Shown: positions 1-64,000 of the stretch, piece after piece | How positions within the stretch are numbered: position 1 is the first letter of the stretch | How the letters are laid out: each line of letters starts with the position of its first letter | Assembly: GCA_022837635.1 (NCBI GenBank) | Contig: JALHFY010000001.1 | Location: 317,693-381,692, forward strand | Direction of reading: 5' to 3' | Source: Candidatus Shapirobacteria bacterium | GTDB lineage: Bacteria; Patescibacteriota; Microgenomatia; UBA12405 | DNA length: 64,000 nucleotides | Position numbers and translations under genes: made by a program | The notes under the pieces: generated by a model | Database searches by the model: none | What the model was told of the DNA's origin: nothing | What the model saw: only the letters and a program-made list of their open reading frames with translations

Positions 1-614
1 TTGTAAATAACCAGAGCTATAAAAGCGGAAAGTAAGGGAAAATATATCTTTTTAAGATTATCTTTTCGAAATAAAACAAAAGTTACTAGACTGAGAACAA
101 TAAAATAGACCGCCGGAGATTTGGTGAGCCAAGCCAATCCTAAAGAAACACCTAAAAGCATAGATAAATCCAGAGAGGGTTTTTTAGCCAACCGTAAAGA
201 CAGATAGAAACTGAGAACTCCAAAAAAGGACAGTAAAGTGTCAGCGGTGGCTAAACGGTCGAAAAAGAAACTAAAAGGCAATAAAAGATAAATAAAAGGA
301 GCCACAATATTATCGGTAATCAAAAAAAGAAGGATGAGAATACCAGCGCCGGTCAAAACAGAAATTAAGCGACCGGCGATTAAGGGATCGGCAATGAATT
401 TTAAGAGAAGAGCATTGAGCCACATAAAAAGAGGTTGTTTGCCATCGGTTAAGGGAATAAAACGAAGAGTATCGACACTTTTGATAATTTGGGCCCAGCG
501 AACGTAAATAGCCTCATCACCAAAAACAGGTAAGGAATTAAGATTGATAAGTCGAGACAAGAAATAGAAAACTAAAATAATACCCAAATACAGGTATTTT
601 TTATTTTTTATCAT
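1..614 (-). CDS. GT-C fold membrane glycosyltransferase (ArnT/PMT_2-like), N-terminal portion; 3' end lies beyond the window edge
   Basis: Hand translation of minus strand from ATG 614..612 gives MIKNKKYLYLGIILVFYFLSRLINLNSLPVFGDEAIYVRWAQIIKS... with no stops to position 1; multi-TM with FGDEAIY loop motif typical of ArnT/PMT family; absent from ORF track because it runs off the edge. Confidence 0.5.
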   Translation of the reverse strand, partial: MIKNKKYLYLGIILVFYFLSRLINLNSLPVFGDEAIYVRWAQIIKSVDTLRFIPLTDGKQPLFMWLNALLLKFIADPLIAGRLISVLTGAGILILLFLITDNIVAPFIYLLLPFSFFFDRLATADTLLSFFGVLSFYLSLRLAKKPSLDLSMLLGVSLGLAWLTKSPAVYFIVLSLVTFVLFRKDNLKKIYFPLLSAFIALVIY

Positions 615-1368
615 ATTTACCTTGGAGATTGTTGGTAAAAACCCGCCAGACTTCGGCAGCCATCCGTTTGGATTCTTTGAGATATTTGGCGTTTTGGTCA
701 CCTTTGGTGGTACTAGTATCTTCGTCTTGCCAAAGAACCGGAACTTCTTTGGTTTTATAACCTAATTTATCGGCTATAAACAGCATTTCAACATCATAAG
801 CAGAGACTCGCCAACCTTGACCGCCTTGAATATTTTTAATCACCTCAAGTCGAGGGAAAATTTTTCGAGCGATATCTGTTTTCATGGATTTAAAGCCACA
901 TTGGGTATCCTCAATACGGCTTTTTAATAAAATTTTTCTAAAAATAGAAAAAACTTTGGAGCCTAACAGGCGTAAAAGTCCAAAACCAGTGCGCTGATTA
1001 CCGCGGGAGCCGATGACGATATCGTATTTTTTGTTGTAAAAAGGCAAGAGTTTGTTAAGTTCAGAAATGGGAGTGGATTGGTCCATGTCGGTAAAAAGAC
1101 AGAGAGGGTATTTGGCTTGTTGAATACCACCCCAAAGGGCACCGGGTTTACCACCTTTGGGTAAATCCAAAACACGGAAACCGCGATGAGATTTGGCGAA
1201 TTTTTGGACAATTTTAAGACTGTTGTCGGTGGATTGGTCGTTGCAGATTAAGACTTCCCAGGGATATTTTTGAGTTTTGAGAAAATCATCAACTTCTTTT
1301 AGAACTCCCCGATTAAGATTGTTTTCTTCGTTGTAACAAGGAATAATGATGGAGATACCTGTTTTCAT
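601..1368 (-). CDS. GT2 family glycosyltransferase (polyprenol-phosphate sugar synthase-like)
   Basis: IIIPCYNEE..NDQSTDNS..DMDQSTP motifs (GT2 DXD-type fold); overlaps neighbours by a few nt (operon). Confidence 0.8.
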   Translation of the reverse strand: MKTGISIIIPCYNEENNLNRGVLKEVDDFLKTQKYPWEVLICNDQSTDNSLKIVQKFAKSHRGFRVLDLPKGGKPGALWGGIQQAKYPLCLFTDMDQSTPISELNKLLPFYNKKYDIVIGSRGNQRTGFGLLRLLGSKVFSIFRKILLKSRIEDTQCGFKSMKTDIARKIFPRLEVIKNIQGGQGWRVSAYDVEMLFIADKLGYKTKEVPVLWQDEDTSTTKGDQNAKYLKESKRMAAEVWRVFTNNLQGKYDKK

Positions 1369-1375
1369 AGCTTAA

Positions 1376-2815
1376 TTATATCTGTTTACCCTCAGGATTG
1401 GGTAATAAACGATAAATTTTAACCCCGTTCTGATCGAGTTCTTGGTCAATTTTAGCCCAACCAAAGGCAGCAATCCCCCACTCAGGATGATTGATGGGTT
1501 GACAATTAATATCAGGATGGGGTTCACAGACTACAAAAAGTTGTTCGGTTTTTTTATCTTGAAGAGGATAATAGGGTAAATTAGCTTCTTTAATAAAATA
1601 AACATAAGCCGGATCATAATTAGTCTTGGCCAAGAGAGTAAAATTAAATTCTTTATTTTCAGATAATTCACTAACAGTCTCCACTATAGCTTTAGTGTTG
1701 GCTAATTGACGGTTTCCAGGTTGTTTGAAAGGTAAATTAATGACCGAAATATAAGTGGCCAGTAATAAGACAGGAAGGGTGACTAAGAGTGGAGTTTGGC
1801 TGAGAAGATAGCCAAAAAGCAAGAAAACGACCGGAAAAACGAAGGCAAAATAATGATCATAAATATGTTGTTTGTAGAGACCGAGACCAATCAAGGCAAA
1901 AAGATACCATAAAAGGAAGTAAATAAAGTATTTGTTTTTGAATTTATTCTTAAAAACAAGAGCAATAAGACCAATAAAGAAGAATAAGGAAATGTAGAGA
2001 CCAGCTGACTCTTGGTGAGCAGCCAAAAGACTGGTGTTGATTTGATTAAAAAGCTGGGGAATAAGGGGGATGGATTTGTAAGCCTTGAGGTTGACGGTAG
2101 TTTCTCTTTGGGTAAAAAAGGTTTTAAGAGAGTTAAAGTTTTGCCCTTGGTGTTTGAGATCAAAGAGAATTTGAGGAATGAGAGTGAGAAGAAAGAGAAA
2201 AATAGCGATAAAAGTAGGTTTGAGAAGTTTGGGTTGGTAGTTTTTGAGCCAAATAACTCCGGCTACAGGCAATAAAATCAAAGCTAAATAGTGGGAATTG
2301 AAGCACATGACAAAGGCCAGAGCGGCCCAAGGATATTTCTTTTCAATCATTAAATAGATAAAAAGAAGAGAAAAGAAGGGCATAATGTTTGGATTCCAAG
2401 AGAAGGTACCGTATTTGACAGCTACCGGTGAAATGGCGTAGAGAAAAGAGGCAATCAAAGCGGTAGTAGGATTAAAGTATTTTTTACCGACAAAATAGAT
2501 GAGCCAAACAGTGGTGATGGAAACTAGGGCGATGAATATAGCCGGTCCTAAGGGATTAAAGTTGGCTAAAAGCAAAGAAGGGGCAATCAAATAATAGTAA
2601 AAAGGCCCCAAATACATGTTGCCAACACTGGTTTGAGGACCGATAAAAAAGAGATCGCCATGTTTTAAGAAATCTCTGACTATGAGAACATCTCGACCTT
2701 GATCACCTAAAAACTCGGCATAATCACTGATTTTGTACAATCGTAGCACCGCTGCCAAAAACAAAATCAAGATAATCAGCCAATTTTTTTTCAAAAATTT
2801 TTTAAGTTTAGGCAC
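1376..2815 (-). CDS. GT-C fold polytopic membrane glycosyltransferase-like protein (PMT_2/ArnT-like)
   Basis: 479 aa, >10 predicted TM helices, N-terminal loop GDQGRDVLIVRD and GPQTSVGNMYLGPFYYYL; clear paralog of 25797..27332. Confidence 0.55.
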   Translation of the reverse strand: MPKLKKFLKKNWLIILILFLAAVLRLYKISDYAEFLGDQGRDVLIVRDFLKHGDLFFIGPQTSVGNMYLGPFYYYLIAPSLLLANFNPLGPAIFIALVSITTVWLIYFVGKKYFNPTTALIASFLYAISPVAVKYGTFSWNPNIMPFFSLLFIYLMIEKKYPWAALAFVMCFNSHYLALILLPVAGVIWLKNYQPKLLKPTFIAIFLFLLTLIPQILFDLKHQGQNFNSLKTFFTQRETTVNLKAYKSIPLIPQLFNQINTSLLAAHQESAGLYISLFFFIGLIALVFKNKFKNKYFIYFLLWYLFALIGLGLYKQHIYDHYFAFVFPVVFLLFGYLLSQTPLLVTLPVLLLATYISVINLPFKQPGNRQLANTKAIVETVSELSENKEFNFTLLAKTNYDPAYVYFIKEANLPYYPLQDKKTEQLFVVCEPHPDINCQPINHPEWGIAAFGWAKIDQELDQNGVKIYRLLPNPEGKQI

Positions 2816-3539
2816 GGGAAAAATTGAGCTTAAACCATAATCTGAAAAGATCGGAAAAGCTTTTAATGATAACTTTCAGCTGACGACCAGTAGCTTGGCC
2901 TTCAGTACGAGCAAAGTGTTTCACTCCCAATTGAGTAATTTTAAAGCCGGCTTTTTTAGCTTTGATTAAAAGTTCGCTAGTAATAAAAGCCCCTCTTTCC
3001 GATTCTAGTCGAGGAATAGTGTCAATCACTTTTTTGTTAATTAACTTAAAAGCACAGTCAATATCCCGGACTTTGAGGCCAAATAAGATAAAGACAATCA
3101 GCTCCCAAATCTTAGAGGTAAAAATTACCATTTGAGGTACCTGTCTTTTGAGATAATAACCGGCCACAATATCAGCACCAGTTTGTTGTTGTTTTTTAAT
3201 CAGTTTGGTAATTTCAGAAAAATCAAATTGGCCGTCAGAATCGGTAAAAGTAATCCATTGATATTTAGCGCCATAAAGACCGCTTTGAAGAGCGCCACCA
3301 TAGCCACGATTGGGATTGTGAGTAATTACCCGTAAATTGGGGGCATATTTTTTCTTGAGACTGGCAGCAATCTGAGCAGTTTTATCCTTGGAACCGTCAT
3401 TAACAATGATGATTTCCCACTGAGCAGCCACCTTTTTGAGAACAGTCGCCGCTTTGTTGACGGTATTGGCAATATTTTTCTCTTCGTTGTAGGTAGGAAA
3501 AAAAACTGAGAGTTGGGGAATTAAGAAGCTAGATTTCAT
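2808..3539 (-). CDS. GT2 family glycosyltransferase (dolichyl/polyprenyl-phosphate mannose synthase-like)
   Basis: FPTYNEEKNI..IIVNDGSKDKT..FTDSDGQ motifs. Confidence 0.8.
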   Translation of the reverse strand: MKSSFLIPQLSVFFPTYNEEKNIANTVNKAATVLKKVAAQWEIIIVNDGSKDKTAQIAASLKKKYAPNLRVITHNPNRGYGGALQSGLYGAKYQWITFTDSDGQFDFSEITKLIKKQQQTGADIVAGYYLKRQVPQMVIFTSKIWELIVFILFGLKVRDIDCAFKLINKKVIDTIPRLESERGAFITSELLIKAKKAGFKITQLGVKHFARTEGQATGRQLKVIIKSFSDLFRLWFKLNFSRA

Positions 3540-3560
3540 ATAAAGAGTATAGCAAAGAGC

Positions 3561-3589
3561 TTGACAATCAGGGTTTTGAGAGATACAAT
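3561..3589 (+). promoter_or_regulatory. sigma70-type promoter: TTGACA - 17 nt - TACAAT, driving the DUF11 surface protein gene
   Basis: Exact consensus -35 at 3561-3566, 17-nt spacer, TACAAT at 3584-3589; spacer flanked by CAGGG/CCCTG inverted repeat. Confidence 0.55.
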
Positions 3590-3622
3590 ACCCTGTAATA
3601 ATAGTTATTAAGCATAAAAATT

Positions 3623-4213
3623 ATGAAAAAACTAATTCTATCTTTGGCCTTAATGGCTGCTTTAGTTTTTCCTTCGGGAGTTTTAGCCGACAGCTACTCA
3701 CAGGAAAAAGTTGAGTACAAAGTATCTATCGATAAAAAGATCAGACCTATAAATGATGATAAATACTATGATAATGTTTCTCGTGATCAAAAAGTCTTTG
3801 TCAGTGATGATTTAATGGATTTTAATATCGTGGTCGCCAATACCGGTAAAGATATTCTTTATGACTTGGTAGTGACTGATTATTACCCAATTGTAAATCA
3901 AATCATTTTGGCTCCCGGTGAAATTAATAAAAACAATCGCACCGTCACTTGGAAAATTTCCAGCCTAGGTGTAGGTGAAACCAGAAGTTTTAATTTGAGA
4001 GCCAAGGTGGCCACTGACAGTGCCGCGGCTGCTCAAACTAACGTAGCAACAGTTAAAAATAATCATGTTTCTGATCGTGATACGGCTACTTTCTATATTA
4101 CCAAGAAAACCACTCCTAAGACCGGTAGTAACGATTTGTTAGTCAAGAGTGTGATTATGACCAGTGTAGCTTTGGCTGCTTTGGGAATCAGAAAATTGGC
4201 GAGAGGATACTAA
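3623..4213 (+). CDS. Secreted DUF11 (conserved repeat domain) surface protein with C-terminal LPXTG-like sorting signal (TPKTG + TM + RKLARGY)
   Basis: N-terminal signal peptide; DUF11-like block NIVVANTGKDILYDLVVTDYYP...VTWKISSLGVGETRSF; C-terminus ...KTTPKTGSNDLLVKSVIMTSVALAALGIRKLARGY. Confidence 0.7.
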   Translation: MKKLILSLALMAALVFPSGVLADSYSQEKVEYKVSIDKKIRPINDDKYYDNVSRDQKVFVSDDLMDFNIVVANTGKDILYDLVVTDYYPIVNQIILAPGEINKNNRTVTWKISSLGVGETRSFNLRAKVATDSAAAAQTNVATVKNNHVSDRDTATFYITKKTTPKTGSNDLLVKSVIMTSVALAALGIRKLARGY

Positions 4214-4246
4214 AAGATAATTAGATAAATAGTAAGTAGTAAATTG

Positions 4247-4276
4247 TCTCCCCGCTGTGGCGGGGGGATTTTATTT
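4247..4276. terminator. Rho-independent terminator hairpin between convergent genes
   Basis: TCTCCCCGC-TGTG-GCGGGGGGA stem-loop (9 bp) followed by TTTTATTT. Confidence 0.6.
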
Positions 4277-5452
4277 GGTAAAGAGGCGGAGACTCATAAC
4301 AGTAGCCGGGGAATAACGACTGGAAAAATTCTGATCGGGACCAAACCAGGGATCATGGATTTGATAGTTACCATTGCTACCACTAATAATGACAACAAAG
4401 TGCATACCGGCAATATTAGACATACGCATTTGAGCGACAACATAGCGACCGGCGCTTAATTCTTTATCAATGGTATCAGTATCGTAAGTGCTAACCCGAT
4501 AGGAATAACCAGCGGGAACCAAGGGGTTAAGCATGTAGGCAGTGTTACCAAAAAAGCGATTTGGATCATGAGCATAAACACTAGGAGTGAGCGAATCGTT
4601 GCCAGCTTTTTTGTGAACCATAGTAACACTACTGATATAACAACCGACAGCGCCGATAGTATCACTGGAATTACCTATATATTGATTACACCAACGAGGA
4701 TCACGTTGGGAATAGAAATTACCATCACTACCGCCACCAGGTGATGAAGCCAAGCAAGTGCTACCACCAACAGAATCGGCAAAACGACGAAAAGAAGCCA
4801 ATTGAGCTTGAGCTTCCTGGAGGCGACGCTGGTAAACAGCTTCATCGTTTTTAGTATCTTGAAGTAATTTGTCCTTGGAAGCTTTCTGGGAAGAAAGACT
4901 TTTTTGTTGAGAGGCTAATTTCTTTTCCAAGGCCTCCAACTCGGCCTGTTTTTTACTTTTTTCCTGTTTTTGAAGGTCAAGATTAGTGCGGGTGGTTTCC
5001 ATATCAACCAAGGTGTCTTGGCTTTTCTGTTGGAGAGAGGTGACATATTTGTAATTTTTGAAAAAATCATTGAGATTGGCGGAACCGAGAATAGCAAAAA
5101 AAGGAATGCGTTTTTGCAGTTTGTAATTCTGATTAATCTGTTCGATATATTTTCCAGAAAGATCATTGAGAGAGATATCTAGACCATTAATTTTGAGACT
5201 TAAGTCGGCAATTTCCTTTTTGATAACTTCAATATTATTACCGGTTTGTTTGATCTGAAGTTCAATCTGAGCAATTTTGGTATCAAAAATTTTGATTTGA
5301 TTGCTGAGAGTATTTTTTTGGCGATTTAATTCAGTTAATTTGGCACTAAGTTCGGCAATTTGCTGCTGGACTTCTTCAAAAGTCTGAGCCAATAAGGGCG
5401 GTGAAAGGAGGAGAAAAAAGAAGATCAAAGCAATGATTATTTTTTTTACCAT
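4271..5452 (-). CDS. Secreted coiled-coil protein with C-terminal C39-like (Peptidase_C39_2/CHAP-like) cysteine peptidase domain; PcsB/EnvC-like putative FtsEX-regulated peptidoglycan hydrolase
   Basis: Signal peptide, ~180 aa heptad-rich Q/K/E/L region, then YSQRDPRWCNQYIG...GCYISSVTMV...GMHFVVIISG...IHDPWFG (Cys/His papain-like motifs); last gene of ftsE-ftsX operon with 7-nt overlap. Confidence 0.6.
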   Translation of the reverse strand: MVKKIIIALIFFFLLLSPPLLAQTFEEVQQQIAELSAKLTELNRQKNTLSNQIKIFDTKIAQIELQIKQTGNNIEVIKKEIADLSLKINGLDISLNDLSGKYIEQINQNYKLQKRIPFFAILGSANLNDFFKNYKYVTSLQQKSQDTLVDMETTRTNLDLQKQEKSKKQAELEALEKKLASQQKSLSSQKASKDKLLQDTKNDEAVYQRRLQEAQAQLASFRRFADSVGGSTCLASSPGGGSDGNFYSQRDPRWCNQYIGNSSDTIGAVGCYISSVTMVHKKAGNDSLTPSVYAHDPNRFFGNTAYMLNPLVPAGYSYRVSTYDTDTIDKELSAGRYVVAQMRMSNIAGMHFVVIISGSNGNYQIHDPWFGPDQNFSSRYSPATVMSLRLFTK

Positions 5453-6315
5453 TTGATATATCTTCTAGCTCCCAACCAGCTAGCCGACAGACCAATGACA
5501 AGACCAAAAAGAAGCTCGGCAATAAGAATAAGGATGTCCAAAAGAGAAAATTCGTTGACGAAAACAATGGGCTGGAAGAAATGATTAATGGAATGACGGA
5601 AAACAAAAATAGTCAGATAACTGGAAAGAAAAGCGGTAAAAGCGCCCAAAACACCATAGATAGCGCCCTCAAGTAAGAAAGGTCGTTTAACATAGAATTG
5701 AGAGGCTCCTAAAAGCCGAGAAATACGAATTTCATCTTTGCGATTGGTGATTTTCATCCCAATCAGACTAAAGATAATCAAAAAAGAAGCAATTAAAAAA
5801 ATCACCACTAAAGCAATACCAAAAATACGGATAATTTTGGTCCAATTCAAAAGAGATTGAATAATATCTTTTTGATAAATTACTTCATCAACTTCAGATT
5901 TGGAAGAAAATTTTTGAGCCATGACTTCCAGAACTCGAGGATCGTTAGCTGAAACTTCGATGGAAGCCGGCAAGACAGAAGCGGTGACCATCTCGGTCAA
6001 GAGAGGGTTGTCTTTGTTCATTTCCTTATAAAGTTCAAGAGCTTTTTCTTTGGAAATTTTTCTAATCTCCCTAACCTGAGGGTAAGTTTTAATTTCTTCT
6101 TCCAGAGCGGTAATTTTTTCAGCATCTAAACCATCTTTGAGATAAATAGTGATTTCAGGCTTGGTTTCAAAATAATTAAGAACGTGATTGAGGCCACGAT
6201 TAAGATAAACAAAGGTGTTTAAGACTGAAAAACTAAGAAAAACAGCCACAAAGGCAATTAGACTTTGAAAAGGTGAACGGCGGATGTGGTGGAGAGTAAG
6301 TTTAAGCAGTTTCAT
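5446..6315 (-). CDS. ftsX: Cell division permease FtsX
   Basis: 289 aa, 4 TM with large first extracellular loop, directly downstream of ftsE with 4-nt overlap. Confidence 0.8.
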   Translation of the reverse strand: MKLLKLTLHHIRRSPFQSLIAFVAVFLSFSVLNTFVYLNRGLNHVLNYFETKPEITIYLKDGLDAEKITALEEEIKTYPQVREIRKISKEKALELYKEMNKDNPLLTEMVTASVLPASIEVSANDPRVLEVMAQKFSSKSEVDEVIYQKDIIQSLLNWTKIIRIFGIALVVIFLIASFLIIFSLIGMKITNRKDEIRISRLLGASQFYVKRPFLLEGAIYGVLGAFTAFLSSYLTIFVFRHSINHFFQPIVFVNEFSLLDILILIAELLFGLVIGLSASWLGARRYIKW

Positions 6316-6956
6316 TTATCTAGTTTAATAACTTTTTTATCTAAAGATTCAATAAAATCCATGTTATGAGTAGTCATAACAATGGTGGTTTTGAATTTTT
6401 CATTAATTTCCTGCAAAATTTTAATTAAATTCCAGGCATTGGTGGGATCTAAATTACCAGTAGGTTCATCAGCCAAAATCACCTCTGGTTCAACGCTCAA
6501 AGCTCTAGCCAAGGAGGCTCGTTGGAGTTCCCCACCGGACAACTGGGAAGGGAAGAGAAAATAGCGATGTTGAAGTTTAACTAACTTAACCACTTCATTG
6601 ATACGGGAAGAAATTTTATCTGCTGGATAGCCGACAATATCCAAGGCCAGAGCAATATTTTCCTCGATAGTAAGGTCATTTATCAGTTGAAAATCTTGAA
6701 AAATAACACCGGTTTTTTTACGAATGCGATCAATTTCTCTTTTATCCTTAATTTCGCTAAGTTTTTGACCGTCAATAATGACATGGCCGCTACTAGGTTT
6801 GACCTGGTTTAAGATCATTTTAATCAGGGTCGATTTGCCGGAACCACTAGGGCCGGTCACAAAGATAAAATCACCGGCTTTGATTTTTAAGTCTAGGTCG
6901 CGAAAAACATTGATAGGACCATAATTTTTAGTAACTTTGTCAAAAACAATTTCCAT
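6312..6956 (-). CDS. ftsE: Cell division ABC ATPase FtsE
   Basis: Walker A GPSGSGKST, signature LSGGELQR, Walker B ILADEPTGNLD; paired with ftsX. Confidence 0.85.
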   Translation of the reverse strand: MEIVFDKVTKNYGPINVFRDLDLKIKAGDFIFVTGPSGSGKSTLIKMILNQVKPSSGHVIIDGQKLSEIKDKREIDRIRKKTGVIFQDFQLINDLTIEENIALALDIVGYPADKISSRINEVVKLVKLQHRYFLFPSQLSGGELQRASLARALSVEPEVILADEPTGNLDPTNAWNLIKILQEINEKFKTTIVMTTHNMDFIESLDKKVIKLDK

Positions 6957-6958
6957 AA

Positions 6959-7447
6959 TTACTCGACAATTTTGATAGAGCCAACGTCCATAAGCCAGCC
7001 GGTTTTACTGGAGGTGTTGGTTTCTCCTTTGACTTCAACTTGACGGTTAACGAATAAGTCGAGATCGACAGCTGAAGAGGTTAGAGAAACTCGCTGAGAG
7101 TCTCCACCGGGACGGACTAAAATGTGAGTGCCAACACCATTGACGGCACCAACCTCGATGGTACCAGTAGCTGAGTCTTTGAAATTGGCAGAGGTATTAC
7201 CATAGAGTTTACCAACTTCAAGTTCACTTTGATCCTTGATATCGTCGGTACTTAAGGCAATTTCTCCACCGGAAAGTAAAGCAACAGAACTACTGCTTTT
7301 ACCGGTAGTTGGGAAAACTCGAGAAGCGATAAAACCCAAAACTGAAGCAATTAAAAGCATTAAGAAAACTATTTTCAGTGAAGGTGAGCTATTTTTTTGA
7401 GGAGAAGTAGGTTTAGAAGTCTTTTGGGTGAAGTTTGGTATTTCCAT
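6959..7447 (-). CDS. N-terminally membrane-anchored hypothetical protein
   Basis: 162 aa, single TM then Ser/Thr/Gly-rich beta-like region; 3 nt upstream of ftsE. Confidence 0.5.
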   Translation of the reverse strand: MEIPNFTQKTSKPTSPQKNSSPSLKIVFLMLLIASVLGFIASRVFPTTGKSSSSVALLSGGEIALSTDDIKDQSELEVGKLYGNTSANFKDSATGTIEVGAVNGVGTHILVRPGGDSQRVSLTSSAVDLDLFVNRQVEVKGETNTSSKTGWLMDVGSIKIVE

Positions 7448-7463
7448 AATTCAGTATAACAAA

Positions 7464-8135
7464 TCAAGACTTTTTGAAAACAAGTACCAAGGTGTCTCGA
7501 CGACGAGGAAATAAGAGCAATAATCCGTAAAAAAACCACTTACCCAAACGAGTGAAAAAAGCTTCTGATTTAACTTTGTCCCGAAAGGGGGGGTAGGCTG
7601 CCAAATACTGAGATTGAATCAGTTTCAAAGAAGGAGGAGTTAAAGACGAAATCTCGGCCAGAGTATATTCCCGTTGATGACGAAAATTATGATGTTGTTC
7701 CAATTGAAAAAGAGGAAAATAAATATTTTTACCCAACATTAAGGCAAAAAGATTATGAAGGCGGATGGCGTTGGGAGTGGTCAGAATAAAATAAGCACCG
7801 GGTTTAAGAATGCGACTAATTTCTAAGAATAATCTTTCAACTCCGGTACCTAAGTGTTCCAAGACCTCACTTAGGATAACTAAATCGAAGGTATTGGCGG
7901 GATAATCCAGTCGGTCGTTTTCTAAATTCAAAACTTTAACTTGAGGGTCGGAAATTTTTTCTCTAATTGAGGAAACTCCATAAACATGAGTAAATTTTTT
8001 CCGAAGTGATTTAAGAAGATAATTAGGATAACAACCGAGATCAAGGATTTTTGAATTTTTATCTAAATTAAGGGTAGAAATAAGCTGAAGCAATTGTTGG
8101 AGACGATAGCCGTGGATAGCTAAATAATCATTCAT
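7464..8135 (-). CDS. Class I SAM-dependent methyltransferase
   Basis: ILDLGCYPNYL (motif I) and LSEVLEHL motifs. Confidence 0.7.
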   Translation of the reverse strand: MNDYLAIHGYRLQQLLQLISTLNLDKNSKILDLGCYPNYLLKSLRKKFTHVYGVSSIREKISDPQVKVLNLENDRLDYPANTFDLVILSEVLEHLGTGVERLFLEISRILKPGAYFILTTPNAIRLHNLFALMLGKNIYFPLFQLEQHHNFRHQREYTLAEISSLTPPSLKLIQSQYLAAYPPFRDKVKSEAFFTRLGKWFFYGLLLLFPRRRDTLVLVFKKS

Positions 8136-9144
8136 TTTTTAGAGAAGAATCAATAAAATCATGAAGAGTGGTAAAATCCTGATCTTTAGTAACAAAAACC
8201 CATTGACGATTGATAAAATAAGGCGGGTGATAAATAATATCCTGTTTGGGATTTTCGCCGGTAGGGATAGAATGACGGATAATTTTTAGTTGAGAGAGAG
8301 TAGAAAAATGATCTAAAGCATAGGTAAAAAGCTCAATATCAGTAAAATTATGTTCAAGAGATTGCCAAAAATTATAAAGATAGGGGAGAATTTTGGGATT
8401 GGAGTGGATTTGCTGTTTTAAGCGATCAATTAGGGCATTGATAAGTTGTTGTTGGCGGTCAATACGCCCCAAATCGGTACCACCATTGGCAGCTAGATCA
8501 CTGCTTTTACGAGAGCGGACGAACTCAGAAATATTGGTAGAATCAAGATGATTCCAACCTGAGTTAAATTTTACAGTTCTATAAACCGGAATTTGAGGAG
8601 AAGGATTGTTAATATAATTTTCATTGGGATATTGGTCATCAATAAAGCCTTGATCAAGATAAAGATCAACACCACCTAAAATATCGGCTAAATTTTTGAG
8701 ATTGTTAGTACTTAAAATTAGAACTTTATCGATGTTTTGGCCGGTAATACGACTAAAATTATCCTTAATATAGGTAAATTTTTGAGCAGAATCTGGAGCC
8801 TGGCTGGCGGTGGGATAAATTTGGTTGATTTTACTATTGAGAGAATAATCCCAAAGGTCACGGGGTAAAGAGAAGAGATGAAGACGAGCTTGGTTAAAAT
8901 CCAGTTGGCCGTAAATAATAGTGTCGGTAGTATTAGTTTTTTCTAAAGAATCATCTCTTTTATCTACACCTAAAAGTAAAAAATTCAAATGGTCAGTTTT
9001 AGGCAAGAACAGGGAGTCTTTGAAAGTTTTTGGGAAATAAAAAAAATGACGATAAGTCAGTCGGGAAAAATAAAAGATAAATAAAGAAACTAGAAACAGG
9101 AGACTAGAAACTAGAACAAGAAGTATTTTGAGGATTTTTTTCAT
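8128..9144 (-). CDS. LytR-CpsA-Psr (LCP) family cell-envelope polymer transferase
   Basis: N-terminal TM; [10 protein letters not shown]...[10 protein letters not shown]...SLPRDLW LCP signature. Confidence 0.75.
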
Positions 9145-10211
9145 AGTTTGAGTTCAGCGGCAATGAAAGCATCCAAATCACCATCTAAAACAGCGGTAGT
9201 ATCGGCAGTTTCATGGCGAGTACGCAAGTCTTTGACCATCTTGTAAGGATGAAGAACATAGGAACGGATTTGATGGCCCCAAGCCGCCAAGACATTATCA
9301 CCTTTAATGTCTTGTTTTTCAGCTGAAAGTTCGGCTTCTTTGATAGCCCAGAGTTTACCGGTCAGCATTTGCATGGCAATTAGACGATTTTGGTCTTGGG
9401 AGCGTTGACTTTGGGCAGTAACAGCAATACCGGTGGGCTTGTGAACTAAGCGAACGGCAGTGGAAACCTTGTTAACGTTTTGACCACCATGACCACCTGA
9501 CCTAAAAGCACTAAATTCAATATCTTCAGGACGAAGATTAATCTCAGTAGAATCTTCGATGACCGGAGCCACCTCAACTTTGGCAAAGGAGGTTTGGCGA
9601 AGTTGATCAGCATTAAAAGGAGACAAGCGCACCAAACGATGAACTCCATCTTCACCTTTAAGGTAACCATAGGCAAAATCTTGATTGATCTTGAAGGAAA
9701 CACTTTTAATACCAGCCTCATCACCAGGAGTGAGATCTAAAAGTTCAAAAGGCCAATTTTTTCTTTCAAAATAACGAACATACATTCGTTGGAGCATAGC
9801 CGCCCAATCCATAGCTTCAGTCCCACCTTGACCGGCATGAATAGACAAAATAGCTTGATTTTTATCGTATTTACCCGATAAATAAGTTTTAAGCTCCAGT
9901 TCATCAATATTTTGAGAGAGTTTTTTAAGATTGCTATCCAACTCCCCTGCTAAACTTTGATCGGGGTTGTCGATTAGCAAGGTGGCAATTTCTTCAAGAG
10001 AGTTTAATTCTGATTCGATGGTACTGATGGTAGTAATAGTTTTTTGAAGATCGGCCAGTTCTTGCATAATTTTGGCGGCGGTTTCGGGATCTGACCAGAG
10101 AGTTTCATCTTGACTTTTAACTTTGAGTTCTGCCTCTTGAGTTAAAAGAGAATCGTAATTGAGCTTTTTTTTGATTTGTTTTAATTTATTTTTTAAGTCT
10201 GTCGGGTTCAT
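9141..10211 (-). CDS. prfB: Peptide chain release factor 2
   Basis: SPF tripeptide motif and GGQ motif ([15 protein letters not shown]); single uninterrupted ORF. Confidence 0.9.
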
Positions 10212-10519
10212 TTTTGCTCAATACTGTTAATAATATTTTCGTAGATTTTAGTGACAACACCTTTTTTAATTTCGGTAACTTGGTGATTGACGAAGTTGAT
10301 AACTTCTTGTTGATAATGATTGATAACTTGGGAAAGATCTTGAGTTTCTAAAGAGTTAGTTGAAGTTAATTTGGGAATAGATAAGTTACTTTTTAAGTCA
10401 AGACGATTGGCAGATAAATAACCAATGGCTAAATAAAGGCAAAAAACAAAAAGAAACCACCTAAAAATTACCCCAAAACTCAGGTGAAAACTTTTAGATT
10501 TTTTCAAAACTTTGGCCAC
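10208..10519 (-). CDS. Small membrane-anchored hypothetical protein
   Basis: 103 aa, one TM, 4-nt overlap with prfB. Confidence 0.45.
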
Positions 10520-10531
10520 AAAATTATTGTA

Positions 10532-10912
10532 TCATTTGGCTGAGAGCCAATTGATGATGGGAGTATCACCATAGAAACATTTTTTTTCTTTAGGCGAGTA
10601 GGCTAAAGGCACACCAATACCTTGACTGGTGTCAATTTCAGGACAGTTTTTGACGGTTTCTCCCAAGAGTTGTCGGTTGTCTGGATTGTTATAAATTTCT
10701 TTTTTAGCGATTTTTAATTTTTGGTCTAATTTATTGGCACTGATATGATCGTCGACTTTTTGACAATGAGGACAACCGTCCCCCCAAAAGAGAATCAAAT
10801 CAGCCTCAGAATCAGTAAAATTTGAAGTTGGTGTCGCGGGGGTGAGATTTTTGAAGAAAAAATAGCTGACAGCTACCACAGCGACAATAAAGATAATAAT
10901 TATTTTTTTCAT
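10532..10912 (-). CDS. Membrane-anchored thioredoxin-fold thiol-disulfide oxidoreductase (CPHC active site, DsbA-like motif)
   Basis: N-terminal TM/signal; WGDGCPHCQK. Confidence 0.65.
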   Translation of the reverse strand: MKKIIIIFIVAVVAVSYFFFKNLTPATPTSNFTDSEADLILFWGDGCPHCQKVDDHISANKLDQKLKIAKKEIYNNPDNRQLLGETVKNCPEIDTSQGIGVPLAYSPKEKKCFYGDTPIINWLSAK

Positions 10913-11484
10913 TTGGTTTTGGTAGTCATACTAATAATTTGATCACCGATTTGAATTTTATCAACTAATTCTAATCCGGAAACAACTTCACCAAAATTTA
11001 CGTAATCACCGGTTAAAGGTTGGCAATTTTTATCAGTAAGACAAATAAAGAATTGAGAATCGTTGCTGTATTCCTTGGTATCAGGAGTGCGAGCTAGACC
11101 TAAACTACCTCTTTTGAAAGGAAGAGAGTTGAGTTCTGATTTTTGACGATTACCGCCAGTACCAGTACCGGTGGGATCACCGCCTTGAACCACAAAACCT
11201 GGTTCTACCCGATGAAAGGTAAGTTTGTCATAAAAACCGCTGTCAATTTTTTTAATAAAATTGGCAACAGTATTGGGAGCTTCTTTGGCGTAAAGCTTGA
11301 TAACAATTTGGCCGTCTTTAGTGTTTAAGGCCACGAGTTTTTCTTCATTAGTCATAGTTTTGGCAGGTGAAATGGTAATTTCGGTTGAATCAGTAACAGA
11401 AGGGACAGGTCCTATTTCCGGCACAGGTTGTTTAGTACAGGCGGAGAGAAAAAATAAGGTAAAAATGAGAACAATTATTTTCAT
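10909..11484 (-). CDS. Cyclophilin-type peptidyl-prolyl cis-trans isomerase, lipoprotein-like
   Basis: FHRVEPGFVVQGGDPTGTGTGG cyclophilin signature; N-terminal LSAC lipobox-like. Confidence 0.85.
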   Translation of the reverse strand: MKIIVLIFTLFFLSACTKQPVPEIGPVPSVTDSTEITISPAKTMTNEEKLVALNTKDGQIVIKLYAKEAPNTVANFIKKIDSGFYDKLTFHRVEPGFVVQGGDPTGTGTGGNRQKSELNSLPFKRGSLGLARTPDTKEYSNDSQFFICLTDKNCQPLTGDYVNFGEVVSGLELVDKIQIGDQIISMTTKTK

Positions 11485-11487
11485 GGA

Positions 11488-12222
11488 CTATTTTAACAAA
11501 AGGAGGACGCGAGGGACACCCTGATTAATATCTTCTTTGCGACTGGTGGCCGGTAAGTCATGGATTGAGTCCATTAACAGGGAATAACTATATTGGAAAT
11601 AGGCGCCTAAGCGGGTACCAACATCATGAACGGTAAATTTCTCTTTATTATCGTCATAACCTAAGACAGTTAGGCTGTGATACCAAGGACCGCCATTTTT
11701 GAAATTTTTATTTTCAGTAAACAGAATTTTGCCGTTAGCGGGAACAACAACTGGAATGTCTTGAGAAATAGCTTTTTTAATATCTTCTAAGGTGGGATAG
11801 TCGATAATCTGGGTTTGGTAACCCCAAAGTTCAGCCGCCATGATGGCAATTTGAGAGAGATTAACATCATGCCCCCAACCTTGTTGCTGTTGATAGTCAA
11901 AAAGTTGATTTAAGTCAGCCACCATTTCGGTAATGGAAGCTTGTTTTTGTTGGTAGAAATAGTGGGCGTTAAGGAGAGCCGCTTCTTCACAAGCATCCTG
12001 CCAAGGTTGATCCCAGTTTTTTTGCGGAGCTTGGGGCACAAAAACAGTTTTTAACAGGTGTTTATCTGGCAAACCGGATTCTAAAATTTGAGTCGGCTCA
12101 GCCTTAATCTCATCGACCATAACTTCAAGCTGATGTCGAGGGGGGAGACGATGGCGAAAAATAAATAAGACTAGAGAAACTAGAAACAAGAGACCAGAGA
12201 CTAGAATAATGCGTTTAGTCAT
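11488..12222 (-). CDS. Membrane-anchored C39-like peptidase family protein (Peptidase_C39_2)
   Basis: VPQAPQKNWDQPWQDACEEAALLNAHYF and YHSLTVLGYDDNKEKFTVHDVG blocks; paralogous domain to 4271..5452 C-terminus. Confidence 0.55.
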   Translation of the reverse strand: MTKRIILVSGLLFLVSLVLFIFRHRLPPRHQLEVMVDEIKAEPTQILESGLPDKHLLKTVFVPQAPQKNWDQPWQDACEEAALLNAHYFYQQKQASITEMVADLNQLFDYQQQQGWGHDVNLSQIAIMAAELWGYQTQIIDYPTLEDIKKAISQDIPVVVPANGKILFTENKNFKNGGPWYHSLTVLGYDDNKEKFTVHDVGTRLGAYFQYSYSLLMDSIHDLPATSRKEDINQGVPRVLLLLK

Positions 12223-12251
12223 TAAGAGTATTTTAGTGGTAAAATCGACGG

Positions 12252-14093
12252 GTGCAAAAAGTAAAAGAAATTAGAAATATTGCGGTCATCGCCCATGTGG
12301 ATCATGGCAAAACCACTTTAGTGGATGCCATGCTGAAACAAACTCATTCTTTCCGGGAAAACCAAAATGAAATGCAGATGACGCGAATCATGGACAGTAA
12401 TGAACTGGAACGGGAAAAGGGAATCACAATATTATCTAAAAACACTTCCGTTTTTTATAAAGATACAAAAATTAATATTGTCGATACCCCGGGACATGCT
12501 GATTTTGGAGGGGAAGTGGAGCGAGTCTTAAATATGGTCGACGGAGCCCTGTTGATTGTGGATGCCGCTGAAGGACCATTGTCGCAAACGAAGTTTGTAC
12601 TAAAAAAAGCGCTTGATTACGGCTTAAAAATAATTTTAGTGATTAATAAGATTGACCGTAAAGATGAAAGAGTCAAGGAAGTGGTGAGAGATACGGAAAA
12701 TTTGTTTTTAAGTTTGGCAGCAGATGAAGAATTGCTTGATTTTCCGGTCATTTATGCAATTGGTAAAGAGGGGAAAACTTTTTTTGAGATGCCGGTAGAA
12801 GCTAACAAAAAGGGCGATACTACTCCCCTCTTTGAGACAATTTTGAAATATATCCCCCAGGCTTCAAAAAACGAGGATTCTCCCTTTCAAATGTTGATAT
12901 CCTCCTTTGAAAAAAATGAATATTTAGGCAAATTGGCGGTAGGTAGAGTTAATGCAGGCACAATTAAAAAAGGAATGTTAGTATCTTTGGTCAATCCGGA
13001 CCAAAAAGTTTTGGGTAATTTTAAGATAGAAAAAATGTATGTTAATGAAGGGATTAACAAGGTGGAAGCCGATGAAGCCAGTAGTGGCGAAATTGTGTAT
13101 TTGGCAGGAATTCCGGAAATTAAAATCGGTCAAACTTTGACTGATATTCATCATCAAGTGGCTTTAGCAACTATTAAAATCACTGAACCAACATTAAGAG
13201 CTTCTTTTGGGCCAAATAGTTCTGTCTTTGCCAAAGCTGAGTCTAAATTTTTGACCAGCAGAGAATTAAAGGAAAGATTGAGAGAGGAAGCGGAAACTAA
13301 TTTAGGCTTAAAAGTGGTGGATGATCCGACCGACAGTATTAGGATGATAGTTTCCGGTCGAGGGGAATTGCATTTGGCAATTTTGATTGAAAAACTAAGA
13401 AGGGAAGGTTTTGCTATGGAAATAGGTAAACCAGAGGTAATTTTGAAGGAAATAGAGGGAAAATTATATGAACCAGTATCTGAACTAACTATCCTAACTC
13501 CGGAAGAATTTGTGGGGGCGATAACGGCCGAATTAGGCAAAAGAAAGGCGGAAATGAAGGATATGATTAAGGATGAAAAAGACGGAATTAAGATGATTTA
13601 TAAAATTTCGGAAAAAAATTCACTGGGGCTCAGGAGCCATTTAATGACAGAGACTAGAGGTCAGGTATCGATGAGCTTCTTGTTTCTAGGTTATGAATTA
13701 AAAAATGAAGATCACTTAAAAGATAGAAATGGAGTGCTGATTGCTTCCGAAAGTGGTAAAGCCCTATCTTTTGGATTAGATTTAGCTCAAAAACGGGGCA
13801 TCACTTTTGTAGAACCAACGGAAGAAGTTTATGAGGGACAAATAGTGGGGTTCAGACCGGTGGTTGGTGATTTGGAAATCAATGTCTGTAAAGGGAAACA
13901 GTTGACGAATATGCGTTCAGTCAGTAGTGATGATGCCATCATTTTGGCACCGGCGGTGAAGTACAGTATTGAAGAGGCTCTGGATTTTATCGAAAGTGAC
14001 GAGTTGATTGATATCACTCCCAAAGCAATCAGATTGCGTAAAAAACATTTGACCAAGGTGGACAGAGTGCGGGCTCAAAGAGCTCAAGGTTGA
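12252..14093 (+). CDS. typA: Translational GTPase TypA/BipA
   Basis: [23 protein letters not shown]-motifs; 613 aa EF-G-like architecture; GTG start. Confidence 0.9.
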
Positions 14094-14398
14094 GATGATT
14101 GGTATTTGGGAATCAAGTGGATGTGGGCATGAGGTACCTCATCACCAAGAGTGAGAAAGCTGATAAATTTAGCCTGGTGCTGATTTTTGAGTTTCAGGGC
14201 CAAGTCACGAGCTACTTCCCAATATTGACCAAAATTAGGAACATCATAAACCCAACGGTAATGGTCTTTAGGAATCAATAGGGTGTGACCGGGAGAGAGA
14301 GGTTTGATATCCAGAAAAGCTAAATAATGGTCATCCTCATAGACCTTTTGACAAGGAATTTCACCTTTGACAATTTTGCAAAAAGTACAATCGTCCAT
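14084..14398 (-). CDS. HIT family (histidine triad) protein
   Basis: HAHIHLIP histidine triad; convergent 10-nt overlap with typA. Confidence 0.8.
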   Translation of the reverse strand: MDDCTFCKIVKGEIPCQKVYEDDHYLAFLDIKPLSPGHTLLIPKDHYRWVYDVPNFGQYWEVARDLALKLKNQHQAKFISFLTLGDEVPHAHIHLIPKYQSSQP

Positions 14399-14453
14399 GT
14401 AAGTATTATAAACCCTTTGCTACTTCTTACCACCTTTCCCTTGACAGGGCAGC

Positions 14454-15455
14454 TTAAATTTCAGGATGGAGTTTTTGGATGCAATCTAAAAGTATTTTTT
14501 TGGCTTTAGGTAAGGAAAAAGGAATGGTGGCACCGGCAGCAGCTTTATGTCCGCCGCCGAAACCAGTAGCTAAAACAATTTGAGAAAGATCATATTTTTG
14601 AGCATCACGGGTACGTAGAGAAACACTGATTTGATGAGGCTCAGTTTCAATCATAGAAATACCGATATCCCAACCAACCACGGCTTTAAGCATATTGGCG
14701 ACACCACCGGTAGTGGCTTGATCGGCAGTAAGTCCGGCCTTACGGATTTGAGTTAGTGATAATGAGGCAATAGCTACCCGATTGTTAAAATAGGTTTCAA
14801 TGTTGTTTAAGAGTAAGCCTAAAAATTTTAAGTCGTCAGGACTGTCATTGTTTTCCAGGTCGAAAATAATTTGGGGAAAATTTGGGTAAATTTTGGACAA
14901 TTTGGAAGCAATGTCAAAAGTTTTAAAAGAAGTTGGCGGATATTTAAAACCACCGGAATCAGAGTAAAGACCGGCAAAAAGACAGGCAGCAATCTCCGGG
15001 GTAATTTTGATTTTAAGTTTTTCAAAAAGTTGGTAGACAACTTGGCAGGTGGCTGGGGCAGTAACATCAATGAGATTGATATCGCCATAGGCAGCGTTGC
15101 TGGCATGGTGGTCAATCACAATGGTGCCTAAAGTTTTGGGAAAAATTACGGGACCAAGTTTAGAAATTTGGTCAGGAGCGGAAGAATCTAAAATAATAAA
15201 TAAATCAAATTGATTAAGGTCGAGGTCAAAATAATTTTTGGGAGTAATTTGGTCGGCTCCAGGTAGAGTGCTGAGATTGGTGGGCAGATAAGAATCTCCG
15301 GAAATTAAGGTAACTTTTTTATTGATAGATTTAAGGTAATGATAAAAAGCCAGAGCCGAACCGGCCGAATCTGCATCCGGATGAGGATGAAGGTGGAGAA
15401 GAATGTGTGAAGCTTGATTGATAGCAGAGGATATTTTAAATGCCAGATCAGCCAT
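14454..15455 (-). CDS. DHH/DHHA1 phosphoesterase (NrnA-like oligoribonuclease/pAp phosphatase)
   Basis: HPHPDADSAGS, IDHH, GFGGGHKAAAGA motifs. Confidence 0.8.
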   Translation of the reverse strand: MADLAFKISSAINQASHILLHLHPHPDADSAGSALAFYHYLKSINKKVTLISGDSYLPTNLSTLPGADQITPKNYFDLDLNQFDLFIILDSSAPDQISKLGPVIFPKTLGTIVIDHHASNAAYGDINLIDVTAPATCQVVYQLFEKLKIKITPEIAACLFAGLYSDSGGFKYPPTSFKTFDIASKLSKIYPNFPQIIFDLENNDSPDDLKFLGLLLNNIETYFNNRVAIASLSLTQIRKAGLTADQATTGGVANMLKAVVGWDIGISMIETEPHQISVSLRTRDAQKYDLSQIVLATGFGGGHKAAAGATIPFSLPKAKKILLDCIQKLHPEI

Positions 15456-15518
15456 AAACTATTATCCCACATGATAGAGACTATTGTAAAAGGATCTTGG
15501 CGAGTAATGAGATTAGTC

Positions 15519-15971
15519 TTATATGGATGTAATTACGGGAGCAATTTTGAAAGCTTTTCTCAGAACTGATTTGGTTGAGTCACTCAAGTTATATGCATCC
15601 ATTTCGTCAATGCTAATCCATCTGTAATCTTGGTGCTCGCCACTGAGCATCACTATCAACTTATCTTGATCGTTAGTGGGCTTGACAAGGTAATTGATTT
15701 GAGTAGAGTCTTTTATAACATCTGGTTTTTCGATCTGATAATTAAAGACGTCAAATGGGGCTATAGGCAGAACATCGAGACCTGTTTCTTCCTTAACTTC
15801 TCTTATTAAAGATGCTTCGGCTGTTTCAAGATCCTCTTTTTTACCGCTAGGAAGTTCCCATAGGCCTGGAAAAACATCCTCATTCATATTGCGCTGAACT
15901 ATAAGGATTTTATTGTCTTTAATAACTACCCCGCCTAAAACTACTTTTTGAATTACGTTTTTGTTGTCCAT
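15519..15971 (-). CDS. NUDIX hydrolase
   Basis: Nudix box GKKEDLETAEASLIREVKEETG. Confidence 0.8.
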   Translation of the reverse strand: MDNKNVIQKVVLGGVVIKDNKILIVQRNMNEDVFPGLWELPSGKKEDLETAEASLIREVKEETGLDVLPIAPFDVFNYQIEKPDVIKDSTQINYLVKPTNDQDKLIVMLSGEHQDYRWISIDEMDAYNLSDSTKSVLRKAFKIAPVITSI

Positions 15972-16013
15972 TTTGTAAATTAATTAACGATCTAAGTAAT
16001 AATGGGCATGAGC

Positions 16014-18680
16014 TTATTGTACCTCAGGATAATGACATTTTTTCCACTTTTTACCAGAGCCGCACCAACAAGGATCGTTGCGACCTAGGGATTTAACCAC
16101 CTTCGGAGTTCCGGGTGAGGATTCAGGAACTTTGGAATTTTCAGCGGAAGCAGGGGAGTCGGGAGCAATCATTTCTCCCCTACCTTCCTGGGTTTCAGGA
16201 GTTGAGGTAAGGGTAGAAGCAACAGGTTCCAATCGGAAAAGCATTCTGGAAAGGTTGGCTTCAAACCGAGACATTAAATTTTGAAACATGTCATAACCTT
16301 CTTTACGATACTCAATTAAAGGATCTTTTTGAGCATAACCGCGGAGTCGGACACCTTCGCGAAGATCATCAAGAGCAGTCAGATGTTCCACCCAAAGAGG
16401 ATCTAAAGATTGAATAACAGCATAAGCCAAAATGTTGTCAGCGATATCAGGACCAAAGAATTTTTGGCGCTCTTGCCATTGATTTTCCAAAAGATTTTTT
16501 AAGAGTTGATGTGGATCTTGACTTTTTTTCAGGTCTTTAACCAGTTGAAGGCGAATGGTTGAGGGCATAGGTAAAATCTCTAGAAACTCCAGTGAGAGTT
16601 TATCGGCATCGACTTTGCCGTTAAAATCAGAATATGAGGCAATCATCCGCGATAGTTCGCTATCTATATATTTGAAGACATGTTTATAATTTTCTTCGGG
16701 ATTATTTTTGGTATTCTCTAAAACCTCGTCACGGAGCTGATAGACAATCTGACGCTGTTTGTTAATAACATCGTCATATTCCACCAAAGATTTACGAACG
16801 TCAAAGTTGTAACCCTCAACCTTGACTTGAATTTGCTCTAAAACTCGAGAAATCATGGGATGAGTCAAAGGAGCATCTTCGGGCATGTTGAAGCGCCCCA
16901 TGAGAGCAGAAATTTTTTCTCCTCCAAAGATACGCATTAAATCATCATCCAGTGCCACATAAAATTGGGAAAAACCGGGATCACCTTGACGACCGGCACG
17001 ACCACGAAGTTGGTTGTCAATGCGACGGGATTCATGGCGTTCGGTACCAATGACATACAAGCCACCTAAATCGATGACTTCTTGATGTTGTTTTTCCCAA
17101 GTTTTAGGGTCAATTTTATCTTTGGGACCACCCAGGATAATATCGACTCCCCGACCGGCCATGTTGGTAGCTACAGTCACAGCACCTTTCATACCAGCCT
17201 TGGCAATAATTTCAGCCTCAGATTGGTGATTTTTAGCGTTGAGCATTTGAAAGGGAATTTTTTTGTTACGAAGCATGGAAGAAATGATTTCGTTTTTGGC
17301 AATACTGGTAGTACCGATTAACACCGGTTGACCCAGGCGGTGCAGTTCTTCAACTTTGGCGGCAATAGCGGCATATTTACTGCGTTGAGTTTTGAAAATC
17401 AAATCATTTTCATCTTGTCTTTGAGTATCTTTGTTAGTGGGAATAATAATGACGTCGAGATCATAAATTTTTTTGAATTCTTCAGATTCAGTAGCGGCGG
17501 TACCGGTCATACCGGAGAGTTTTTCATAAAGACGGAAATAGTTTTGAAAGGTGATAGTAGCCCAGGTTTGGGATTCTTGCTGAACCCGAACATTTTCTTT
17601 GGCTTCAACCGCCTGATGAAGACCGTCGGACCAACGGCGGCCATGCATGAGGCGACCGGTAAATTCATCAACGATAACAACTTCCCCGTCTTTGATGACA
17701 TATTCTTTATCTTTATGAAACAGGGCTTGAGCTTTGATGGCATTTTCAATATAGTGAATAGTTTCAAAAGATTCCTCGTAAAGATTGTTAATTCCGAGAA
17801 TTTTTTCCACCTTGCGAATACCGAATTCTGAGAGAGTGGCCGACTTGGATTTTTCATCAATAACATAATCGGTAGGTTGTAATTCCGAAGCAACTTGGGC
17901 AAATTTGTAATATTTTTCGACGGGTTGATTGTTGGGTGAAGAGATAATGAGAGGGGTTCTGGCTTCATCGATTAGAACAAAGTCGACTTCGTCAACGATA
18001 GCAAAATGATGGTCAGGACGTTGAACTTTTTGGGAAAAATCTCCAACCATGTGATCGCGAAGATAGTCAAAACCAAATTCGTTGTTGGTGCCATAGGTAA
18101 CATCGGCCAAATAAGCTTCTTGGCGGGAAATTGGTCGAAGATGGGCCAAGCGATCGTCAAATTTTTGAGTTTCATCGGTAAAATCAGGATCAAAAAGAAA
18201 AGATTCTTCATGAACAATGGCGGCGGTAGAGATTCCCAACAGTTTTAAGGCCTTGGGATACCAACCAGCACCGACTCGAGTCAGGTAATCATTAGGAGTA
18301 ACCACATGAACACCACGACCGGTAAGAGCATTTAAGTAGGCTGGAAAAATAACTGAATGGGTTTTTCCTTCGCCAGTGCGCTGCTCAGCAATGGCTCCCT
18401 GGTGCAGAGCGATAGCGGCCATAAGTTGGACATCATAAGCTCGCTCGCCCACAGTTCTAAAAATGGCCTCTCGAACGACAGCAAAAGCTTCGGGTAAAAG
18501 ATCATCCAGAGAGTCTCCTTTTTTTAATTTTTCCTTAAATTCAGCAGTTTTATCTTTGAGTTTTTTATCAGAAAGTTTTTTAATTTCAGGTTCAAAAGCG
18601 TTAATTTTAGCAATTAAAGATTTAAAACTACCTAGTCGCCGTTGATTGTCGTCAAAGAGATTTTTAAAGAGTTTAAGCAT
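16014..18680 (-). CDS. secA: Preprotein translocase ATPase SecA
   Basis: DEAD-like motor motifs, C-terminal zinc finger CWCGSGKKWKKCH; ORF track begins at a TTG (18701), but ATG at 18680 (MLKLFKNLFDDNQRR...) matches the canonical SecA N-terminus. Confidence 0.9.
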   Translation of the reverse strand: MLKLFKNLFDDNQRRLGSFKSLIAKINAFEPEIKKLSDKKLKDKTAEFKEKLKKGDSLDDLLPEAFAVVREAIFRTVGERAYDVQLMAAIALHQGAIAEQRTGEGKTHSVIFPAYLNALTGRGVHVVTPNDYLTRVGAGWYPKALKLLGISTAAIVHEESFLFDPDFTDETQKFDDRLAHLRPISRQEAYLADVTYGTNNEFGFDYLRDHMVGDFSQKVQRPDHHFAIVDEVDFVLIDEARTPLIISSPNNQPVEKYYKFAQVASELQPTDYVIDEKSKSATLSEFGIRKVEKILGINNLYEESFETIHYIENAIKAQALFHKDKEYVIKDGEVVIVDEFTGRLMHGRRWSDGLHQAVEAKENVRVQQESQTWATITFQNYFRLYEKLSGMTGTAATESEEFKKIYDLDVIIIPTNKDTQRQDENDLIFKTQRSKYAAIAAKVEELHRLGQPVLIGTTSIAKNEIISSMLRNKKIPFQMLNAKNHQSEAEIIAKAGMKGAVTVATNMAGRGVDIILGGPKDKIDPKTWEKQHQEVIDLGGLYVIGTERHESRRIDNQLRGRAGRQGDPGFSQFYVALDDDLMRIFGGEKISALMGRFNMPEDAPLTHPMISRVLEQIQVKVEGYNFDVRKSLVEYDDVINKQRQIVYQLRDEVLENTKNNPEENYKHVFKYIDSELSRMIASYSDFNGKVDADKLSLEFLEILPMPSTIRLQLVKDLKKSQDPHQLLKNLLENQWQERQKFFGPDIADNILAYAVIQSLDPLWVEHLTALDDLREGVRLRGYAQKDPLIEYRKEGYDMFQNLMSRFEANLSRMLFRLEPVASTLTSTPETQEGRGEMIAPDSPASAENSKVPESSPGTPKVVKSLGRNDPCWCGSGKKWKKCHYPEVQ

Positions 18681-18705
18681 AGCCTTTATATTGTACAGCA
18701 AAGCC

Positions 18706-18738
18706 CCCCGATGGACCGATTTTTATCGGCCATCGGGG
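18706..18738 (-). terminator. Strong GC-rich hairpin downstream of serS (putative terminator) just upstream of secA
   Basis: CCCCGATGG-A-CCGAT-TTTT-ATCGG-C-CATCGGGG: 14-bp stem with one bulge and a 4-nt loop; TACAAT -10-like hexamer 18688-18693 between it and secA ATG. Confidence 0.5.
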
Positions 18739-18749
18739 TGGTGGCTCCT

Positions 18750-20015
18750 CTACAACTTAGGGGAGATAACTTTGAAACCGGTGTGGGGCCAAAGTACCTC
18801 AGGAATATTAATACTGCCGTCTTTTTGTTGGTAATTTTCCACAATAGCCAGCATTAAACGATCATTGACGACAGTGGCATTGAGAATGTGAACATATTCA
18901 TTTTGATTGTTAATTTTGACTTTAGTATTCAAACGACGGGCTTGATAATCGCCACAATTACTGCAAGAACTGGTTTCTTTGTAGGCATTTTGACCGGGAA
19001 ACCAGGTGTTGATGTCATACATGCGACGGTTGGGTTGAGGCAAATCACCAGTGGAACATTTCATAACCTGATAATGGAGACCGAGTTCATTCAGAATTTC
19101 TTCTTCTATAGCCAACATCTCTAAACACATGGCGTCGGAAATTTTATAGTCAGGTAAGGTAAAAACATTCATTTCAACCTTGTTGAAATGATGGACTCGG
19201 AGCATGCCTTTCATGTCCTTGCCGTAGGTACCGGATTCGCGTCGAAAACATGGTGAAAAATTGACGTATTTTATGGGAAAAATATCGGGATTAAGAGTTT
19301 CGTTCATGTGATAAGGAACAACAGAATGCTCGGAACTACTGATAAAAACTAAATCATCTTCAGGTAAAGAGTAATAAGCGCCAAAAAGATTTTTGTTGCT
19401 GGTATAACCACAAGCCCATTCACTTTGAGACTTAATCATCAGAGGCGGTAACATCGGATGAAAACCTTTCTGTTGGAGTTTTTTGACAGCATAGCTCATG
19501 AGAGACATTTCTAAAATGACCAGTTCATTTTTGTAGTAACCAAAACGGGAGCCGGAAACTTCAGCCGCTTTTTTAGTGTCAATAATATCTAATTTTTCCC
19601 CTAAATCTTGATGATCTAAGGGAGTAAAATCAAATTCCGGTTTAGTGCCGACAGTTTTGATAACTTCGTTGTCGGAATCATCTTTGCCAACAGGAACATC
19701 ATCAGCGGGAAGGTTGGGAATTTCTTCGAGAGCCAGATTGAGTTTATCTTGAGAATCTTTAAGAGCAGTTTCTAAGTCCTTAAGTTGATCTTTGATAGTT
19801 TTAGCGGCTGCCAATTGTTCAGAGGTAGGTTTGCCTTTAATGTCTTTAGTAATTTTATTTTGTTCGGAGCGGAGAGTTTCAACTTGAGTTAAGATTTGAC
19901 GATAGTCGGTATCCAGTTTTTGAACTTTGTCTAAAATAGAAACATTTATTTGGCGGTTTTTAAGAGCAGTTTTAACCAGTTCGGATTGAGTGCGGATGAG
20001 GTTAATGTCAATCAT
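18750..20015 (-). CDS. serS: Seryl-tRNA synthetase
   Basis: N-terminal coiled-coil arm, class II core motifs, 421 aa. Confidence 0.9.
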   Translation of the reverse strand: MIDINLIRTQSELVKTALKNRQINVSILDKVQKLDTDYRQILTQVETLRSEQNKITKDIKGKPTSEQLAAAKTIKDQLKDLETALKDSQDKLNLALEEIPNLPADDVPVGKDDSDNEVIKTVGTKPEFDFTPLDHQDLGEKLDIIDTKKAAEVSGSRFGYYKNELVILEMSLMSYAVKKLQQKGFHPMLPPLMIKSQSEWACGYTSNKNLFGAYYSLPEDDLVFISSSEHSVVPYHMNETLNPDIFPIKYVNFSPCFRRESGTYGKDMKGMLRVHHFNKVEMNVFTLPDYKISDAMCLEMLAIEEEILNELGLHYQVMKCSTGDLPQPNRRMYDINTWFPGQNAYKETSSCSNCGDYQARRLNTKVKINNQNEYVHILNATVVNDRLMLAIVENYQQKDGSINIPEVLWPHTGFKVISPKL

Positions 20016-20127
20016 TTAGATGTCGCTATTTTAGCATGAAAAAGAAGCTTTTTCTCCGCAAGTTTTACCGTATATAAGTGTATCAAAATAGATAAAATGT
20101 ATATAATAGAAAAATTTAATCTTTGTT

Positions 20128-20147
20128 TTGACCTATCTATAGGTCAA
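20128..20147. promoter_or_regulatory. Palindrome TTGACCTA-tcta-TAGGTCAA within the serS upstream region (operator/hairpin candidate)
   Basis: Perfect 8-bp inverted repeat with 4-nt centre; neighbouring AAGCTT-containing repeated motifs at 20036-20062 and 20155-20182. Confidence 0.3.
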
Positions 20148-20222
20148 AAAATTAGAAAAGCTTCTGAAGAGAAAAAAGCTTATAAGTTTATATCAGCGGC
20201 TATTTTCCGCAAAGATGACAAT

Positions 20223-20462
20223 TTATTTAGTACTTAAATTTTCCATAACAGCAGTTTTTAAGGTGGCAATTTCCATTAAAAAATCGATGGTGGAAAAACG
20301 TTTATCAGTAGGAACATCAATTTGTAGTTCACAAGATTCGGGTTTAATTTCTAAACTAATACCCGTACCTAAGGAAATAAGAGTGTCACGTATACCTTCA
20401 AGGGTAACAGTGGAATTGGGAATAAATTTAACAGAGAGATGATAAATTTCTTTATTATTCAT
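20223..20462 (-). CDS. Small hypothetical protein downstream of lysS
   Basis: 79 aa ORF with start overlapping lysS stop by 8 nt (operon-like coupling); no recognisable motif; an overlapping plus-strand ORF also exists. Confidence 0.35.
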   Translation of the reverse strand: MNNKEIYHLSVKFIPNSTVTLEGIRDTLISLGTGISLEIKPESCELQIDVPTDKRFSTIDFLMEIATLKTAVMENLSTK

Positions 20463-21897
20463 TTCTCATTGAAGGAAATAAGATGACGTCTTTGATGGTG
20501 GGAGAGTCGGTGAGAAATTGGGTGATTCGATCAATACCCATCCCCCAGCCGGCGGTGGGAGGCATACCATACTCAAGAGCACGAATGTAATCATGATCTA
20601 ATTTCATAGCGGTTTGATCTCCTTTCTTACCTAACTTTTCTTCTTCTAACCAGCGAGCTTTTTGATTAGCAGGATCGTTTACTTCATTATAAGCTTTAAG
20701 CAGTTCAGCGCCGTGGATTATTAACTGGAAGGAGGCGATTTTTTCGGGATTGTCAGCTTTTCTCTTGGCTAAAGCAATCATTTCAGCTGGATAATCAATT
20801 AAAAACAATGGTCCTTCTAAATAAGGACGAACATATTCCTTGTAAAGAGCATCAAAACAAGCACCTAAGCCAATAACGCCGGTAAGATCAAGGCGCAGAT
20901 GGTGCTGCTTTAAGGTTTTTTTGAACTCGGATTCGGTTTTAATCTGATCAATGTCAACCCCAACTTTGTTCAAGATAGCATCTCGAAAAGTCAATCGTGG
21001 CAATGGAGTCTTAAAATTAATAGTTTTACCATTAAAAGTGAATTTTAGTTTACCTTTGATGCTTTTAATTAAATGTACCAACATCTTTTCAGTAAACTTC
21101 ATTAAAACTTCGTAATCCACATAGGCCCAGTAAAATTCCAATTGAGTAAATTCCGGATTGTGAAAACGAGAAACACTTTCGTTCCTAAAGTCTCTGGCAA
21201 ACTCAAAGACTTTTTCTAGACCGCCGACAATTAATCTTTTGAGATAAAGTTCATTGCTGATACGCAGATACATGTTTTGATTTAATTCATTGTGTTTAGT
21301 GATAAAGGGTTTAGCGGAAGCACCACCGTAGATAGGTTGTAAAATCGGTGTCTCGACTTCCAGAAAACCTTCTTTTATCAAAAATTGACGCAAGGTTTCA
21401 ACTATTTTACTTCTAGTTAAAAATACTTCTCGACTTTCGGGGTTAACAATCAAATCAACATAACGCTGACGGTAGCGTTCTTCGATATCAGTCAGACCAT
21501 GCCATTTTTCAGGTAGAGGACGGAGGTTTTTGGCTAAGATGACAAAATCACTAACTCTGATAGTAATTTCTCCAGCTTGGGTCTTAAAAACTTCACCTTG
21601 AGCCGAAATAATATCGCCCAAATCTAAGAGTTTGACTAAATCCATTTTTTCACCCAAAGTATTGGCTTCAAAAAAAAGTTGGATTTTGCCTTCTCTATCG
21701 ACAAGATCGGCAAAAAGAATTTTGCCATGACCGCGAAGCAACATCAGACGACCGGCCACAGTAGCTTTCCGACCAAGTTTCTTTTTGGCTTGTAAACTGG
21801 AATCTTTTTGAGAGAGATTGGGTTGAGGATAGGCGTCAAGACCTAAATCATAAATTTTTTGAAGTTTTTGACGGCGTTGAGTAGTAAGATCAGACAT
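20455..21897 (-). CDS. lysS: Lysyl-tRNA synthetase, class II
   Basis: N-terminal OB anticodon-binding domain, class II motifs, 480 aa. Confidence 0.9.
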   Translation of the reverse strand: MSDLTTQRRQKLQKIYDLGLDAYPQPNLSQKDSSLQAKKKLGRKATVAGRLMLLRGHGKILFADLVDREGKIQLFFEANTLGEKMDLVKLLDLGDIISAQGEVFKTQAGEITIRVSDFVILAKNLRPLPEKWHGLTDIEERYRQRYVDLIVNPESREVFLTRSKIVETLRQFLIKEGFLEVETPILQPIYGGASAKPFITKHNELNQNMYLRISNELYLKRLIVGGLEKVFEFARDFRNESVSRFHNPEFTQLEFYWAYVDYEVLMKFTEKMLVHLIKSIKGKLKFTFNGKTINFKTPLPRLTFRDAILNKVGVDIDQIKTESEFKKTLKQHHLRLDLTGVIGLGACFDALYKEYVRPYLEGPLFLIDYPAEMIALAKRKADNPEKIASFQLIIHGAELLKAYNEVNDPANQKARWLEEEKLGKKGDQTAMKLDHDYIRALEYGMPPTAGWGMGIDRITQFLTDSPTIKDVILFPSMRNE

Positions 21898-21918
21898 GAC
21901 CTATTTTATCAGGTTTTA

Positions 21919-22377
21919 TCAGACAATGCTGATGATTTTGTAGGTAACTTTACCGCCAGGAGCATCAATAACAAACTCGTCTTTGGCTTTTTTACCAATC
22001 ATGGCAAGACCTAGAGGTGAACTAGAGGAAATTTTATTCTGAGAGGGATCAGCTTCAAACTCACCGACAATATAGAAAGTTCTTTCGCCGTTACCGATAA
22101 TTTTAGTTTTAACTTTAGAACCGACTTGAATCGTTTTGGAGCTTTTTTTAGTGGTAATAATTTCGTAGTTTTCCAGAACTTCTTCAAGGGAAGCAATTTT
22201 GCTGTTGACTACTTCCAATTCAACCTTGAGTTGAGAAGCCAAAGAATCTTCTCCCGATTCATCGGGTTGAGCAACTTCCTCTATTTGGGTAATTAAATGA
22301 TCGGCTTTTTTCTTGAAATCTAAAAGATCGTCTTGAATTTGCTTGAGACCTTCTTTGGTCAATTGATTTTTGGACAT
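21919..22377 (-). CDS. greA: Transcription elongation factor GreA
   Basis: 152 aa; N-terminal coiled coil and C-terminal FKBP-like domain. Confidence 0.85.
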   Translation of the reverse strand: MSKNQLTKEGLKQIQDDLLDFKKKADHLITQIEEVAQPDESGEDSLASQLKVELEVVNSKIASLEEVLENYEIITTKKSSKTIQVGSKVKTKIIGNGERTFYIVGEFEADPSQNKISSSSPLGLAMIGKKAKDEFVIDAPGGKVTYKIISIV

Positions 22378-22513
22378 ATCAGTTTCAGGTCCCTATGTTA
22401 AACTAGGGAATAATTTTTGTCAAATAAAAGTGTTTAATTTTTTTAGATTTGTTCCAAAAAAGCGTCAGGTTAGGATAAAAAAAGGTGAAGGCCTAATTTT
22501 TCATAACCCCAAG

Positions 22514-23125
22514 ATGGGGCGACGACTACCTTTTTATATTGCTAATCTTTTGTTTTTAAGTGCTTTGGTTTATGGTGTCTATCTGTATGCTCCATTGATA
22601 AAAGCTATTGGTCATTATGAAATAAATAAAGATAAAGAAGTGGAGGTGGTCGTGGTACCAACATTAGTTCCGGAAGCACCTATAGACACAACTTACAAAG
22701 TAATAATCCCTAAAATACAAGCAGAAGCGGAGGTGAGAGAGGATGTCTCCCCTTTTGATCAAGCTGAATACAATCGAGTCTTAAAAGAAAATGTAGTGGC
22801 TCAAGCCAGTGGTTCTTTTCCACCGGGAAGTGGAGTTGGGCGATCAACTTATATTTTTGCCCATTCAACCAATGCCAATCCAAGTAGCGTCAGGAATAAT
22901 GCAGTTTTCTATCTCTTGGGTAAATTAGAAGTTGATGATCAAATTGTAATTAATTATCACGGTGATTATAAAAATTATCGTGTTTATGAGAAAAAGGTAA
23001 TTAAACCAGATATTTTGGATTTTTTAACCTATAGTGATCCAAACAGGGAAGTCTTGATTTTACAGACTTGTTGGCCAATCGGTACTGATTGGAATAGATT
23101 ATTGGTCTTGGCGGAAGCAATTTGA
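22514..23125 (+). CDS. Sortase family transpeptidase
   Basis: N-terminal TM anchor; catalytic His (YIFAHS), TLxTC-type Cys motif LILQTCWP, and Arg (NRLLV); start placed at internal ATG 22514 because the longer ORF from 22370 overlaps greA. Confidence 0.75.
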   Translation: MGRRLPFYIANLLFLSALVYGVYLYAPLIKAIGHYEINKDKEVEVVVVPTLVPEAPIDTTYKVIIPKIQAEAEVREDVSPFDQAEYNRVLKENVVAQASGSFPPGSGVGRSTYIFAHSTNANPSSVRNNAVFYLLGKLEVDDQIVINYHGDYKNYRVYEKKVIKPDILDFLTYSDPNREVLILQTCWPIGTDWNRLLVLAEAI

Positions 23126-23126
23126 T

Positions 23127-24557
23127 ATGGTGCTAGATTTAAGTCTTAATCGGAAAGAAGTAGATTTTTGGCCAACTTTGGCAGAGGTTGTTAGTCAGAA
23201 TGGGTATGACCAAGAAAAGATAAAGAAAGCCTATGACATGGCTAAAAATTTTTATAAGGAGGAAAAAAGGAATTCAGGAGAGTTATATTTGTCACATCCT
23301 ACTTGGATGGCAAAATTAGTGGCACAGTTAAAGGTCGGTGAAGAGGCAGTAATTGCAGCACTGTTACATGAGTCAGCAGCCTATGAGATAGAACTGGAAA
23401 AAATTGCCGAGGAATTTGGTGATGAGGTGGCTCTATTGGTAGATGGATTAACTGAGGTTAGAAAAAAAACAGGTGGAGTGGAGGTTCAAAAAGATAATGT
23501 GGAAATTTTTAGAAGGTTTTTATTTTCATCAGTCGATGATGTCCGAGTATTGATAATCCGCTTAAGCGACAAGCTTCATGATGGCTTAACTATTGACGGA
23601 CTGTCAAGGGAAGAACAAAAAGACTTTGCCCAAAGGGTTCTGGGAATATATTCACCGATTGCTGAATATGTAGGTTTGCACTTTTTTAAGAGGAAATTGG
23701 ATGATATTGCTTTTAAGGCTATTAATCCAGAAATGGCTGAGAAAATGGAAAAATTAATTGAATCCAGAAAAAATGATGAAGTTAAGGCCTTGGCACTGGT
23801 TAGAAATGAAATTGAGGAAATGCTTAAAATTAATAATATTGATAAATATGAAATACAAGGGAGAATCAAAAGTTTATATAGTACTTATCTGAAGATAAAA
23901 AGTAAAGGTGAGGATAGGGTTAAAGACCGAGTTGGGATTAGAATTTTAACTGAATCTATAGCCGATTGTTATAATGTCTTGGGATTACTGCATGCCAAAT
24001 ATAAGTATCTATCAGAAGAATTTAACGATTATATTTCTGATCCAAAACCAAACGGTTATCGGTCTCTACAGACAACTCTAAACTGGAAAGGAAAGACAAC
24101 TCTTGAGGTCCAAATCAGAACTTTTAAGATGCATGAATTCAATGAGTTCGGTCCAGCCTCTCATATTGCTTATAAAATGCGTGATAAAAAACAAAGTGGT
24201 AAGGGTTATGAGTGGGTTAAAGAACTAATTAATTGGCAGCAAAATGATAAAAATGTAAATACCTACAAGATAAAGGTTTTAAGTAATTTCATCTATGTCT
24301 CGACACCTAAAGGAGATATTATCCAACTCCCAAAAGGAGCCACGGCTTTGGATTTTGCTTATAGAATTCATACAGAGATTGGTGATCATTGTATGGGAGC
24401 AAAAATTAATCACAAAATGGGGAAAATATCAACAGTTCTAGCCAGTGGAGATGTGGTTGAAATTATAACTAATAATAAAATCAATGTGAGAAAAAATTGG
24501 TTAGAATTAGTCACCACTCGCTGGGCCAAGGAACACATTAAGAAAATGACTGCATGA
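23127..24557 (+). CDS. Short RelA/SpoT homologue: degenerate HD domain + (p)ppGpp synthetase domain + TGS domain, no ACT/RIS C-terminus
   Basis: LSHPTWMAKLVA, LLHESAAYE (HD to HE, EDT lost), synthetase motifs DRVGIRILTE, YRSLQTTL (H to Q), EVQIRTFKMHEF, TGS-like block; 476 aa. Confidence 0.75.
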   Translation: MVLDLSLNRKEVDFWPTLAEVVSQNGYDQEKIKKAYDMAKNFYKEEKRNSGELYLSHPTWMAKLVAQLKVGEEAVIAALLHESAAYEIELEKIAEEFGDEVALLVDGLTEVRKKTGGVEVQKDNVEIFRRFLFSSVDDVRVLIIRLSDKLHDGLTIDGLSREEQKDFAQRVLGIYSPIAEYVGLHFFKRKLDDIAFKAINPEMAEKMEKLIESRKNDEVKALALVRNEIEEMLKINNIDKYEIQGRIKSLYSTYLKIKSKGEDRVKDRVGIRILTESIADCYNVLGLLHAKYKYLSEEFNDYISDPKPNGYRSLQTTLNWKGKTTLEVQIRTFKMHEFNEFGPASHIAYKMRDKKQSGKGYEWVKELINWQQNDKNVNTYKIKVLSNFIYVSTPKGDIIQLPKGATALDFAYRIHTEIGDHCMGAKINHKMGKISTVLASGDVVEIITNNKINVRKNWLELVTTRWAKEHIKKMTA

Positions 24558-25776
24558 GTTTTTTACGATAAGCGTTAGCAAAACGATGAGCTTCGTTGCG
24601 TAAGTTTTCAAGCAAGAGTAGAGCGGAGGAATTTTGGGGTAAATTAAATTCTAACCAGTTATTTTTATGTCTTAAAACTATGGTTTCAAATTTTTTAGCC
24701 AAACCAATAAGGGGAATGTCAGTAATGGTAGCCACCGAAGAGACCTGGGCTTTACCGCCATCAACGACAATGAGATCTGGTAGAGGCCATTCAAGATGAC
24801 GAAGACGACGAGAAACTACCTCCCGAAGCATAAATTGATCATCAGCGATTTGTTTACTTTTAATTTTGAATTTTCTATATTGACTTTTATCAATATGACC
24901 ATGTTGCCAAACAACCATAGCACCGACAAAATATTTATTACCTAGTTGTGAGATATCATAAACTTCAAAACGTTTGATTTTATCAATATTAAGATAAGGC
25001 TTGAGGACAGTTTCCAATTCGTTAATAGCTTGAGAGTTTTTGTCATCACTTAAGTTTATATTTTCAAACATCGATTTGAGATTATGCCAACCAGAAGTGA
25101 TATAGGTGAGAGCATCAAGTTGGTGACGTAACTGAAGAGCGTTTTCGTAGTCTTGATTTTTTGAGGCCTGTTTCATTTCTTTGGAAAGAGAAGAGATAAG
25201 AGAAGTGAATTTACCATTCAAGATTTTTTTAATTTTTTGAATGTTTTGAAGATAAGCAATTGGGTCGGGATTAGGACCAGGACATAAACCTAAATGACAA
25301 TAAAGACAGAGACGAGGAGGGTGACGTTCTTGGCTTCTGAAAGGAAAGATTTTTCTAAGAGTTTTTAGGAGGGAGTGGACAGCTGAACCATTTGGAAAGG
25401 GACCAAAGATATCAGCCTTTGGAGGGAGACTGCTAAAATGAGCCGTAAAAACACGGGGGATTTTTTCTTTAGTAATGCAAATATAAAGGTAGGAACGATT
25501 ATCTTTTAGAAGAGAATTATATTTAGGAGTGTGTTTTTTAATTAAAGAAGCTTCTAAAATTAGGGCTTCAATTTCAGAACCAACAAGATGAGTTTCAATA
25601 GAATCAATTTGAGAAACCAGACTTTGAGTTTTAGGGCCTAAAGCATCACGACCAAGAAAATATTGAGAGACTCTTTTTTTAAGGTTAATGGCTTTACCAA
25701 CATAAATAATTTCACCGACTCGATTTTTATAAATGTAAACACCCGGTGAGTTGGGTAAATTTTTTAAATCCAACAT
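24538..25776 (-). CDS. uvrC: Excinuclease ABC subunit C, truncated form lacking the C-terminal (HhH)2 domain
   Basis: GIY-YIG N-terminus (GVYIYKN..IIYVGKA), Cys cluster CLYCHLGLCPGP, RNase-H-like endonuclease motif RNEAHRFANAYRKK near the C-terminus; 412 aa. Confidence 0.8.
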   Translation of the reverse strand: MLDLKNLPNSPGVYIYKNRVGEIIYVGKAINLKKRVSQYFLGRDALGPKTQSLVSQIDSIETHLVGSEIEALILEASLIKKHTPKYNSLLKDNRSYLYICITKEKIPRVFTAHFSSLPPKADIFGPFPNGSAVHSLLKTLRKIFPFRSQERHPPRLCLYCHLGLCPGPNPDPIAYLQNIQKIKKILNGKFTSLISSLSKEMKQASKNQDYENALQLRHQLDALTYITSGWHNLKSMFENINLSDDKNSQAINELETVLKPYLNIDKIKRFEVYDISQLGNKYFVGAMVVWQHGHIDKSQYRKFKIKSKQIADDQFMLREVVSRRLRHLEWPLPDLIVVDGGKAQVSSVATITDIPLIGLAKKFETIVLRHKNNWLEFNLPQNSSALLLLENLRNEAHRFANAYRKKLMQSFS

Positions 25777-25796
25777 AGACTATTATATAATGAGCT

Positions 25797-27332
25797 ATGT
25801 CTCGAAAAGATAAATTATTAACGATAGTTTTTGGGATTGTTTTTTTGATTTCAGCAATTCTTCGTTTTGAGCAAACTAAAAATAATTATTTTCCTTTTAC
25901 CTATGATCAAGCTCGAGACATGTTGGATATTAGAGCTTTGGGTGAATTGAAGGATTTATGGGTAATGGGACCGACAACTTCAATTAATGGTTTGAGACTA
26001 GGTCCTTTTTATTATTATCTAATGTTACCGGCTTACTGGTTTGGAGGAGGTAGTCCGCAAGCTTTAGTCAACTGGAATATAATTTTGTTTTTAATTTCAG
26101 GATTAGCAATATTTTTATATTTTCGAAAAAGAAATATCGTTTTGGGAACAATAATAAGCACAATTTATTTAATGGCCCCACGACTTTTTGACACCACTAG
26201 ATATTTTTGGAATGCTCATAGTGCCACTATCATTAGTGTTTATTTTTATCTAGCTTTGTGGAATTTTGTTGAAAAAAAAGATAAAAAAGCTGTTTTTTGG
26301 CTAGGACTAACAGCGAGTGTACTGTTACAATTTGAAGCGGCTTTTGGCATAATTGCCCTAATCTTTTCAGGATTAATTATTTTTATAAATAGTAAATTTA
26401 GGTACAGTAAGGAATTTTTGCTGGGAGTAGTACCTTGGTTTTTACCACAGGTGGCAGTGGAAGTTAAAAATAAATTTCAAATGAGTAAGTTGCTTTTGGG
26501 AATGTTTTCGGGTAGCAACCAAGTACTTGGTGACAAAATAACCTTAAAAGAGACGATTGTCTCACATATTGAAAGTTTTGGAAAAATGTTGGAAGGACAG
26601 TTTATCTTACCAATGAATTTGGGATTAATTTTAGGAATACTGGCCTTAATCTCGGTGTTTTTATTTAAAAAATATCAAAAAATAAATAAATATTTCTGGT
26701 GCTTTTGGATTTTTTCATGGTTATTTTATGTAATTGTCTATCATCATCCGATTAAGGAATGGTATTTGGAAAGTCTACGAGTTTGGTATTGTTTTGTAGT
26801 TGGAGTCGCCATTTTTAATTGGATTAATAACAAAAAAATAATCGCTTTCATGATAATTTTATTTTTCTTAAGAAATCTATGGGGAACAATACAAGAACAG
26901 GGAGTATTTGAAAAGGTGAGATTGAGTAATGATCCTAAAAATATGGCTAATTTATTAACAAATATTGATTGGGTTTATCAACGAATAGGTGATGAAGGTT
27001 TTGAAGCTTATTCTTATGTCCCGGAAGTATATGAGTATCCTCAACAATATATTTATTGGTGGTATGGTAGGAAAAAATATGGTTATATGCCAAACAAGGT
27101 TTCTTATAGTCTGAAGGAAGTACCTGAGTATATCCGAGAACAAAATCAATATTATGATAAGGTGAGAGACAAAAAAGGTAATAGAATTGCTTTGATTTAT
27201 GAAACTAAAAGAGATTATCAGGAATGGTTGAAACAATTTAAGAATTACTGTGTCTTGGAAGAATGGGGTACGGAATGGAATACAAAGGTGGAAATTAGAG
27301 AAGTTTGTCCTTTAGGGAAAATAGCGCCGTAA
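25797..27332 (+). CDS. GT-C fold polytopic membrane glycosyltransferase-like protein, paralog of 1376..2815
   Basis: YDQARDMLDIRALGE...GPTTSINGLRLGPFYYYLMLPA aligns with GDQGRDVLIVRDF...GPQTSVGNMYLGPFYYYLIAPS of the other copy; many TM helices. Confidence 0.55.
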   Translation: MSRKDKLLTIVFGIVFLISAILRFEQTKNNYFPFTYDQARDMLDIRALGELKDLWVMGPTTSINGLRLGPFYYYLMLPAYWFGGGSPQALVNWNIILFLISGLAIFLYFRKRNIVLGTIISTIYLMAPRLFDTTRYFWNAHSATIISVYFYLALWNFVEKKDKKAVFWLGLTASVLLQFEAAFGIIALIFSGLIIFINSKFRYSKEFLLGVVPWFLPQVAVEVKNKFQMSKLLLGMFSGSNQVLGDKITLKETIVSHIESFGKMLEGQFILPMNLGLILGILALISVFLFKKYQKINKYFWCFWIFSWLFYVIVYHHPIKEWYLESLRVWYCFVVGVAIFNWINNKKIIAFMIILFFLRNLWGTIQEQGVFEKVRLSNDPKNMANLLTNIDWVYQRIGDEGFEAYSYVPEVYEYPQQYIYWWYGRKKYGYMPNKVSYSLKEVPEYIREQNQYYDKVRDKKGNRIALIYETKRDYQEWLKQFKNYCVLEEWGTEWNTKVEIREVCPLGKIAP

Positions 27333-29993
27333 GTATTGACCGGTATAAGATTCGGCTACTTTAGAAACAGCTTCCGGAGTACCGGCAGCAACCACTTCCC
27401 CACCCTGGTCACCACCTTCAGGTCCCAAATCAATAATCCAATCACTATTTTTAATAACCTCTAAATTGTGTTCGATAACCACCACGCTATTACCCATATC
27501 AACCAATTTTCGAAGAACTTTGATTAATTTATCAACATCATAAAAATGAAGACCGGTGGTAGGTTCATCGAGGATATAAAGGAGCTGACCATTAATTTTT
27601 TTGACTAATTCCCGACTGATTTTAAGACGTTGAGATTCTCCGCCGGAGAGAGTATTGCTGGGTTGACCAAGTTTGAGATAACCGAGACCGACTTCTTGAA
27701 TTGTCCGAATACGTCGGCTGATAGAGTTAATATTTTTGAAAAAATCAGCGGCTTCATCAAAGGTCATATCCAAAATGTCAGCGATATTTTTACCTTTATA
27801 AACAACTTCTAAAGTCTCATCTTTGTAACGACTACCATGACATTGATCACAGGTGACATAAATATCCGGTAAAAATTGCATTTCAATTTTAATCTGTCCT
27901 TGACCTTCGCAAGCTTCGCAACGACCACCTTTGCTATTAAAAGAAAAACGGCCAGGACCAAAGCCTCTAATTTGAGCTTCGGTAGTTTGGGCCATCAGTT
28001 TTCTGATATCATCGAAAACTTTAGTGTAAGTGGCGGGATTACTTCTGGGAGTACGACCAATGGGTGATTGGTCAACTAAAAGCACATCACTGAGATATTC
28101 AGCGCCTTCAATTTTGTCATAGTCACCGATAGTGCCGTAATAAGAACCGAGAGTGGCTTTGCGAACACCACCATAGAGAGTATCGTGAACCAAGGTGGAT
28201 TTACCAGAACCGGAAACACCGGTGACAGAGATTAATTTATGAAGGGGGAAATCAACGTTGATGTTTTTTAAGTTCCATTGACGGGCGCCGGTAATGGAAA
28301 TTTTTTGATTGGACAGAGGTAGAGACACACCACTAGGTATCTCTACAGAGCTAATTTTTTTCTGACCGGATAAATATTGGCCGGTGAGAGATTTGGGATT
28401 ATTTTTAATTTGAGCAAGAGTACCCTCAGCGACTATTTCTCCACCATCTTTACCGGCATAGGGACCAAAATCAACGATATAATCGGCGGATTTGATGACA
28501 TCCTCATCATGTTCGACGACCACGACAGTATTACCCAGATTTTTAAGTTTTTGTAGCGTAGCTATCAGGCGATCATTGTCACGGGAATGAAGACCAATGG
28601 TAGGTTCATCAAGAATATAAAGCACACCGGTCAGACCGGTGCCGATTTGGGAAGCTAAGCGAATCCGTTGAGATTCGCCTGAGGAAAGGGTACCAGCTTC
28701 ACGGTTTAAACTGAGATAATCAAGACCGACGGCTAACAAAAATTCCAGGCGGGAAAAAATTTCCTGACTGATGGAGGTGAGGATTTCTTGTTCTTGAGGA
28801 CTATCTAATTTCTGAGGTAAAACTTTAATCCATTGAAAAAGTTTTTCGATAGAATAGCGACTGATTTGGGCGATATTTTCACCTAAAACAGTAATGGAGA
28901 GGGCTTCGTGGTTGAGACGGTCACCTCGACAAAGAGGACAAGCTTCTTTAATCATAAATGACTCTAGTTCTTCACGAATAGTTTCATTTTGAGTCGTAAA
29001 ATAACGACCTTCCAACATGCGAGCTTTCCATTCAGGAAATTTGGAGCGGTCGATTTGATATTTGGAACCCAAACCTTTACATTCGGGACAAGCACCTTGA
29101 GGTGAATTAAAAGAAAACAAACTGGGTTCAATGGGAGGTAAAGAAATATTACAAATAGGACAGGCAAAATTTTCTGAAAAAAGAGTCTCTCGGTAATTTT
29201 TAGGATCCTGGGGAAAATCAAAGCCAGGATCATCGATCAGAGCCATAATAACTTGACCATTACTAAGTTTGAGAGCCAACTCAACATCATCAATGAGACG
29301 ACTGTAAAGATTATCAGTGTTTTTAAGAGTTTTTTTGTCAACCGAGAGTCGATCACAAACGGCGTCGATATTATGTTTATTACTTTTAGCAATACCAAAA
29401 TCGGAATAAAGATCAATGATTTTGCCGTCAATACGCATCCACTTAAAACCTTGTTTGCGTAAATTTTCCACCAAACCTCTAAAATCTCCGGCTTTATTTC
29501 TAATCAAAGGAGACAAAATTAAAAAACGGGTGGGACTGGAAGATGATTCCTGTTTTAAGGTATTGATAATTTGGGTAACAATTTGTTTACTGGTTTGTGG
29601 GATGACTTCACGGCCACAATTAGGACAGTGAGGGTGGCCGATACGGGCAAAAAGCAAGCGTAAATAATCATAAATTTCGGTGACAGTACCAACAGTGGAA
29701 CGAGGATTGTGAGAAATGGCTTTTTGATTGATAGCGATAGAAGGTGACAGTCCTTCAATCAGATCAACTTCCGGACGTTTGAGATTACCTAAAAATTGCC
29801 GAGCATAGGAAGAGAGACTTTCGACATAACGACGTTGGCCTTCGGCAAAGAGAGTATCAAAGGCCATGGATGACTTACCGGAACCGGAAACACCGGTAAA
29901 AACGACAAATTTATTTTTAGGAAAATCAAAGGAAAGGTTTTTAAGATTGTTTTCTCTAGCTCCTTTGACAATAATTTTATCGGTCATAAGCAA
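27312..29993 (-). CDS. uvrA: Excinuclease ABC subunit A
   Basis: Two ABC ATPase modules (GVSGSGKSS and GVSGSGKST), zinc-finger Cys pairs, 893 aa. Confidence 0.95.
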
Positions 29994-30034
29994 CTGTTAA
30001 TTATACAAGAAAAGTTTCGGTTTGTCTTCGGGTT

Positions 30035-32038
30035 TTAGAGAGATTCAATCTCTTTAATCTTATCTCTGATAATAATAGCTGATTCGAAGTCGAGGTTGGC
30101 GGCGCTGGAGCGCATTTCTTTTTTCAATTTACTGATATGGGCTTTACGTTGATTAGGAGTGAGAGAGGTAATATCGATATCTAAAAGAGGGGTGACCACG
30201 ATATCAGCCTTGGTATCTTCGATAAGTCGAGGACGAATTGATTTAACGATACTTTGGGGAGTAATGTTATGTTCTTTATTATATTTGATTTGAATCTGAC
30301 GACGACGATTGACCTCGGAAATAGCTGACTTCATGGCCGGAGACAAAGTGTCGGCATAAAGAAGGACTTCACCGGAGACATGACGGCTAGCCCGGCCCAT
30401 AATTTGAATCAGAGAAGAACGGGAACGTAAAAAACCTTGGGAGTCGGCATCTAAAATAGCGACTAATGAAACTTCGGGTAAATCCAAACCTTCACGTAAT
30501 AGATTAATACCCACTAAGACATCAAAATCCCCGCCTCTGAGCTGATCCAAAATCTCGGTTCTTTTGAGAGTATCAATATCTGAATGCAAATAAGCGACTT
30601 TGAGAGGAGTGCCTGTTTTTTGAGGATTTGAAAGATAAGCAGTGAGTTCTTCGGACATTTTTTTAGTGAGAGTAATAACCAGAGTTCGTTCCTTTTTAGC
30701 AATTCGTTTTTTAATTTCTTCGATTAAATCGGGAATTTGACCTCGACTGGGACGAATGGTGACAGGGGGATCTAGAAGACCGGTAGGACGGATAATCTGT
30801 TCAACCACTTGATTTTGGGAATCTTTGATTTCAAATTCCGCCGGAGTGGCGGAAACATAGATAGCTTGGGGAATACGGGCATAAAATTCTTCCCATCGCA
30901 GAGGACGATTGTCATAGGCACTTTTAAGACGAAAGCCATAGTCAACCAAAGTTTTTTTGCGAGCAGTGTCACCAACACTCATACCGCCAATCTGGGGAAT
31001 AGTCACATGAGACTCGTCAATGACTGTTAAGAAATTATCCCCATACAGATGGTGAAAATAATCAATCAGAGTGTAAGGAGGATCACCAGTTTGACGACCT
31101 GTTTCAAAATAAATAGAATAGTTTTCGATACCATTGACGTAACCAATTTCTGCCAGCATTTCCATATCATAATCGACTCTTTGGCGGAGACGATGCGCCT
31201 CTAAAAGTTGACCTCGGTCCTCAAAGGCTTTAGATTCAACAACAGCATCAGCCTTGATTTTTTTGATAATTTCCTGAAGATTCGGCCCGGAAGCACCAAC
31301 AAATTGTTTACCGGGAAATAAAAGATAGTTTTGTAGTTCAAATTGATGATTGCTAAAAGGATTGCGTTCAGAAATACTTTGGATTTTGCCGACGGTATCC
31401 ATTTCAACGACCAAAATCCAATCGGCATAGGAGGGCCAAATTTCCAAAGTTTCACCGCGAAGACGAAATTGTCCCCGGGCAAATTCCATTTGAGAACGGG
31501 TGTAAAAAATAGAGACCAATTCTTCTAAAAGTTGGCGCCGGTTCCAAGTGTCACCAATCTTAAAATTAATGGTTTTACCGCTAAAATCTCGAGGATCACC
31601 GATATTGTAAATACAGGAAACTGAGGCAACGACAATATTATCAGAACCGGAAAACAAGTTTGAGGTGGCTTCTAAACGGAGCTTGTCAATTAAATCGTTA
31701 ATTTCCACTTCTTTGGCGATATAAGTATCGGAGGCTGGCAGATAAGATTCGGGTTGATAATAATCATAGTAAGAAACAAAATAAGAAACTTTGTTGTCGG
31801 GAAAAAGTTCTTTGAATTCTTGATAAAGTTGAGCGGCCAGGGTTTTGTTGTGAGAGATGACTAAAGTAGGTAAATTACTTTTTTGAATAACATTGGCAAT
31901 GGTAAAGGTTTTACCGGAACCGGTAACTCCCAAAAGAGTTTGCTTCTTTTTACCTTGAACCAGACCCTGACTGAGAGCCTCAATAGCTGCCGGTTGGTCA
32001 CCGGCAGGAGTCATAGTGGAAACTAATTTAAAAGACAC
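30035..32038 (-). CDS. uvrB: Excinuclease ABC subunit B
   Basis: GVTGSGKT helicase motif I, beta-hairpin region, C-terminal UVR domain; 667 aa. Confidence 0.95.
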   Translation of the reverse strand: MSFKLVSTMTPAGDQPAAIEALSQGLVQGKKKQTLLGVTGSGKTFTIANVIQKSNLPTLVISHNKTLAAQLYQEFKELFPDNKVSYFVSYYDYYQPESYLPASDTYIAKEVEINDLIDKLRLEATSNLFSGSDNIVVASVSCIYNIGDPRDFSGKTINFKIGDTWNRRQLLEELVSIFYTRSQMEFARGQFRLRGETLEIWPSYADWILVVEMDTVGKIQSISERNPFSNHQFELQNYLLFPGKQFVGASGPNLQEIIKKIKADAVVESKAFEDRGQLLEAHRLRQRVDYDMEMLAEIGYVNGIENYSIYFETGRQTGDPPYTLIDYFHHLYGDNFLTVIDESHVTIPQIGGMSVGDTARKKTLVDYGFRLKSAYDNRPLRWEEFYARIPQAIYVSATPAEFEIKDSQNQVVEQIIRPTGLLDPPVTIRPSRGQIPDLIEEIKKRIAKKERTLVITLTKKMSEELTAYLSNPQKTGTPLKVAYLHSDIDTLKRTEILDQLRGGDFDVLVGINLLREGLDLPEVSLVAILDADSQGFLRSRSSLIQIMGRASRHVSGEVLLYADTLSPAMKSAISEVNRRRQIQIKYNKEHNITPQSIVKSIRPRLIEDTKADIVVTPLLDIDITSLTPNQRKAHISKLKKEMRSSAANLDFESAIIIRDKIKEIESL

Positions 32039-32124
32039 AGCTATATTTTAACAAATTTTCGGGTATTGTTTGGGTAAAAATCACCCTTGATTTTTGTATG
32101 AAAAATATTCATATTTAAGTAATA

Positions 32125-33660
32125 ATGCTTACTAAAATTTTAAGTGTCGCCAATTTAGGTTTACAGGCTCTAGAAATCGAATGTGAGGTTAATGTGGCTG
32201 CCAAGGGATTTCCGGCTTTTACAATTGTAGGCTTAGCCAGTAAGGCGGTGGAGGAAGCCAGGGAAAGAGTTAAAACAGCAATTATTAACAGTGACATGGA
32301 ATTTCCTTTGGCCAAAATTACCGTTAATTTAGCACCGGCAGATTTACCCAAGGATGGGGCTTGTTATGATTTACCCATTGCTATGGGGATATTGTCCTCA
32401 AGCAATCAAATTGATTTGGGAGAAGAAAAGGTTTATTTTTTTGGAGAACTGTCGCTGGATGGAACTTTACGGCATTGTCGGGGGGTGTTTTTACTGGCCA
32501 TATTGGCTAAAGAAAAAGGGGTGAAAAAAATTTTTGTACCAAGATTGTGTGCTAATGAAGCCGCGGTAGTTGAGGGAATCGAGGTGTTTCCGGTGGACAA
32601 TCTGAAAGAAGTGATTGCTCATTTTAGAGGAGAAAAGAAAATAAGACCTTTGAAAAAAATTGAGAGTGAAGAATTGTTGGAAAATATGAGAGTACAGTTT
32701 GATTTTTCCGAAATACTGGGACAAAATTCAGCTAAAAGAGCTTTGGAAATTGCTGCCGCCGGAGGCCACAATGTTTTTCTAATGGGTCCACCGGGAAGCG
32801 GGAAAACAATGTTATCACGGGCATTGCCGGGAATATTACCACCATTAAGTGAAGCCGAAAGTTTAGAGGTGACTAAAATTTACTCAATTACCGGCAATAT
32901 TGCCCCAGGATCGTCAATTATCAGAGAGCGACCTTTTCGAAGTCCGCATCACACCACTTCACAAATTGGATTGATTGGTGGAGGCAGTAATCCCCGACCG
33001 GGAGAAATAACTTTGGCTCATCGAGGGGTGTTGTTTATCGATGAATTTCCGGAATTATCCAGAGGCAGTTTGGAGGCATTAAGACAACCAATGGAAGATG
33101 GCTATGTGAGCATCTCTCGAGCGGCCGGATCGGTAACCTTTCCCTGTCAGTTTATGTTGGTGGCGGCGGCTAACCCCTGTCCTTGTGGTTTTTTAGGTGA
33201 CAGTAAAAAAGAATGTCGCTGTAATGTACATCAAATCGCTAATTACCAGAAAAAATTATCAGGACCAATTATGGATAGAATTGATATTCATTTAACAGTA
33301 CCGGCGGTGGATGTAAACCAGCTAATGATTAATAAGGAAAATATTAAAAGTGAAAAGAGTGAGGAGATTAGAAAAAGAGTAGTGGCGGCCAGAGAAATAC
33401 AAAGACAGAGATTTTTGAAAATTGAAGGTGTTTATAGTAATGCAGATATGAAAAATAAACACTTAAAAGAGTTAGCTAAACTGGATGACAAGGCCAATAT
33501 ATTATTAAAAATGGCGGTAAATAAATTTAATTTATCGGCCAGAACTTATTTTAGATTAATCAAAGTATCTCGAACGATCGCCGATTTAGATAACAGTGAA
33601 ATTATTCTAGATAAACACGTAGCTGAAGCATTGCAATATAGAGTTAAACATGAGGATTAA
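32125..33660 (+). CDS. comM: YifB/ComM family Mg-chelatase-like AAA+ ATPase
   Basis: N-terminal Lon-protease-like (S5 fold) domain, GPPGSGKTM Walker A, C-terminal Mg-chelatase ChlI-like region. Confidence 0.85.
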   Translation: MLTKILSVANLGLQALEIECEVNVAAKGFPAFTIVGLASKAVEEARERVKTAIINSDMEFPLAKITVNLAPADLPKDGACYDLPIAMGILSSSNQIDLGEEKVYFFGELSLDGTLRHCRGVFLLAILAKEKGVKKIFVPRLCANEAAVVEGIEVFPVDNLKEVIAHFRGEKKIRPLKKIESEELLENMRVQFDFSEILGQNSAKRALEIAAAGGHNVFLMGPPGSGKTMLSRALPGILPPLSEAESLEVTKIYSITGNIAPGSSIIRERPFRSPHHTTSQIGLIGGGSNPRPGEITLAHRGVLFIDEFPELSRGSLEALRQPMEDGYVSISRAAGSVTFPCQFMLVAAANPCPCGFLGDSKKECRCNVHQIANYQKKLSGPIMDRIDIHLTVPAVDVNQLMINKENIKSEKSEEIRKRVVAAREIQRQRFLKIEGVYSNADMKNKHLKELAKLDDKANILLKMAVNKFNLSARTYFRLIKVSRTIADLDNSEIILDKHVAEALQYRVKHED

Positions 33661-33665
33661 GTTCT

Positions 33666-34019
33666 ATGAAAACACAAAATTATAAAAAGGGTAAAGAGGG
33701 TGAGGAGGAGGCGTTGAAATATTTGGAAAATAAAAATTATGTTTTAGTAGAAAAAAATTTTCAAAATGATTTGGGAGAAATTGATTTAATCATGACTGAT
33801 AATGAGTGGTTGGTATTTGTGGAAGTGAAATATAAACATGACGATATTCTGGGACTACCGGAAGAAATGATAGGTAAAAATAAATTGGCTCAAGTGAGAA
33901 GAGTGGCGGAAAGTTACTTGGTACAAAGGAAAGAAGTGGTGAAAAATTTTGAAAAATACAGAATTGACGGGGTTTGTATTTTAGCTCAGGAAATTAGACA
34001 TTATGTCAATTTGGAATAA
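33666..34019 (+). CDS. yraN: YraN family (UPF0102) predicted endonuclease
   Basis: GEEEALKYLE..GEIDLIM..VFVEVKY motif pattern. Confidence 0.75.
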   Translation: MKTQNYKKGKEGEEEALKYLENKNYVLVEKNFQNDLGEIDLIMTDNEWLVFVEVKYKHDDILGLPEEMIGKNKLAQVRRVAESYLVQRKEVVKNFEKYRIDGVCILAQEIRHYVNLE

Positions 34020-34025
34020 ATAGCA

Positions 34026-34898
34026 ATGAATAATTTCAGGAAATGGGAAATTAAAAAGATTGATAAAAAAGATTTTCCACCACAACTAAAAGTTATTAAA
34101 AATTGTCCGGAATTTTTATATTATCGAGGCAATTGGGACAATAAAATTTTTGAAAAAAGTTTGGCGGTGGTGGGTAGTCGGAGAATGAGTCGATATGGAC
34201 AGGAGATAAGTAAAAAAATGGTCAGTGAATTGGCGGTTCAAAAAATATCGATAATTTCCGGATTTATGTATGGAGTAGACACTCAATCGCATTTAAGTGC
34301 TTTGGAAATGGGAGGGATTACCATTGCAGTTTTAGGAGGTGGTCTGAATGTATTGACACCTCCAGAAAATGAAAAATTATACTGGCAGATATTAGAGAAC
34401 AAAGGTTTAATTATTTCTGAATATGAAAAAGATTTTCAACCAACTCTGTGGAGTTTTCCTCAGAGAAACAGAATCGTGTCGGGATTATCAAGTTTAGGAA
34501 TATTGGTAGTGGAAGCAGGATTAAAATCGGGTTCTTTGGTGACAGCTAGAATTGCCAGAGAACAAGGTAAAAAAGTGTGGGCAATTCCGGGACAAATTGG
34601 TTGTAGTGTAGCTGAGGGAACTAATTATTTGATTAAAAATAATTTGGCTAAAATGGTGACAGAAAGTGGAGATATTTTTAAAAAATCTTCAAAAACAAAT
34701 CAAGAGGTGATTTTTGAAAGTCTGGATCCATTAGAAAATTTAATTTTAAAAGAATTAAAAGTTGAGGCTTTATCCATGGACGAATTGTCAATAAAAAGTG
34801 GAGTAGATGTTGTTCAATTAAGTACTAAAATTTCGATGATGGCTTTGGAAGAAAAAGTAGTTGAAGAGAATGGTAAAGTCTATCTTAATTCTGTTTAA
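34026..34898 (+). CDS. dprA: DNA processing protein DprA (Smf)
   Basis: LAVVGSRRMSRYG...ISGFMYGVDTQSHL...RNRIVSGLS Rossmann-like DprA core. Confidence 0.85.
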   Translation: MNNFRKWEIKKIDKKDFPPQLKVIKNCPEFLYYRGNWDNKIFEKSLAVVGSRRMSRYGQEISKKMVSELAVQKISIISGFMYGVDTQSHLSALEMGGITIAVLGGGLNVLTPPENEKLYWQILENKGLIISEYEKDFQPTLWSFPQRNRIVSGLSSLGILVVEAGLKSGSLVTARIAREQGKKVWAIPGQIGCSVAEGTNYLIKNNLAKMVTESGDIFKKSSKTNQEVIFESLDPLENLILKELKVEALSMDELSIKSGVDVVQLSTKISMMALEEKVVEENGKVYLNSV

Positions 34899-36025
34899 AG
34901 ATAGGCACCCCAGTTGCTGATGGGAGCGGTGTTACCGATAACAAAATTAATAGCGTATAAAATAACAGCGGGAATTAACAGATAAAAAAGAAGACGATTG
35001 TTGGGTTTGGTAATTTTCTTAGCAAAGGCTAAAAAGACAAAAGGATACACTGGGGCCAGATAACGACTGACATCACGATGAGCCACCATAACTGTAGCCA
35101 AGGTAAAAAGAAGAGGGAAAATAAAAACAATATCACGGGAATATTTTTTCCAAAGTTTTTTGAGAGCAAAAAAACTCAGAGCGAAAATATAAATCACATC
35201 CTCAAGCCAGATGGTATTGATCCAAGAGCGAGTGCTGACGAAAACCTGATAAGGAAAAGGAGTCAGGTGGATATTGTCACCGGAGTTAAAATAGGCCCAA
35301 AAGTCCCCTATTTGTAAATAGTAGAGGTAAAAAATACCCAGAGCTGATAGTGGTACCAAGAGATAATAAAGATAATTTAAGTTGATTTTTTTAGTTTTGA
35401 TAAATTCAAATAAAGCGACTAGGCCATAGGCGGCAAAAAGTAAAATACCCGGGCTTTTTAAGAGTTGGACTAAAACAGCCAATAGAGCAGAAATGAAATA
35501 TTTCTTTTTTTTGAAAAATAAAATGGAGAGTAAAATGAAACTCAAAAACCAGGTTTCGGGAGCGCCGACCAGACGTAAAACAAAAAGCCGGGGTGGAAAG
35601 AAAATCATTAAAAGAGCCGTGTAAAAAGCCACTTTTTCCTTGAAAAACAATTTAAAGAAATAGTAAGAGGAAAGAGTTAGTAAGACAGAACCAAAAACAC
35701 AAGAAAGAAGCAGGGCTTTGGGAGTACTGCTACTGATGAAAGAAAAAAGTTTGATAATGAGTGGATAACCGGGAAGATGGGCGGGATAATATTCCAAAGG
35801 GAGAGGTAAAGAGTAGTTATAGCGAATACAATCTTTGTTATAACCACACTTGGCGATAATCATGTAGTTAGGACCGTCATAGTTGGCATAAATGGTTTCT
35901 AAGTTGGTTTCAGGAAAAGCCAATTTTTGGGGTAAATTTTTGTAAAAAGCCAGATAAAAAAATAAAGAACAACATAAAGTAATCAGGGTTAAAAGAATTT
36001 GGGATTTATATTTGCTAAAATTCAT
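34895..36025 (-). CDS. Polytopic membrane protein, possible GT-C type mannosyltransferase (DUF2029/PIG-V-like)
   Basis: 376 aa, about 10 TM helices, HLPGYPLII loop motif; assignment tentative. Confidence 0.4.
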   Translation of the reverse strand: MNFSKYKSQILLTLITLCCSLFFYLAFYKNLPQKLAFPETNLETIYANYDGPNYMIIAKCGYNKDCIRYNYSLPLPLEYYPAHLPGYPLIIKLFSFISSSTPKALLLSCVFGSVLLTLSSYYFFKLFFKEKVAFYTALLMIFFPPRLFVLRLVGAPETWFLSFILLSILFFKKKKYFISALLAVLVQLLKSPGILLFAAYGLVALFEFIKTKKINLNYLYYLLVPLSALGIFYLYYLQIGDFWAYFNSGDNIHLTPFPYQVFVSTRSWINTIWLEDVIYIFALSFFALKKLWKKYSRDIVFIFPLLFTLATVMVAHRDVSRYLAPVYPFVFLAFAKKITKPNNRLLFYLLIPAVILYAINFVIGNTAPISNWGAYL

Positions 36026-36044
36026 CTACTCTATTGTACATCAT

Positions 36045-36116
36045 GGCCCCATCGTCTAGCGGTTAGGACAGCAGGTTCTCATCCTGCTAACCGGGGTTCG
36101 ATTCCCCGTGGGGTCA
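36045..36116 (+). tRNA. tRNA-Glu (anticodon CTC), no encoded CCA
   Basis: Cloverleaf folded by hand: acceptor GGCCCCA/TGGGGTC, anticodon stem GCAGG/CCTGC with loop TTCTCAT, T-arm CGGGG-TTCGATT-CCCCG. Confidence 0.8.
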
Positions 36117-36132
36117 CAAAAAACCTATAATA

Positions 36133-36161
36133 TTGAAAATTGTGCTGGTTTGGTGTATAAC
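36133..36161 (+). promoter_or_regulatory. sigma70-like promoter TTGAAA - 17 nt - TATAAC ending 8 nt before the ATG of the small ORF 36170..36397 (leaderless-type)
   Basis: -35 at 36133-36138, -10 at 36156-36161. Confidence 0.4.
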
Positions 36162-36169
36162 TGTGGTAT

Positions 36170-36397
36170 ATGTCACTAGAAAAAGCAATAGGTGTTCAAC
36201 CGGTTTGTAAAATTTGCAATTGGAAAGGTCAAATTTATAGAATAGATGTTGAAGGGAGTTTGGAGTTTGCTGGGTTATCCGCGATTATTGAGTCCAGATT
36301 AGTTCATGGTGGAGAAACAGGACACGCAGACATTGAATGTCTGTCAATTTATGAAGAGGTTCCTGAACTAACTAAAAAGGCATTTCGTCGGGGATGA
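36170..36397 (+). CDS. Small hypothetical protein (75 aa)
   Basis: ORF preceded by a well-spaced promoter; 3' end overlaps the convergent ssb by 26 nt; no recognisable motif. Confidence 0.4.
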   Translation: MSLEKAIGVQPVCKICNWKGQIYRIDVEGSLEFAGLSAIIESRLVHGGETGHADIECLSIYEEVPELTKKAFRRG

Positions 36398-36827
36398 CGA
36401 TATCTTCGACTTTATCCTCAGTAACTGCAGTTTCAGATTCAGCAGGTGGAATATTGTCTTCTGTTGGAGCCTCTTCAGATGATCCTTCGGCAGATGGTCT
36501 GTTGGTAAAAGGGACAACAGTATCGGCAATAATTTCACTGATATATCTTTTAGTACCATCTTTGGCATCATATTGGCGATTATCAATACGACCAGTCAAG
36601 GAAATTCTCATACCCTTTTTAACAACTCCACTAATATATTCTGCCTGTTTACCCCAAACTACAATATTATGAAAGGTGGGAACATCAGTCCATTGATCAT
36701 CTTTTTTAATGGAATGATTGGTAGCCACCCCAAAACTGCAAACAGCAGTGCCAGAGGGAGTGTAACGAAGTTCAGGATCGCGAGTAACATTGCCGGTAAT
36801 CACGGCCATATTAATACTAAAAGCCAT
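36372..36827 (-). CDS. ssb: Single-stranded DNA-binding protein
   Basis: OB-fold N-terminus, Gly/Pro/acidic linker and acidic C-terminal tail ...DIVIPDEMPF. Confidence 0.9.
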   Translation of the reverse strand: MAFSINMAVITGNVTRDPELRYTPSGTAVCSFGVATNHSIKKDDQWTDVPTFHNIVVWGKQAEYISGVVKKGMRISLTGRIDNRQYDAKDGTKRYISEIIADTVVPFTNRPSAEGSSEEAPTEDNIPPAESETAVTEDKVEDIVIPDEMPF

Positions 36828-36882
36828 ATTTATTGATTAAAAAGTAATAAGTATAGTTTATACCATGACAGGTATTTATATA

Positions 36883-37980
36883 CTAAGGGAGTTCTAGATA
36901 TTGTTTAATATCTTCAAAATTCCCCTCGCCTGCCTTGGGGATTAAAATAGACTGACGGTCGGAAGAGACTGAAGCTTTAAGTAAATTTTGATCACTGATT
37001 GGTAGAGAGTTGATTTTATATTTAGTAAATTCGGGAGCCCTCAGGAGATATTTTTCCATACTATTTTCATCCAAGTCAGTGGTAATGTGGGCACTGAGAG
37101 TGTTAACAACGGGGATAATTTTGCCAAAAAAATTAAGAGATAAGACTTTATTTTTAACGGCTTCAATCACTAATTTTTGACGCTGGGAGCGGTTAAAATC
37201 GCCACCGTCGGTGGGTGAGTGACGGGAACGGGCAAATTTAAGAGCGGTAACTCCATTCATATGTTGTAAACCACGATCGAAATGAAGATTTTCGTAACGA
37301 CAAGGGAATTCTCTTTCTAATTTTTCCCCGGACATAGTGGCAGTTAGAGCCGCAACCTCCTCGTCACTTTTACCACAGTTGTCATAAGTATCACCCACAC
37401 CAACTTCGATGGGATAATAGGGGTCGTCAAAACTGCGAGCCACTGAGACATCAATCCCACCAAGCTTATCAACAACTTTAATAAAGGCGGTAAAATCAAT
37501 GGCGATAAAGTAATCAGGCATAATACCGGTAACTTGAGAAACAGTTTTTTTAGCCAACTCTCCCCCGCCAGCCGGACCGGTAAACTCAGAGTATTTTTCC
37601 GGATAACGACGATTATCAAGACCAACTGTATAAAAACTATTAATTTTAGCGGAGTGAGTCGCGGTATCGCTAATCGGAATAGAAACCCACAAATCTCTGG
37701 GGATGGAAATTAAATCAACACTTTCAAGTTTCGGATTAACTCTGGCGAGAATTATAGAATCAGTCAGAAACGGTCCTTCATGGCCAAGACCACCGAAACC
37801 TAAAAGTAAGATAGAAAAAGAACGATCAGGATCGGGGGTGGGAGTCACAGTAGGGGTAATAATTTCATGACGATTGGGTACCACCACCATTTTTTTATAT
37901 TGAGAACTGAGGTAAAAATAGGCTAGCAGAGGTAAAAGGAGCGCCAAAAAAATGGCTAAAATTAGGTATTTTTTGTTCAT
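36883..37980 (-). CDS. LytR-CpsA-Psr (LCP) family protein, second copy
   Basis: N-terminal TM; ILLLGFGGLGHEG..TDSIILARV..SIPRDLW. Confidence 0.75.
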   Translation of the reverse strand: MNKKYLILAIFLALLLPLLAYFYLSSQYKKMVVVPNRHEIITPTVTPTPDPDRSFSILLLGFGGLGHEGPFLTDSIILARVNPKLESVDLISIPRDLWVSIPISDTATHSAKINSFYTVGLDNRRYPEKYSEFTGPAGGGELAKKTVSQVTGIMPDYFIAIDFTAFIKVVDKLGGIDVSVARSFDDPYYPIEVGVGDTYDNCGKSDEEVAALTATMSGEKLEREFPCRYENLHFDRGLQHMNGVTALKFARSRHSPTDGGDFNRSQRQKLVIEAVKNKVLSLNFFGKIIPVVNTLSAHITTDLDENSMEKYLLRAPEFTKYKINSLPISDQNLLKASVSSDRQSILIPKAGEGNFEDIKQYLELP

Positions 37981-37983
37981 GAA

Positions 37984-39360
37984 TTAAGAGCGAATTAAAG
38001 CCAAAACTTCGTCACGCTTGGTAGCCATTAGTTCAGGTGAATCGGCCTCAAGATTGAGTCGGAGTAAAGGTTCGGTATTGGAAGAACGAACATTAAAACG
38101 CCAATCCCCCATTTCAAAGGTAACGCCATCCATGTATTCAATGGGGGCTATGGCCTGGGGACCATAAGTGTTTTCTAATTTTTTCAAAACGGCAGTGGCA
38201 TCAGCCACAGTAGAATTAATTTCACCGGAAATATGGTACTTTTGGCTCATATGGTCAACAATTTCTTCCAAGGGGACCGAAGTATGAGACAGGAAATCCA
38301 GAAGATAGACAAAGGTGGTTAAGCCGGTATCACAGAGGAAAAAATCTTTGAAGTAGTAATGACCAGAGACTTCACCGCCAAAATAGGCATTTTCCGCTTT
38401 CATACGAGCTTTGATATGAGTATGACCAACACGGTTGGCGAGAGCTTTACCACCATTTTTATTGATAGTCTCGGGAACAACTTTAGAAGCGCGAATATCA
38501 TAGACAATGGCACAACCAGGATAACGCTTGAGAAAATATTCGGATAAAATAGCGGTCATGAAATCACCGGAAATAAAACGACCTTTTTTATCGATCACAA
38601 AAAAACGATCACCATCTGGATCAAACATAATCCCTAAATCAGCTTTAATTTCAGGGACTTTCTTTTGAATTTCTTCCCTGTTTTCGGCTAAAAGTGGGTC
38701 TCCGCCGTGATTGGGGAAATTACCGTCCACTTCCCAATACATTTTAATAAACTCGACTTGAGGAATTTTTTTGGAGAGGATTTCTAGGAAAGGACCAACC
38801 ATGCCATTGGCAGTGTCGGCGACAATTTTCATGGGTTTAATTTGAGAGAGATCGACTAAAGAAGCGACATAATCAACAAATTCTTGTTTAATGTCTTCTT
38901 GTTTTACGGTGCCGGGATTGGGGCTGTCAGCAGGTAAATCATCACTTAAAATCCATTCTTTAATTTCCTTGATACCGGCTTCACCTGATAACAATTCAGG
39001 GATTTTTTTAACCATTTTGAAACCAGTATATTGTTTAGGATTGTGGCTGGCAGTGACGGAAACACCGGGAAGATCGCGAGTTTGACAAGCGTAATAAAAA
39101 GAATCTGTAGAAGCTAAATCAATATCCAAAACATTGACACCAACTTTAGTTAAACCGGTAATTAGAGCATTTTTCATAGATTCACCAGAAATACGACCAT
39201 CACGAGCTACCAGAACTTGGTTGGGAAAATTCAAATATTTAGCAAAAGCTCGACCGATTTTTTCGGCTAAAGCTTCATCAGCCTGATCAGGATAAATGGC
39301 CCGGATATCATAAGATTTGAAAATAGAGGTATCTAGATTGGTCATATTAAAGAATAACAC
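37984..39360 (-). CDS. Phosphomannomutase/phosphoglucomutase
   Basis: Active-site GVSVTASHNP, metal-binding DGDGDR-like FDPDGDR, 458 aa. Confidence 0.85.
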   Translation of the reverse strand: MLFFNMTNLDTSIFKSYDIRAIYPDQADEALAEKIGRAFAKYLNFPNQVLVARDGRISGESMKNALITGLTKVGVNVLDIDLASTDSFYYACQTRDLPGVSVTASHNPKQYTGFKMVKKIPELLSGEAGIKEIKEWILSDDLPADSPNPGTVKQEDIKQEFVDYVASLVDLSQIKPMKIVADTANGMVGPFLEILSKKIPQVEFIKMYWEVDGNFPNHGGDPLLAENREEIQKKVPEIKADLGIMFDPDGDRFFVIDKKGRFISGDFMTAILSEYFLKRYPGCAIVYDIRASKVVPETINKNGGKALANRVGHTHIKARMKAENAYFGGEVSGHYYFKDFFLCDTGLTTFVYLLDFLSHTSVPLEEIVDHMSQKYHISGEINSTVADATAVLKKLENTYGPQAIAPIEYMDGVTFEMGDWRFNVRSSNTEPLLRLNLEADSPELMATKRDEVLALIRS

Positions 39361-39382
39361 AAGAATAGTGTTAAAATTAGCT

Positions 39383-39715
39383 ATGAAATTAATAAATTAT
39401 GATGACTTTGCTAAAGTAGAATTTAGAGTTGGTGAAATTAAAGAAGCAAAAGTAGTGGAAGAATCGAAAAAATTGATTAGGATGGTAGTAGATTTTGGAA
39501 AAGAATTAGGAGAAAGAATAGTTTTTTCGGGAATTAGAAAATGGTATCAACCAGAGGACCTTATCAATAAAAAAACGGTATTTGTGGTTAATTTGCCTCC
39601 TAAAAAAATTATGGAGGAAGAGAGTCAGGCAATGATTTTTGGAGCTGAAAACGGAGATGATATGTCTATTTTGCTATTAGATAATGATTTGAAAAATGGA
39701 AGTAAGGTATTTTAA
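39383..39715 (+). CDS. tRNA-binding domain protein (CsaA/Trbp111-like, MetRS C-terminal domain-like)
   Basis: FAKVEFRVGEIKEAKVVEESKKLIRMVVDFG...VVNLPPKKIM pattern; start moved to ATG 39383 (longer ORF from 39317 overlaps divergent neighbour). Confidence 0.7.
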   Translation: MKLINYDDFAKVEFRVGEIKEAKVVEESKKLIRMVVDFGKELGERIVFSGIRKWYQPEDLINKKTVFVVNLPPKKIMEEESQAMIFGAENGDDMSILLLDNDLKNGSKVF

Positions 39716-41295
39716 TGATCAGAACAAAAATACAAAATTGGCTTTTGGAAAATAAAATTGAGGGCAGACTAGAACATCCAGCTGATAAAAAATTTGGAGA
39801 TTTTTCGGTGAGAACCGGCAGTGAGGTTAAATTAACAAAAAATAATTTGGTAGATAAAGTGGAGTTTGTGAGTGGTTTTACTAATATATATTTAAATCCA
39901 GAGCTTTTGATGGACAGAGCTAAAAAAATTAAAAATGGAGAATTTAGAAAAGATTTATCTCAGATAGGTAAAAATAAAAGCATGGTGATTGATTATAGTG
40001 CTCCCAATATCGCCAAAGCTTTTGGAATTGGACATTTGCGGTCTACTAATATTGGTCAAGCGATTTATAATCTTTATGAAATTTTGGGGTGGAAATGTAT
40101 TGGAGATAATCATTTAGGAGATTGGGGAACTCAGTTTGGAAAATTAATTGTGGCGATTAAAAAATGGGGCGAAATGGAAGTGGATAAAATGACTGTTGAA
40201 GATTTAGAAAGACTCTATGTCAAATTTCATCAAGAAGCCAAAAAAGATGAAAGTTTGGTGGAAGAAGGAAGGAACTGGTTTTTAAGATTAGAAAAAGGAG
40301 ATGCTGAAGCTAGAAGTATTTGGCAAAAATGTGTAGAAATCTCTCTTAAAGAATTTAATAAGATTTATGATTTACTAGGAGTGAAAATTGATTATGCTTA
40401 CGGAGAATCATTTTATGAAGATAAAATGGCAGCGGTAGTTGAGATGTTGGTTGATAAAAATTTAATTAAAGAGAGTCAGGGGGCTAAAATTATAGAATTT
40501 GAAAATATGCCACCAGCAATGGTGGAAAAATCTAACGGTACCACTACTTATTTCACTAGGGATTTGGCTACAATTAAGTATAGAGTTGAAACTTGGAATC
40601 CGGACTTAATGATTTATGAAATTGGAGCGGATCAAAGCCTGCATTGCCGACAATTGTTTGAAGCCGCCAGGAAACTGGGTTTTACTAATGATTTTTATCA
40701 CGTAGCCCACGGTTTGATTCGTTGGGAAGGTGGTAAATTTTCGACCAGAAAAGGTGAAACAATTCACTTGTCTGAAGTGATTGATAGAGCCATAAAAGAG
40801 GCGAAAAAAATTGCACCAAATAACAGTCAAGAGCAGATTAAAGCGGTAGCCATCGGCGCGATTAAGTTTAATGATTTGGCTCAAGATCCAAAGAAAGATA
40901 TTGTCTTTGATTGGAAAAGAGTGATGAGTATGGAGGGAAACTCAGGGCCTTATCTTCAGTATACCTATGCTAGATGTAAAAGTGTTATCAATAAAAAACA
41001 AGATACAAAAAACAAGATACAAAAAAAACAAAGTTGGAATGAGGAGGAGATGAATTTGTTGAGGGAGTTTTATAAATTTGAGGAAAAAATAATTGAAGCA
41101 GCTGACAGATTTGCGCCGTCAGTGGTGGCGGAATATCTGTTGAATTTAGCCAGAAGTTATAATGAATTTTATGCTAAAAACCGAATTATTGGGGAAAAAG
41201 AAGAAAGTCGTCGCCTCTTTTTAACTGAAAGCACTGCCAGTATTTTGAAGCAAGGATTGGAATTGTTGGGAATTGAAACGGTGGAAAAGATGTAA
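39715..41295 (+). CDS. argS: Arginyl-tRNA synthetase
   Basis: HIGH-type motif AFGIGHLRST, class I catalytic core and C-terminal DALR-type anticodon-binding domain; 526 aa. Confidence 0.85.
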   Translation: MIRTKIQNWLLENKIEGRLEHPADKKFGDFSVRTGSEVKLTKNNLVDKVEFVSGFTNIYLNPELLMDRAKKIKNGEFRKDLSQIGKNKSMVIDYSAPNIAKAFGIGHLRSTNIGQAIYNLYEILGWKCIGDNHLGDWGTQFGKLIVAIKKWGEMEVDKMTVEDLERLYVKFHQEAKKDESLVEEGRNWFLRLEKGDAEARSIWQKCVEISLKEFNKIYDLLGVKIDYAYGESFYEDKMAAVVEMLVDKNLIKESQGAKIIEFENMPPAMVEKSNGTTTYFTRDLATIKYRVETWNPDLMIYEIGADQSLHCRQLFEAARKLGFTNDFYHVAHGLIRWEGGKFSTRKGETIHLSEVIDRAIKEAKKIAPNNSQEQIKAVAIGAIKFNDLAQDPKKDIVFDWKRVMSMEGNSGPYLQYTYARCKSVINKKQDTKNKIQKKQSWNEEEMNLLREFYKFEEKIIEAADRFAPSVVAEYLLNLARSYNEFYAKNRIIGEKEESRRLFLTESTASILKQGLELLGIETVEKM

Positions 41296-43620
41296 TTACT
41301 TAAAAATTCTTTTGTAAATTTCGAAATAGTGGGAAACAGGGATATATTTAATATCTTTTTTAACTTCCTTGGGAATATCCACCAGAGATTTTTTATTGTC
41401 GGTGGGGATAAAAATAGTTTTAAGACCGGCGCGATGAGCGGCAATAGATTTCTCTTTAAGACCACCAATTTCCAGGACATTGCCACGGAGGGTAATTTCT
41501 CCGGTCATACCGATATCTCTAGGAACCGCTTGATTTTTAAGAGCCGAAATTAAAGCAGTGGTCATGGTCACCCCGGCAGAGGGACCGTCTTTGGGAGTAG
41601 CCCCCTCAGGCACATGAATATGAATATCAATTTTATGAAAATTGGTTTTAATCCCCCATTTTTGAGCTTGACTGCGAACAAAAGAGATGGCAGCTTGGGC
41701 CGATTCTTTCATAACTGAACCTAGTTTTCCGGTTAAAATTAACTGGCCTTTGCCAGGCATGATATTAACTTCAATAAAGAGAATGTCGCCACCAACAGCA
41801 GTCCAGGCTAAACCAGTAGCAACGCCAACTTCGTCTTTTTTACCTTTGAGTTGAGAAGTGAATTTTTCCGGTCCTAACATTTTCTTAATTAAAGTTCGAT
41901 TATTGAGGTCAACTTTGTTAGTTTTTTTAGTGACAATTTTTTTGGCAACTTTTCTAAACAGTGAAGCCATGACGCGATCTAAACTTCTAACACCGGCTTC
42001 TCGGGTATATTTATCTATCAGGAAACGTAAGGTTTCTTCTGTGAGAGGAGTAATTTGTTTAGGTTTGAGACCATTGGCTTTAAGTTGCTTGTCAATCAAA
42101 TAATCTTTGGCAATGTGATATTTTTCATCCTCGGTATAGCCGGAAAAGTTGATAATTTCTAGACGATCTCTAAGGGCAAAAGGAATAGTAGAAACATCAT
42201 TGCCAGTAAGAATGAAAAAAACTTGAGATAAGTCTAGAGGAAAATCGAGATAATGATCAGTAAAACTGTTGTTTTGTTCAGGATCAAGAGCTTCCAGTAA
42301 GGCAGCGGAGGGATCGCCGCGATAATCGGCGCCTAATTTATCAACCTCATCTAACATAAAGACCGGATTCATGGACTTGGCTTCTTTAATGCCGTTGACA
42401 ATACGACCGGACATGGCACCAACATAGGTGCGACGGTGACCTCGGATCTCGGCTTCATCTCGAATACCACCCAAAGAGGCTCTGACGAAATTTCGACCCA
42501 AAGCGTTGGCAATGGATTTTCCTAGAGAAGTTTTGCCAACACCCGGAGGACCGATAAAACAAAGAATATTGGTTATTTTAGTATCTTTATCTTTTTGTTG
42601 ATTTTTAAGTTTAATGACAGACAAGTATTCCAGAATTCTCTCTTTAACATCTTTAAGACCATAATGATCACGATCTAATAGTTTTTTGGATTTATTCAGA
42701 GAAATAGTGGCATCAGAATATTTACCCCAAGGTAGTTCTAAAACACTTTCCAAATAGGTTCGAAGATAACTGGCTTCGGGAGCCATGGGTCCCATTTCCT
42801 GTAAGCGATCAAGTTCTTTGAGTAATTTTTTCTTGGTAGTCGGAGGAATTTTAGCTTTTTTGATTTTTTTGGCCAATTCATCAGTTTCACTGTCACCGCC
42901 TTGACCTAATTTTTTAAGTTCTTTTTCAATTTGATGTTTACGCTCTTCGAGAACACTACGCTTCATGGCACTATTGAATTTAGCTTGAGTTTTTTCTTCA
43001 ATACTGCGCTCCAAGTCGGCGACTTTCATTTCTTCAATCAAAAGCTCTGTGGCTCGAGTCAATCGATCGCTAACGGAAAGAGTTTCTAATAATGCCTGTT
43101 TTTGGGGAATTTTAGCATTGAGAGAGAAGATAACCTGATCGGCTAAATCTGAAGAAGAGACGCCGGTGGACAATTGCATCATGGCGGGCAGGTCAAACTG
43201 GCGACCCAAGGCGAAGGCTTTTTTAAGTTGAGACAATAGAGCTTCAGCAGATTTTTGAACTTGAGTCACTGGTTCAGTGACTATAGGTAATTCATCACAT
43301 TCGGCCAGAATAAAAGGATCAGTATGAACAAAATTAGTGATATGAATACGAGATAAGCCTTTGACAATAGCATGGAGACTGCCATCAGTTTGTAAAATAT
43401 GTTCAATCCGAGCAATGACACCAACTTGATAGACATCTTTAAGTTCAGGTTTTTCAATATTGGGAGATTTTTGAGCGGTAATGATGACTAAACGATCGTA
43501 TTTATCATAGGCTTCCAATAAAGAATTGCTGGATTCTTTACGACCAAAAAACAAGGAAGTTTCCACAGAAGGAAACAAAACCACATTACGCAGAGGGATT
43601 AGAGGTAGAATTTTTTTCAT
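41296..43620 (-). CDS. lon: ATP-dependent Lon protease
   Basis: Lon N-domain, AAA+ GPPGVGKTS, protease Ser motif PKDGPSAGV and Lys; 774 aa. Confidence 0.95.
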   Translation of the reverse strand: MKKILPLIPLRNVVLFPSVETSLFFGRKESSNSLLEAYDKYDRLVIITAQKSPNIEKPELKDVYQVGVIARIEHILQTDGSLHAIVKGLSRIHITNFVHTDPFILAECDELPIVTEPVTQVQKSAEALLSQLKKAFALGRQFDLPAMMQLSTGVSSSDLADQVIFSLNAKIPQKQALLETLSVSDRLTRATELLIEEMKVADLERSIEEKTQAKFNSAMKRSVLEERKHQIEKELKKLGQGGDSETDELAKKIKKAKIPPTTKKKLLKELDRLQEMGPMAPEASYLRTYLESVLELPWGKYSDATISLNKSKKLLDRDHYGLKDVKERILEYLSVIKLKNQQKDKDTKITNILCFIGPPGVGKTSLGKSIANALGRNFVRASLGGIRDEAEIRGHRRTYVGAMSGRIVNGIKEAKSMNPVFMLDEVDKLGADYRGDPSAALLEALDPEQNNSFTDHYLDFPLDLSQVFFILTGNDVSTIPFALRDRLEIINFSGYTEDEKYHIAKDYLIDKQLKANGLKPKQITPLTEETLRFLIDKYTREAGVRSLDRVMASLFRKVAKKIVTKKTNKVDLNNRTLIKKMLGPEKFTSQLKGKKDEVGVATGLAWTAVGGDILFIEVNIMPGKGQLILTGKLGSVMKESAQAAISFVRSQAQKWGIKTNFHKIDIHIHVPEGATPKDGPSAGVTMTTALISALKNQAVPRDIGMTGEITLRGNVLEIGGLKEKSIAAHRAGLKTIFIPTDNKKSLVDIPKEVKKDIKYIPVSHYFEIYKRIFK

Positions 43621-43623
43621 TAT

Positions 43624-43650
43624 TTAGCAGTCTATCATTTTAACTGCTAA
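43624..43650. promoter_or_regulatory. CIRCE-like inverted repeat TTAGCAGTC-N9-AACTGCTAA immediately upstream of lon
   Basis: Compare CIRCE consensus TTAGCACTC-N9-GAGTGCTAA; 8-bp perfect IR arms, 9-nt spacer, 3 nt from lon start codon. Confidence 0.45.
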
Positions 43651-43693
43651 GTGTCAAAGAGATAATTTAGCATTTTTGGGTTAAAATAAAGCG

Positions 43694-44584
43694 ATGTCAG
43701 ACAAAAAAAAATACGGTATAGTCGCCATCATTGGCAGACCTAATACGGGCAAATCAACTTTATTGAACGCTATTTTACAACAAAAAGTAGCCATCACTTC
43801 TCCCCTACCGCAAACTACCAGGAAAAATATTAATGCAGTTTATGAAGACGAGAGAGGGAAAATTTTATTTATAGATACTCCCGGAGTTTTGGGAAAAGTT
43901 GAGGATTTAATTGGAAAAAAAGTTAATTTAGAGTTGCCAAAAACTTTAAGTAATATCGATGTTTTAGTGGTAGTAGTTGACATTTCTCGACCAAAAAACG
44001 AAGAGGAAAATAAGGTAATTGCTCTGGTGAGAAAAAGTGAGGCCAAAAAAATCTTGGTCTATAACAAAATAGACAAGGCAGTGGGAAGTAAAGATCATTT
44101 TGTGGATTATAATTATTTAGAGGATGAATTTGATGAGTGGGTCAAGATATCAGCCCTAAAAGAAAAAGGAGTTAAAGAAGTGGTCAATAAAATTTTTTCA
44201 CTATTACCGGCAAAAGTTGTCAAGGATAGTAAGACTGTTATAGATAGTCTCCAACAAGTAGATAGGCCGATTATTGACTCAAGTCCAGAAGAATATGTAG
44301 CTGAATTGATTCGAGAGAAAGTTTATCTTTTTTTAAGGGACGAAATCCCTTATAGTATCCAGGTAGTTGTTAAAGAGATTAAGGATAAAGGGAAAATTAT
44401 TATAATTGAGGCAGATATTGTCACTACTACTGACAGATATAAAAAAATTATTATTGGAAGAGGTGGTAAAAAAATAAAAGAGATCGGTTACAACGCTCGT
44501 AAAGAATTAGAGTTAATGACTCAGAAAAAAATTTTTTTAGAATTGGAGGTAAAGGTAGATAAACATTGGATGGAACAGTTTTAA
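43694..44584 (+). CDS. era: GTPase Era
   Basis: G1 GRPNTGKST, DTPG, NKID; C-terminal KH domain. Confidence 0.9.
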   Translation: MSDKKKYGIVAIIGRPNTGKSTLLNAILQQKVAITSPLPQTTRKNINAVYEDERGKILFIDTPGVLGKVEDLIGKKVNLELPKTLSNIDVLVVVVDISRPKNEEENKVIALVRKSEAKKILVYNKIDKAVGSKDHFVDYNYLEDEFDEWVKISALKEKGVKEVVNKIFSLLPAKVVKDSKTVIDSLQQVDRPIIDSSPEEYVAELIREKVYLFLRDEIPYSIQVVVKEIKDKGKIIIIEADIVTTTDRYKKIIIGRGGKKIKEIGYNARKELELMTQKKIFLELEVKVDKHWMEQF

Positions 44585-44640
44585 TTGACACTCAACAGAC
44601 ATTGTTTTAGACTAAATATAGTTATAAATTAAATTTTCAA

Positions 44641-45069
44641 ATGACAAAAAGAAAAGGAAATTGGTTTGCAGCCGGACTCTTGGGAGCAGTAGCCGGTGCG
44701 ATTGGAGGTTTATTATTAGCTCCTCAAAGCGGTAAAAAAACTCGCCAGGAAATTTCAAATTTAGCAGCAGAACTATCGCTGAAGGTTAAAGGCAAAGCTT
44801 TGGAAACAAAAAAAGAGGTAACAGCGGCTTTTGGTAAGTATTCTGAAGAAAGTAGAGTTAAATATGAAAAAATTAAGAATTCTCTGATGGGTAAGGTAGC
44901 TTCTTTGAAAACTGCCGGAGAGAAAATTGATAAGGTTAAATACGGCAAATTAGTAGATGAGGTGGTGGCTGAATTTAGAGATGATTTGAAAAGCACCAAA
45001 AATGCAGCTGTTAAAATCGCTGGTTATCTGAAAAAAGATTGGGAGAAAATTAGAAAATCTTTAGCCTAA
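44641..45069 (+). CDS. YtxH-like small membrane-associated protein
   Basis: GAVAGAIGGLLLAPQSGKKTRQE YtxH signature. Confidence 0.6.
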   Translation: MTKRKGNWFAAGLLGAVAGAIGGLLLAPQSGKKTRQEISNLAAELSLKVKGKALETKKEVTAAFGKYSEESRVKYEKIKNSLMGKVASLKTAGEKIDKVKYGKLVDEVVAEFRDDLKSTKNAAVKIAGYLKKDWEKIRKSLA

Positions 45070-46011
45070 TTCAGTAGCAATTAAATCGTTGAGTTTTTTT
45101 AGACTGTCGGTATCAATAATTGAGACCGACAGTTTTGCTTTCATGGTTTTTTCAGCTTTTTTAAGAGATGCTGAATCAAGTAAATCTGATTTGGTTAAAA
45201 TTAAAATTTCTTTTTTAGAAGCAAGATGACTGGAATAATTAGTTAGTTCTTGACGAACAATATCGTAAGCTGCTTTTAGATCAGGATTATCTACAGCTAG
45301 ACAATGAATTAGCAATTTAGTTCTTTCAATGTGTTTTAGAAATTTAATACCCAAGCCTTTACCGGTACCAGCTCCTGCAATTAATCCTGGAATATCAGCG
45401 ATAACTTTATTACCCTTGGTGACGCCTAAATTTGGTTCCAGAGTGGTAAAAGGATAGTTGGCGACCTTAACATTGGCTGAGGTTAATTCATTAAGTAAAG
45501 AACTTTTACCAGCATTGGGTAAACCGATAAAACCTATATCAGCAATTAATTTCAATTGTAAAAAAACATTTTTAGGATTGACCTTTTGACCGGGTTGAAA
45601 TTCTTGAGGAGTTTGGTTGGTGGCGGAACGAAAATGCCAATTACCCCAACCACCTTGACCACCTTTGGCGCCTAAAAAAATTTCGCCAACAGTGGTTAAC
45701 TCATGACTGGTACCATTATCGTAAGATATAATTGTGCCAATAGGAACTTCTAGAGTAATATCTTTTCCATTTCGACCAGTACGATTATTAGGACCACCTT
45801 TTTGACCATCTTGAGCGGCAAATTTTTTTGAATAACGAAAGAGACTGAGACGACTAATATCAGAAACAGCCTTAAAATAAAGATTGCCGCCATCACCACC
45901 CTTACCACCATCAGGGCCACCTTTGGGACGGGAAGCATCAGAATAAAAATGGACCAGACCATCACCACCGTTACCACCTTTGATAGTAATTCTAGCTTCA
46001 TCAATTAGCAT
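45061..46011 (-). CDS. obg: GTPase Obg/CgtA, short form without C-terminal extension
   Basis: Gly-rich Obg fold N-terminus (KGGNGGDG..GGKGGDGG), G-domain GLPNAGKSSLL; 316 aa. Confidence 0.85.
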   Translation of the reverse strand: MLIDEARITIKGGNGGDGLVHFYSDASRPKGGPDGGKGGDGGNLYFKAVSDISRLSLFRYSKKFAAQDGQKGGPNNRTGRNGKDITLEVPIGTIISYDNGTSHELTTVGEIFLGAKGGQGGWGNWHFRSATNQTPQEFQPGQKVNPKNVFLQLKLIADIGFIGLPNAGKSSLLNELTSANVKVANYPFTTLEPNLGVTKGNKVIADIPGLIAGAGTGKGLGIKFLKHIERTKLLIHCLAVDNPDLKAAYDIVRQELTNYSSHLASKKEILILTKSDLLDSASLKKAEKTMKAKLSVSIIDTDSLKKLNDLIATELG

Positions 46012-46014
46012 GGC

Positions 46015-46326
46015 TTATTTTAGCGCATTAAGGTATTCTTGTTTTTGACGAAAACCAATGAGGGTGTTTTTTAGTTGACCTTGATTAAAAATTAGGACGG
46101 CAGGAACTGAAACAATGCCATACTGAGAAGCTAAAGAAGAATTTTCGTCGACATTTAATTTACAGACTTTAACTTGACCGGAAAGTTCATTGGCTAATTC
46201 TTCAATCACTGCTCCTAGCATTTGACAAGGACCGCACCAAGGTGCCCAAAAATCGACTAAAACCGGTAATTCAGACTGAAGAACTTCGGTCTGAAAATTA
46301 TCTTGAGTGAGAGTGATAGTCGCCAT
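46015..46326 (-). CDS. trxA: Thioredoxin
   Basis: WAPWCGPCQ active site, 103 aa. Confidence 0.9.
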   Translation of the reverse strand: MATITLTQDNFQTEVLQSELPVLVDFWAPWCGPCQMLGAVIEELANELSGQVKVCKLNVDENSSLASQYGIVSVPAVLIFNQGQLKNTLIGFRQKQEYLNALK

Positions 46327-46329
46327 AGA

Positions 46330-46722
46330 TTAATCCTTTTTATTAACTAATTTGGCAGTATAAATAATAGTTTTAAGAGTGCCATCGGAAGCCTCGATAT
46401 GAGTTGAACCAGAGAGAGTGACATACTGAGCCAGATAATCAGAAAGGGCAATTTTTAATTCTTTGATTTGAGCTTGATAATCTTTTATTTTGTCAACTAA
46501 GGTGCTTGATTCAGGTAGTTTAAGAACTTTTTGTTTGGCCAGAGTTTTAAGTTTAGTCGTTTTTTGGGCTTCAGCGGCAGCATCTTTGTATTCTTGGTTA
46601 TTATCTAAGATATCCGAGAGCATTCCAGTTTGAGTTTTGAGTTCCTGAGTTAAAAGTCGCAGTCGATCATCATGACTTTTAATTAGATTCTCGATATTAA
46701 TTAAAGTATCAGAATTGGCCAT
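46330..46722 (-). CDS. Coiled-coil hypothetical protein
   Basis: Helical heptad-rich ORF; start placed at ATG 46722 (longer ORF from 46776 would overlap dus by 44 nt). Confidence 0.45.
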   Translation of the reverse strand: MANSDTLINIENLIKSHDDRLRLLTQELKTQTGMLSDILDNNQEYKDAAAEAQKTTKLKTLAKQKVLKLPESSTLVDKIKDYQAQIKELKIALSDYLAQYVTLSGSTHIEASDGTLKTIIYTAKLVNKKD

Positions 46723-46732
46723 ACCGTTTAAT

Positions 46733-47788
46733 TTAACAATTAAGAATTTCTTCTTCAAGAGAACAAAGTTGCTCAATTGAGGTCAACTTAACAATTTCTT
46801 GACGAAGAGCTTTGGCACGAGGGTGTCCGGAAACATATAAAAGAAAATGACGACGTAAAGGATCAAAACGACGATGAGGGAAAATTTTTGAAAAATTTTG
46901 GGCATGTAACAGCATGGCTTGATATTTTTCCGTAAAATTAGCCTGTTTTCCAGTAAAAACCCAAGGGTTACCCATGGCCGCCCGACCAATTAAAACTCCA
47001 GGGAGATGATATTTTTGTGAATATTCCAAAGCTTTTTTATTTGAGTCAATATCACCATTACCAAAAAAATAAACCCCGGCTGATTTGGCTAATTTACCAG
47101 CCCAGGAAATAGCTTGCCAATCAGCTAAACCGGCGTAACCCTGCTTGAGAGTGCGACCATGTAAAGTTAAAAAATCCAAATTAAAATTCAGTAAAAAAGG
47201 AATCCATTTTTGACTGACATCAGTGTCAATACCGAGGCGAGTTTTAACAGAAAGAGTGGGAATAATTTTGCCTTGGTGTGCTGAATATTGCAGATTTCTA
47301 TTAATAGCTTCAATGACCTTTGATTTTAATTTCAGACTATTTATGGAAACTTTATTGGCGGCAAAATTATCAATAGCCGTTTTAACAGAATTAATAATGT
47401 CTCTAGCCAATTGAGGTTGAGCAATCAGGGCTGCACCGGAACCATGTTGAGTCACGGTTTTGGCCGGACAACCGAAATTAATATCGATACCATCAAAACC
47501 CAAATGACAAAGAATTACCGCAGCAGTATAAAAAGATTGAGGATCCTTACCAAATAATTGCCCTACTATCGGACGTTCTTGAGGGGAAAATAAGAGAGTA
47601 TCATAGAGTTTTACCGCATTGTGAGCCAATCCTTCGGCACTGACAAACTCAGTAAAAATTAAATCGGGTTTGGTAATTTGAGTCTGAGTTAATCTAAAAG
47701 CCGCATCAGTAATCCCATCCATAGGAGACAGACCTAAAAGAAATTTGTTGGCATTGAGAAGATTTTTTAGCGCTGTTGTTTGAGCCAT
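46733..47788 (-). CDS. tRNA-dihydrouridine synthase
   Basis: TIM-barrel Dus family, NFGCPAKTV catalytic Cys motif. Confidence 0.85.
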   Translation of the reverse strand: MAQTTALKNLLNANKFLLGLSPMDGITDAAFRLTQTQITKPDLIFTEFVSAEGLAHNAVKLYDTLLFSPQERPIVGQLFGKDPQSFYTAAVILCHLGFDGIDINFGCPAKTVTQHGSGAALIAQPQLARDIINSVKTAIDNFAANKVSINSLKLKSKVIEAINRNLQYSAHQGKIIPTLSVKTRLGIDTDVSQKWIPFLLNFNLDFLTLHGRTLKQGYAGLADWQAISWAGKLAKSAGVYFFGNGDIDSNKKALEYSQKYHLPGVLIGRAAMGNPWVFTGKQANFTEKYQAMLLHAQNFSKIFPHRRFDPLRRHFLLYVSGHPRAKALRQEIVKLTSIEQLCSLEEEILNC

Positions 47789-48273
47789 TGGGTGAGAGCG
47801 TTAGCAGAAATTGAGAGACGATTCTTAAAGTTGTCGTCATTAATAGAAACCGAAATCAAAGATGAAAATTGTTTAAGAAAATCTTGGTGTTGTTGATAAT
47901 TGCTCAGAAGACGACCAGTAGTATCATGATACTTTTTGTCAGCATGAATTTTTTTTAAAAAAGGATAACTAATATCTAGACTGATTAAAAAAACTTGATA
48001 CTGTGATTGTTGAATATTGGCCTCGATATTTTGCCATTGACGATCGACACTGGCGTCAAAAATAAAGGCTTGGCCTGATTTAAGTAAATCTAAACAACGG
48101 AGCCGAGCACGGCGGCGAAATTCTTCTTCATCAAGGAAGCTTAAATCTTCAATAACCTCAGTTCTAATAACATCATTGGAAAGAATGGGTAGATTGAATT
48201 GATGACTTAGATAATGAGCAATGGGTGATTTGGAAGAGCCGATGGGACCGGCAAAGGTGACTAAGTATTTCAT
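47767..48273 (-). CDS. P-loop NTPase, putative small nucleotide/nucleoside kinase
   Basis: Walker A GPIGSSKS near N-terminus; 168 aa. Confidence 0.5.
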   Translation of the reverse strand: MKYLVTFAGPIGSSKSPIAHYLSHQFNLPILSNDVIRTEVIEDLSFLDEEEFRRRARLRCLDLLKSGQAFIFDASVDRQWQNIEANIQQSQYQVFLISLDISYPFLKKIHADKKYHDTTGRLLSNYQQHQDFLKQFSSLISVSINDDNFKNRLSISANALTQWLKQQR

Positions 48274-48767
48274 TTCTTTTTATTTCGACGAGCAAACTTG
48301 GCGCCAACACGAGCATGGTGAGTCCGAGAATTATAGACCGATTGACGTTGATGTTTGAAGCTAGTCGGTTTTTTAAGAGTTTTTTTGGAAAAATCTTTTG
48401 ATTTGACTTTTTTTCTTTCAAAACGTTTTTCTTCACGTTCACGTCTCTCTGGATGACGATCGAGAGCCTCTTGATGGCGAGCTTGACCCTCAGGAGTGAG
48501 AAAGGGATCAGGTTGAGCATAGTCAACAATAATAGACAAATCCCCTAATTTATAACCATGTAGGGCAGTTTTAGCAGCTACCGCCTCATCTAAATTTTCA
48601 AATTCAACAAAGGCTAAGCCACGACTTTTGCCCCAGCGATTATGCATAATTTTGACAAAAACTACCTTACCAAAGGGAATAAAAAGACTAAGTAACTCCC
48701 CTTCCGTATAACGATAAGGCAAGGAGCCGACAAAAAGACGTTTACTGGGTGAAAAACTTTTTTCCAT
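48270..48767 (-). CDS. RRM-domain RNA-binding protein with basic C-terminal tail
   Basis: RNP2 LFVGSL and RNP1 RGLAFVEF motifs; Arg/Lys-rich C-terminus. Confidence 0.75.
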   Translation of the reverse strand: MEKSFSPSKRLFVGSLPYRYTEGELLSLFIPFGKVVFVKIMHNRWGKSRGLAFVEFENLDEAVAAKTALHGYKLGDLSIIVDYAQPDPFLTPEGQARHQEALDRHPERREREEKRFERKKVKSKDFSKKTLKKPTSFKHQRQSVYNSRTHHARVGAKFARRNKKK

Positions 48768-48792
48768 ACAGGGATATTATATAATAATTGTC

Positions 48793-49437
48793 ATGTTTGA
48801 ATATGAAAGACTGGTTTTAGGAGAATTAGAGACCAATTGCTACCTATTATGGGAGAGTAAAAGTCGGGAGGCGGTAGTGATAGACGCCGCTGACAGTGCG
48901 GAAACAATTTCTGAAGAAATCGAAAAAAGACAATTGAAACTAAAATATGTGATTTCAACTCATGGCCATTTTGACCACAATTTAGCGGCATTGGATTTGA
49001 AATTAATTTATCAAGTGCCTTTTTGTGCCAGTCAAAAAGATTTCTTTTTATTAGAAAGACAACAAGAAAGTGCCAATCATTTTTTGGGAGCAAAAACTCA
49101 AGTACCGAATTTTAAGAAAATTGATATTGATTTAGACAAAACAGAGAGTTTAAGTTTGGGTAAACAAAAAATAAAAATTATCAAAACACCTGGACATACT
49201 CCAGGAGGAGTATCAATTTTGGCGGATAAATTTTTATTTGACGGGGATTTGATTTTCGCCGGAGGGATGAGAGGTGATACCAGACATCAATACAGTTCAA
49301 ATCGGTTGATTTTTAGAAGCATTTGTAAGGTTTTGGATCTCCCTGATGATATAGAAATATTGCCGGGACATGGGGAAAAAACGACTGTGGCTGAAGCCAG
49401 AGAGCTGTTTAATTGTCAGTATTGCGAATGGAATTAA
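48793..49437 (+). CDS. MBL-fold metallo-hydrolase (glyoxalase II-like)
   Basis: STHGHFDHN (HxHxDH) and downstream His/Asp ligands. Confidence 0.8.
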   Translation: MFEYERLVLGELETNCYLLWESKSREAVVIDAADSAETISEEIEKRQLKLKYVISTHGHFDHNLAALDLKLIYQVPFCASQKDFFLLERQQESANHFLGAKTQVPNFKKIDIDLDKTESLSLGKQKIKIIKTPGHTPGGVSILADKFLFDGDLIFAGGMRGDTRHQYSSNRLIFRSICKVLDLPDDIEILPGHGEKTTVAEARELFNCQYCEWN

Positions 49438-49579
49438 TGGTCTCTTCAAAGCTTTGGTGATTATCCTGCTGAAGAGAAGCCAGGAGCTCAATTACTGAAT
49501 CTTCAAAATATTTTTTAATCGCTTGGGTCTGATCGGGGGTGAGTTTAAGTTCAATAGCTAGTTCGTCGATAGTTTTCAT
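49409..49579 (-). CDS. 56-aa helical hypothetical protein immediately downstream of the radical SAM gene
   Basis: Hand-translated minus-strand ORF ATG 49579 to TAA 49409: MKTIDELAIELKLTPDQTQAIKKYFEDSVIELLASLQQDNHQSFEETINSIRNTDN; below the 60-aa cutoff of the ORF track; 21 nt after the rSAM stop. Confidence 0.35.
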   Translation of the reverse strand: MKTIDELAIELKLTPDQTQAIKKYFEDSVIELLASLQQDNHQSFEETINSIRNTDN

Positions 49580-49600
49580 ATATAGAATTATACACTGTTA

Positions 49601-50452
49601 TTAATATCCTTCTTTTAAACCTGTATCATCAAAAAATAGACTTCGGCCTCTAGTGTGGTATTTTTCTGTATATCTCAGATAAACAAAAATTGGAATACCA
49701 TTTTGAGGGATATAAGCATAATTATCACAGGTACACCTGTCACCATCAACCATATGGCGAGTCAAGAAAAAATCACTATTATCACGATCAAGTGGACCTA
49801 AATCACGATAATCTATAAAATTTTGTCTCGTATATTGATTAACTTGCATCATAGAAATAAAACCAACTTCAGATATGTGTGAATCACTGACTGATTCTAA
49901 AAACTTAGTGACTTTAGAAGAGTTGTCTATATAGTTTTTCATGAGCACACAATTTATTCTTAAATCAGCATTTAATTCGTTTTTGACAAATGGTAAATCG
50001 TCAATTGATAAAGTTTTGGTTCCAAAAACTTGATTGTTTTTCATATCAAGATAATGGTGCCGACTTAACTGAATCGATTCGATAATGTATTTGTTTAATA
50101 AGTCAATATTATCTTTTAAGAAAGAACCATTAGTGTTGATAGTTATTCTTCGATTGTATTCGGAAAGAAGATCTAAAAGTCCTTCAAACTTCTGTGGGTT
50201 GATTAGAGGTTCACCTCCGCTAACAGAAAAACGACTAATGTGTGGATATGTCTGCCTTAAAATTGTCCTAAGTTTAGGTAGATCTAAATTACTAGTTTCA
50301 TTCGGGTTTAATTCAGCATTCGAACAAAATTGACAACGGCCATTGCATTGACCAGTAATATTTATATAGAAAGGAAATTCTTTATCGGAAGGACTACATT
50401 CGTATGGTGATAAATTAAAGGTCTGACCAGAAACTTCAACGATGTAACTCAT
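49601..50452 (-). CDS. Compact radical SAM enzyme (CX3CX2C, SGGEP), candidate peptide maturase
   Basis: GQCNGRCQFCSN cluster-binding motif, SVSGGEPLI SAM motif, C-terminal CTCDNY Cys pair; 283 aa; 13 nt downstream of the repeat peptide gene. Confidence 0.7.
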   Translation of the reverse strand: MSYIVEVSGQTFNLSPYECSPSDKEFPFYINITGQCNGRCQFCSNAELNPNETSNLDLPKLRTILRQTYPHISRFSVSGGEPLINPQKFEGLLDLLSEYNRRITINTNGSFLKDNIDLLNKYIIESIQLSRHHYLDMKNNQVFGTKTLSIDDLPFVKNELNADLRINCVLMKNYIDNSSKVTKFLESVSDSHISEVGFISMMQVNQYTRQNFIDYRDLGPLDRDNSDFFLTRHMVDGDRCTCDNYAYIPQNGIPIFVYLRYTEKYHTRGRSLFFDDTGLKEGY

Positions 50453-50465
50453 GTTACAAAATTAT

Positions 50466-50705
50466 TTAACATGATTTGTGACTACTACTGCTACCACCGC
50501 GACCACAGGGATGCCCACCGCCAGAACTACTGCTACCACCGCGACCACAGGGATGCCCACCGCCAGAACTACTGCTACCACCGCAATTATGATCCTCCAT
50601 ATAACCAAAAATGTCATCTAGACGGGCTCTAGCAAGGTCACCATACTCACTATCAACTCTGGAATTAACTAAATTGGCAGCAATTTCTTTATTATTTGTA
50701 CTCAT
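50466..50705 (-). CDS. Small Cys/Gly/Ser/His-rich repeat peptide, candidate RiPP precursor
   Basis: MSTNNKEIAANLVNSRVDSEYGDLARARLDDIFGYMEDHNCGG-(SSSSGGGHPCGRGG)x2-SSSSHKSC; ATG at 50705 preferred over GTG at 50720. Confidence 0.6.
   Translation of the reverse strand: MSTNNKEIAANLVNSRVDSEYGDLARARLDDIFGYMEDHNCGGSSSSGGGHPCGRGGSSSSGGGHPCGRGGSSSSHKSC
50487..50570. repeat. Perfect 42-bp tandem direct repeat (2 full units plus partial flanks 50481-50584) encoding the 14-aa peptide module
   Basis: ACTGCTACCACCGCGACCACAGGGATGCCCACCGCCAGAACT x2, 100% identical. Confidence 0.9.
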
Positions 50706-50798
50706 GGCTGATAATAACACACTTGCTTAGATAATAAAAACGAGTAGAGAAGTATTGAGAGATAAGGTAAAATATAGTTTGGCAAGCTGCAATATTTT

Positions 50799-50869
50799 TA
50801 CCCCGTCGTCTAATGGTAGGACATTACGCTCTGAACGTAAGAATCGTGGTTCGAATCCATGCGGGGTAA
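50799..50869 (+). tRNA. tRNA-Gln (anticodon CTG), no encoded CCA
   Basis: Acceptor TACCCCG/CGGGGTA, anticodon stem TTACG/CGTAA with loop CTCTGAA, T-arm CGTGG-TTCGAAT-CCATG. Confidence 0.8.
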
Positions 50870-50930
50870 CAAAACAAATAACATAAAGTAAATAAATCTT
50901 GGAATATTTTTCTTTGCTATGATGGTATAG

Positions 50931-52004
50931 ATGAATCAAAATAGAAAAAGTAAAATTATAGCCACAGTGGGGCCGGCGACGGAAAGTGAAAAAGTCTTGA
51001 ATGAAATTATTCAAAACGGAGTGAATGTTTGTCGATTGAACACTAAATATAGTGATAAAAGTTGGCATCAAAAAGCAATTAGAAATATTAGAAAAGTAAG
51101 TGGTGGTAAGGTGCCGATACTTTTGGATATTCCCAGACTTGATTTTGAAATTTTTGAAAATGTGGATATGGTGGCCGTATCGTATATTAAAAATGCGTCA
51201 GAGATTGAGAAAGTAAAAGAGAGATTAAAAAGACAAGGGCGGAAATTACCGATTATTGCCAAGATTGAAAATGTCTCAGCGCTAAAGAATTTGGAAGAAA
51301 TTATTCAAGTGACAGATGGAGTCATGGTGGCTAGAGGCGACTTGGGAAGAAATATTCCGATTGAAGAATTGGCTACACTACAGGGAAGAATTATTGATAC
51401 CACTAGATTAGCCAACAAACCGGTAATTGTAGCCACGGAGATGTTGTTATCAATGACTAAAAATCCCCTACCGACTCGAGCGGAGGCTTCTGATGTGGCT
51501 CACGCCTTGTTTGATGGAGCCGATGCGGTGATGTTGTCAGAAGAAACTTCAATCGGAGAACATCCGGCGGAAGCAGTTAAAGTGATGAGTAAAATTTTAG
51601 GTTTTAGTGAGAAAAACGGTGACATCAAAGAGATTGAACATGACAACGACACTTTAGGAGAAACTATTATTAAATCGGCTAAAGACTTATCAGAGTTTGC
51701 AGATGCAGTCGTGGTCTTTACAAAATCAGGGGGATCAGCGCAGAAATTAAGTAATTATCGTCTCCAGAAAAATATAATTGCCATTACTGATCAGGAAGAG
51801 GTGGCAAAATTATTGAATTTATCTTATGGAGTAACCCCCTACTTTAAAAAGTTTACTGACAAACATTTTGATAAAAATCATGACATTTTTGAAGAACTTA
51901 AAGAAGCGAAAATGATTAAAAACAAAAGTAAACTACTATTGATACATGGCAATAACTGGCTGGAAAGCGGTTCAGTGAATGCTCTTAGTTTTGTGGAAGT
52001 TTAG
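50931..52004 (+). CDS. pyk: Pyruvate kinase (short form)
   Basis: KIIATVGPAT, MVARGDLG, SEETSIGEHP motifs; 357 aa. Confidence 0.8.
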   Translation: MNQNRKSKIIATVGPATESEKVLNEIIQNGVNVCRLNTKYSDKSWHQKAIRNIRKVSGGKVPILLDIPRLDFEIFENVDMVAVSYIKNASEIEKVKERLKRQGRKLPIIAKIENVSALKNLEEIIQVTDGVMVARGDLGRNIPIEELATLQGRIIDTTRLANKPVIVATEMLLSMTKNPLPTRAEASDVAHALFDGADAVMLSEETSIGEHPAEAVKVMSKILGFSEKNGDIKEIEHDNDTLGETIIKSAKDLSEFADAVVVFTKSGGSAQKLSNYRLQKNIIAITDQEEVAKLLNLSYGVTPYFKKFTDKHFDKNHDIFEELKEAKMIKNKSKLLLIHGNNWLESGSVNALSFVEV

Positions 52005-52441
52005 TTTTTATAGTAAGACTTAATTTGAAATAGAACATACCAGGCGATAAGACCATTGATAATCAGGGAACCCAAATTAAAGGTGATCAAATTATTTAAG
52101 GCGGTTAATAAAGAGGCATAAAAACAAAAATACCAAGCTTTTTGAGTCCGTTTGAATAATCCTGGTAAGGCAAGAACTTGAAGAACAAAAGTTAAAATAG
52201 CAATTAAAGTGGAAAGTACGGAAAAACCTAAACCAACAAAAATAGCAAATGGAGTCAACAAAGTACTAATACCGAGAGCTGCTAACATTACAGGAAAAGC
52301 AAAAATCAATAGAACTAAACTGAAATAAGGACCATACTTAACGATAAATTCTTTGATGTTTTTAGGCATAGCAGGAGCTTTTTTACCAAAGTACAAGGCT
52401 AACCAGTTTTCAATGGGTTGGAGAAAATTAAGTTTAGTCAT
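52001..52441 (-). CDS. Small polytopic membrane protein, hypothetical
   Basis: 146 aa, 3-4 TM helices. Confidence 0.45.
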   Translation of the reverse strand: MTKLNFLQPIENWLALYFGKKAPAMPKNIKEFIVKYGPYFSLVLLIFAFPVMLAALGISTLLTPFAIFVGLGFSVLSTLIAILTFVLQVLALPGLFKRTQKAWYFCFYASLLTALNNLITFNLGSLIINGLIAWYVLFQIKSYYKN

Positions 52442-52456
52442 AACTGTATTAAAGCA

Positions 52457-53184
<728 letters not shown>

Positions 53185-54381
53185 TTACTTTTTCCTCCAA
53201 ATGATTTTGTTGTAGACAAACCAATTAAGAGGAATGGTTAAAAGAAAAATAGCGATAACTTGATAGAGAAGGAAATAATCCCCAAAGAGATTAGTTAACA
53301 GAGCAATAACTGTAGAGGGAATTAAAATCCCGGTAACTAAGGAAGAAGCATTAAAGGTTAAAAACTTACCTAGAAGGGAACTACCAGTAATTTTTTCCTT
53401 GGAAAAAGTCCAGAGATTATTCCAAGTAAAGTTGGAAATAATAGCTAGTTCAGCAGCTAAAGCATTGGCAAAACCATTGACAGTACTGGTAGAAGCAATT
53501 CGGGGGGTGAGGAAATTCTTAAAAAGACGACCACCGACTATATTAACAATAAAACCAATGCCACCGACAACGGCAAATTTGAGAAATTTCTGGGTAAGTT
53601 CGTCATACCAGCGCATTTTGAGAGCCACCATGAAAATATCTTTGGCGGTTTTAGATTCAATTTTAGATTCACCGGCATTACGGACGTGGAATTCTAGAGG
53701 AATTTCCTTGAATTTGGCACCCATTTTAAGAGTTTCATAAAGGAGTTGAAGTTTATAACCAAAACTTTTGGTGTACAAATGGGATGCATCCAGATTCATC
53801 TGATCAACAAAACCTTTGACGCGAGTGACTTTCAGACCGGTAGTGGGATCAGTAACTTTGAAGAAATTTTTGAAAGGAAAAAACATGATAAAACGAGCCA
53901 CAAAACCACCGACTTCAGAAAAGAAAACTCTTTTGAAACCCCAACCTTTAGGATTGGAACCGCCTTTGATTTTTCTAGAACCAATGACATAATCATAACC
54001 TTCGTCCATAGCTTTTAACATGACTGGGATAGTCTCTGGAGGATGTTGAAAATCACCATCAAACTCAAAGACAAAATCAGCTTTAAGTTGGTTCATGGCA
54101 TGCTTAAAACCAACTAAGTAAGCAGCACCAATACCATTTTTAGTAGGATTAGTATAAAGATGGACATTTTTGTATTTACGAGATAATTTTTCAACTACTT
54201 TACCGGTACCATCAGGAGAACTATCATCAACCACTAAAATATGCATGTCCCATTTTTTATCCAAACTAGGGAAGGTTTTAGTACATAAATATTCAATCAT
54301 TTTGCCAATATTGTCGGCTTCATTGTAGGTAGGAATCACAATAACTGCAGTTTCTTTTTTAGCTTTAGTTTGATTTTTCAT
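53185..54381 (-). CDS. GT2 polyprenol-phosphate mannose synthase-like glycosyltransferase fused to C-terminal GtrA-like membrane domain
   Basis: VIPTYNEADNI..VVDDSSPDGT..FDGDFQH motifs; C-terminal 4-TM GtrA-like region. Confidence 0.8.
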   Translation of the reverse strand: MKNQTKAKKETAVIVIPTYNEADNIGKMIEYLCTKTFPSLDKKWDMHILVVDDSSPDGTGKVVEKLSRKYKNVHLYTNPTKNGIGAAYLVGFKHAMNQLKADFVFEFDGDFQHPPETIPVMLKAMDEGYDYVIGSRKIKGGSNPKGWGFKRVFFSEVGGFVARFIMFFPFKNFFKVTDPTTGLKVTRVKGFVDQMNLDASHLYTKSFGYKLQLLYETLKMGAKFKEIPLEFHVRNAGESKIESKTAKDIFMVALKMRWYDELTQKFLKFAVVGGIGFIVNIVGGRLFKNFLTPRIASTSTVNGFANALAAELAIISNFTWNNLWTFSKEKITGSSLLGKFLTFNASSLVTGILIPSTVIALLTNLFGDYFLLYQVIAIFLLTIPLNWFVYNKIIWRKK

Positions 54382-54413
54382 AAGTTTATATTAGCACAAT
54401 GATAAAATAAGCT

Positions 54414-55052
54414 ATGAAATTTGATGTTTTAACCTTGTTTCCCGAAATGTTTGAGAGTGTTTTCAGCAAGAGCATTATTGCCAGAGCGGTTAAAAAGAAA
54501 TTAATAAAAATTAATTACCATAATCTAAGAAAATGGGCTTGGAATAGTTATGGTTCGGTTGATGATCGACCATATGGAGGTGATGTAGGGATGCTGATAC
54601 GAGTGGATGTGGTGGATAGGGCAATTGAAGAAACCAGAAACAAGAAACAAGAAACAAGAATAATATTGTTGTCAGCGAGAGGGAAAAGACTGACTCAAAA
54701 AGACCTGCGAAGGTTGTCAAAGGAAAAAAATATTATGTTAATTTGTGGACATTATGAAGGTTTTGATGAAAGAATTTCGGAGCTGGTTGATGAAGAAATT
54801 TCGATTGGTGATTATGTTTTAAGTGGTGGAGAAATTCCCGCCATGGTATTGATTGATTCAATTTCACGATTAATTCCAGGAGTTTTGGGAAAAGATGAAT
54901 CAAGTTTAGTGGAAAGTTTTTCTCTAGGAAAAAATATTGAACATCCTCAATACACTCGACCGGCCGAGTACAAGGGTAAAAAAGTACCGGAAGTTTTGCT
55001 GTCAGGAGATCCTAAAAAAATAAAAGAGTGGCAAAAATCTAAATCCCGCTAA
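54414..55052 (+). CDS. trmD: tRNA (guanine37-N1)-methyltransferase
   Basis: MKFDVLTLFPEMF N-terminus, SPOUT knot fold motifs. Confidence 0.9.
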   Translation: MKFDVLTLFPEMFESVFSKSIIARAVKKKLIKINYHNLRKWAWNSYGSVDDRPYGGDVGMLIRVDVVDRAIEETRNKKQETRIILLSARGKRLTQKDLRRLSKEKNIMLICGHYEGFDERISELVDEEISIGDYVLSGGEIPAMVLIDSISRLIPGVLGKDESSLVESFSLGKNIEHPQYTRPAEYKGKKVPEVLLSGDPKKIKEWQKSKSR

Positions 55053-55302
55053 TGATAATCAAGGCCAAGAGAGCTAAAAGGAGATATTCTACAATAATGG
55101 ATAATTGTAAATCGCGGCGACGACTATGATGAACTAAACTCCAAATAAAATAAAAAGCAGTAAAAGCATAAAGAACTCGACGTTGAAAATGAGAATGACC
55201 ATGATTACCAAAAAGAAGGAATAAAATTATAGTCAAAAGAGAAACTGCCAACAAAAGAAGATAATCAAAAGGTTGCTTTTTAATTTCTTTGAAAATAATC
55301 AT
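55039..55302 (-). CDS. Small membrane protein (87 aa), hypothetical
   Basis: Two hydrophobic helices, His-rich loop. Confidence 0.35.
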   Translation of the reverse strand: MIIFKEIKKQPFDYLLLLAVSLLTIILFLLFGNHGHSHFQRRVLYAFTAFYFIWSLVHHSRRRDLQLSIIVEYLLLALLALIIISGI

Positions 55303-56162
55303 TAAAAGATACTCCCCTGCTGAGTAAAAATAAGTAATAATAAAATAACCATCAGAAAGCCAATATGACCGGCAGAAGAACCGGTAAAACGGGAGGTACC
55401 TTGTTTAAGAGTAATGTAAGAATCGATAACTAAAACGACAACGATAATCCCAAAAATAACAGTACCTAAAATTTTGCTTAAAAGTAGAGGGTTAATTTTA
55501 GGAGAAGAGACTGGAGGAGAAGCTTCAACGACAGAACCTAAAGCTTGGGATTGAGATTGAAGAGGAGCAGGTGAGGTTTCAGCAACTTTAGATTGTTGAG
55601 GAGTGGGAGTAGCAAAGTGTTGGACGACTAGAGTGGTTTTAACACCATTAAGGACACCATTGACCACACCAATACCGATTTCTTGATATTTACTATTGAC
55701 AATATTATCTCGATGAGTTGGAGAGTTCATCCAAGCTTTTAACATCGACTCAGTATCGTAAAAATCACGAGCTAAATTTTCCCCGGCCACAGTGTAATGG
55801 TAACCGGCTTGTTGGAAAAAGTCCCAAGGACTTTTTCCTGCGGGAGAATTGTGGGCCCAGTAGTTATTTTGGAACATGTCTTCGGCTTTAAGAACTGCAG
55901 ATTCGGAGAGTAAAGCATTATATTTCAAGGGTGGTAGACCGAGTTTTTGTCTTTGCAGATTGGTCTGATCAAGAACCTTTTGGACAGTAATTTCTGAAGA
56001 ATAACCTAAAATTCCAGGTTTGAGCATGCTTAAAGACTTGATTAGAGACTGATTGAGGAGATAAACGGCAATAATAATACCTAAAAATGAAGGGTGTAAA
56101 AGAAGAGCCCGATGATTGTTCCTTTCTTGAGGAATAAAAAGTAAAGAGAAAAACCCTTTCAT
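55302..56162 (-). CDS. Secreted CAP/SCP (PR-1-like) domain protein
   Basis: HYTVAGENLA...SPTHRDNIVNSKYQEIGIGV CAP motifs; start moved to internal ATG 56162 to avoid 82-nt overlap with upstream gene. Confidence 0.65.
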   Translation of the reverse strand: MKGFFSLLFIPQERNNHRALLLHPSFLGIIIAVYLLNQSLIKSLSMLKPGILGYSSEITVQKVLDQTNLQRQKLGLPPLKYNALLSESAVLKAEDMFQNNYWAHNSPAGKSPWDFFQQAGYHYTVAGENLARDFYDTESMLKAWMNSPTHRDNIVNSKYQEIGIGVVNGVLNGVKTTLVVQHFATPTPQQSKVAETSPAPLQSQSQALGSVVEASPPVSSPKINPLLLSKILGTVIFGIIVVVLVIDSYITLKQGTSRFTGSSAGHIGFLMVILLLLIFTQQGSIF

Positions 56163-56182
56163 AAATTCAGTATAAACTAAAT

Positions 56183-57235
56183 TTATCGGATTTTGAAAGA
56201 AAGGAGAAAAGGAATAATAAAAGAAATTATAGGAGTAAAGATAATATAAGAGGTAGGTGTACAAATAAAACGGGAAAGATAATAATCAATTGCGAGAGCT
56301 AAAAGTGATGATAGAAAAATAAAAGCTGGTTTTTTGATAAAAAATAAATTAACTATCAGTGCTAAAAGAAAGGTAAAGGGAATAATTGACAGACATTTTT
56401 TATCTTCAGAGGTAGATTGGTCTTCAGGAAAATAATCAGGAATAGTGGATAAACCTAAAACTGATGAGTTTAAAAATCCGGAGGCGGGAGTGCTGAAAGT
56501 AGCTTCACCCAAAGGAGTGGCACTGACAATTTCTGAAAAGGAACCGGTGGCACAACCATTACCAACTTTAATCTTAAAAAAGTATTTAACACCGGCATCC
56601 AAATTGTTGATAGTGTAACTGGTGGTACCAGGGGGACCAATATTAGGGTTGGCAAAGGTAGCGGCATGGGCTTCTTGACTATAGGCGATTAGGTAATAAG
56701 TAAAAGTATCGTTGGGTTCCGTCCAAAATAAAGTAACTGAATTGATACCCGGCACTACTTTGGTAATAATGGGGGTATATCTGGGAATAGACTGATGACA
56801 ACCTGTAGAGGATGGTGAAAATTGGTTACAATCAAAATTGAAAATAATATCTGATTGATAATGGGAATTCTGAAAAAGATTGTCAGCTTGACGAGGGAAA
56901 GAAAATTGCCAGAGTAAATCCAGACTTTCTTTGGCTTTGAGAGTGGTTAAAAAAGTTGACTGGTGATGCAGTTGGTTGAAGCTACCACCGTAGAGAACTT
57001 GATGGCGTCCAATAATGCTCAAATTGATTTGATCTGATAAATAATTTGAAGAAAGTGGTTCCAATCTTAAACTAAGAGGACAATCGATATTTTTCGGATT
57101 GGTAATTTTCAGAGAATTTTGGCCGTTAAAGCCCGGATAGATATTTTTGGCTTGATAAAAATCAGTAATAATTAATTCCTGGGCCATTACCGGCTGGGTA
57201 AAAATTAGAAAGAGGCAGAGGATGAGGAGAATCAT
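56183..57235 (-). CDS. Secreted/anchored surface protein with fibronectin type III-like domain and C-terminal TM segment
   Basis: Signal peptide; PIITKVVPGINSVTLFWTEPNDTFTYYLIAYSQ FN3-like block; hydrophobic C-terminus. Confidence 0.55.
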   Translation of the reverse strand: MILLILCLFLIFTQPVMAQELIITDFYQAKNIYPGFNGQNSLKITNPKNIDCPLSLRLEPLSSNYLSDQINLSIIGRHQVLYGGSFNQLHHQSTFLTTLKAKESLDLLWQFSFPRQADNLFQNSHYQSDIIFNFDCNQFSPSSTGCHQSIPRYTPIITKVVPGINSVTLFWTEPNDTFTYYLIAYSQEAHAATFANPNIGPPGTTSYTINNLDAGVKYFFKIKVGNGCATGSFSEIVSATPLGEATFSTPASGFLNSSVLGLSTIPDYFPEDQSTSEDKKCLSIIPFTFLLALIVNLFFIKKPAFIFLSSLLALAIDYYLSRFICTPTSYIIFTPIISFIIPFLLSFKIR

Positions 57236-58842
57236 TCAAAATTAAACTCCTGGGGAGCGAGATTACTAAAGGTAACCATAAATTTTTTTGACAAGCCAGA
57301 GGCGGGAACACAGGTACCGCCACTACTGCAAGTGCCTAGGAAAAAATCTCGGGAAACAAAACCTTGTTCGTCAATTTGCTCGGGTAAAATTTGTCCAAAA
57401 ATTTGTTGATCTCCAGCAACATCTTGATAATCAATGGTATAACTCATGTCAGCGAGAGTGGTGGCTAATCCGGAAATAGTTAGAGTAATTTTGGAGACAC
57501 TCAATCTAGACTCTAAGTTGACAGTCGGTAAAGAAGCGATTTTTAACCAAGGACCTAAACCGGAAAATTGTCTTTGCCAATAAAAATCACCCAAATCGTT
57601 AGCCTCAAAAGAAGTAATGAGATTGTCATTTTGAAAGAGCTTTAGGTTGGCGGTTGTTTGTGTACTTGGAAAAAACACAGTCAGACTTTGGAGAGGTGAT
57701 AATTGGGTACTGTCTATAGTCAATGGGGATGAGCCATTGAGAGAATAGGTTAAATTTGATAAATCTAAAACCTGGGTTAGAGAATTATTAAAAAGAGTAA
57801 AAGCATGTTTATCAACTTTATTAATGACTAAATCAGGTAAAATGACGATTGGATAATGTTGTGGTAACTCAGAGTTACCGGCGGAATCAGTGGCGGAAAT
57901 GGAAATGATATTTTCACCAACTTCGAGAGGGGGTAAAGTTGGGTAATCAATAATTTCTGAACCGAGATCAGTGGTCAAGAGACTTAAATCGGGATTGGTT
58001 GGTAACCTGGAATCAAGCAAATGAGTTTTAAGATCGGCTATTTCTAAAATAGGAGTAGTATCGGAATCGTGATTTAGGTCTGTGAGATTAAAAACAATCT
58101 TGAAGAAGCTTCCTGCTAAATGACTAAGATTGCGACTAAGGCGAATCCAACCAGAGTCATAATCCAAATTACTGCTATCTAAATTACCATAAGTGAGAAT
58201 TTTTTCTAAAATATTTTCACCGGAAGAATCGGTTAAATAAACATCAAAAAAATTATATTCAGCAACATCTTGACTGCGAAAACGAAAAGAAAAATCCAGA
58301 TGAGCCGAAACTGATTGAGGCAGAAAAATATCTTGAGCAAATAAAGGATTGTTTTTATCTAGAGTTGCAGAAAGGGAGTGGTGGGTGGTGGGAAAGATGA
58401 TTAGATTGCTAGTAGGAGCTGTAGTGTCAAATTTAAGTTGGTGACTGAAAAAATCTTCTTCTTTGTCTTCGAGATTATTATAAATATCCAAGGCTAAGGA
58501 ACGAAAAGAATATAAACCATCACCTTGAGGTGCTGAAAAATTAAATTGAAATTGACTTGATTGAGCTTCATCAAAAAGAATCCAGGGTCCAAAATTAAAA
58601 GAGTAATATAAAAAAATTTTTTGAAGACCACTATCGTCGATAGCCTTGACGGTAATAGGAACAGAATTTTGATTGCTAACCTGAAAAGGTAGTTCCTCAA
58701 TTTCAGACTGAGGTGGATTTTGTTCGGCGATGGAAAAACTGAGATTATGATAAGTAGAGGTTGAATTAAAGGCAGCGAAAACAGGAAGCGGAACATTAAA
58801 ATATAAACATAGCACACTGACTAGAGTAAGAATGATTTTCAC
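57232..58842 (-). CDS. Large secreted beta-rich surface protein (536 aa), hypothetical
   Basis: Signal peptide, Ser/Thr/Asn-rich, no catalytic motifs; 4-nt overlap with neighbours. Confidence 0.55.
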   Translation of the reverse strand: MKIILTLVSVLCLYFNVPLPVFAAFNSTSTYHNLSFSIAEQNPPQSEIEELPFQVSNQNSVPITVKAIDDSGLQKIFLYYSFNFGPWILFDEAQSSQFQFNFSAPQGDGLYSFRSLALDIYNNLEDKEEDFFSHQLKFDTTAPTSNLIIFPTTHHSLSATLDKNNPLFAQDIFLPQSVSAHLDFSFRFRSQDVAEYNFFDVYLTDSSGENILEKILTYGNLDSSNLDYDSGWIRLSRNLSHLAGSFFKIVFNLTDLNHDSDTTPILEIADLKTHLLDSRLPTNPDLSLLTTDLGSEIIDYPTLPPLEVGENIISISATDSAGNSELPQHYPIVILPDLVINKVDKHAFTLFNNSLTQVLDLSNLTYSLNGSSPLTIDSTQLSPLQSLTVFFPSTQTTANLKLFQNDNLITSFEANDLGDFYWQRQFSGLGPWLKIASLPTVNLESRLSVSKITLTISGLATTLADMSYTIDYQDVAGDQQIFGQILPEQIDEQGFVSRDFFLGTCSSGGTCVPASGLSKKFMVTFSNLAPQEFNFE

Positions 58843-59393
58843 GGAGACTGGAGGCCGATAAATTTAAGAGAAAGGTTGGTGAGAGACTGTCCGGCATGAG
58901 TATTATCAACATCATCGAGAGTGACCAGGAAACGATACTGGGAAGCGCTATTTTGAGACAAAGTATCAAGATCTTTAGCAGAGTCACGCCAATCTTTCAG
59001 ACTGGCGGTAGCTAAATTGGTCCACTGGTTATCAGTTAATTTTTGAAAAGTAATATGGATTTTGTCTCCAATAATGGGCCAGGCAGAGGCGTTTTCAATG
59101 GGAGATAAATCTTCCAAACGAACACTGATTTTCAAGGAAATAGGAGAAAGACTGTTGTTTCTTAAGTAAAAGTCTTGATTACTACTGTAACCTGAACTCA
59201 TATTACTGTGATCAGAGGTAACAGCTAAAGTATTGCTCCAATTTTGAGAATCAGCACTAATTTGTAAATCAGCATTACCGGTGGTAAAAGTTAAGGAAGC
59301 GGTTTTAGCCTGAGAACTAAATAAAGCCCTAACTGATTTACTGGCAAAGATGATAACTACTAAGACTGAGAGGAGTATAAAGATTTTTTTCAT
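58839..59393 (-). CDS. Secreted protein with TasA/camelysin-like (SipW-cognate-type) N-terminal signal region
   Basis: MKKIFILLSVLVVIIFASKSVRALFSSQAKTASLTFTTGNADLQ resembles the AxFSD...NTFTAGTLDL class; start at ATG 59393. Confidence 0.5.
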   Translation of the reverse strand: MKKIFILLSVLVVIIFASKSVRALFSSQAKTASLTFTTGNADLQISADSQNWSNTLAVTSDHSNMSSGYSSNQDFYLRNNSLSPISLKISVRLEDLSPIENASAWPIIGDKIHITFQKLTDNQWTNLATASLKDWRDSAKDLDTLSQNSASQYRFLVTLDDVDNTHAGQSLTNLSLKFIGLQSP

Positions 59394-59466
59394 TTGAATT
59401 AGAAATAAAAATAACAAATATAAAGTAAATAATAATACTAATATTTGGAAGGATGCAAGAGGCAAA

Positions 59467-59778
59467 TTAACGTTTTGGTGGTCGGCGAATAAAGAAGGTG
59501 GCCAATAAAAGTCCTAATAAAATACCGGTTAAATCAAAGAGAGTATCAGTGAATTTACCGGTACGTCCGGCAATAAAACTTTGATGAAACTCATCACTGA
59601 GAGCAAATAGATAGGCCCAAATAAAACTCAGTTTAAGATCGAAAAAAGCATAAAAAAGCAAGAAAGCTAAAATAATATATTCCCCTAAATGTAATAGTTT
59701 AAAGAAAAGAAAACGAGGCAGAAATTGAGGAGTGATACCAGTAGTAGACAGACCAGAGAAATAAAAAATGATTCCCAT
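59467..59778 (-). CDS. VanZ-like membrane protein
   Basis: LSDEFHQSFIAGRTGKFTDTLFDLTGILLG motif. Confidence 0.6.
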   Translation of the reverse strand: MGIIFYFSGLSTTGITPQFLPRFLFFKLLHLGEYIILAFLLFYAFFDLKLSFIWAYLFALSDEFHQSFIAGRTGKFTDTLFDLTGILLGLLLATFFIRRPPKR

Positions 59779-59795
59779 CCAAATGAGGGCAGGAA

Positions 59796-61133
59796 TTAAT
59801 CGGAGTAGAGTTTTGGAAATAGAATCGGTGATAGAAATAGGATACTACCTGCGGCTAAAAACAGCCAGGAGAAAGTGTTGAAATCCGGTGAACTGGGAGT
59901 AAAAACAGCTTGTCTGGCAATAGCCGACTGTGTACCTAAAACCGCAGGGGTTGAGATTGGACAAATTGGGGCTAGTTTAGTTTTGGTGCTGGTAGTTTTT
60001 TTACTTTTAACTTTTTTAATAAAAGGCAAAACCTCTAAAGTCCCCTGCTGATAATCGTAGATTTTACTGGAACCGGCTTTTTTAAGATGAAAAAGGAGGG
60101 GATATTTACCTTCGGGTAGTTTTTGGGAAGCTGATAAAGATAAATTAACAGTGGCAAAATCATTTTGATAATTATTAAAAGCAAAATAAGGGGAAGAAAA
60201 AGGGTGAACCAGACGAATAGAATAGAGATCGGCAGATCGGAGACTTAAAGTAATATTAAAATCATCCCCGGCTCTGATTCTATCGGGGATAAAAATAATA
60301 TCCACGGGAGGTAATTCTGGTGACTCGACAGACAAATCTTGACAATTAAAATTCCCGAAACTGGGACTGGGTGGGGCAAAACACCAACTACCATCACTTT
60401 GGAGTGAATAGGAGAGATTTTTGGACGCTTTGGAGTAACTGATAGTCTCTTGATTAAAATGAACAGAATCGCCAGAATTATTGAGAAAGGAACCTGAAAA
60501 GGTAAATTGATAATATTGATGCGGTGCCAAGTCGATGTCGACTGACAGGCATTTTTTGTGCTGAGATGAATCAAAAATACAAAGATTTTTTAAGGGAATA
60601 TTGTGCTCATGGGGATTATAAAATTCGACCCATTCCGAGCCATCTTCGGGATTGGGCATAATTTCGGTAATGCGAGGATATTTGGATTCAAAAAGAGTTG
60701 GGGTTGGAATTATGGAAATTTCAGGTGTAGGTGAGATACTGGGTAGAGCTAAAGAAATAATGTCTACCGGATCACTGTCAAAAGTTTGCTGGTGCTTAAA
60801 GTGGTTGGCGATACGAATTTTAATAGAATTTTGGGGTTGAACTTGATTGATTTTAAGATAAGCAGAAGCTGTAGCTAAAAAATTTTCACCGATAATTAAA
60901 TTGTGACAGCTATCATAGCGATGGGCACAAGCAGGAAAGATAGAAATGTCACTATCATTGGAAACGGCCTTGTAGTGAAAGGTGGTACCAATGTCAGAGG
61001 CGGTAACATTGAAAGTAATTGGAAAAGTTTCGCCAACCAAAACCTCGGCAGGAAAATCCAAAATAGACACAGTAGTGGCCGCTAAAATTTTAGATGGAAA
61101 AAATAAACAAAGTATAAAAATAATTAGGCTCAC
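59796..61133 (-). CDS. Secreted surface protein with lamin-tail domain (LTD) and C-terminal membrane anchor
   Basis: Signal peptide; YPRITEIMPNPEDGSEWVEFYNPHEHNIPLKN LTD block; hydrophobic C-terminus. Confidence 0.6.
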   Translation of the reverse strand: MSLIIFILCLFFPSKILAATTVSILDFPAEVLVGETFPITFNVTASDIGTTFHYKAVSNDSDISIFPACAHRYDSCHNLIIGENFLATASAYLKINQVQPQNSIKIRIANHFKHQQTFDSDPVDIISLALPSISPTPEISIIPTPTLFESKYPRITEIMPNPEDGSEWVEFYNPHEHNIPLKNLCIFDSSQHKKCLSVDIDLAPHQYYQFTFSGSFLNNSGDSVHFNQETISYSKASKNLSYSLQSDGSWCFAPPSPSFGNFNCQDLSVESPELPPVDIIFIPDRIRAGDDFNITLSLRSADLYSIRLVHPFSSPYFAFNNYQNDFATVNLSLSASQKLPEGKYPLLFHLKKAGSSKIYDYQQGTLEVLPFIKKVKSKKTTSTKTKLAPICPISTPAVLGTQSAIARQAVFTPSSPDFNTFSWLFLAAGSILFLSPILFPKLYSD

Positions 61134-61152
61134 TAAATTAAAGTAATAAAAA

Positions 61153-62577
61153 TTACTTTAATTTGTCAAGGGCGATGTCCAGTTTATGGAGGGTTTTGTC
61201 GAGGCCAAGGGCGGGAAGAATTTCAACAATAGGCGGGGTAAAAACAGAACCACAAATAGCCACTCGGAGAACCATAAAATATTCACCGACATTCCAATTG
61301 TTTTCCTGAATTAAATTCATTAATCTAGCCTGTAAATCGGAGAAATTATCAATAAATAATATTTTAGTTTTCTCAAGCATATCAACAGCCACCTCGGGTT
61401 TAGTCCCCTTTTTGAGAAGTAGTTCCGAATCATAATCTATATCGGTAAATAAAAAATTGAGAGTTTGGGGTAAATCACTAAATTTAACTAAACGTTCTTT
61501 TAATACTGGGATTAAAATTTTAATTTGCTCATCATTGGCAGCAGGTAAAAATTTTTTGAAGTAAGGAAAAAGTGCCTGCTCACTTTTTTGACGGATATAA
61601 AGACCATTAAAATAATCTAATTTTTTACGATCAAAGACCGGTGATTTTTTATGAAGACGGTCAAGGGAAAATTCTTTAATAAACTCTTCCAAGGTAAATA
61701 ATTCTTGGTCAGTACCAGGATTCCATCCCAAAAGCATCAAAAAATTTAGTATAGCTTCCGGTAAATACCCTTCATCTAAAAAGGCTTGGGCAGCGACGGA
61801 ACCACTCCGTTTACTCATTTTGCCACCACGTGGGTCCAAGATAACGGTCAGGTGGACAAATTGTGGCAAAGGAGCATCTAAATATTTGTATAGAAGAATC
61901 TGTTTAGGAGTTGAGGAAATCCATTCTTCACCACGAAGAACGTGAGTAATTTTCATCAAGATATCATCAACCACTGCAGCGAAATGATAGGTGGGGATAC
62001 CATTGGATTTAATTAAAACTTGGTCATCCAAATCTCGGGTGTTAAAAGAAATTTGACCACGAATGGAATCAGTAAAACGAATAGTCTCATTGTCGGGCAT
62101 TTTCATCCGAATGACATAGGGTTGACCACTGTCAATTTTTTGTTTGATTTCTTGAGAAGTCAGTTTTAAGCAATGACGGTCGTATTTAGGAATTTGTTTT
62201 AATTTTTTCTGTTGATCACGGATATGATCAAGACGTTCTTGACTGCAAAAACAATAATAAGCCAGACCTTGATCAAGAAGTTTTTTAATATATTTTTGAT
62301 AGATATCGAGCCGTTGAGTTTGAACGTAGGGAGCATAGGGACCACCAATATCTGGGCCTTCATCCCAAGACAAACCATAATCCTTGATAACTTGCAAGAT
62401 TCGGTCTTGAGCCCCAACAACTAAACGTTTTTGATCGGTATCTTCGATACGAATAATAAATTGACCACCACTTTGACGGGCTAGAGCATAATTATACAAA
62501 CAGGTACGCATGTGACCAATATGGTATTCACCGGTGGGTGAAGGTGCAATCCGAGTACGTGCAGGCAAAGATGACAT
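61153..62577 (-). CDS. gltX: Glutamyl-tRNA synthetase
   Basis: HIGH motif PTGEYHIGHMRT and KMSKS motif KMSKRSGS. Confidence 0.9.
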   Translation of the reverse strand: MSSLPARTRIAPSPTGEYHIGHMRTCLYNYALARQSGGQFIIRIEDTDQKRLVVGAQDRILQVIKDYGLSWDEGPDIGGPYAPYVQTQRLDIYQKYIKKLLDQGLAYYCFCSQERLDHIRDQQKKLKQIPKYDRHCLKLTSQEIKQKIDSGQPYVIRMKMPDNETIRFTDSIRGQISFNTRDLDDQVLIKSNGIPTYHFAAVVDDILMKITHVLRGEEWISSTPKQILLYKYLDAPLPQFVHLTVILDPRGGKMSKRSGSVAAQAFLDEGYLPEAILNFLMLLGWNPGTDQELFTLEEFIKEFSLDRLHKKSPVFDRKKLDYFNGLYIRQKSEQALFPYFKKFLPAANDEQIKILIPVLKERLVKFSDLPQTLNFLFTDIDYDSELLLKKGTKPEVAVDMLEKTKILFIDNFSDLQARLMNLIQENNWNVGEYFMVLRVAICGSVFTPPIVEILPALGLDKTLHKLDIALDKLK

Positions 62578-62615
62578 GGCATTATTTTAACATCTAAAAT
62601 AAGGTAGAATATTTT

Positions 62616-63668
62616 ATGTCGTCTTTGACTGAAGTGGCACATGCCAGTAGAAAAATAATTAAGTTTGGAAGTTTAGGTATGGGAGTATTTTTACTCTTAT
62701 GGATAGGAATCGGCGCGGCGATTAAGGCCTACCAAAAAGCCCATCCTCCTTATGTGGCTCCAACAGTTCGTTTTGGAGTATTGGATAAAATTGTCTTTCC
62801 TGAAAAAGAATTTCAGAAAAAAAATTTTATAGCTGAATTGCCTAACGATGAATTTCCTAAGTTTAAGGATCAGGCTAATGTTTATGTAATTTATAGACCT
62901 AAGAGTCCAGTTATGGCCTTGGAATTCGGTAAAAGAACGGCAGCTTTAATGGATTTTACTGGTGAAGCACAGCAAGTTTCGACTGGTGTGTATAGATTTA
63001 GTGACCATAAGCAAAATCGGAGTTTGGAAATGAATGTTTTGGAAAGTAGTTTTAAGATGAGCTACCCTTACTTAACCGACCAGCTTTTACAAAATCCGGA
63101 AAAAATGCCTAGTCGTGAAGAAGCAATAAGTCAAGCTAGAGCTTTTTTACAAAGGGCGGAAAAATTAAGTTCTGATTTAGAAAATGGAACTCAGGAAGTT
63201 AGTTTTTGGAAAATTAGTTATAACGGCTTACAGAGAGTGGAAGGTTTGTCGGAAGCCAATATTGTTAGAGTAGATTTTTTCAGAGAAAAACTAGCCGATG
63301 GGATTACTATTGTCAGTACTAACCCTCAGGAGTCACCGGTATCAGTTCTAGTGTCTGGATCAACTGTAAATAATAAGAAAATCGTAGAAGTTAATTATAA
63401 ACATGTAGAAGTAGATACAGCTGAAAATTCGGCTTCAACTTATCCTATAAAAACTGTCCAAGAAGCTTTTGAAGAATTAAAAGCCGGTAATTATTGGCCA
63501 GCCAGTGACGGTAATGGTCAAGATATAGTTATCAGAAAAGTTTACTTGGCTTATTTTGAACCGGTAACGTTAACGCAATTTTTGCAGCCAGTGTATGTTT
63601 TTGAAGGAGACAATAAAAACAATTTTGTCGGCTATGTCCCAGCGGTCAGCGATAGTTACGCCAAGTAA
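62616..63668 (+). CDS. N-terminally membrane-anchored hypothetical protein (350 aa)
   Basis: Single TM near N-terminus, no recognisable motif. Confidence 0.5.
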   Translation: MSSLTEVAHASRKIIKFGSLGMGVFLLLWIGIGAAIKAYQKAHPPYVAPTVRFGVLDKIVFPEKEFQKKNFIAELPNDEFPKFKDQANVYVIYRPKSPVMALEFGKRTAALMDFTGEAQQVSTGVYRFSDHKQNRSLEMNVLESSFKMSYPYLTDQLLQNPEKMPSREEAISQARAFLQRAEKLSSDLENGTQEVSFWKISYNGLQRVEGLSEANIVRVDFFREKLADGITIVSTNPQESPVSVLVSGSTVNNKKIVEVNYKHVEVDTAENSASTYPIKTVQEAFEELKAGNYWPASDGNGQDIVIRKVYLAYFEPVTLTQFLQPVYVFEGDNKNNFVGYVPAVSDSYAK

Positions 63669-64000
63669 GATTGTTTTTGGCCCAATCCAAGAGTAGTCGA
63701 GTATCAGCAAATCTGTCCTGACTTTGAGCGATAACTGAAATCAGATAGTGGCCGTCAAGATTCAAAAGACCAATAAAACTGGAACCACCCTCAGGAGTCC
63801 AACCAGTCTTAAAACCTTCAACTTCGGGAATAACTCCTAATAATTCATTGGTAGTGGTGATTGGATAATTAACACTACGGGTAGTGTCGGTAAGGGTGAT
63901 TTGAGTGGTTTTGACAATTTGCCTAATAGTATCATTTTGGGCCGCTAGACGACCTAGTTGAGCTAAATCGTAAACTGTAGAATAATGAGAGGGATCATGA
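63644..64000 (-). CDS. Serine-type D-Ala-D-Ala carboxypeptidase/PBP-like protein, C-terminal portion; 5' end beyond window edge
   Basis: Hand translation of minus strand: ...GVIPEVEGFKTGWTPEGGSSFIGLLNLDGHYLISVIAQSQDRFADTRLLLDWAKNNLTWRNYR* containing the KTG motif; runs off the window. Confidence 0.5.

Follow-up and report, generated by a model that had tools for sequence, protein, structure and literature searches.

A small protein with Cys residues in a Gly/Ser-rich tail and a compact radical SAM (rSAM) enzyme are encoded next to each other in the 64-kb stretch of DNA analysed here (hereafter the window), and together they are most likely a cognate pair of rSAM and substrate belonging to a new RiPP-like family. 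Neither the enzyme family nor the family of its partner proteins has a curated model, and the gene pair, which is widespread, is new to the databases searched and to the searchable literature, where no description of such an rSAM/partner gene-pair family was found. We propose that the pair is a self-contained, horizontally acquired two-gene module in which the small protein is the putative dedicated substrate of the enzyme, an explanation to which we give an even chance. The features that the original prediction had read from this locus, namely a 79-aa peptide, a 283-aa rSAM, a 56-aa ORF, the short gaps between them, the motifs and a tRNA-Gln, are all present (Table 1). The genes follow one another on the minus strand in the order peptide, rSAM and 56-aa ORF, the rSAM starting 13 nt downstream of the peptide gene and the ORF following after a further 21 nt.

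Table 1. Features of the peptide-rSAM locus, in positions of the window.
Feature	Position	Strand	Basis and remarks
MBL-fold gene	48793-49437	convergent with 56-aa ORF	Pfam Lactamase_B; 29-nt overlap with 56-aa ORF
56-aa ORF	49409..49579	-	real backbone gene, outside the cassette
Compact rSAM enzyme, 283 aa	49601..50452	-	CX3CX2C, GGE and SRHHY motifs
Insert, exactly peptide + rSAM	49604..50797		about 1.19 kb; BLASTN of window against L171-L174, tRNA positions, junction sequences
Precursor/partner protein, 79 aa	50466..50705	-	ORF and translation; ATG start; 84 aa if GTG at 50720
Tandem repeat, 42-bp unit, 2.4 copies, 100% identical	50484..50584		TRF; encodes the 14-aa SSSSGGGHPCGRGG module
tRNA-Gln(CTG)	50799..50870	+	ARAGORN and Rfam; insertion flank, outside the module, 5′ side towards the cassette

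The extent of the module is defined by comparison with sister strains of about 90% nucleotide identity (L171-L174), from which the segment carrying peptide and rSAM is missing. In these strains the 5′ end of tRNA-Gln, which is 100% identical to the copy in the window, lies 18 nt away from the homologous backbone that immediately precedes the 56-aa ORF, which makes the insert a precise indel. The peptide and the rSAM have been gained or lost as one unit. The original prediction had noted the tRNA gene as a typical insertion site, and an accessory insertion beside tRNA-Gln, strain-variable cargo in a CPR bacterium, is supported. The 56-aa ORF had been counted as a third member of the cassette. 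It is conserved beside tRNA-Gln in strains having neither rSAM nor peptide, with 15-16 synonymous against 4 non-synonymous codon differences among strains, and it was not found downstream of rSAM homologues elsewhere. It is a backbone gene under purifying selection, and since it persists as such in strains lacking the other two genes, a three-gene cassette is ruled out; the pairing of peptide and rSAM stands, and it is this pair, not the small ORF, whose co-occurrence is conserved in comparative genomics. The AT-richness that the locus was thought to have relative to its flanks applies to the rSAM gene only, whose GC content of 32.0% is the second lowest among 55 genes of the window (37.5 ± 2.5%; z = -2.2), whereas the peptide gene reaches 46% owing to its Gly codons; the insert as a whole has 34.7%. 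A promoter and terminator scan of positions 49200-51000 gave counts no better than those of shuffled sequences, and an Rfam search of the window detected two tRNAs and nothing else.

The 79-aa peptide begins with a leader of 39 aa, after which comes a Gly/Ser core; the four Cys residues of this core lie in DHNCGG, in two GGGHPCGRGG modules and in HKSC at the very C-terminus, so that the protein ends in …EDHNCGG-(SSSSGGGHPCGRGG)x2-SSSSHKSC. The number of modules is polymorphic between strains, one or two copies being present, always in frame: strains of the organism also have a 65-aa allele, shorter by one module, BLAST of the window against L001 shows an offset of 42 bp, and the short-read contigs L002-L004 break within the repeat. 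The identical 79-aa sequence is annotated as a gene in public assemblies. By comparative data, rather than by its length, the peptide ORF is shown to be more than a chance reading frame. An NCBIfam scan of the peptide returned no family at E ≤ 1, including the SCIFF and GG-Bacteroidales models, and a PDB fold search with the precursor N-domain gave no match. AF2 modelled a precursor from the gut clade with a confident, helical N-domain and a disordered Cys core (pLDDT about 35), as would be expected of a substrate region accessible to an enzyme.

The presence of a CX3CX2C motif, together with the SAM-binding motif GGE and part of a TIM-barrel fold, places the enzyme in the radical SAM superfamily. 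Its motifs are GQCNGRCQFCSN (CX3CX2C; C36, C40 and C43), SGGEP, SRHHY and RCTC. Four additional Cys residues (C19, C168, C240 and C242) are invariant in the family and conserved across all clades, and the window enzyme carries every A1 invariant. It stays under every curated family cut-off in Pfam, NCBIfam, PADLOC and PHROGs: PHROGs gave generic rSAM similarity only, PADLOC gave no family match apart from generic pVip similarity (52.6 bits, rSAM core only), and the PapB, StsB, ScmE/F and WgkB models all scored far under their cut-offs. A SPASM domain was not matched in Pfam at E ≤ 1, in agreement with the expectation that the enzyme has no full one; the twitch model N_Twi_rSAM reached 28.8 against a cut-off of 170; and an RRE/PqqD domain was found neither in the enzyme with Pfam nor as a conserved partner gene. 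The family to which it belongs, comprising 158 clusters at E ≤ 1e-30, is compact (about 275-300 aa). The rSAM gene deviates in composition, and MAGs labelled as Clostridiales, Clostridium and Bacilli are among its nearest relatives (57-61% identity); horizontal transfer is therefore likely.

Directly upstream of the family rSAMs there is usually a gene for a small protein whose N-domain is helical and whose Ser/Gly tail is disordered and contains Cys, and the stop codon of the partner and the start codon of the rSAM often overlap or nearly abut. MAGs from several bacterial lineages share this conserved adjacency, as do phages. An exact C-terminal Cys is found in 46 of 96 upstream proteins, compared with 17 of 655 background ORFs (2.6%; p = 2e-32), and a Cys lies within the last 40 residues in 51 of the 55 small upstream proteins. 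The broader family is marked by a Cys-containing Ser/Gly tail whose last residue is very often Cys. In Bacteroidales-type loci, about one-quarter of the family, the upstream protein is large and has no Cys in its last 40 residues. A small Cys-tail protein is encoded upstream at 13 of 16 non-redundant loci of the close clade, and the upstream ORFs of the two nearest homologues, whose taxonomy is unplaced, end in …GGHSACGG…GGHSSC and …GGRGHC. Among 130 tail Cys residues of 30 close-clade precursors, 90 have a His at position -1 to -3, the commonest context, [GA]HP[SA]C[GC], occurring 1-5 times with spacers that vary. The G-H-P-x-C-G motif is conserved in the window clade while spacers and copy number differ. 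The original prediction recognised no family for either protein, and neither indeed matches a described one, but the HPCG module itself is not confined to this organism: gut Bacilli relatives have a G-H-P-[S/A]-C-G module in 1-5 copies, of which it is the CPR form. These gut-Bacilli members of the close clade carry a follower of 25-30 aa behind their final Cys, and most lack a Cys at the C-terminus; their internal modules are the best-conserved element. The partners in Lachnospiraceae have one tail Cys, which is terminal (…TPGC). The proposed family is delimited by an rSAM length of 275-310 aa, and the window pair fits it, having an rSAM with the SRHHY-type motif and four extra Cys and, upstream on the same strand, a peptide with four tail Cys.

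The surroundings of the pair differ among clades. Paralogous clades are located in NAD-salvage operons (PnuC/NadR/NrtR), including those of jumbo phages, or adjoin a HemN-like rSAM. At close-clade loci, neither a conserved third gene, a protease or an exporter nor an enrichment of defence families was found around the pair, the neighbours being mostly housekeeping genes. A KwaB-domain gene adjoins the homologous pair at one locus (L255), and another rSAM homologue lies within a WXG100/LXG-like cluster.

How might such an enzyme act on its neighbour? SAM would be reductively cleaved at the C36/C40/C43 cluster, and the resulting 5′-deoxyadenosyl radical would attack every His-x(0-2)-Cys module as well as the C-terminal …HKSC by taking a hydrogen atom. 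A putative second Fe-S cluster, twitch-like and held by the four extra invariant Cys residues, may serve as electron acceptor. The reaction could be a short-range two-electron oxidative crosslink; on chemical analogy with NxxcB, it would give a thioether-type ring from the Cys sulfur to a carbon of a neighbouring His, Lys or Arg, with a mass shift of -2 Da for each module. This would yield a small protein modified at several sites, presumably retained by the cell because the pair travels without a protease or an exporter. The proposed relationship is favoured by the indel of just these two genes, the Cys-tail proteins upstream of homologous rSAMs with their excess of terminal Cys, the His-flanked tail Cys of close-clade precursors, the in-frame module alleles, the disordered Cys core of the modelled precursor, the four extra invariant Cys, a peptide epimerase as best match among PDB sequences and the lack of a conserved third gene in the close clade. 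The missing RRE domain, the large partners with Cys-less tails in Bacteroidales-type loci and the NAD/ADP-ribose neighbourhoods of the paralogous clades weigh against this enzyme-substrate relationship.

Systems in which a short precursor is encoded beside an rSAM are already known, and it is the G-H-P-x-C-G module and the terminal Cys that, at the level of sequence, set the window family apart. Minimal systems of the SCIFF/ranthipeptide type consist of a peptide and one rSAM maturase, as in Tte1186/CteB, PapB and NxxcB; PapA has repeated CX3D motifs, and NxxcB forms short-range thioethers from Cys to side chains. The window pair resembles them in its small Cys-rich precursor directly upstream of the rSAM, its two-gene organisation, its repeated Cys motifs and the lack of a dedicated exporter. 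However, its enzyme is about 150 aa shorter and has neither a SPASM/twitch HMM match nor an RRE, and its motif is G-H-P-x-C-G or a terminal Cys rather than the SCIFF or CX3D pattern. The peptide did not match the SCIFF peptide model (TIGR03973), and the maturase model (TIGR03974) was not among the rSAM matches listed, all of which lay well under their cut-offs. Mycofactocin (MftA/MftC) and PqqA/PqqE offer a parallel for rSAM chemistry at the extreme C-terminus of a small peptide, as with MftC, whose target is the C-terminal Tyr of MftA, and the sister clades of the window family are likewise tied to redox-cofactor metabolism. MftC and PqqE, in contrast, are SPASM enzymes using an RRE partner, the terminal residue is Tyr there and Cys in the window peptide, and, with cut-offs of 265 and 381, the mycofact_rSAM and PqqE models reached no more than 22-33 bits. 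Among PDB sequences, the peptide epimerase YydG/EpeE matched the rSAM best (E = 3e-12), over residues 25-121 in the SAM-cluster region only. This is also a compact peptide-modifying rSAM, with one auxiliary cluster, but TIGR04078 scored 35 against 300 bits and its substrate YydF has no Cys/His motif. The nucleotide-modifying rSAMs MoaA, viperin and BlsE differ in context, as no molybdopterin or kinase genes are adjacent in the window. MoaA is rejected at 58.8 against 284 bits, the window rSAM having a CxC pair and two distant Cys; the CX2CX13C motif of the C-terminal cluster of MoaA is not evident in it. Prokaryotic viperin (NF038283) is rejected at 41.4 against 180 bits. In the HXS anti-phage system, the one analogue that the searchable literature offered, the repeat effector HxsA is matured by the rSAMs HxsB and HxsC with HxsD, and the modified motif is SHRSS (PMC13128918). 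There, too, an rSAM matures a protein with several short His-containing repeats rather than a small excised peptide, and HxsC is a compact non-SPASM rSAM whose model is among the better-scoring curated ones. Compared by HMM score, however, TIGR03977 (HxsC) gave 39.5 against 267.9 bits; the window pair has no HxsB, HxsD, signal peptide, peptidoglycan-binding domain or second rSAM; the conserved residue is Cys here and Ser in HXS; and the HxsA models had no match among the close-clade and distant precursors scanned.

These comparisons bear on what else the pair could be. The NAD/ADP-ribose neighbourhoods of the paralogous clades could point to a nucleotide substrate, in which case NAD, NMN or ADP-ribose would be the source of a small nucleotide-type molecule on which the rSAM works, and the Cys-tail protein would be a carrier or a sacrificial sulfur/thiol donor, a flexible arm allowing more turnovers with more Cys modules. 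We consider this unlikely, as NAD genes are nearby at none of the 16 close-clade loci and no homologues of them occur in the window, a sulfur donor would not need a strict G-H-P-x-C-G context, and the matches to nucleotide-enzyme families are far under cut-off and confined to the generic rSAM core. The peptide may instead be the substrate with the key chemistry on its free C-terminal Cys, for example oxidative decarboxylation to an enethiol, giving a peptide-derived cofactor or reactive warhead to which the HPCG modules would be secondary. The excess of partners ending in Cys over background, including those of the window and its two nearest relatives, the sole and terminal tail Cys of the Lachnospiraceae partners and the link of sister clades to redox-cofactor (NAD) operons all favour it; we nevertheless regard it as distinctly unlikely, given the follower, the mostly missing terminal Cys and the well-conserved internal modules of the gut-Bacilli members.

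A further reading concerns the role of the module, as an HXS-like anti-phage or conflict effector, and is compatible with the substrate-pair explanation. It would suit strain-variable cargo at a hotspot beside a tRNA, the KwaB-domain and WXG100/LXG-like neighbours, the place of HxsC among the better-scoring peptide-related HMMs (39-47 bits) and the resemblance of the window C-terminus, SHKSC, to the modified HxsA motif (PMC13128918). Yet this five-residue likeness may be due to chance in a Ser-rich tail, the PADLOC similarity is generic, no defence family recurs among the close-clade neighbours and the other HXS components are missing from the cassette, so that we hold such a role to be very unlikely. 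The original prediction had also allowed that the rSAM might be an NrdG/PflA-type activase with the peptide as a metal-binding protein; QueE as the enzyme, and an unrelated or spurious peptide ORF, belong to the same reading. The enzyme is indeed small and SPASM-less, and the His/Cys motifs could bind metal, but this reading is now hardly credible: the HMM search that had been called for put the enzyme under the Pfam/NCBIfam cut-offs (NrdG2 49 against 131 bits, PFLA 30 against 232, QueE 25 against 260), no glycyl-radical enzyme or queuosine genes lie near the window cassette, and the peptide-rSAM adjacency is conserved across lineages and phages, the pair being gained or lost together.

If the enzyme-substrate pair is confirmed, it would represent a very compact new class of maturases without SPASM or RRE and a minimal scaffold for enzymology. 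A wider and rather doubtful extension is that the compact rSAM family performs an undescribed Cys-directed radical reaction, forming a His-Cys or Arg/Lys-Cys ring or acting on the free C-terminal Cys, which would convert the tail proteins into effectors or cofactor-like molecules. This chemistry would, in sister clades, be built into NAD+/ADP-ribose salvage and into the NAD gene sets of jumbo phages, with the CPR cassette as its stripped-down mobile form. The association of sister clades with PnuC/NadR/NrtR operons and with the NAD genes of jumbo phages was unexpected and suggests that radical chemistry on peptides or proteins is connected with NAD biology. For the organism itself, the finding, if true, would mean that a CPR bacterium with a reduced genome takes up a module for peptide modification and retains it as strain-specific cargo.

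The host of this locus is a genome-reduced bacterium of the CPR/Patescibacteria (Microgenomates group); for the window's pyruvate kinase, the closest relatives bearing a name (~58% identity) come from Candidatus Shapirobacteria MAGs. The three minus-strand ORFs of the original prediction, the gaps between them (13 nt between the peptide and radical-SAM (rSAM) genes and 21 nt between the rSAM gene and the 56-aa ORF) and the motifs of both the peptide and the rSAM enzyme are all present. The peptide reads MSTNNKEIAANLVNSRVDSEYGDLARARLDDIFGYMEDH-NCGG-(SSSSGGGHPCGRGG)x2-SSSSHKSC, and its gene includes a 42-bp unit repeated in 2.4 copies with 100% identity; the enzyme contains GQCNGRCQFCSN, SGGEP and RCTC. 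The locus had also been described as AT-rich, which holds for the rSAM gene (32.0% GC vs 37.5 +/- 2.5%; z = -2.2, second lowest among the 55 genes of the window) but not for the peptide gene (46% GC).

Features of the cassette locus and its flanks, in window coordinates
Feature	Position	Strand	Remarks
Peptide ORF	50466-50705	-	79 aa from ATG; 84 aa from GTG at 50720
rSAM ORF	49601-50452	-	283 aa
56-aa ORF	49409-49579	-	backbone gene, outside the cassette
tRNA-Gln(CTG)	50799-50870	+	flank of the cassette
RRM_1-domain RNA-binding protein gene	48270-48767	-	Lys/Arg-rich tail; kept in sister strains

Four sister-strain contigs (L171-L174; about 90% nucleotide identity to the window) share the gene order PK … tRNA-Gln, 56-aa ORF, MBL, RRM and Dus with the window, and the rSAM and peptide genes are absent from all of them. 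Because window 50874-50798 (tRNA, 100% identical) and the segment from window 49603 downward lie only 18 nt apart in these contigs by BLASTN, window 49604-50797, exactly the peptide and rSAM genes, is an insertion/deletion difference from the sister strains. Insertion by horizontal transfer into the window lineage is favoured by the low GC of the rSAM gene, by its nearest relatives (57-61% identity), which include MAGs labelled Clostridiales, Clostridium and Bacilli, and by the lack of the cassette in all four sister contigs. The 56-aa ORF had been counted as a third member, but it is kept in sister strains without the other two genes and differs there by 15-16 synonymous and 4 non-synonymous codon changes; it is thus a real backbone gene outside a cassette of two genes. 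No comparable small ORF was found downstream of rSAM homologues elsewhere, and in an exact-sequence look-up the 56-aa protein falls in a cluster with 10 variants on many contigs and the rSAM in a cluster with a single member. The 56-aa ORF is helical; 29 nt at its 3′ end are shared with the convergent MBL-hydrolase gene, which in L171 has shrunk to a 73-aa remnant next to an intact 56-aa ORF.

The sister strains differ from the window 3′ of tRNA-Gln, where they have an island of their own (locus ~2893-3963; window counterpart near 50849-50930). About 1 kb from the tRNA, 26-40 nt of its 3′ end are repeated, bracketing a 302-aa gene; beyond this copy comes a 295-aa gene or one for Peptidase_S26. 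The copy resembles an att-type duplication left by an integrative element. Since the window lacks the 3′-side island, both sides of tRNA-Gln are variable hotspots. The peptide itself occurs as alleles of 79 aa and 65 aa, which differ by exactly one 14-aa module. Short-read Logan contigs of this organism (L002-L004) break off 61 nt upstream of the rSAM gene start, at window ~50513; as this point falls within the 42-bp tandem repeat, assemblies of this kind systematically truncate or lose the peptide gene.

Representative genomes, metagenomes and viral contigs were scanned with A1, an alignment of close rSAM homologues, and the gene upstream of each match was then inspected, with a close clade at >=250 bits and a whole family of 147 loci at >=125 bits. 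At 13 of the 16 non-redundant loci of the close clade, a 65-160-aa upstream protein has Cys in a Gly/Ser-rich tail, which bears out the predicted co-occurrence of peptide and rSAM; in the two nearest relatives the C-termini are …SHSSCGSSDEDTNSGGHSACGGSSSGGVRHGGHSSC and …SYSCGNCGSGGDSDGGRGHC. The two genes travel together, and their adjacency is conserved over MAGs of several bacterial lineages and over phages. MAGs of gut Bacilli, Clostridium and Erysipelotrichaceae encode three-part precursors, consisting of a conserved helical N-domain (FLQKIFERSxxP…), one to five G-H-P-[S/A]-C-G units with variable Gly/Ser/Tyr spacers, and a follower of ~25 aa with a 17-nt overlap with the rSAM start, so that the HPCG module is not unique to this genome. 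A His stands at -1 to -3 of 90 of 130 tail Cys (30 non-redundant precursors). The Cys tail of the partner is under selection: a short motif is kept while spacers and copy number drift. Searching with a profile of these precursors gave 18 protein clusters, all unnamed and free of Pfam domains. In an AF2 model of a gut-clade precursor the N-domain is confident and helical, a PDB fold search with it giving no match, and the Cys core in the tail is predicted to be disordered.

In the whole family, 46 of 96 non-redundant upstream proteins have an exact C-terminal Cys, vs 17 of 655 other ORFs of the same loci (Fisher p = 2e-32). Of the small upstream proteins (<=200 aa), 38 are Cys-terminal, another 13 have Cys among their final 40 residues, and 4 lack Cys there. 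Typical tails are …SSSSSSSSYTSSGCGGGGYSSSHC, …YGDDGCGGGSRGYSRSSC, …SYTNRC and …HVLTPGC, the terminal Cys usually having an aromatic and a basic residue inside seven positions, to which …GRGGSSSSHKSC of the window peptide conforms.

Pfam finds only Radical_SAM and Fer4_12 in the enzyme, and all NCBIfam models score far under their cut-offs (in bits: MoaA, 58.8 vs 284; NrdG2, 49 vs 131; viperin, 41 vs 180; HxsC, 39.5 vs 268; YydG, 35 vs 300; PFLA, 30 vs 232; QueE, 25 vs 260). On these scores an NrdG/PflA-type activase, the alternative in the original prediction, was rejected, as was QueE. PADLOC and PHROGs give generic rSAM similarity only. A database search yielded 47 homologues (269-304 aa, 44-61% identity), and in A1, made from them, C19, C168, C240 and C242 are invariant besides CX3CX2C, as is an SRHxY…D..N motif; equivalents of the four Cys also occur in distant clades. 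Among 1.84 billion cluster representatives, the rSAM profile matched 967 clusters at E<=1e-10, of which 158 reach E<=1e-30. The solved structure closest in sequence is that of the peptide epimerase YydG/EpeE (E = 3e-12, cluster region only). The putative arrangement of one Cys at a barrel-strand end and a CxC pair in a C-terminal beta-hairpin is reminiscent of the twitch-type auxiliary cluster of BtrN.

The architectures of 118 non-redundant loci fall into three groups. Group I, the clade of the window, is a stand-alone pair with NAD genes or a second rSAM nearby in 0 of 16 loci; it is surrounded by varied housekeeping or mobile genes, among which no recurring protease, exporter or defence family was found. 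In group II the enzymes are distant (27-35% identity) and the Cys-tail partners small; a NadR-like gene is present in 28/40 loci and PnuC in 16/40, and NrtR, CinA and ADP-ribosylglycohydrolase also occur. The order is PnuC, NadR, a 95-aa protein ending …PGC and rSAM in Lachnospiraceae (L028, L030, L038), and NadR, an S-rich protein ending …RC, rSAM, ADP-ribosylglycohydrolase, CinA and NrtR in Tenericutes/Bacilli MAGs (L022-L024). Many group II loci are jumbo-phage contigs of 42-483 kb with NadR-like, PnuC, Macro, SIR2 and CYTH genes. In jumbo-phage-sized contigs from aquatic metagenomes and from IMG/VR (L107-L160, L175-L189), the peptides end …YSRSSC or …YSSSHC and the pair adjoins genes for a NadR-like NMN adenylyltransferase, PnuC, Macro, SIR2 and CYTH. 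Group III (mainly Bacteroidales; L025-L055, L126-L170) combines a HemN-like rSAM, in 50 of 51 loci, with a large protein encoded upstream that often carries an ADP-ribosylglycohydrolase domain; in the 737-aa protein P0090 the HemN-like and compact rSAMs are naturally fused. Neither these NAD genes nor the HemN-like rSAM have a homologue in the window, and a search of open-access full text found no paper placing an rSAM in NadR/PnuC operons or in NAD clusters of phages.

Two other contexts were seen. In a Bacilli MAG (L005-L007 / L018; L005 3768-8107), the rSAM homologue P0037 lies within a WXG100/LXG-like (type VII secretion) cluster; the protein encoded immediately before it, 369 aa long with some ten TTCSGSxI repeats, may be a secreted protein substrate. 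In L255 (3158-4135), the closest long-contig cassette homologue has a KwaB-domain gene (Kiwa defence component) just upstream and a PIF1 helicase just downstream, a weak hint of a defence-island context.

The nearest conceptual analogue is the recently described HXS anti-phage system, in which the rSAMs HxsB and HxsC with HxsD add +8 Da on an SHRSS motif of an effector protein with five repeats (PMC13128918). HXS works with a compact non-SPASM rSAM, short His-containing repeats and a protein product, and the C-terminal SHKSC of the window peptide resembles SHRSS. Membership was rejected on the HxsC score and on the absence of HxsB, HxsD, an export signal and a peptidoglycan-binding domain. Minimal SCIFF/ranthipeptide systems share the two-gene layout, but have SPASM enzymes and motifs of their own. 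The enzyme family and its partner proteins were not found described in open-access full text; the cassette is an apparently new variation, without a curated model, on the "small precursor + rSAM" theme.

The most economical reading of these sequences is that the peptide and rSAM would form a cognate enzyme-substrate pair, RiPP-like in logic. Because proteases and exporters do not accompany the pair, the product is possibly a modified small protein, not an excised peptide. In the strongest rival, the enzyme's substrate would be a nucleotide or a molecule derived from NAD, and the Cys tail would be a carrier or a donor of sulfur. The MoaA/viperin/BlsE-like fold and the NAD contexts of groups II and III speak for this reading; it is weakened by the strict conservation of the G-H-P-x-C-G context and by the absence of NAD genes near the loci of the window's clade. 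Alternatively, an MftC-type reaction (decarboxylation) specific to C-terminal Cys would account for the excess of terminal Cys, but leaves the gut-clade followers unaccounted for. For the cognate pair, the chemistry proposed is a short-range crosslink at Cys formed by two-electron oxidation, in the form of a thioether-type ring from Cys to a neighbouring His, Lys or Arg, in which the extra Cys of the enzyme would be ligands of an auxiliary cluster. NxxcB forms a thioether between Cys and Asn, and by this analogy such a crosslink is conceivable, though rather improbable as the specific chemistry.

The finding is broader than originally supposed, the CPR genome having a minimal, mobile form of the system. 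It would be of high interest should radical chemistry on Cys tails, tied to NAD, turn out to be new.

What the first reader, a model, noticed from the sequence alone, without database searches (positions are those of the whole stretch)
50481..50584. Perfect 42-bp tandem repeat encoding duplicated 14-aa SSSSGGGHPCGRGG modules
Two 100%-identical 42-bp units (50487-50528, 50529-50570) with partial units on both sides. The repeat is in frame, so each copy adds one GGGHPCGRGG module with a Ser4 spacer. Perfect identity implies very recent duplication or ongoing slippage/recombination. Copy number is therefore likely polymorphic between strains, giving a modular and expandable core peptide.
Basis: seen in the sequence. 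Interest (0 to 1): 0.6.

Follow-up and report, generated by a model that had tools for sequence, protein, structure and literature searches.

The report
Copy-variable repeat in radical-SAM peptide gene
A perfect 42-bp tandem repeat lies inside a small peptide gene next to a radical-SAM enzyme gene; each copy adds one His-Pro-Cys-Gly module, and public metagenomes show that the number of modules really does differ between strains and relatives.

Summary
Window 50484-50584 is a 101-bp, period-42, 2.4-copy, 100%-identical tandem repeat. It lies in frame on the minus strand in a 79-aa ORF (50466-50705). That ORF ends 13 nt upstream of a 283-aa radical-SAM gene (49601-50452).

In other metagenomes the same organism (identical rSAM protein) carries a contiguous 1-unit allele in 4 samples and a 2-unit allele in 2. 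Contigs from 9 further samples break exactly where a k-mer simulation predicts for an allele with at least 2 units. The alleles differ only by a clean 42-bp indel.

Orthologous rSAMs (45-61% identity) in Clostridia are also preceded by peptides with tandem GHP(S/A)CG modules. These carry 1 to 5 modules on near-identical leaders, and one has its own perfect 42-bp x 3.3 array. Cys flanked by small residues is the only feature common to all cores.

The enzyme is a compact, MoaA/twitch-like rSAM with no SPASM or RRE match, four extra invariant Cys, and no curated family. No protease or transporter is linked to it.

Best reading: an uncharacterised two-gene rSAM-peptide cassette whose core grows and shrinks module by module through slippage. 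The chemistry, possibly a Cys-centred thioether, is only inferred. Moderate interest; a new variant of a known kind.

The parts
50484..50584 (-). Perfect tandem repeat tract: period 42 bp, 2.40 copies, 100% identity.
   Evidence: TRF and a direct period-42 identity run.
50535..50576 (-). Module 1 in protein register: residues 44-57, SSSSGGGHPCGRGG.
   Evidence: Translation and codon list.
50493..50534 (-). Module 2 in protein register: residues 58-71, SSSSGGGHPCGRGG. This is the unit absent from the 65-aa allele P0048.
   Evidence: the alignment shows a clean 42-bp gap.
50466..50705 (-). Precursor-peptide ORF: 79 aa plus stop, ATG at 50705. The ORF finder's upstream GTG at 50720 would give 84 aa, but that sequence is not in the protein collection.
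   Evidence: the 79-aa sequence, P0049, is a called protein in NCBI and ENA records. Homologous position upstream of orthologous rSAMs.
50592..50705 (-). Putative leader, residues 1-38. It shares the motif I-x-x-R-x-x-S-x(8)-R-L-x-x-I-F-(P/G) with the L101 and L102 peptides.
   Evidence: Alignment A2. The homology to the long clostridial leaders is weak: hhalign aligns only the core.
50469..50591 (-). Putative core, residues 39-79. It has four Cys, each preceded by His at position -2 or -3: HNC, HPC, HPC, HKSC. It ends in a C-terminal Cys.
   Evidence: Compare L101 (HSSC, HSAC, HSSC-end) and L102 (ends GHC).
49601..50452 (-). Radical-SAM enzyme, 283 aa. The CxxxCxxC motif is C36/C40/C43. Further family-invariant Cys are C19, C168, C240 and C242. 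No SPASM or RRE match. The start codon lies 13 nt after the precursor stop codon.
   Evidence: Pfam PF04055 at 51.4 bits (cut-off 29.5). All NCBIfam hits are far below their cut-offs. Alignment A1. AF2 model with pLDDT 87.7. Foldseek best match MoaA at TM 0.68, then SuiB, SkfB and EpeE.
49409..49579 (-). 56-aa ORF 21 nt downstream of the rSAM gene. Whether it belongs to the cassette is doubtful.
   Evidence: Called in all same-species contigs but absent downstream of the closest orthologue, L101. No family hits.

Best explanation
The repeat is the variable part of a small two-gene cassette: a ribosomal precursor peptide followed by a radical-SAM (rSAM) maturase.

The peptide has a roughly 38-aa leader. 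Its Gly/Ser-rich core consists of short modules, each presenting one Cys in a [small]-Cys-[Gly/Ser] context. Here the module is G-H-P-C-G.

Each 42-bp DNA unit encodes one module plus a Ser4 spacer. The units are identical at the DNA level, so replication slippage or unequal recombination adds or removes whole modules in frame. Strains of this organism therefore carry 1 or at least 2 modules, and related Clostridia carry 1 to 5.

Shown: the repeat, its reading frame, the one-unit indel polymorphism, the conserved peptide-rSAM adjacency, and Cys as the only invariant core residue.

Inferred: the rSAM acts once per module at or next to the Cys. My leading guess is a Cys-centred cross-link such as a sactionine-type thioether to a nearby Gly or Ser C-alpha. 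I guess that the four extra invariant cysteines hold an auxiliary Fe-S cluster. Module number would then set the number of modified sites per peptide. No protease or exporter is linked, so the product may stay as a multi-module peptide, possibly one that binds metal through its His/Cys pairs.
For: Repeat and frame.

Same-species alleles:
- The 65-aa and 79-aa forms sit in one 90% cluster.
- They differ by a clean 42-bp indel with all flanking bases identical.
- Contig break points at 61 nt, 86 nt and 151 nt are reproduced by simulation only when at least 2 units are present.
- An independent assembly carries the 2-unit allele.

Conserved adjacency: Cys-rich Gly/Ser-rich ORFs lie directly upstream of rSAM orthologues of 45-61% identity. 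This holds in L011/L012, L091-L097, L101, L102, L111 and L112. In two Bacilli-type loci the upstream protein instead carries TCSG repeats.

Module-number variation of 1-5 on near-identical leaders: the 3-, 4- and 5-module forms sit on contigs of 360, 45 and 85 kb. There is a clean 39-bp indel between L091 and L093. L012 has an independent perfect 42-bp x 3.3 array.

Enzyme:
- rSAM core and CxxxCxxC.
- Invariant C19, C168, C240 and C242, also kept in distant relatives.
- Structural neighbours include the peptide-modifying SuiB, SkfB and EpeE.

No transporter or peptidase among the neighbouring genes.
Against: - No chemistry is known for any member of this family. The enzyme lacks the SPASM domain and RRE that typify thioether-forming RiPP maturases.
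- Its best structural match is MoaA, which acts on a nucleotide.
- Homology between the window's leader and the clostridial leaders is not significant; only the cores align, with hhalign probability 60%.
- Two rSAM branches at 44-45% identity (P0042, P0043) have no upstream peptide, so peptide linkage is not universal.
- The promoter and terminator scan gave nothing above background.
- Some 1-unit contigs, especially L001 from an unknown assembler, could in principle be collapsed assemblies.
Confidence: 0.7

Rival explanations
1. The copy-number differences are assembly artefacts. Short-read assemblers collapse or break a 42-bp repeat, and the real locus has one fixed copy number.
For: Most contigs covering the locus are short and break inside the repeat. 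The assembler used for L001 is unknown. Reads could not be inspected.
Against: A k=31 graph of an allele with at least 2 units must break at 61 nt and 151 nt, and 8 of the 9 break samples show one or both of those k=31 breaks; the ninth, L006, shows the equivalent 86-nt break predicted for 56-mers. A pure 1-unit allele gives no break. Three Logan k=31 contigs (L007, L008, L117) run straight through a 1-unit locus. That is possible only if unit-to-unit junction k-mers are absent or negligible there. The 2-unit form was assembled twice independently (the window and L106). The same kind of clean one-unit indel is seen in a different species on contigs of 5.8-9.3 kb, and the 3-, 4- and 5-module forms lie on contigs of 45-360 kb.
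Confidence: 0.08
2. The peptide is not an rSAM substrate. It is an independent small His/Cys/Gly-rich protein, for example a metal-binding peptide, that merely sits next to an rSAM working on a small molecule or nucleotide, as MoaA and viperin do.
For: The best structural match is MoaA. There are weak pVip and viperin-model hits. No RRE or SPASM domain is present. P0042 and P0043 have no upstream peptide. Distant Bacteroidales relatives pair with a HemN-like rSAM instead. HxxC pairs are plausible metal ligands.
Against: A Cys-module ORF lies directly upstream, 8-58 nt away or overlapping, on the same strand. This is kept across rSAM orthologues down to 47-50% identity in unrelated genomic neighbourhoods. 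Nothing else is syntenic. The viperin, MoaA and QueE models all score far below their curated cut-offs, for example 41 against 180 bits and 59 against 284 bits.
Confidence: 0.15
3. It is an rSAM-peptide pair, but the modification is not a thioether. The enzyme could instead epimerise residues (as YydG/EpeE does), oxidise Cys to formylglycine or a thioaldehyde, or desulfurise Cys.
For: The best sequence match among solved structures is the epimerase YydG/EpeE (6.5e-12, N-terminal half). The modules lack the Asp/Glu/Thr acceptors used by ranthipeptide synthases. Some cores have isolated Cys with only Gly or Ser neighbours.
Against: The YydG model scores 35 bits against a cut-off of 300. Epimerases described so far target hydrophobic residues rather than Gly/Ser/Cys tracts (my own knowledge). 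Cys is the only invariant core residue, which points to sulfur chemistry. None of this is decisive.
Confidence: 0.3

Closest known systems
PapA/PapB (freyrasin) ranthipeptide system
   Same: An rSAM enzyme modifies a precursor whose core is a series of short Cys-containing motifs. [quoted passage not shown] This is the closest functional analogue for 'one modification per module'.
   Different: PapB belongs to the rSAM-SPASM class and cross-links Cys to an Asp/Glu side chain. The enzyme here has no SPASM or RRE match, and the modules contain no Asp, Glu or Thr. As far as I know, strain-level copy-number polymorphism driven by perfect DNA repeats has not been described for PapA.
Sactipeptide synthases, especially SkfB (twitch-type, one auxiliary cluster)
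   Same: SkfB is among the top structural neighbours (Foldseek E 3e-7) and sequence-profile hits (5e-6). It is a compact rSAM with a single C-terminal auxiliary cluster, and its substrate is a Cys-containing peptide encoded next to it.
   Different: Identity is only about 16%. There is no N-terminal RRE. The conserved extra Cys follow a different pattern (C19, C168, C240-x-C242). Thioether formation has not been tested.
YydG/EpeE radical-SAM peptide epimerase
   Same: It is the best sequence match among solved structures (6.5e-12) and is a peptide-modifying rSAM of similar size.
   Different: Only the N-terminal rSAM half aligns. The NCBIfam YydG model scores 35 bits against a cut-off of 300. 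The substrate types are unrelated.
His-Xaa-Ser (Hxs) repeat system (HxsA with HxsB/HxsC rSAMs)
   Same: The precursor has tandem short His-containing motifs, and HxsC is an rSAM without SPASM. There is a weak HxsC hit (2.9e-10).
   Different: The hit scores 39.5 bits against a cut-off of 267.9. No HxsB or HxsD partners are present. The conserved residue here is Cys, not the H-x-S tripeptide.
MoaA (GTP 3',8-cyclase)
   Same: It is the best structural match (TM 0.68 over about 280 columns) and the best NCBIfam hit. Both have a C-terminal region with extra Cys.
   Different: The hit scores 58.8 bits against a cut-off of 284 with 16-17% identity. The genomic context is a peptide gene, not molybdopterin genes.

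Membership tests
Radical SAM superfamily (PF04055) | CxxxCxxC cluster motif and a partial TIM-barrel core. | tested here: met
   C36-x3-C40-x2-C43. Pfam PF04055 scores 51.4 bits against a cut-off of 29.5. The AF2 model superposes on MoaA, SuiB and SkfB.
rSAM-SPASM RiPP maturases (sactipeptide and ranthipeptide synthases, PqqE, MftC and others) | C-terminal SPASM domain with a 7-Cys motif binding two auxiliary clusters. | tested here: not met
   No SPASM-domain model appears among the Pfam hits, and none among the 25 NCBIfam hits shown out of 46, even at E<=1. The hits to SPASM-family maturases cover only residues ~25-209 of the rSAM core. The protein ends at residue 283 with only C240-x-C242 after the core.
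rSAM-SPASM RiPP maturases | N-terminal RiPP recognition element (PqqD-like RRE). | tested here: not met
   No PqqD or RRE hit. The model shows only a short beta-hairpin (residues 3-15) before the core.
RiPP biosynthetic cassette (generic) | A small precursor ORF next to the modifying enzyme, co-directional with it, conserved across orthologues. | tested here: met
   A Cys-module ORF lies directly upstream of the rSAM in the window and in L011/L012, L091-L097, L101, L102, L111 and L112. L098/L099 also have an upstream ORF but with only 2 Cys in a Pro/Gln-rich tail.
RiPP biosynthetic cassette (generic) | Demonstrated post-translational modification of the core. | not testable with these tools
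   This needs heterologous expression and mass spectrometry.
Sactipeptides / ranthipeptides | A thioether between Cys sulfur and the C-alpha (or C-beta/gamma) of an acceptor residue. | not testable with these tools
   Cys is the only invariant core residue. That is suggestive only.
Multi-module (tandem-motif) RiPP precursors | A core made of repeated short motifs, each holding the residue to be modified. | tested here: met
   2 x SSSSGGGHPCGRGG here. Relatives carry 1-5 x GHPxCG(x7-10). L012 has 4 x GHPAC, three of them as full GHPACGNGYPSGGY units.
Prokaryotic viperin (pVip) | Score above the curated family threshold. | tested here: not met
   NF038283 scores 41.4 bits against a cut-off of 180. 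The PADLOC pVip hit covers only the generic core, residues 30-193.
MoaA | Equivalog score. | tested here: not met
   TIGR02666 scores 58.8 bits against a cut-off of 284.
YydG/EpeE epimerase | Equivalog score. | tested here: not met
   TIGR04078 scores 35 bits against a cut-off of 300. Only the N-terminal half aligns to 8ai1.
His-Xaa-Ser system | HxsC equivalog score, HxsB/HxsD partners and an H-x-S repeat peptide. | tested here: not met
   TIGR03977 scores 39.5 bits against a cut-off of 267.9. There is no second rSAM among the neighbours.

The most novel reading that the evidence does not exclude
This would be a previously undescribed rSAM family without SPASM or RRE that iteratively modifies a minimal [small]-Cys-[Gly/Ser] motif wherever it is presented in tandem. 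The carriers would range from 65-154-aa peptides, in an uncultured low-GC sewage-associated bacterium and in gut and rumen Clostridia, to 250-370-aa WXG/LXG-like proteins in Bacilli that are probably secreted by a type VII system. The number of modified sites would be tuned on strain-level timescales by slippage of perfect DNA repeats. That would make it a naturally copy-number-tunable modified peptide or protein, with new Cys chemistry carried out by a MoaA-like scaffold.
Probability: 0.35. Interest if true: 0.7.

Novelty: new variant of a known kind. Interest (0 to 1): 0.5.

Why it matters
RiPP precursors with repeated motifs are known. Here the repeat number can be seen changing between strains: 1 versus at least 2 units, through a clean 42-bp indel. 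The same behaviour recurs independently in relatives, which carry 1 to 5 modules. This gives a natural series of 1- to 5-module substrates for an uncharacterised, unusually small rSAM that lacks both SPASM and RRE. It also pins the likely target to a single Cys in a tiny motif, so the enzymology is directly testable. The cassette has only two genes and no dedicated protease or exporter. A related enzyme appears next to repeat-bearing WXG/LXG-like proteins, which hints that rSAM modification may extend to secreted proteins.

Tried and rejected
- Pfam and NCBIfam scans of the window peptide and five orthologous precursors found no family.
- I tested whether the clostridial leader motif 'INSIVPIFF' is homologous to 'IDSVVPYFD' in the 110-aa helper protein of L107. 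hhalign gave 2.6% probability, so I rejected the idea.
- I tested the window peptide against the clostridial precursor profile. Only the core aligns (probability 60%, E 9e-5), so leader homology is not established.
- I considered viperin/pVip, MoaA, QueE, YydG and HxsC membership. All score far below their curated cut-offs.
- The sigma-70 promoter and intrinsic terminator scan of 49300-51000 gave 8 promoter-like sites against 6.4 expected, and no terminators. This is uninformative.
- Rfam on the whole window found only two tRNAs.
- Distant rSAM homologues of 27-30% identity in Bacteroidales, Akkermansia and Treponema have no Cys-module ORF and a different context. I excluded them from the peptide-linked clade.
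- Eight literature searches, including literal motif strings, returned nothing on this family.
- The WXG100/LXG assignment of the Bacilli-type neighbours is only sub-threshold (E 3e-5 to 2e-2), so I treat it as a lead and not a result.
- The organism's taxon could not be determined. The window has no rRNA, and the genome-collection scan did not return the source genome.

Full report
**1. The observation**

Tandem Repeats Finder reports a period-42 array at window 50484-50584 with 2.4 copies, 100% matches, no indels and score 202. It is the strongest tandem repeat in the 64-kb window. A direct test of s[i]=s[i+42] gives one unbroken run from 50484 to 50542. The tract is therefore 101 bp, and a run of 59 matches cannot be chance. 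The tract is 63% GC in a 37% GC window.

**2. What it sits in**

On the minus strand the repeat is in frame in a small ORF, 50466-50705, of 79 aa from the ATG. The peptide reads:

MSTNNKEIAANLVNSRVDSEYGDLARARLDDIFGYMEDHNCGG / SSSSGGGHPCGRGG / SSSSGGGHPCGRGG / SSSSHKSC

- Thirteen nucleotides downstream begins a 283-aa ORF (49601-50452) with CNGRCQFC. It is a radical-SAM protein: Pfam PF04055 scores 51.4 bits against a cut-off of 29.5.
- Every specific NCBIfam model scores far below its cut-off. Examples are MoaA (59 against 284), viperin (41 against 180), HxsC (39.5 against 268) and YydG (35 against 300). No SPASM or RRE model matches.
- The other neighbours are a 56-aa ORF, a convergent MBL-fold gene, tRNA-Gln, pyruvate kinase, an RRM protein and Dus. 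There is no peptidase or transporter.

**3. Copy number within this organism**

The identical rSAM protein (P0001) occurs on at least 21 public contigs. The protein database holds two versions of the peptide in one 90% cluster: the 79-aa form and a 65-aa form lacking exactly one 14-aa unit.

At the DNA level the window and an independent ENA contig (L106) carry two units. L001 and L007 carry one. The four sequences differ only by a clean 42-bp gap, and every other base of about 240 nt is identical.

Many short-read contigs stop inside the repeat:
- Six Logan contigs begin exactly 61 nt upstream of the rSAM ATG.
- One ENA contig begins 86 nt upstream.
- Four contigs coming from the pyruvate-kinase side end exactly 151 nt after the precursor ATG.

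I simulated de Bruijn graphs for alleles with 1, 2 or 3 units and for a 1+2 mixture. The breaks at 61 nt and 151 nt (k=31) and at 86 nt (56-mers, as in SPAdes K=55) appear if, and only if, a unit-to-unit junction is present. A pure 1-unit allele gives no break.

| State | Samples | Loci |
|---|---|---|
| 1 unit, contiguous | 4 | L001/L114, L007, L008, L117 |
| 2 units, contiguous | 2 | window, L106 |
| At least 2 units, inferred from breaks | 9 | L002-L006, L009, L010, L115, L116, L122, L123 |

Two samples (SRR18493546 and ERR14064717) show the predicted break on both sides. Record names such as 'CPH_Sewage' indicate sewage metagenomes. Reads could not be inspected, so the window's own copy number could be higher than 2.

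**4. Orthologous loci**

rSAM homologues of 45-61% identity were located in genomes and metagenomes. Directly upstream of nearly all of them is a small ORF with a Gly/Ser-rich, Cys-containing C-terminal part.

- The two closest relatives share the window enzyme's NPxE insertion and have short peptides like the window's. L101 ends ...YSHSSCGSSDEDTNSGGHSACGGSSSGGVRHGGHSSC. L102 ends ...SYSCGNCGSGGDSDGGRGHC.
- A clostridial clade has 103-154-aa precursors with tandem GHP(S/A)CG modules.
- A profile search with the precursor alignment returned 23 such HPxC-module peptides. Their leaders are 70-100% identical over the first 70 residues, apart from one N-terminally truncated entry. Their module counts are 1 (n=1), 2 (n=3), 3 (n=7), 4 (n=10) and 5 (n=2).
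- The 3-, 4- and 5-module forms are supported by contigs of 360, 45 and 85 kb.
- L091 (3 modules) and L093/L094 (4 modules) differ by one clean 39-bp unit only.
- L012 carries its own perfect 42-bp x 3.3 array, with an unrelated DNA sequence, encoding GHPACGNGYPSGGY.
- Other branches have non-repeated cores with 3-5 Cys (L095, L096, L097, L111, L112).

Across all of these, the only shared core feature is Cys flanked by small residues and usually followed by Gly or Ser. His at -2 or -3 is common but not universal.

**5. The enzyme**

Alignment of 20 family members shows invariant C36/C40/C43, plus C19, C168, C240 and C242. The last four are also present in distant relatives. That is compatible with an auxiliary Fe-S cluster, but this is inference.

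The AF2 model is confident (pLDDT 87.7). Its best structural matches are MoaA (TM 0.68), then SuiB, BlsE, SkfB, viperins and EpeE. The best sequence match among solved structures is the epimerase YydG/EpeE, over the N-terminal half only.

An exhaustive profile search of 1.84 billion representatives finds 157 clusters at E<=1e-30. Only three score better than 1e-76, so the peptide-linked clade is small. No paper in the searchable library mentions this family or its motifs.

**6. How it most likely works**

*Shown.* The 42-bp unit encodes one complete module. Units are gained and lost in frame. Both states circulate in one species. The same process operates independently in relatives. The peptide-rSAM pairing is the only conserved synteny.

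*Inferred.* The peptide is the rSAM's substrate. The enzyme acts once per module at or beside the Cys. Module number therefore sets the number of modified sites.

For the chemistry I favour a Cys-centred cross-link, for three reasons:
- Cys is the only invariant residue.
- Gly and Ser C-alpha positions are the only acceptors common to all modules.
- SkfB-like enzymes with a single auxiliary cluster make such thioether bonds.

My confidence in that chemistry is low, around 0.25-0.3. Epimerisation or Cys oxidation remain open.

No protease or exporter is linked, and the His/Cys pairs are regularly spaced. The mature product may therefore be an intact multi-module peptide, possibly one that binds metal.

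**7. Comparison with known systems**

The closest functional analogue is PapA/PapB (freyrasin). [quoted passage not shown] The present system differs in four ways:
- The enzyme has a different architecture, with no SPASM domain and no RRE. Both were tested and not met.
- The modules lack acidic acceptor residues.
- The cassette is a minimal two-gene unit.
- Strain-level copy-number polymorphism driven by perfect DNA repeats is documented here.

It is not a member of the viperin, MoaA, YydG or Hxs families, since all score below their curated cut-offs.

**8. Verdict**

The feature is a real, recently active, in-frame module-number polymorphism. It lies in the putative core of an uncharacterised rSAM-associated peptide.

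Novelty: a new variant of a known kind. Tandem-motif rSAM-modified peptides are known, but here the maturase family is unclassified and lacks SPASM. Interest is moderate at 0.5. The concept is not surprising to a RiPP specialist. The locus does offer a clean, directly testable entry into a new enzyme family, with a natural 1-5-module substrate series.

Noticed in passing
L103 2768-7584 (also L104, L105; NCBI GCA_017434825.1, 'Bacilli bacterium' MAG) and L107 2523-4828 / L108: The same rSAM family (48-50% identity) sits among repeated 98-aa WXG100-like genes. These score below threshold: Pfam E 3e-4, TIGR03930 E 3.5e-5. Just upstream is a 251-369-aa protein with a helical N-terminus (LXG E 0.018). 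Its C-terminal half is made of tandem Cys modules: about 11 x TTCSGS(A/T)I in L103 and 6 x (P)KTCSG(T/S/A)(A/S)VT in L107. This suggests rSAM modification of type VII-secreted proteins.
   Followed up: partly
L017 1725-6077; P0085 (737 aa): Distant relatives of the rSAM (27-30% identity) in Bacteroidales, Akkermansia and Treponema keep C19, C168 and the CxC motif. They have no Cys-module ORF. In L017 a 726-aa protein precedes the gene and a HemN-like rSAM follows it. P0085 is a natural fusion of a HemN-like rSAM with this rSAM family. This looks like a separate, uncharacterised two-rSAM system.
   Followed up: partly
L109 1183-5180, L110, L113 2501-4642: The rSAM branch P0042/P0043 (44-45% identity, with a 16-aa insertion) has no upstream peptide. 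It is flanked by a divergent DUF975 gene upstream and a gene downstream for a protein of about 1000 aa rich in Asn, Lys and Glu.
   Followed up: no
L012 3790-3927: A Clostridium MAG has an independent perfect 42-bp x 3.3 tandem array (100% identity) in its orthologous precursor. The unit length is the same 14 aa as in the window, but the DNA sequence is unrelated.
   Followed up: yes
L094 3584-4011 (human gut metagenome AJWZ01010989.1): Here the precursor is split into a 48-aa leader fragment and a 79-aa core ORF. The rSAM is annotated as only 228 aa (P0040). This is either a pseudogenised cassette or homopolymer sequencing errors.
   Followed up: no
window 49409-49579 (-): A 56-aa ORF lies 21 nt downstream of the rSAM gene. 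It is called in all same-species contigs and overlaps the 3' end of the convergent MBL-fold gene (48793-49437) by 29 nt. It is not conserved next to the closest orthologue (L101) and has no family hit.
   Followed up: partly
window 50799-50870 (+): tRNA-Gln(CTG) lies about 95 nt upstream of the precursor gene on the opposite strand. The cassette has no conserved synteny with its relatives, so a tRNA-adjacent insertion is conceivable. This was not examined.
   Followed up: no
window 40993-41026: A perfect 14-bp x 2.4 tandem repeat (AAAAAACAAGATAC) lies inside the 3' part of the arginyl-tRNA synthetase-like ORF (39715-41295). The period is not a multiple of 3, so a change in copy number would shift the frame.
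   Followed up: no
L101 3158-4135: The closest orthologous cassette (P0003) lies just downstream of a KwaB (Kiwa defence) gene and upstream of a Pif1-type helicase. This may be an accessory or defence-island neighbourhood.
   Followed up: no
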